NCBI RefSeq assembly: GCF_002571385.2
Contig: NW_019217977.1
Location: 46,829-110,828, forward strand
Source: Stylophora pistillata
Taxonomy: Eukaryota
Direction of reading: 5' to 3'
Length of the DNA stretch: 64,000 bases
Made by a program: the position numbers and the translations under genes. Below, piece after piece: positions 1-64,000 of this stretch. The notes under the pieces were generated by a model. It was given only the letters and a program-made list of their open reading frames with translations, was not told where the DNA came from and made no database searches. Each line of letters begins with the position of its first letter. Position 1 is the first letter of the stretch.

Positions 1-26050: not shown

Positions 26051-28327
26051 CCGGATCAGTGGACTAAGCTCTCGATTACAGTCCCTTTTTGCGAGTTTAG
26101 TGGTTGATAACCACATGACTCATGGCAACTAAACCTTCCCAAAAGAAGGAGCTAGGAAGATGCTCGAAATCTAACGATCAGTCGCAGAGGAAAACAAAAC
26201 TAACCCGGAAGTCTTGCAAGTAAAACTCTTAACCATGCAGTACAAAGGTTCTTTTGCCTTGCGTGGTGCTAGAAATTGCGCACAAAAATGACAAGCTGGT
26301 CAAAGCAATGACAGATATGTCTACCTTCTCTGTTTACGGACCAAGTGATCAGAAAGTGAACTGAGAGAATGTCAGAAATTGATATTCGACTTTTGGTCCC
26401 AAATCCCAGCTCGGTTATTTATCAAATTGGCAGAGGCCCAAAGTAATTTTTTCTTCAAAAGAGAAGTCAAAAAAACCAAGTTCAGGCATTATAAAAGCAA
26501 CCCCTTTCTGAGATTTCTCCTTTTGCAATCACTCAGGAGACTCAGTGAGGCTGAGTGAATTTTAAAAATATAAGTTACAAGGAAAGTTGATTAACTAGAT
26601 AACTTAAAATAGAAAATGTTCGTATATCATGATAAGCTTTTATTTATTATTCATTCTCTTCTAAGTTAGGTAAAATTCAATCAACGTTATGCACGCGGTG
26701 ATAACTGAACTGAAAGAAAAAAAGAGGACAGTTTGTGTATCCGTGACGTAACAAAGTTCAACGTCTGTCTTTTCCGTCTCTTGTGTAAACAACCAGGAAC
26801 CAAACAGAAAGTCATTCAGGACCCAGGCAATATTTCTTTTTCGCGATAACCTGCGTGCATCTGTTTGGGAACCACGCGTTTTGGTTTCCACGATTTTAGT
26901 CAAGCGGTCAGATTACTAGGTTTTTTTCAAAATGGCGGCGTCCATTTCCTTTGCACTCACTCGAAGACAATTAGAAAACGGTGAGATGACTCACTGAAAT
27001 TTCAAAGAAAGCTCTACATAACTCCTCTTTATGAGGATTAATTTACGTTTTTTTCAACCTACCCCTCTATTAAAGCTCTGATCGCGCAAGAGGCACTATT
27101 TTCTGTACCTGTGGCATCTTGTTATGGAACCATCACGCTGTTTAGCGCTCGCAGTCAATTGGGTGTCGTAAAACCAAAAACGAAGCTGTCAAAAAAGCCA
27201 GCGATAGCGAGGAAAATATCACCAGGAACAAACTCGAAGTAAAAACAAACAACTGCTTGAAGCGCGGGAAAACGCGTGCGACCAAGCCGAGATTGGTTTC
27301 AGTTTTGAATCTGATTGGTTGAGAAAGTGGCGCAAGTTTTCTAGACCAATCACAGAGTGAAGAAATGTAAAACCCACGCAATTCCGGATTACCTTTGACA
27401 CCCACTTAAAAAATTGCTTTATGCAAACACGTGCTTTTTCCTTTTTCCTTTTTTTTAAGGTCCAATGCCTCTGAAGGACTTCTGAATATGTCTTTCTGGG
27501 ATTTTAACCGGGAAAATTCAACTGGATGTACCTTGTCGTGAACTTTTAATTGTAAACTTGATAAACGACGTAATCGGACATGAATACCAGACATTAACCG
27601 CGAGTTAAACACTTTATTCCCCCTCGTTCGCATTACCAGTAAAAAGAATAACAAATTTCCCTTAACAACTATGAAAAAAAAATGAATTCCAGAATTTTCC
27701 AGCAACTAGCATCTACCACTCTTAGACAGCACAAAGAAGACTTAGAAAGTACTGCAGGCTTCAAATTTATATATTTTTGTTGAGATACGTGCAGTATCAA
27801 CTAATAAACTTATCGCAAATTTACGCTAAAATGCTCCTTGAAATTTTCCCTCTACTAGAGAGCTGGGTTCCAAGCTCTCACTAATGCTTTTTGCACCTTC
27901 AGAACTAATACAGCCTGTTCATGCGTTCAGTAAGGAAAACGAAGCGTCATAGTAAACAACCCGATAGTGGTGAAGGAGTGAAAAGACGAGAGAGGTTTTG
28001 GTCGGTTCGCGTAATGAACGATCTAATCTCGTAGCCAGATCCTACCGTTTAACTGCGACTGAACTGCTTGGCCTTGAGAGGTCTGGGTACGAGAATATGG
28101 ACGACCCATACCTCCCTTGTTTTCACTCGGCCGTTACTATCGCGCCTTCTACCATTTCGTCCCGGTTCTTGAAGAGGCTAGAACTAATACTACATTGCCA
28201 CTAATACGACAAAGTCAAAGAGAAAATCCATTCTCGCACTTCTTTAATGCGTTACTCGAGCTTACTCAATACCACCATTGCACAATTAGACTAGGACGGC
28301 GTTCCTGTTGACTTTGCGTTTAAACAA

Positions 28328-31300
28328 TCACAGGGCTTCCACGATTGCCAAGAGGCACAGCACTACCAAACTCGTTCCCATAAAATTGCAACCAGAGCTA
28401 GGTTCCGGTTCTTGGCTTGTTATAAACTTTAGGATGGTAGTTGAACCGTACTGTGGTTTATATTGATCTATAAAGGGTTTGAAGAGTTCCTTTGTTGTCT
28501 TGTCGTAGATCATCCAGTACGAGTCAGTCTTCGAATCCTAAAATGAGATCCATGCAGAAAGAGAGCGTTGGAGAGGATAAGTCACGCAGACTTCAGCTTA
28601 TGTCAAGACTGATCGGGCTCGTATTAGAATCAGCTATGCAAAAATCTGACCAATAGGGTCGAGAGATGTCAATTTTAGCTCCAGGCCTCCTTGACAAGGG
28701 TTTAGTCGAGAGAGAGTGAGGGGGAGAGAGAGAGAAAGAGAGAGANNNNNNNNNNNGTGGGGTCAGGGTGGGGAAGGAGCTCGTTAGAAACATACATGGA
28801 AGAGAGGGGCTTGGTGGAGAGTTTAACGTTAATATTGAGCCCAGTCATGAAGGATTGTCATAAATATGGCAGCCTGCGCCAGGCTCTCACGGTCAGTGGA
28901 CACGAACAATGGTCTGGAGAGGGAAGATCAGCGGGATTTTAAGGAACCCTGCCTTTCCCTAGTCTTCCTCGTTCTCACAAAATGACTGCCTGGGCTGGGT
29001 TACGAGCATAGAACATCAAGATTCGAGCCTATCGGTTTCGGAATTCACTATGGGTTGCTCTGTATGAATTGTTCTACAGAGAAAACGTTGGTACACATGG
29101 CCGAATATGTTGTTCCTTTTACTAGGCGACGAGAAAATTGATTTAATTTTCAACTCTCGACGTCCAAAAAAGGATCAAATAGGCGAACTGATAGTTGTCA
29201 CATACCTCTTTATTACCATTCATGGAAGTTATAAAATGCCCCTGACCGCCATAATAGGTGGATGTATATTTATCAAAAGGACCCCGCCGATTTTGATCTG
29301 CAGCTTTGTTGATTATTTCTCGAAGAGAAGTGCCATTGGCGACTTTGGTGGAGTAGGAAGATGGGATTGACTTTTTAATCACGTCCGTATTCCAGTCCAT
29401 TCCAATGGTAACTGTGATTGCAGAGAGTGGTACCTAATTAATTGGAAAAAAAAATAGTTATATTACATCTGCTGTCCCCCCCTCCCAGTTCCCTCTTTCT
29501 GTCTGTCCTCTCTCTGAAAACAGGAATGACCATGATTCCTGTAAGGTAGTAAAATACCTTTTCCTAAGCGTGTCCCATATCTATATTTGCTAATTTTTAG
29601 CACCTCACATTTGGGAATTATTGGTAGTAAAAGGGATGTAGCGACGGCGAGGTTCCCGACAGGAAATGGTTCACACTTTTATCTGTCCGTGAAAGAAATG
29701 GATACGTTCAACATTAAATGAATACACTTGAACCTCGTTTAAAAGAATTAGACGAGAACCATTCTCGTCCCCAGAACCACTCGGCCTCACTTACCGTTAC
29801 AAATTTCTTCGAACACGTGACCGACAGAAACGAGGACTCTAGGGACGGGAATAAACGTGAGCGAGTTCACCACATGACGTCGAGGGCTCTGCTATCTTCA
29901 TGCAAAAGTATTGCGAAATAATAAAAATCGATTTTTAGACTGTTGATCCATAAAAAAAGAAGCCAAACAAACGAGTAAGTCAGCGACGGCAAACTAGCAT
30001 GCGACCAGGCCCTTAGTGCAGTACTTGCGTTTCTCCGCCCGCGGGAAGATTTGAGTCGATTCGGGAAGGTTTGCTGGAGAACTGGTACTAATCGGCACCC
30101 TCGTTCCCATGGCCTTTGCCTTACCCCCAAGTAAGGGAAAAGACCATTGGAACGAGGTTCACTAATTAGTGCTTAACCCCTGCAAACCTCTCGCGGGCTC
30201 GCATTTCTCAGGGTCTTATACTTTCCCGCGAAGAATCACTCACAGACTAAACCGCTGACTATGAGAGCCTGCTCAGTCTACAGCAAACTTGTATTCTTCT
30301 TTTTTTTTTCAGGATAGTTCACTGATAAGCTTTCCTTTACGCGCACTCGTGCAAATTTACTGGACTCGCGTTCAAAATAAGCAACCATGGCTAATGCACA
30401 GCTTACAAACCTGACTAGAGGTAGAGTGGCCACTACAATATCCATTTGCGCTTTTATTATTATTCGGGTAGGGGTCTGCCGTAAACCGGAATAGAATCGT
30501 GGAGCCGTTGTAGGGGACATAAGAGTCTCCTCCACAGGGAAAAGCCACCAAGCTGTCTCCATCAAATTTGGACCAGTAGGAACTTGTGCCTTGATTTTGT
30601 CCCGTTCCATTTATAGTAGTAATCAGATACCCCAGCCCGCCATAGTAGGTGTTCTTGTAATAGTTAAAGGGGCTCTGCTTATCTTCGCCTGCTGCTTTGT
30701 TCATGATGTCCTGTACAACAGTACCGTTGGGGACCTTTGTGGTGTAACTTGGTGGGATCGGTTTACCAAGAGCGGTGACATTCCAATCGAGCTTTAGGGT
30801 CACTGTAATCTGTAAGAAATGGGCCAATCTGAGGAAAGTGCTAGGCTTGGTTGTCAGTAAAAAAAAAAAAGCTGAGAAAGTTTTGAGAAGGATAAGATAA
30901 TAGGAACGTTGTTAAACGACAAAAAATGTATTTCTTCGTCCGGCATTATACTCTCGACACAGCAGTCCACACGCTCCATGCTCAAAGCTTCACGCGCGTT
31001 TCACGAAGGACACGCACAACTTATGCTTAAGGAAGTTGTCACGCATCAGTTTTTAAAACACAGTGAAAATACTTATTCTGATTTACCCACTTTTATTTCA
31101 AAGGAACCACGAAGCAAGAGACGAAGGCCTCGGCTTTTCATGAGGAAAAACAACAATAATAGAATTTAAAAGTATGGTATCCCTTTTAGTCCTTATGTAC
31201 TCGAGTAACCGCCCCTGATTATGCGACCTTCAAAGAGGAGGAAGGGTGGGACGACAAAAGAGCGGAAAGTGCGTTCGCAAAGAACTAGGGGAGAAGTTTT

Positions 31301-33038
31301 TAAGCGGCGAATCTTCAAAACGAAAAAGGTTACATAGTTCATTGGAAAGGTGTTAACTGCAGGATCATTTTAAAGTATGGAAGCCTTCCATAAGTTTCGC
31401 TGAATCAGCTTACCTCAGATGCAGCTTCCCTTCTTTCCCGTAAATGGGCTGCAATAACAAAAATGCATTTCATCGTTTTCTATTATATTCCTTTTTTTAA
31501 TCAAATTTCATTTTGACAACAAAGACACTGAAAAACTAAAAATTCATTTTACACGTCTGATATCACCATCTTTTAGTTCATGTCCTTTATCGAGTACTAT
31601 TTGTTTACAGACATGATTGTGTAACTTTTTTTTTTAACGCTTAAAAGCAGCGTCAAATACACTACACATCGGGTGCCGGGTCGCTGAGGAATTCGAGTGC
31701 GAATGTGTGAGAATTGTTTCGAAGACAAAATTCAGTCCACAGGAGCGAGGATATTCACGAAAATTATTCATTCTTACAACATGCCAAAAGAGGCAAGGCG
31801 TCATGTAGTGCGCGCGTAGTCTCCCTCGCAGCTGTTTTTTGGATGTCACGCAACGCTAAAAGGCTGCGAGGGAGACTAGTGCGCGCGTGACCTGGATAGA
31901 ATTATTTTCCGGTGCAGTGCAGCTGACATTAGTTACGTACCGACATCAGGTTAGCCCGATCTTATGAGCCTAGCATCTTGTAGGCTCTGATAGCGCGACT
32001 TAATTTGACCTCTGTACATATTTCGTCGCGGAAACTGTTCATATGAAAGGTTTCGGCCCGAAATCCAAGGAGGATGACCTTTGAGTTGTCATCCCGACAA
32101 CCGTGTGAAGTGTCTTCAAAAAATTCCGCCCTGTTCCGAACTGAGATCTCGCTTACAAACCGAGAACTTTATATCACCAGGTTGAGCCACCTTCTAAAAT
32201 AAACACACTAAATTTCTTCCAAACGGTAAGATCTCGAATACCGAGCCCGAAGCGTTACCTTGGGCCTTTTGTTTAATAGGCCCTCGGTTTCCGGCAAAAT
32301 AACTTTAAAAGTGATGCAACAGATAAATAATGAACTCTTAGAGAGAAGAAATTCGATTTGTTTAGTGACGATTCACTGAAGGGCTAGTAGCCAGCAGACG
32401 ACCGCACGCTCCTGTCAAAATAAATACGAAAGAGAGTTTTCAGTAACGCTCAGCGTGTAACTTGGCTAAACTTCAGAATACCCGGCCACTCATTTACATG
32501 TCATTGAATAAGAAGCATCTATTGTGTTATGCTTCATTCTTCAAAGCCTCCCGACACATGTAAATGTGTGGACGGGTATTCTGAAGTTGCTCCTGTAACT
32601 TTTAAAAAGCAAACAGGTATTTGGTGCTCGACGAGCATGTAAATTTCAGTGAAAACCCAAGCACGTGTTCGCGTTACCATCGAACCGAAACACGCGCGAA
32701 CGACTATGTGCAAAATTTGATCGGAAAAAATTCGTTAAAGAAAGAGGAAAGTACGTAAGGCATAGGAATAGAAAAATCGGAAAAGGGGAGAATAAATGAA
32801 AAACTTTGGTGTAGCTGAATAAGCGTTCGTCGTACACGCAAAGTGAACATGTGAAATATTACATAACTTGTGTATTCATCTCACCAGTAATTCAAGCTGG
32901 AGTCGAGTCAAACACGGTTAAACTATAACAACTTCTTTCACGCAAGCATAATAGCTCGAAAGCTCATTTACCTTGACTGGTGCTGGAAACTGCACAGAAT
33001 AAAAACAAACTAAAGGAGGCAATGATTGACGTCTTCAT
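28328..33038 (-). CDS. Gene C: signal peptide, two transcobalamin beta (DUF4430-like) domains and a GPI-like tail; 5 exons, fully phase-consistent
   Basis: Exons 32972-33038 (MKTSIIASFSLFLFCAVSSTSQ), 31414-31448, 30411-30809, 29206-29433 and 28328-28537, ending EPSSGCNFMGTSLVVLCLLAIVEAL*. Motif YYGGLGYLITTING...SYW...CGGDSYVPYNGSTILF. Confidence 0.88.
31817..31878. mobile_element. 62-bp mini-MITE with 16-bp TIRs and a 9-bp TSD
   Basis: TAGTCTCCCTCGCAGC...GCTGCGAGGGAGACTA, flanked by GTGCGCGCG at 31808-31816 and 31879-31887. Confidence 0.85.
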
Positions 33039-33203
33039 CTTCGGGGTTTCCAAAACAAGTTCACGCGAATGGATTTGAGGAATGTCTAATGATGCGCCCG
33101 CAATATTTTACATACAATTATTGGTCCCAGGGGTTTACCCAGGTCTGGGGTTTACCAATCAAATTTTAAGTACAAAGTTATAAGGATTGAGGAAAAGAAG
33201 TAA

Positions 33204-33428
33204 GGGGCTGACCATTTAACCTTTGAGGGGGGGTGGTGGGTGATTTTGAAAAAAAAATTTTCTGCAAGCGCTTGTTGGAAGAAAAAAATTGCATGCAGCC
33301 CAAATGTAAAAGAAAAAAAAGGAGAATTTAGAACGGAAAAAATATCCTGCCCAGCAGATTGCTAGAAAAAAAATTCCTTGATGACCAGAAATCACCCACC
33401 CCCCCTCAAAAGTTAAATGGTCGGTCCC
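33204..33428. mobile_element. MITE, PIF/Harbinger-like (TAA TSD); second copy at 55058-55271
   Basis: TIRs GGGGCTGACCATTTAAC...GTTAAATGGTCGGTCCC flanked by TAA on both sides. A closely similar body occurs at 55058-55271. Confidence 0.8.
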
Positions 33429-34730
33429 TAAAAATAGTAGCGAAAAAAAATTAACCAGGCTTAAGAACACAAAACAGCGACTTTTTTTGTGATCTCCGCC
33501 AAATTTGAGGTCTTATTGGAAATTTATTTTCTTTTGTTTTGTTTTAATTTTCCAAAGCGCGTTAGCGCATAAGAAATAAATTGATTGAAACTGCATGGTT
33601 AAATTTTTACCCGTGATTTTTGGAAAACAGAATGAAAGTAAACGATTTACTTTAAAAGACCATGCAGACTCACTTGATATACGCAATTTTCAGTGTTTTT
33701 CTATTTTTACGTGACATACTCAGCTTGCGTGCAGACAAGTTGAGGAATACCTGGAAAGGGGTTAGTTTCTGAATAAACTGTGTCACTGCATTGGCGGGGG
33801 TATTACAAGATAATTCGGTCTTATCAACGTAGCTAATAATTTTGCCACCGTAAAGACCTGCTTTTAGAAAAGCTGGCGTTTCGACCGTTGGTCCTTTGTC
33901 AGAGCGGTTGCCGAAGGGCAAACGCTCGAAACGTCAGCAATCAATGAAGGACGACGTCCCCTTTTGCCGTTGCACTGTCAATGTTATGTTTCGGCGGAGA
34001 AACAGCTTTCTGCGATTTACAGGTCTAAAACAGAGGAGGTCAAGGGTAGGAAATATCACAGCCTTAGCTCTTAACTAGCCTGTTGAAAACGTGAAAAATT
34101 AAGCAGTACCACGTTTGCTGGACTCCTCCGGCTGCTGGAGACAGTATTCAAGACAAGTCACAAATTTGATGTTAACGTGTTTAATAATCGCATGATTCAC
34201 AAGGTCTTCGCACAATCACGGTCAATCTAACTCTCTTGTTCAATAGATTCGAATGGTGGGCGGGCTCTTAATAATAAGCACGTGCTTCCGTTGTCACGGG
34301 TTACACAATTACGTAATATGTGCCCCAGTCCCCGACACCACGCTTCCTAATTAATCACGGTTTAATGGCTTGATTTTACGATTCCGAGTGTTGCAAAGCT
34401 TCGGTTAACAGCTTCTCGTTAATTCGAGTAAAAGGACATTAAAACGTTGCATAACAGACACGAAAACAACGTCATATATGGGAGAAAAACACGTTTCGCA
34501 TACATTTTGTTTGGTTAAGTAATAGACAAACGAAGTTACTTATAATGTCAATCAAATACAATTCACATATCCCGGCGTGGCCGGGATATGTGAATTTCAC
34601 TCAAGTTATTTTTAGAGTTACAATTAAACGAAAGTCTAATTCCTGGGACGTCCGCACATCCTAATTGAAGCGCGCCAGCCCTTGTTTTTATAAAAATATG
34701 CATTGTAATGGCGTGTAGTGAATATTCAAC

Positions 34731-35730
34731 ATGACCTAGTATTCGACCGCGATTTACAGGCGTCTGGATTTCGGCATAAATATACCGGTTGAGTCTATTG
34801 AAGGGCCTGGTGAGTGCGTTCCACAAAAAGAAGTTGCAGAAAGCGGTCCTACTTGTAAGCGCAAGATAAGCGAGGTTTTGTCTTCCGAAGAAGACTCTAA
34901 TTCTGTTTCCTTCGGCGGGAAAGCCGTGAGAAGAAGTACGCGTCTCGCGGTTAAAGCTTTAAAAGGTCTTCTTGAAAAGAAACAGAAGAAAGCCAAGGAA
35001 TTATCCCAAGAGCAGTATCTTCGGGAACTCAGGACCTCCAAAGAAGTGCAGATATTAAAAAAGCTGGAGGAAGAAGTCTATCAACTTGACGCTTCGCTGC
35101 ACTGTGAAATGGAAGCGATATCCGGCCATCACCAAAGTGCAGCTCTCAGCGTCTATCCTCGCAAGGAGAGGACCTNNNNNNNNNNNNNNNNNNNNNNNNN
35201 NNNNNNNNNNNNNNNNNNNNNNNNNNNNNNNNNNNNNNNNNNNNNNNNNNNNNNNNNNNNNNNNNNNNNNNNNNNNNNNNNNNNNNNNNNNNNNNNNNNN
35301 NNNNNNNNNNNNNNNNNNNNNNNNNNNNNNNNNNNNNNNNNNNNNNNNNNNNNNNNNNNNNNNNNNNNNNNNNNNNNNNNNNNNNNNNNNNNNNNNNNNN
35401 NNNNNNNNNNNNNNNNNNNNNNNNNNNNNNNNNNNNNNNNNNNNNNNNNNNNNNNNNNNNNNNNNNNNNNNTCATCGATAAATCTCACCTCCACGCGCGA
35501 CGCCATTTTTTTCTCACATCTTTTCTTGGATGACTCTTAACATCACCGATTAAAGTTTGCGGACCTCTCGGAAAACCAACTTCCGATAAATGCAAGGGTC
35601 TAAATAACTTTGGTGAAATTCACATATCCCAAGGGCCTGACTGGGCGTTTCCGTCTCTGTCCCATTTATGGCTCTTGATATATGAAGTTCATATATTTTG
35701 AACTGCCGTATTAGATACGTATGATGCACG
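34731..35730 (+). pseudogene. Decayed intronless ORF of unknown family between 75-bp direct repeats
   Basis: TATAAAA at about 34689. ATG ACC TAG at 34731 is in frame with about 145 open codons running into the gap, and stops and frameshifts follow the gap. Direct repeats at about 34473-34547 and 35834-35908. Confidence 0.45.
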
Positions 35731-36231
35731 ATCCTCGCAGTCTGCGAGGATTGTGCATCATACGTAATGTCAATCAAATAAAGAATAATCAACTTATCGC
35801 ACAGTTACATCAAGGCACGACTGAAAAACAAGCTCATATATGGGCGAAAAACACGTTTCGCATACATGTTGTTTGGTTATGTAATAGACAAACGAGGTCA
35901 TTTATGAATAGAGTTTCCAACACCAAGTTAAAGCAAAACCCATGCAGAAGCCCTCAAGAAATAAGAAAGAAACTTTACAAGGCTTAACACCTATACTTAT
36001 TGTCAACTCTTCAAGTTTCCTTGCTATTGCGTTTCGTTTTGATACTGTTAAATTGACTGGGTAATATTCAAATCACTAGCCGGCTAAATAGACGCCATCC
36101 TTAAAATTTTTTTTGGCTAACGAGGCATAGAAATAGCAATTGTAAGAAGCAAAAATATAACACCTGCTGAGAATGTTTCTCAATTCCTCTTCCAAATAAA
36201 TGGCGGTGCTTTGAATTTAGACATCTGCAGT

Positions 36232-37022
36232 CTAGATTGGAAGCTATTCGAACTCAAACAAAGCATCATCGACTGCGTCGAAGTACCTTAAAGAAGGATA
36301 ACTTTGAAGTATCAAAAATGGGGGACGATTGACAAGAAATTCAAACTCTCTCTTCAAATGACCTTCCATTTTGCCGCCGTGATCGCCAAATGAGAGAATG
36401 ATTTTTCCAAGTTGATTCGCTTACAACAGTTCTGCGTGGCAGAAGCGGCTCTGAAAGTATTCCTCAGTGAGCCAGACTAGTAGACAATGGTTTTTTTCGA
36501 CAGCTATTTTCAATTCTCCCCACAAATTAGCGCCAAACGGCATGTTATCTTCGTCAAGCCATGTTTTGTAATCAAGAAATTTGAGCCCGTTGCAGAAACT
36601 TTTCATTAGTTTCTTGTCTTTCGATTTGTGGAATTGGGGGCTGAATTTAGTGTATTTGATCTTTCTGATCACCAAAGGCACGACGTTTCTTCAAGGTAGT
36701 TGCGAAGCCTCTCACCGTTTTCGAGCTTGGGCCAATTTACCAGCTCATCTTCCATGTCAAAGGATTCTATTTCTTTATCACTCTTTATTCCCAGGTAGGA
36801 ACACCTGACAATTTCCATCTTCGAGGTGGCGCTTCCAATCTACTTTATGCCAACCTGTATTCCCTTTTCGAGAGCCAAGTCAAAAGTAAACTTAAGCGAT
36901 CCGGATCCAGTTTCCTCGTTAAACCCCTCAACCTTCCTGAATTCGATATTAAAGTGGTTCAGGTCTGACGTAATGCTTCCGGTTTGTACTTCAGAGAGAT
37001 CGGTATTATTTGCCATTCCCAT
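36232..37022 (-). pseudogene. TIR-domain gene copy 1, a pseudogene with frameshifts, stops and small deletions
   Basis: Colinear with 39797-40621: FTFDLALEKGIQV, HKSKDK, WLDEDNMP, YFQSRFCHAELL*. The homologous final TAG is at 36232-36234. Confidence 0.9.
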
Positions 37023-37769
37023 TGCCAAAAAATACTTTAAACGCAGTGATGAAAGTGCAAATGTAAATCGCAGGTCACAGAAGTCTGGCGATCGCGGTTC
37101 CGAACCAAAGCGAAAGTAGATGAATTATGCAAAACCTACATGGCTCCTGAACAAAGGGAAGAAAGAGAGGAGACTGGTAACTGGAAATGGCGAGATGGGC
37201 AAGGGGAAGGTACACGAAGCGCACAGTGTCATTGAACCAAATGCTATAATAAACAAATTCTTTGTTTTTCCGATATTGAGAAATTACACAACAAAATGAC
37301 TTTCATAGTGACCTACTTTTGAAATAGTGCAGCAGAGGAAGAAAATTCATGTTCCGCCATAAGCTCGATCGAGACCATCGAAGCTGTTTCTTCGAGTTTG
37401 ATTTTAAGGTAAAATATGTAAAAAAAAATTACACTCCTCTAAGCGGAGGTGTAGACCTCGTGCGCTGTCCTATCTTTTTATAGAAGTATAGGCTGTCGCG
37501 AGGTCATTTCAGTAAAAAAAAAGAGAGGCTTGATAAATAAACTGCAATTGTTATGATAAATTTTTCGGGTGATTCTAGAAATTTTTATAGCGCAGCATAT
37601 GCAGGGATCGAGTCTTTGATGAAGGCTGAAGTACCAGCGTGAATGAAACTGTCTTTTCGTTACACGGTTAAGACAAAGGTATACGGAGGTTTCGTCAACT
37701 GCCTGTACCCAGTCTAGACTTCTCAGTTATTGATGTCTGGACTCATATTAATAGAGATTTATTTTCACG

Positions 37770-37970
37770 TTAGTGGCGTTCTGGGAATCTAGCTCCCCCT
37801 ATACCAACGCAAAGGTGTTAGTGGCTATCTTATAATCTCGTATTATACCGACGCAGACGTGGTTGTTTGGTCATTGTGCTAGTGGCTATCGGAGAATCTC
37901 CCATAATTCCGACGCAAATGAAGCCGTTAAGTCCTTGTGCTAGTGGCTATCCTAGAATTTCCCTTCGCTG
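37770..37970. repeat. Degenerate minisatellite of about 59 bp upstream of TIR copy 1
   Basis: Three to four units of (GT/GC)TAGTGGCTATC...GAATCTC...CCGACGCA, the same family as 41511-41840. Confidence 0.75.
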
Positions 37971-38620
37971 CACCGAAGCTGGAGTATTCATGGGGCAAGT
38001 GATCACTTTCATTCCTCTAGTTCAACTGTATGTTATTCAATATTATTATATGGCTGTGTCTCACAAGGATTGGGAACTACTGAATTCACGAATTTCATTG
38101 GCTGAAATCAATATTGAAAGCGGTCTAGATTTTCCCATCTAGACCGGCATCTAGACCGGTCTAGAAAAAGAAGGTACAAAGAATATAAAAAAAATTGGCA
38201 TATAAGACAGCCATATAATAAACATCTTATTAACCGAGCTAGGTCGGTCTGTATGGGAGAATCTTGACCTCGGTCGCTGGTACAGACTTCACTGCGTTCG
38301 GTCTCTACTGGCGACCNNNNNNNNNNNNNNNNNNNNNNNNNNNNNNNNNNNNNNNNNNNNNNNNNNNNNNNNNNNNNNNNNNNNNNNNNNNNNNNNNNNN
38401 NNNNNNNNNNNNNNNNNNNNNNNNNNNNNNNNNNNNNNNNNNNNNNNNNNNNNNNNNNNNNNNNNNNNNNNNNNNNNNNNNNNNNNNNNNNNNNNNNNNN
38501 NNNNNNNNNNNNNNNNNNNNNNNNNNNNNNNNNNNNNNNNNNNNNNNNNNNNNNNNNNNNNNNNNNNNNNNNNNNNNNNNNNNNNNNNNNNNNNNNNNNN
38601 NNNNNNNNNNNNNNNNNNNN

Positions 38621-39015
38621 TTCAGTGCGGTTGAATTTCGCGGATATTTCTGGAGTACAAATATCGCTTGATATTTGTACTCGTCTCGCGCGTTTATTTG
38701 TACTCTACGAAGCACATTTGGATAGTAAATATATCTCATTAGAAGTTTTGTTGTGTTGTATCACTGAGTATTTTTACGAGTTGTACCGTATTTTAACGAG
38801 CCCGTTGGGTGAGTCAAAATGCAAACAACGAGTAAAAATACTCTGCGATACTACACAACAAAACGTTTAATAAAAGATTTATCATCCAACGAGGCAAATT
38901 GTTATTTCAGTGCGGGCGAATTTCGTGGATATTTGTGGAGTACAAATATCGCGTGATATTTGTACTCGTCTCGCGCATTATTTGTACTCTACGAAGCACA
39001 ATTGGATAATAAATT
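38621..39015. repeat. Palindrome-rich tandem repeat of about 285 bp; second locus at 41975-42320
   Basis: Nested inverted repeats GTACAAATATCGCGTGATATTTGTAC, TTATTATCCAA/TTGGATAATAA and GTTTTGTTGTGTAGTATC/GATACTACACAACAAAAC, repeated head-to-tail. Confidence 0.75.
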
Positions 39016-39796
39016 TACTGTACAATACTCGTAATCAGTTATTTTACCTTTGCTTAAGAGAGTAGTAACGCTATGTAACGTAATTCAATACGATGGCCGC
39101 TAAGTCATTACGTTCCTGCCTATCTTAGAATTTCACCAACGAAAAAGTAGCCGCTAAGCCATTGCATCTTATAATAACCTTGTTTACCGGCGTAAATGTA
39201 GTCGTTGCGTTACTGGCGTTAGTAGGGTCGATTGTGATACCATTCGACGCACTTAGTGGCTTCACGAAATGCTTGCGACGAAATAACTAATTTCGCTGTT
39301 ATCCTAACGCCAGTTTAAGCCCTTATCCCTCTCTTTTAATGTCATAAACACAGTTAAGGCAAAACCTGGAAGTGCCAAAGAAGCAAAGAATACCTTTTTA
39401 AGGCTAAACTCTTACATGATTGTCAACTCTTTAAGTTTACGTGCTCTTTTGTTCCGTATCGTTTCAGAGCTGTTAAATTGCCTGAGTGATATTCGAATCA
39501 CTAGCCAGCTAAATGAACGCCATCTTCAAAATATGTCTTGCTGACGAGGCATAGAAAAAAATATATAAGAAGCAAAAATATAACATCTACGTATCGTTTT
39601 AATACTGTTAAATTGACTGGGTAATATTCAAATCACTAGCCAGCTAAACGAACGCCATCTTCAAAATTGTTTTTGCTACCGAGGCATAGAAATAACACAT
39701 AAGAAGCAAAAATATAACATCTGCTGAGTGTGTTTTTCAATTCGTCTTCCAAATGCATGGTCAGGATGATTTGCTTTGAATTAAGATGTCTTCAAT

Positions 39797-40621
39797 CTAG
39801 ATCGTCAGCTTTTCGAACTCAAACAAAGCATTATCGATGCGTCGTAGCACCTCAAAGAAGGAAGACTTTGAAGTATCAAAAATGAGACGATTGGCCAGAA
39901 ATTCAAATTCTTCCTTCAAATGACCTAGGATTTTGCGGTAATCGCCAAATGGTAGAATAATTTTTCCAATTTGATTCGCATACAACAGTTCCGCCTTGCA
40001 GTAATCACTCTGAAAGTATTCCTCATTGAGCCAGACTAGGATACAATCGCATTCATCGACGGCAACTTTCAATGCTCCTTGCAAATCAGAGGCCAACGGT
40101 ATGTCATCTTTGTCAAGCCATGTTTTGTAACCAAGAAATTTGAGCCCATTACGGAAAGTTTCCATTAGCGGCTTGTGCTTCGATTTGTGGCTTAAAAAGA
40201 AGCTGAATTGGGGGCTAAATCTCGTGTATTTGATCTTTCTAGTCACCAGAGGCACGATGTTATCTTCAAGGTACTTACGAAGCCTCTCTGGGTTTCCAAC
40301 GCTGTCGTTTAATCGACGAAGCTCATAACTATTTGCCAGCTCATCCACCATGTCGAAGGAATCCATTTCGTCTTTGCATGTTATTCCCAGGTAAAGACAT
40401 CTGACAATTTCCATCGTCCAGGTGGCACTTCCACTATACTTAAAGTTATTTAAGCGAACCTCAATTCCCTTTTCGAGGGCAAAGTCAAACGTAAACACAA
40501 GCCACCAGAATCCAGTTTTTTCGTTAAGCCCGTGATTCTCCTTGATTTCGATGTTGTATTTGTTCAGACCTGACTTTATGGGTCTGATTGGTACCTTGTA
40601 GAGATCGATTTTGTCTGCCAT
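39797..40621 (-). CDS. Intact intronless 274-aa protein: unrecognised N-terminal domain of about 138 aa plus a TIR domain (TIR_2-like) with the catalytic Glu
   Basis: FFLSH (beta-A), TWLDKDDIPLASDL (beta-B and BB loop), CILVWLNEEYFQSDYCKAELLYA (beta-C/alpha-C with the conserved E) and KIILP (beta-D). Confidence 0.9.
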   Translation of the reverse strand: MADKIDLYKVPIRPIKSGLNKYNIEIKENHGLNEKTGFWWLVFTFDFALEKGIEVRLNNFKYSGSATWTMEIVRCLYLGITCKDEMDSFDMVDELANSYELRRLNDSVGNPERLRKYLEDNIVPLVTRKIKYTRFSPQFSFFLSHKSKHKPLMETFRNGLKFLGYKTWLDKDDIPLASDLQGALKVAVDECDCILVWLNEEYFQSDYCKAELLYANQIGKIILPFGDYRKILGHLKEEFEFLANRLIFDTSKSSFFEVLRRIDNALFEFEKLTI

Positions 40622-41250
40622 TGCCGAACAAATACTTTAAACTCAGTAGTGGAGGTGTATGCGTAAATCGCAGTTCACTGTACCCAAGCGGAAGTAGGTC
40701 ACCGCATGGATCCTGAACAAAGACAAGCAAGAGAGAAGACTGGAAACTGGAAATGGTGGGAAGGGCATATCATGACATGGGGTTAGTAGGAGCTACACGA
40801 AGTGCACGGTATTATAGAACGAGGTGCTATGACAAACAATTTGTTTGTTTTTCCGATATTGAGAAAGACACAACAAAATGACTTTCATAGTCACCTACGA
40901 TTGAAATTGTGCAGCAGAGGAAAAAAAATCCATGCTCCACCATAAGCTCGATTGAGACCATCGAAGCTTTGTTTCTTCAAGTTTGATTTTAAGATAAAAT
41001 CAGTGTATAAAAAACACAGTACTCTCTTGTAAACGGGGTTGTATACCTCGTGCACTGTCCCATCTTTTTACAGAAGCATAGGCTGTCGCGAGGTCATTTC
41101 AGTCATTCAAAAAAACCAAAAGCTTAAAAATAAAAGGCTTCATAAATGAACTGCAAGTGTTGTGATAAATTTTTTGGGTGATTCTAGAAATGTTTATAGT
41201 GCAGCATATGCAGGGATCGAGTCTTTGATGAAGGCTAAAGTACCAGCTTA

Positions 41251-41253
<3 letters not shown>

Positions 41254-41304
<51 letters not shown>
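41254..41304. repeat. (TAA)n microsatellite inserted in the TIR copy 2 upstream region
   Basis: About 16 TAA units flanked by a duplicated CCAGCTT. It is absent from the paralogous position at about 37635. Confidence 0.85.
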
Positions 41305-41305
<1 letters not shown>

Positions 41306-41510
41306 CCAGCTTGAATGAAACTGTCTTTTAGTTACACGGTTAAGACAACGGTATCCGGAGCAATTTCGTCAACCGCCTGCACCCAGTCTAGACTTCTCAG
41401 TTATTGATGTCTAGACTCATATTAATAGAGATTTATATTCACGTACTTTAGTGGATTTCTGAGAATCTAGCTCCCTTTATACCTACGCAAAGGTAGCCAT
41501 AAGTCATAGT

Positions 41511-41840
41511 GTTAGTGGCTATCTTAGAATCTCGTTATTTACCGACGCAAACGTGGCCGTTTAGTCATTATGCTAGTGGCTATCAGAGAATCTCCCATAA
41601 TTCTGACGGAAATGGAGCCGTTAGTCATTGTGTTAGTGGCTATCTGAGAATCTCCCATAATACCGACGCAAATGAAGCCGTTAGTCATTATGCTAGTCGG
41701 CTATCAGAGAATCTCCCATAATTCTGACACAAATGAAGCCGTTAGTCATTGTGTTAGTGGCTATCTGAGTATCTCCCATAATACCGACGCAAATGAAGCC
41801 GTTAATTTATTGCGTTACTGGCTATTCTAGAATGTCCCTT
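41511..41840. repeat. Minisatellite of about 59-60 bp, 5-6 units, alternating A/B variants
   Basis: Units alternate between TATGCTAGTGGCTATCAGAGAATCTCCCATAATTCTGAC and TGTGTTAGTGGCTATCTGAGAATCTCCCATAATACCGAC. Confidence 0.9.
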
Positions 41841-42194
41841 CAGTCGGCACCGATGCTGGAGTATTCATGGGGCAAGTGATCACTTTCATTCTAGTTCAAC
41901 TGTATTTTATTCAATAATCAAGATAGTATGTATCTTATCGCCGTATTTTGACTGGCCCCTGGGGCCAGTCAAAATATACAAACAACGAGTAAAAATACTC
42001 AGCGATACTACACAACAAAACGTTTAATAAGAGATTTATTATCCAACGAGCCAAATTGTTATTTCAGTGCGGTTGAATTTCGTGGATATTTCTGGCGTAC
42101 AAATATCGCGTGATATTTGTACTCGTCTCGCGCGTTATTTGTACTGTACTAAGCACATTTGGATAATACATATATCTTATTAGACGTTTTGTTG

Positions 42195-42234
<40 letters not shown>

Positions 42235-42602
42235 TAACGAGCCCGTAAGGAGAGTCCAAATGCAAACAATGAGTAAAAATACTCAGCGACACTACACAAC
42301 AAAACGTTTAATAGGAGCTCAAANNNNNNNNNNNNNNNNNNNNNTCTTACATGATTGTCAACTCTTCCAGTTTACGTGCTGTTTTGTTCCGTATCGTTTC
42401 AGAGCTGTTAAAATGCCTGAGTGATATTCAAATCACTAGCCGGCTAAATGGATGCCATCTTTAAATTATGTTTTGCAGACGAGGCATAGAAATAACAAAT
42501 ATAAGAAGCAAAAATATAATATCTGCTGACTGTTTCTTAATTCCTCTTTCAAATACATAGGCTACATGGTATTTACTTTCAAAAATTAAGATTGTCTACA
42601 TT

Positions 42603-43433
42603 CTAGATTGCAAGCTTTTCGAACTCAAACAAAGCACTATCGATGCGTCGTAGCACCTCAAAGAAGGTCGACTTTGAAGTATCTTAAATGAGACGATTGG
42701 CCAGAAATTCAAATTCTCCCTTCAAATGACCTTGGATTTTGCCGTAATCGCCAAATGGGAGAATGATTTTTCCAAGTTTTTTCGCATACAACAGTTCCGC
42801 CTTGCAGTAATCGCTTTGAAAGTATTCCTCATTGAGCCAGACTAGTAAACAATCGCATTCTTCGATGGCAACTTTCAATGCTCCTTGCAATTCAGTGACC
42901 ATCGGCATGTCTTCTTTGTCAAGCCATGTTCTATAACCAAGAAATTTGAGCCCATTGCGGAAAGTTTCCATTAGCGCCTTGTCCTTCGATTTGTGGCTTA
43001 AAAAGAAGCTGAATTGGGGGCTGAATTTAGTGTATTTGATCTTTCTAATCACCAGAGGCACGATGTTATCTTCAAGGTACTTGCGAAGCCTCTCATTATT
43101 TCCGACTTGGTCGTTTATTCGTAGAAACTCGGGCCTATTTCCAAGCTCTTCGTCCATGTCGAAGGAATCCATTTTTTTCTCGTCTGTTATTCCCAGGTAA
43201 AAACATTTAATAATTTCCATTGTCCAGGTGGGTCTACCAATACCAAAATATTTGAAGTTCGTTAAGCGAACCTCGATTCCCTTTTCGAGAGCTAAGTCAA
43301 ACGTAAAAACACGCAACCAGAATGTAGTTCTCCGGTTGGGCCCCTTGTTCTCCTTGATTTCGATGTTGTATTTGTTCAGATCTGACTTAATGTATCTTGT
43401 ATTGTACGTGGAGAGGTCGATTTTGCCTGCCAT
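42603..43433 (-). CDS. TIR-domain gene copy 3; a premature in-frame TAA at 42684-42686 removes the last 27 residues (249-aa product or young pseudogene)
   Basis: ATG at 43433 (MAGKIDL). TTT in copy 2 is TAA here. The frame continues DTSKSTFFEVLRRIDSALFEFEKLAI to the homologous TAG at 42603. Confidence 0.85.
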
Positions 43434-45592
43434 TGCCGAACAAATACTTTGAACGAAGTGGTGGAGGTGTAAACGTGAGTTGCAGATCACAGGAGCTCCT
43501 AAGGTAAACGGAAGTAGATGAATTATTCAAAACCAGGCTAAAGAACAGTTCAAGAAAGAGAGGAGATTGGAAACTGGAAATTGTGGGGATGGGGTGGGGG
43601 GCGGTGAGGGGGAGGGGGTGGATTCTTCTGAGAGCCCGCACAGTCGGCAAAGCTGCGAGGACACGATGTTATCGAACCAAAAGTTGAAGTCAACGTATGT
43701 TTACCCTTCCGATTTGAGAAAGACAAAAAAAGCGGCCATTATAGTGACATACTGAAGAAACTGTGCCCTGGAGAAAAGAAAATGTGAATTACGGTCACTT
43801 CGCTCCATGGTTGGATCACTCCAACCAAGAGTTACATCGCTTCACAATTGAAGTTACTTCGATCCATATAAAAGTGACTTCGCTCCATACAGAAGTGACT
43901 TCGCTCTATGTAAGACAAGTACGATGTTGCCAACGGAGACAATCGTCGCATTGGAGGCCTTGCGTTACGGGTCGTGGCGTTACGTTGTAAGGTCACTAAC
44001 GCAAGCGTTATATAGAATATTTTAAGGTTACACAAATAGCTTGGTTGAGGTTGCATTTAACGTTTACAAATAAACAAGTCTGAAAGGTTCAGTTTGTGCG
44101 TTTCGGGTGTTGTACTAAAAATTGGTTGATTCCAGTCGAAGATTGCAATAAAATTCCTATAATCGTCAAACTTACACCGCGGAGAAAGTTGACAAGATCT
44201 TGCTTTACCTGTATAACAATGCCGGTGAGACACCGAACTGCCAATAACATTTAATTAAATAGACAGTTTCTCGCAAGTCTTCCTATTTCAAATTGGTCCC
44301 ACTAAGATACTTCATACCTTCCTTAGCCATGCGGTTTCCTTTAACAATAGTCTGATCTTCCTCATTTCTTTTTAACGTTCAATCTGTTCTCAGTTTCTTT
44401 CACTCCTTAGACACACAGACTCTCCCCGCATTCACAGCGCTGGCACCTCTTATGATTTCCCTTTGTTTAATTTCCTCTAATCTCTCAAACAAAATTCTTG
44501 CTCTAAGGAATCTCTTATCTTAACAAGTCTGCAGCTGTTGTTATAATGATTTTCTTTCTTTTTAATGCCTCATTTATTTGCAATGTTAAAAAAATTTGTA
44601 TATCTTACACATTTTACTTCTCAGCAAACTGAACCAGTACAAGCAAAGTGTGAAACTAGAGATATGTACAAATGATAAATACTCTTGTTTATGTTTATGT
44701 CTATGCCCTACAACTACTTATATTTTCATGTGCCTTAAAAAAAAAAAACAAAAAAAAAGTGACAACAGAAAAAAAAAGTTAAACTTGTAGTGTTACAAGG
44801 AAGTAAGGATTCTCTGTGCAATTAACTCATAACCCTGTAACTACCAAGATCTGATTGTTAATTCTCCCCTCTAGCTGCTACACATTTCCTTGTAAATTAG
44901 TTACAAGAATTTGGTGTTAGATCAAGGTATCAACTTCTATCTGATGAGTTTGAGTATTCTCATTACCTGTTTACTGAATAATGTATGGACATTATGGAGA
45001 GAAGTTGCATGTTAATCACTTCTGGGAGTTAAAGGTTTAAACTCTAAGAGTGACCAGCATCTAATTTCTCCTTAAAGTAATACTGCTGAATCAGTTGTTA
45101 ACATCATCAGAATAAAGGAACTGACTGCCAACCTAAGATGCTTTGATCATTAAAGGAATTCTCCTTATCAACATCTAAGGAAATGTGTAGAGAAAAGTAC
45201 AGAGAATGTGGATACCAATGTTAGAGTAGTAAAGGGTTAAAAAAGGTGTACAAAACATTTTGTGCTTTGACTGTACATTGCTGAGATACAAATGATTGTG
45301 GGAATGATTTATAGGTACAGTATATACTGTTCACGAAGTATGTGACTGGTTGGTAGGCAATAACTTACAAATCAATCTCTGGCCTTGGGCCACCGTCTAC
45401 CATGTTACTCTGCTGTTTTTATTGAGAGGTTTGTGACTTTAGAGAGGGGGTCACATGAAACTTAAAGCCATGCCCCTTTTAACGGGAACAGTTTGATTTT
45501 GTTCCCAGACATAGGTGTTTGCCTTTATTAGGGCATATTCAAGCAAAGTGATCACGGATTCACAGCCATCTTGTCCACCTTGCCAGTCTCAG

Positions 45593-48417
45593 TTACTCAT
45601 TAGGCATTTTAGTATTGCAGTTTCCATGATAAACATGAATTGGCCCAGAACAGTTGTGATATAAATTAAACACTTTTTCATATCCATGATTCCTCCACCA
45701 TGTACAAAGCTGACGATTCCAAGAACAGGGAAGGACATGGAAAAACTCAGGATAATCTAAGTTGAGCAATGAGTAAAAATCTTGATCTCCAAGATGCCCT
45801 TGGAAGGTATACTTGGTTGCTATCTCCTTCACTACATTGTTATTGAGAAGCTGGTTATACCTCTTTGAGTCACGCATCTTTTGTAAGTTTATTAACATGA
45901 CACCACTGTTAAAACCTGTTGCCCCATCTGGTGGTGGTTCTCCAGCTTTTGCACCAGGATGTCCATCACGATACATGTGCAGAATGTGTCTGTAAACTGG
46001 CTGCTGCTCTCTTGCAAGGCCAAAAATTGTGGTGGCTTTAAAATTATCAAATATTGCAAACAGTTGCTTGATGTCTGTCTGGAAAAACAAGTCAGAGTCC
46101 AGTGATATGATGTGTTTCATGGTCTGCGGCAGCACTTGATGTATGGCAGTGGATACAAAGAATAAGGGGTGACTGAAGTAAGAACGAGAGCCAGTACTGA
46201 ACAGATTCTGTGAAAGAAATTAAGAAGTTATCAGTAATTCCTAATTCCCATTACAATTGAGGTTTTATACTCTTAAGTTTTCCATAATAAAATATTGTGA
46301 GTTAGAATTTGACTCTGCCAGCCTCACCCGTACAATGCCAAGGAAAATCAAAACGAAAGCTGACAAGTGTAGGACCAAACAGATTGACACAAGCGAGTCT
46401 GGAAACAGATGTCAAGCCCTGCACTTATATGGCTTTGTTTAAAAAACTTAAAGTAAAACAGAAATGAGGAAAAAGGTTAGAAAAGTTTTTGTTGCAGAAT
46501 CTTTTTTGTGGTTGTCCTGTTCATGACATCTCTTACCTCCTACATGAATTTTAGGTTAAAACAAAATTTTCCAAATTTTAAACTCACCATGGTCATATGA
46601 TGAAATGTGTATTGACTGAGTTTAGCCTAGCTGCACAGGAAAATATTGGGCTCTCAATCAGCAGGGCTGTGGTCTAGTAGCGTCCGGTTGCCCCTGGAGC
46701 TTTANNNNNNNNNNNNNNNNNNNNNNNNNNNNNNNNNNNNNNNNNNNNNNNNNNNNNNNNNNNNNNNNNNNNNNNNNNNNNNNNNNNNNNNNNNNNNNNN
46801 NNNNNNNNNNNNNNNNNNNNNNNNNNNNNNNNNNNNNNNNNNNNNNNNNNNNNNNNNNNNNNNNNNNNNNNNNNNNNNNNNNNNNNNNNNNNNNNNNNNN
46901 NNNNNNNNNNNNNNNNNNNNNNNNNNNNNNNNNNNNNNNTAAGATATATATTAAATACAGGTAAATTAATACATATTCAAGTGCATGGTATTCTCTTTGA
47001 AATCTCTGCAGAATGATTATAAAATACAGTTTTACTTATGATCATCACCCTCAGTTTTATATTTCTAATTTAACATGTTTTGTGTCAGAGTTGTGGGTCA
47101 GGCCCCAGTTGTTCGAAGCATGGATAACACTATCGACTGGATAAATCTCCATCTGCTGGATAGCGCAGTACGTTTTGGCAACACTTATCTGCTGGATAGC
47201 GATTTATCCATTGGATAGCGTTATGTACTCCTTGAACAACAGGGCCCAGGTGTAACCTTAACCCTTTGACCCTTAAGAGTGACTGGAATCTAGTTTTTCC
47301 TTACAGTATCACCCCTGAATCACTCATAAAGGGATCAGGAGAATAAAGGAAATGATCACCTTCTGAAAAACCTATTGATTTATAATCAAATTCTCCTTGT
47401 CAGTAGCTCAGAAAATATCTAGAGAACAGTATGGAGTATATGCATACATACCTGAATTTCTTTGGTGATTGGTTTGACCTTACTAGATACATTGTCAACA
47501 TCATAATAAGTTACACTCAGGCCCTGGTTACACACTTTACCAGCCTGACTGAATGTATCCTCGCATGTAAGTTTTCCAACTTTGTCAGTTATTATATGAA
47601 AAGTCAAATTTATGCTGGAGTGTTCACAGATGGACAACACACACCGTTTGAACCGTTTAGCTAAGGAGCTTGCCTGGGAAACTTTAGCAAGAATCATCAA
47701 AATGTTGTTCTCGTTTTGTTGAGAAACAATGGGAGTTGCTACTTTCTTTTCACTCTTTTTCTTCCCACCATTTTTGTTTCCATTGAAATTGTCACTATGG
47801 TTTTCCTTGGAAACGTTTTCAGGCTCTTTTTGGTCAGGAACAAGAGACTTCTCCTCCAACAATGTTGTCTTCTTGATGAGTTCTTCATCGTGATAACTCA
47901 CTTCGCTCTCGAACGGTGAGTGTTGAGCTTTATTGTCATGTTGCAGATCTTTCTTCAGTCCTTTATTTTGCAATTTCCTGTGATCTAAGTCATTTTCAGC
48001 TTTCTCGATTTCTTCCTCTTTCAATCTTATTTTATTTTCTGCCTCAGATATCACTTTGCTGTCGTCTTCACCGCCTCCTTTGATCTTTTTCGTTAAATTA
48101 TCTTCTTTCTTTTTGAGTTTACTTCGATTAAAATCCACCATAGAGGGTGTATTTCTGTTATCGTTCATCGAAGGTAAACTTTGCTGCAGTTTTTTCGCGT
48201 TTTCACGCTGTACTTGATTCTGCTTCCAACCAATATTCTTAGGAACATGTTGGACTAAACTTCCTGCGACAAGATTAAGTTCCTGCGCATTTTGCTGCTC
48301 TGGAACTGAAGAGTAGAGAAATCTGCTAGCGATAACTAGAAGCAAAAGGAGTCCTATCACCAAAATTCGAGTAGGATGCCTCATACAATATCGAAATAAA
48401 CTTGCTCCTACCGCCAT
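45593..48417 (-). CDS. XXYLT1: Xyloside xylosyltransferase 1 (GT8 family, type II membrane protein), 2 exons, 526 aa
   Basis: Exons 47452-48417 and 45593-46207 (phase 0). N-terminal TM helix, DSD (DxD) motif, AREQQPVYRH, FNSGVML, GHLGDQDFY, WNRQLCTWW and HGNCNT. Confidence 0.92.
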
Positions 48418-48731
48418 GTTGTTTTCACCACATAATTATTTTTACCTCTTCAGGGGTAGGCACTGTTATGATGTCAAACCCAAAAGATGATGAATAAGAA
48501 TCATTACAGAAACAGAACTGTCTGAATTTAAATATAGAAACGAAGTTTTAAGCTTCGACTTACCTTACAGGATTCAATAAGCTCGCAATAGCAAATCAAA
48601 ATTAAAATGATATATATTTCCAAATGAGTAATTTTGCGTTTTCGTCATTTTACTCTACCTCTCCCCACTTAGAAGTATTTGCAACAGAGCAGTCGCACGA
48701 GGGTGGTCAGCGGATGAGAAGCAGAATCAAA
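48418..48731. promoter_or_regulatory. Probable bidirectional promoter for XXYLT1 and MRPS22
   Basis: The divergent ATGs are 314 bp apart. A YY1-like AAAATGGCGGC overlaps the MRPS22 start. Confidence 0.6.
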
Positions 48732-62617: not shown

Positions 62618-64000
62618 CTGAAACCAAATGTTTATTTATCTAAAATGAATTCAACAATGGAAAAAAAAGATACTACCCTAAAGAATGTTAATGCTTTTAC
62701 TCCCTCGAGTGAAGGGAGGGGATTTCTGAAATGATACAATATTCAGCAGGACAACCATGAAGAAAAGAAAAATACTCCAGAACCCCACTAACTTGACCTC
62801 CCAAGGGAAACCAAGAATGGTTTGAGTTATCAGGATTGGAGTTAAGTTTCAATTATCCTGTTAATAATTAACAAGGATCTGAATTCAGGGCTTCTGATAG
62901 AATGCAATGGTGCAATTTCACACAATTGACCTCATATCGCATCCAATCAAACAATTCATGAAAAATCCCATAATTTGCAAAGAATTGTAAAAATTCCACA
63001 AGGTGAATGATAAATTAACTCTTTATCTCTAGTTAAAAATTCCCTTATTTGAATGTTGTTTCAACTGGATTTACCTTTGAAAAATTCTGAGAACATTCCC
63101 AGAACAGTGATATTGTAAATACAATCAAAGTCCAAGGCATTTCTGGCATGTGGTACTAGTTTTAAGATTATTTACATAGAAACTCACTTTAAATCTAAAT
63201 ATGTAGCCTTTGTAACGTGGACGCCATGTTGGACGTGCATGGCCAAAGTCTGGGTTGGGTAAGCCAACTAAGACCTTGGCCACTCGGAAAATAAGATGTC
63301 CTGGTTGAAGTTCAAATGACAAAAACAGTTTTGAGTGCAAAATAATTTCTGTTTTCCAAAGAGTAAAAAAGATGTTTTTTGTCTTAAAAACCTAATAAAA
63401 CAAGCTTAAAATAGCTAAAAAAAAAAACAAAAAAACACACACACACAATTTGCATAAAAAATTGCATAATCACTGATATTCGTTGCACAATTTGCTGAAA
63501 AATTGCACAATTTACATTTTTTTTATTGCACCCTATCAGATGGCCTGTGAATTGACATCAAACAGATTTTTGGAAAGAAGGATCAACTCAAACTGAGATA
63601 TTTTCTTTAGTAACTGGGAGAAATGTTAGGGGGATGACAGAAAGAAGTGCTAAGGAGGGGTAAGGAGTGGAATACAACTGAAGTTTGAGACGAAGTTGAG
63701 CTCACAACTCAACTACCTCTCAGAGATAACCCAACACTAAAATAACTTCTAACCAAACAACATTGACATTTGAAGTGATTTTAAGAATAACATCTGAAGA
63801 GACTTAAGATGCAAAAATCAGACTTCCCTTGTATTTGAAAAGGCAATTCAAGATGCTATTGGAAAGAGAATGTTTCACAGTCAATCAGAAGTCATTCCCA
63901 GTTTGTTATCTGTACAGCTTGTGAAGACAGGCAATGATGAGAAAAACAAAAAAAAAAAGGTTAAAAAAAAAAGGTAATTTAGGAAGGGGCCTGTTTTTCA

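Follow-up and report, generated by a model that had tools for sequence, protein, structure and literature searches.

A conserved family of single-exon coral genes that join a TIR domain to a distinct N-terminal domain

Background

Immunity in bacteria and plants depends centrally on TIR enzymes that produce nucleotide signals or deplete NAD+; in animals, SARM1 is, to our knowledge, the only such enzyme established. The described genes that most resemble those of this report belong to the anthozoan 'TIR-only' class. The two have in common a TIR as the sole recognised domain, its TIR_2 type, and a copy number that varies among species, and surveys of the class have already called TIR_2 bacterial-like in novel cnidarian genes. 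The genes analysed here fall within this class, with nothing recognised in residues 1-135 and homologues that are anthozoan. The cnidarian surveys are domain counts, and as far as we have found they neither single out this family and its 135-aa N-terminal domain nor mention single-exon structure or spread to octocorals. A TIR domain atlas also flags uncharacterised eukaryotic TIR clades, cnidarian ones included (PMC13142454).

Organization of the tandem array

The Stylophora pistillata window (the whole 64,000-nucleotide stretch of DNA that was analysed) contains three homologous tandem TIR units, all on the minus strand, and the family has no further copies here. The genes neighbouring the cluster are animal genes unrelated to it. 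The features of the array are as follows.

36232..37016, minus strand: copy 1, an old pseudogene (three frameshifts, two stops, in-frame deletions)
38317..38620, no strand: assembly gap in the spacer between copies 1 and 2, outside every copy's reading frame (coordinates compared with ORFs and transcript)
about 38990..40815, minus strand: transcribed span of copy 2, colinear with the genome (tiled without joints by poly-A RNA contigs over 38984-40815)
39797..40621, minus strand: copy 2, intact single-exon CDS of 274 aa (ORF; Pfam TIR_2; AlphaFold2 model; homologues)
about 40210-39800, minus strand: TIR_2 domain of copy 2, aa ~138-274 (Pfam)
40009-39983, minus strand: SDYCKAELL (translation of copy 2)
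39989..39991, minus strand: Glu211 codon in SDYCKAEL (translation; invariant column; alignment to Cat1, BtTir and AbTir)
40621-40217, minus strand: N domain of copy 2, aa 1-135
41471..41838, no strand: 60/61-nt tandem repeat, located upstream of copy 2 at a distance of 0.85-1.2 kb
42324..42344, no strand: assembly gap about 260 nt downstream of the original stop of copy 3 (repeat families D5, D7 and D9)
42603..43433, minus strand: copy 3, a paralogue open but for one TAA (ATG at 43433, original stop at about 42603)

The initial annotation described three tandem units with homologous flanks, one of them live and two dead. Both statements are borne out: the three-way DNA alignment of the copies has a mean column identity of 85% across about 1 kb, with likeness that extends into both flanks, and copy 2 is intact whereas copies 1 and 3 are broken. 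The start-to-start spacings are about 3.56-3.60 kb and 2.80-2.81 kb, and these unit lengths are approximate because gap lengths are estimates only. Both gaps lie in intergenic spacer or former 3' flank and touch none of the three reading frames, and the sequence inside them could conceal up to a few hundred spacer bases. The flanks around the gap downstream of copy 3 keep the order of unit 2, but about 0.4 kb of that unit is not seen there and may be either concealed in the gap or deleted. The 60/61-nt tandem repeat belongs to the duplicated unit and has a shorter counterpart upstream of copy 1 at 37815-37963.

Copy 1 had been noted as frameshifted, and in fact carries three frameshifts, at about 36688 (-1), 36325 (+2) and 36274 (+1), as well as stops at 36421-36423 and 36244-36246. 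Its in-frame deletions include one of 15 nt that removes SFFLS, the first TIR strand. No close intact counterpart of this copy occurs among the retrieved proteins.

Copy 3 encodes a protein 77% identical to that of copy 2. Relative to copy 2 it has a single in-frame insertion of 6 nt and a TAA at 42684-42686 (codon 250 in its own frame), which cuts off the last 26 residues, the final TIR helix. An intact counterpart on a scaffold of another coral sample (L015/P0003) has 97.8% DNA identity with copy 3 and reads TAC (Tyr) where copy 3 has TAA, so the stop probably arose by a single TAC-to-TAA change. The truncation first attributed to a TTT-to-TAA change is therefore present at this codon, but TTT reflects the comparison with copy 2 and not the probable ancestral codon. 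The pN/pS of 0.29 between copy 3 and its intact counterpart indicates that even this extra copy was constrained until recently, and copy 3 is best explained as a recently inactivated or null-allele copy. Its intact or null state among samples may serve as a marker of presence/absence variation in coral immune genes.

Copy 2 is an intact, expressed gene

Transcripts of copy 2 are found in poly-A RNA of at least three studies. In stranded raw reads the first mate maps to the plus strand, which places the origin of the RNA on the minus strand. Read coverage was taken over the gap-free stretch around copy 2, and a depth of zero at 41101-41968 provides an internal silent control next to the gene. 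The transcript has a 3' UTR of about 0.8 kb and a 5' UTR of about 0.1-0.2 kb, with ends that are approximate because the 3' end enters a repeat. Since this poly-A RNA is colinear, unspliced and of minus-strand origin, copy 2 is a complete, expressed, single-exon gene.

The initial annotation called these genes intronless and named, among the ways in which its reading might fail, that the ORF is the last exon of a larger receptor and that no copy is expressed. Neither of these two holds, and the absence of introns is upheld both by the joint-free RNA of copy 2 and by homologous genes that are also uninterrupted ORFs. The frame of copy 2 closes five codons upstream of the ATG, and its homologues all begin at the same Met. 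With a colinear mRNA and a closed upstream frame, a further coding exon cannot join copy 2, which rules out the last exon of a larger receptor.

The only Pfam match in the protein is TIR_2; LRR, death, Ig and SAM domains are absent from the Pfam results. The maximum 19-residue hydropathy is 1.14 and no TM segment is predicted, so the protein should be cytosolic, as it has no hydrophobic segment. These results agree with the earlier statements that the gene lacks a TM segment, LRRs and a death domain and that it does not have a TLR, IL-1R, MyD88 or SARM1 architecture: neither an LRR or Ig ectodomain with a TM segment, nor a death domain, nor ARM and SAM domains accompany the TIR, and there is no joining exon that could supply them.

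The TIR domain

The Pfam TIR_2 model (PF13676) scores 53 bits with copy 2, 55.8 with copy 3 and 36.4 with the copy 1 fragment against a cut-off of 28, whereas the canonical animal TIR model PF01582 stays below threshold (14 vs 21 bits). In the AlphaFold2 model of the copy 2 protein (pLDDT 85, pTM 0.82), residues 138-272 adopt the flavodoxin-like alpha/beta TIR fold and match solved TIRs with a Foldseek probability of 1.00 and TM scores of up to 0.80. The top Foldseek match is AbTir with the NAD analogue 3AD (E 8e-6, TM 0.79, rmsd 2.6 Å). Compared by VIA, the TIR residues reach Z 14.1 with an rmsd of 2.3 Å over 122 residues, and scaffold and enzymatic TIRs are interspersed among the top fold matches (Hydra TRR-2, Z 14.1; SARM1, 13.7; MyD88, 13.2).

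A family profile searched against PDB sequences finds Cat1 (2.4e-10), BtTir (2.7e-7) and AbTir (5e-7), as compared with TLR1 at 0.018 and SIGIRR at 0.04. The S-x-x-C-x-x-E motif recognized initially (SDYCKAEL) is located within the span listed above, and its Glu (E211) is invariant in 51 sequences and lines up with its counterpart in Cat1, BtTir and AbTir. Four residues earlier, at position 207, stands Y or in some members W, aligned with the W of the same three proteins. The Glu and an aromatic residue here are kept without exception, down to P0128 and P0136, the members that have diverged most. The coral TIR keeps the (Y/W)xxxE motif and scores best against prokaryotic NAD-cleaving TIRs, in accord with the similarity originally proposed. 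This combination of Glu and aromatic residue is characteristic of NADase TIRs, for which it is necessary but not sufficient. The further proposal that the Glu points to NAD cleavage stands insofar as the residue aligns with a catalytic Glu, but it was overstated: over 70% of all TIRs have this Glu, those of the non-enzymatic TLR1/2/6/10 group among them (PMC7075850), and it is not diagnostic of enzyme activity. The family also conserves the D...P.G motif of the BB loop, in which the proline is typical of signalling TIRs. A homodimer prediction gave a score of 0.00, which for this tool counts neither for nor against binding.

Family conservation and the N-terminal domain

About 150 full-length homologues of copy 2 are present in stony corals and octocorals, with hosts that include Montipora, Xenia and Dendronephthya (51-81% identity, 95-100% query coverage). 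The homologous ORFs are uninterrupted in Xenia, Dendronephthya and six other coral assemblies, and intact copies occur in every other assembly examined. This distribution is best explained by an anthozoan-specific, single-exon TIR family that dates back at least to the hexacoral-octocoral split.

The N-terminal domain had been described as both unknown and variable. The first description holds after searches of Pfam, NCBIfam, PDB, Foldseek, VIA-align, BFVD and the ESM Atlas. Its roughly 135 aa are predicted to form a five-strand beta-meander followed by two helices. Residues 1-135 have no Pfam or NCBIfam match, and no known fold or relative was found by PDB sequence profile, by Foldseek against PDB (nothing better than E 0.3), by VIA-align in wide mode, or in the BFVD viral library and the ESM Atlas. 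The overall best VIA match, FrpD, has a Z of 5.6, which is below the tool's background of Z 7-8. A UBC/RWD-like fold was considered and rejected, with E2, RWD and UEV chains at only Z 3.8-4.6, the level of noise. A profile search of 1.84 billion proteins (representatives) found no N domain outside the TIR fusion; 16 of its 17 matches are members or fragments of this family, and the other is a spurious repeat protein.

The second description does not survive comparison across the family. Among 51 hexacoral and octocoral homologues, mean pairwise identity is 61.7% for the N domain vs 64.3% for the TIR, and this equal conservation rules out a variable N domain under diversifying selection family-wide. 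Invariant residues occur in both halves, E211 and W197 among them, and the N domain has many that are polar. Between the local paralogues the N halves do diverge more (71% identity vs 84% for the TIR halves). Here dS rises along with dN (dS 0.41 in the N half vs 0.12 in the TIR half) and dN/dS is similar (0.46 vs 0.56, or about 0.5 between local copies), a pattern that fits homogenisation of the 3' half better than diversifying selection.

Proposed function and alternatives

The locus is best explained as a small tandem cluster of anthozoan-specific, single-exon, cytosolic genes, each encoding a protein of about 270 aa with two equally conserved halves. We consider it about evenly balanced whether this explanation, together with the function proposed next, is correct as a whole. 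The C-terminal TIR, of the bacterial TIR_2 type, would consume NAD(P)+, either as a glycohydrolase or as a cyclase that gives an ADPR-type product, and might switch on by self-association. We infer that the N domain could be a sensor, regulator or assembly module that gates the TIR, such that the whole protein may act as a compact innate-immune or stress sensor-effector. The NADase function in itself is plausible, at about even odds, and either NADase or cADPR chemistry may apply. A bolder form of the proposal, which we regard as less likely than not, is that the family adds to SARM1 a second lineage of enzymatic TIRs in animals, in which an N domain of novel fold senses infection or stress and releases the TIR to deplete NAD+ or to make an ADPR or cADPR-isomer messenger. 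In that case an arms race would account for copies being gained and lost locally. ADPR-gated TRPM2-type channels are known in cnidarians, and, more speculatively, an ADPR-type product could feed channels of this kind.

The main competitor, possible but on balance rather unlikely, is a non-enzymatic scaffold or adaptor that joins or damps TLR, IL-1R-like or MyD88 signalling through TIR-TIR contacts, with the N domain as a docking module. Such roles have been suggested for expanded anthozoan TIR-only genes (PMC5094078), the Glu is shared with the TLR1/2/6/10 TIRs (PMC7075850), the BB-loop D...P.G motif is conserved, and the fold matches to Hydra TRR-2 (Z 14.1), MyD88 (13.2), IL-18Rbeta and TIRAP equal those to enzymatic TIRs in strength. 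However, the bacterial NADase TIRs outscore any animal signalling TIR by five to eight orders of magnitude in the sequence profile, PF01582 falls below threshold, and the strict invariance of both the Glu and the aromatic residue at position 207, P0128 and P0136 included, also argues against a scaffold.

Some plant TIRs are reported to have 2',3'-cNMP synthetase activity or nuclease activity on RNA or DNA. An output of this type, or base exchange or ADP-ribosyl transfer, could likewise be produced by the coral TIR with NAD depletion not primary. The same catalytic-position Glu and TIR fold would serve, nucleoside 2-deoxyribosyltransferase folds are among the structural neighbours (Z 10-11.5), and according to a preprint of the TIR atlas, phylogenetic similarity does not predict product chemistry (PMC13142454). 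This alternative is nevertheless improbable, as there is no specific sequence sign of nucleic-acid binding and the nearest sequence relatives cleave NAD. Least probable by far is that copy 2 is a decaying remnant, transcribed yet dispensable and about to follow copies 1 and 3 into loss. In favour of this are the two broken copies out of three and a dN/dS of about 0.5 among the local copies, but comparing a live gene with pseudogenes should yield such an intermediate value. Furthermore, copy 2 is expressed, every other assembly examined has intact copies, and full-length conservation, with invariant residues in both domains, spans the hexacoral-octocoral split.

The gated NAD(P)+-consuming enzyme and the scaffold lead to different consequences. 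An enzymatic protein would extend TIR nucleotide signalling to early-branching animals and provide coral immunology with a defined effector, whereas a scaffold would still establish a new domain that regulates TLR-type signalling in cnidarians. The family is a clean candidate for testing because it is short, intron-free and expressed, and combines an invariant catalytic-position Glu with a partner domain found nowhere else.

Comparison with known systems

A back-translated pattern scan of 185,579 genomes found no prokaryotic relative, and a word search with the TIR alone returned family fragments only. These searches give no sign of recent transfer, and a recent bacterial origin was rejected; they are insensitive to distant relatives and so leave room for an ancient one. 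The Dictyostelium TirBCD protein is comparable as a eukaryotic TIR with bacterial affinities that lacks any known regulatory domain, and it sets a precedent for a potent self-assembling NADase that is tolerated by its host (PMC13142454). It differs in being a recent transfer related to TIR-STING, whereas the old coral family lacks any close relative in bacteria.

Thoeris ThsB and plant TIR-only proteins of the RBA1 type are also compact TIR effectors that lack a receptor ectodomain, and a similar signal-producing logic is conceivable for the coral protein. Neither has the extra N domain of the coral family, and no ThsA-like or EDS1-like partner adjoins the coral TIR gene. The coral protein does not belong to the ThsB group, as PADLOC ThsB models score 11.6-19 bits and the NCBIfam model of Thoeris type III ThcB4, with a cut-off of 220, reaches only 22.9. 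SARM1 shares with the coral family an animal TIR with a Glu at the catalytic position (Z 13.7, rmsd 2.7 Å over 129 residues), but its sequence similarity is weaker than that of the bacterial TIRs, and the anthozoan-restricted coral family has no ARM, SAM or octamer-forming module.

By sequence and by Foldseek, the TIR half is best matched by AbTir, BtTir, BtpA (TcpB), PdTIR and Cat1. These bacterial NADase TIRs align with the coral TIR at the domain start (FxSH...DK) and at the (W/Y)xxxE motif, although identity is only 18-22%. Unlike them, the coral gene resides in an animal genome and yields a poly-A mRNA. The N-terminal partner also distinguishes these proteins: it is a coiled coil in AbTir, a CARF domain in the CRISPR-associated Cat1, and a novel domain in the coral family.

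Organization of the TIR gene array

Three homologous units carrying single-exon TIR genes lie in tandem on the minus strand, with start-to-start spacings of about 3.6 kb and 2.8 kb. In a three-way DNA alignment of these units, about 1 kb long and with both the 5' and the 3' flanks included, columns average 85% identity. Reading-frame and alignment analysis confirms an earlier description of the array as one intact, one stop-truncated and one frameshifted copy (copies 2, 3 and 1, respectively). Searched in six frames, the entire 398-Mb coral assembly yields only these three members of the family, together with one unrelated TIR gene.

Features of the array
39797-40621, minus strand: copy 2, intact ORF of 274 codons
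43433 down to about 42603, minus strand: copy 3, which has one in-frame 6-nt insertion relative to copy 2 and a TAA at 42684-42686
37016-36232, minus strand: copy 1, with frameshifts near 36688, 36325 and 36274 and stops at 36421-36423 and 36244-36246
38317-38620: assembly gap (N run) in the spacer, with the 3' end of the transcript of copy 2 about 370 nt before it and copy 1 about 1.3 kb downstream
42324-42344: assembly gap (N run) in the spacer, about 260 nt downstream of the original stop of copy 3

The frame of copy 3 remains open and conserved beyond its TAA. Copy 1 has also lost in-frame segments at several places, among them the first TIR strand. Neither gap touches any of the three reading frames, so frame continuity across the gaps is not an issue for them. 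The homologous blocks that flank the gap at 42324-42344 occur in the same order as in unit 2, and about 0.4 kb of unit 2 is missing from unit 3. This segment may have been deleted or may be concealed by the gap, and the unit lengths are consequently approximate.

A 60/61-nt tandem repeat occurs about 0.85-1.2 kb upstream of copy 2 (41471-41838, 6 copies) and of copy 1 (37815-37963, 2.4 copies); the array upstream of copy 2 shows no RNA coverage. Neighboring ORFs at 45593-46135 (minus strand) and 48624-49097 (plus strand) match glycosyltransferase family 8 and mitochondrial ribosomal protein S22; both are ordinary animal genes, and neither shows a functional connection with the TIR cluster.

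Copy 2 is transcribed as a single exon

About three-quarters of the sampled words of 39700-40800 are present in 12 poly-A RNA runs, labeled coral metagenome, from at least three studies. When reads are mapped onto the gap-free stretch 38621-42323, RNA contigs tile 38984-40815 with no joint within the gene. The first mate of stranded raw reads falls nearly always on the plus strand, which places the origin of the RNA on the minus strand, and depth climbs toward the 3' end of copy 2 as expected for poly-A libraries. Depth is zero in all four runs across the upstream spacer (41101-41968), which argues against DNA carry-over. The open frame extends only five codons upstream of the ATG (279 versus 274), and the start methionine is common to the homologues. 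Together with the joint-free RNA, these observations rule out that copy 2 is the final exon of a larger receptor, an outcome that the initial annotation had itself named as one that would refute its reading. Homologous genes are likewise uninterrupted ORFs in Xenia, Dendronephthya and six other coral assemblies.

Five stranded read molecules terminate at 39766, about 30 nt past the copy 2 stop codon, so that a minor proximal poly-A site may exist besides the 0.8-kb 3' UTR. Both assembly gaps are bordered by repeat blocks (38621-38992 and 41969-42323) with RNA depths of hundreds to thousands. The RNA there includes opposite-strand and go-back joints and numerous loose ends; the blocks probably represent a short transposable or foldback element with high expression, carried in every duplicated unit.

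The N domain is conserved and has no recognizable relatives

A word-based search yielded 150 proteins, almost all of 260-300 amino acids, with query coverage of 95-100% and identities of 51-81%. Their named sources include the stony coral Montipora capricornis and two octocorals, Xenia sp. and Dendronephthya gigantea. In a 51-member alignment, G31, G37, W39, F45, N59, E71, C75, S88, D90, E112, Y117 and K129 of the N-terminal half are invariant, as are W197 and E211 of the TIR half. Mean pairwise identity is 61.7% over residues 19-134 and 64.3% over residues 137-274. The N domain was originally described as variable, and these nearly equal values indicate instead that it is conserved at the family level.

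AlphaFold2 with the family alignment yields a confident two-domain model (pLDDT 85, pTM 0.82), in which a five-strand meander (25-91) and two helices (94-131) precede the TIR domain (140-273). The topology is kept when the N domain is modeled alone (pLDDT 78). The description of this domain as unknown has held up in sequence, profile and structure searches. It has no match in Pfam, NCBIfam, a PDB sequence profile search or the ESM Atlas. Foldseek finds nothing better than E 0.3 in the PDB, and the best match in a viral structure library is no better than E 0.2. Comparison with 48,161 chains by VIA-align reaches a best Z of 5.6, with nothing convincing. A ubiquitin-conjugating-enzyme-like (E2/RWD) fold was considered from several chains with Z of about 4 and was rejected because these scores fall under the stated background of VIA-align.

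A profile of eleven N domains matches 17 of 1.84 billion representative proteins: 14 family members or fragments, two divergent members (P0128 and P0136) with an N-domain-plus-TIR_2 layout, and one spurious low-complexity repeat protein. No occurrence of the N domain is thus known apart from its fusion with the TIR of this family. The most divergent full-length member (L014:9932-10711, 39% identity), in another animal assembly, lies about 4.6 kb downstream of exons coding for caspase (Peptidase_C14) and Death domains.

Divergence and decay of the copies

Overall dS between copies 2 and 3 is 0.25, but the N half (0.41) exceeds the TIR half (0.12). The N half does differ more between copies (71% versus 84% protein identity), but diversifying selection is not indicated, since dN/dS is alike in the N and TIR halves (0.46 and 0.56). 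Homogenization of the 3' half, or else a mosaic history, better explains the larger difference in the N half. In domain trees, the N-domain branch of the copy 3 lineage is long (0.45 versus about 0.07 for the copy 3 TIR), so some acceleration in this extra copy is possible.

Copy 3 is 97.8% identical in DNA to an intact counterpart (P0003) on a scaffold from another coral sample, and pN/pS between them is 0.29. Copy 3 was thus under constraint until very recently. The counterpart has TAC (Tyr) where copy 3 has TAA (codon 250), so the stop stands as annotated but probably arose from TAC rather than, as proposed, from TTT. This single-base event may still be segregating or may be specific to this lineage, and the intact counterpart hints at presence/absence (null-allele) variation. 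Copy 1 is old, and no close intact counterpart of it occurs among the retrieved proteins.

Elsewhere, Xenia has two intact copies in tandem, one coral assembly has two intact copies arranged head-to-head, in two other assemblies a TIR fragment follows the intact gene, and each remaining locus examined has a single intact copy. In a quick tree, copy 2, copy 3 and P0003 adjoin a trio from a second species with a parallel duplication. Overall, low-copy birth-and-death describes the pattern fairly well.

The TIR domain and its possible function

The copy 2 TIR matches Pfam TIR_2 at 53 bits and is under threshold for the canonical animal model PF01582. NAD-cleaving prokaryotic TIRs rank highest when a family profile is compared with PDB sequences (Cat1, 2.4e-10; BtTir, 2.7e-7; AbTir, 5e-7), followed by BtpA (1.6e-3), with TLR1 (0.018) and SIGIRR (0.04) far behind. 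The top Foldseek match is AbTir with the NAD analogue 3AD (E 8e-6, TM 0.79, rmsd 2.6 Å). VIA-align places enzymatic and scaffold TIRs level (Hydra TRR-2, 14.1; SARM1, 13.7; MyD88, 13.2). The SDYCKAEL motif (40009-39986) lines up with Cat1 SDWCWDEL and with the W...E found in BtTir and AbTir. Its Glu is invariant, and the residue four positions earlier is always aromatic (Y or W), including in divergent members.

Copy 2 encodes a cytosolic, expressed and strongly conserved two-domain protein, and the sequence of its TIR bears the hallmarks of NAD-cleaving TIRs. We give roughly even weight to its being an NAD(P)+-consuming enzyme. The TIR would consume NAD(P)+ upon self-association, the N domain would gate this activity, and the setting would be an immune or stress response. 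The chief alternative, a doubtful but possible one, is a non-catalytic adaptor or regulator of the coral TLR, IL-1R-like or MyD88 pathway; published work has put forward such a role for the TIR-only genes that have expanded in anthozoans (PMC5094078). The family also conserves the BB-loop proline that typifies signaling TIRs. The initial proposal of a NADase immune module gains from the ranking near bacterial NADases and from the invariant Glu, but this residue does not prove it: the Glu occurs in more than 70% of TIRs surveyed, and in over 90% of those in the TLR1/2/6/10 group, for which no enzymatic activity is known (PMC7075850). Judged by sequence, the TIR half looks as a NADase TIR should, a resemblance that falls short of proof.

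Profile models for specific bacterial defense families give matches far under membership level. Neither a pattern scan of 185,579 genomes nor a word search with the TIR alone finds a prokaryotic relative, and there is consequently no sign of recent transfer. These searches bear on recent transfer only and decide neither way on an ancient one.

Relation to known systems

The present family would count among the anthozoan TIR-only genes, a recognized but uncharacterized class whose members are often of the TIR_2 type (PMC5094078). In the literature we found no description of a single orthologous family shared by hexacorals and octocorals, of an equally conserved N domain without relatives or known fold, of the single-exon structure of this family, or of its TIR ranking beside bacterial NADases. 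The same genome contains a second uninterrupted ORF (L005:1231-3108; G000:C17, about 404 kb) of 625 amino acids, with armadillo/HEAT repeats followed by a strong TIR_2 domain (84 bits). No SAM domains were detected in this ORF, although its ARM-TIR layout is reminiscent of SARM1. A 2026 preprint presenting a 13-clade TIR atlas describes unstudied eukaryotic TIR clades, cnidarians among them, and shows through Dictyostelium TirC that proteins of this sort can be potent NADases (PMC13142454).
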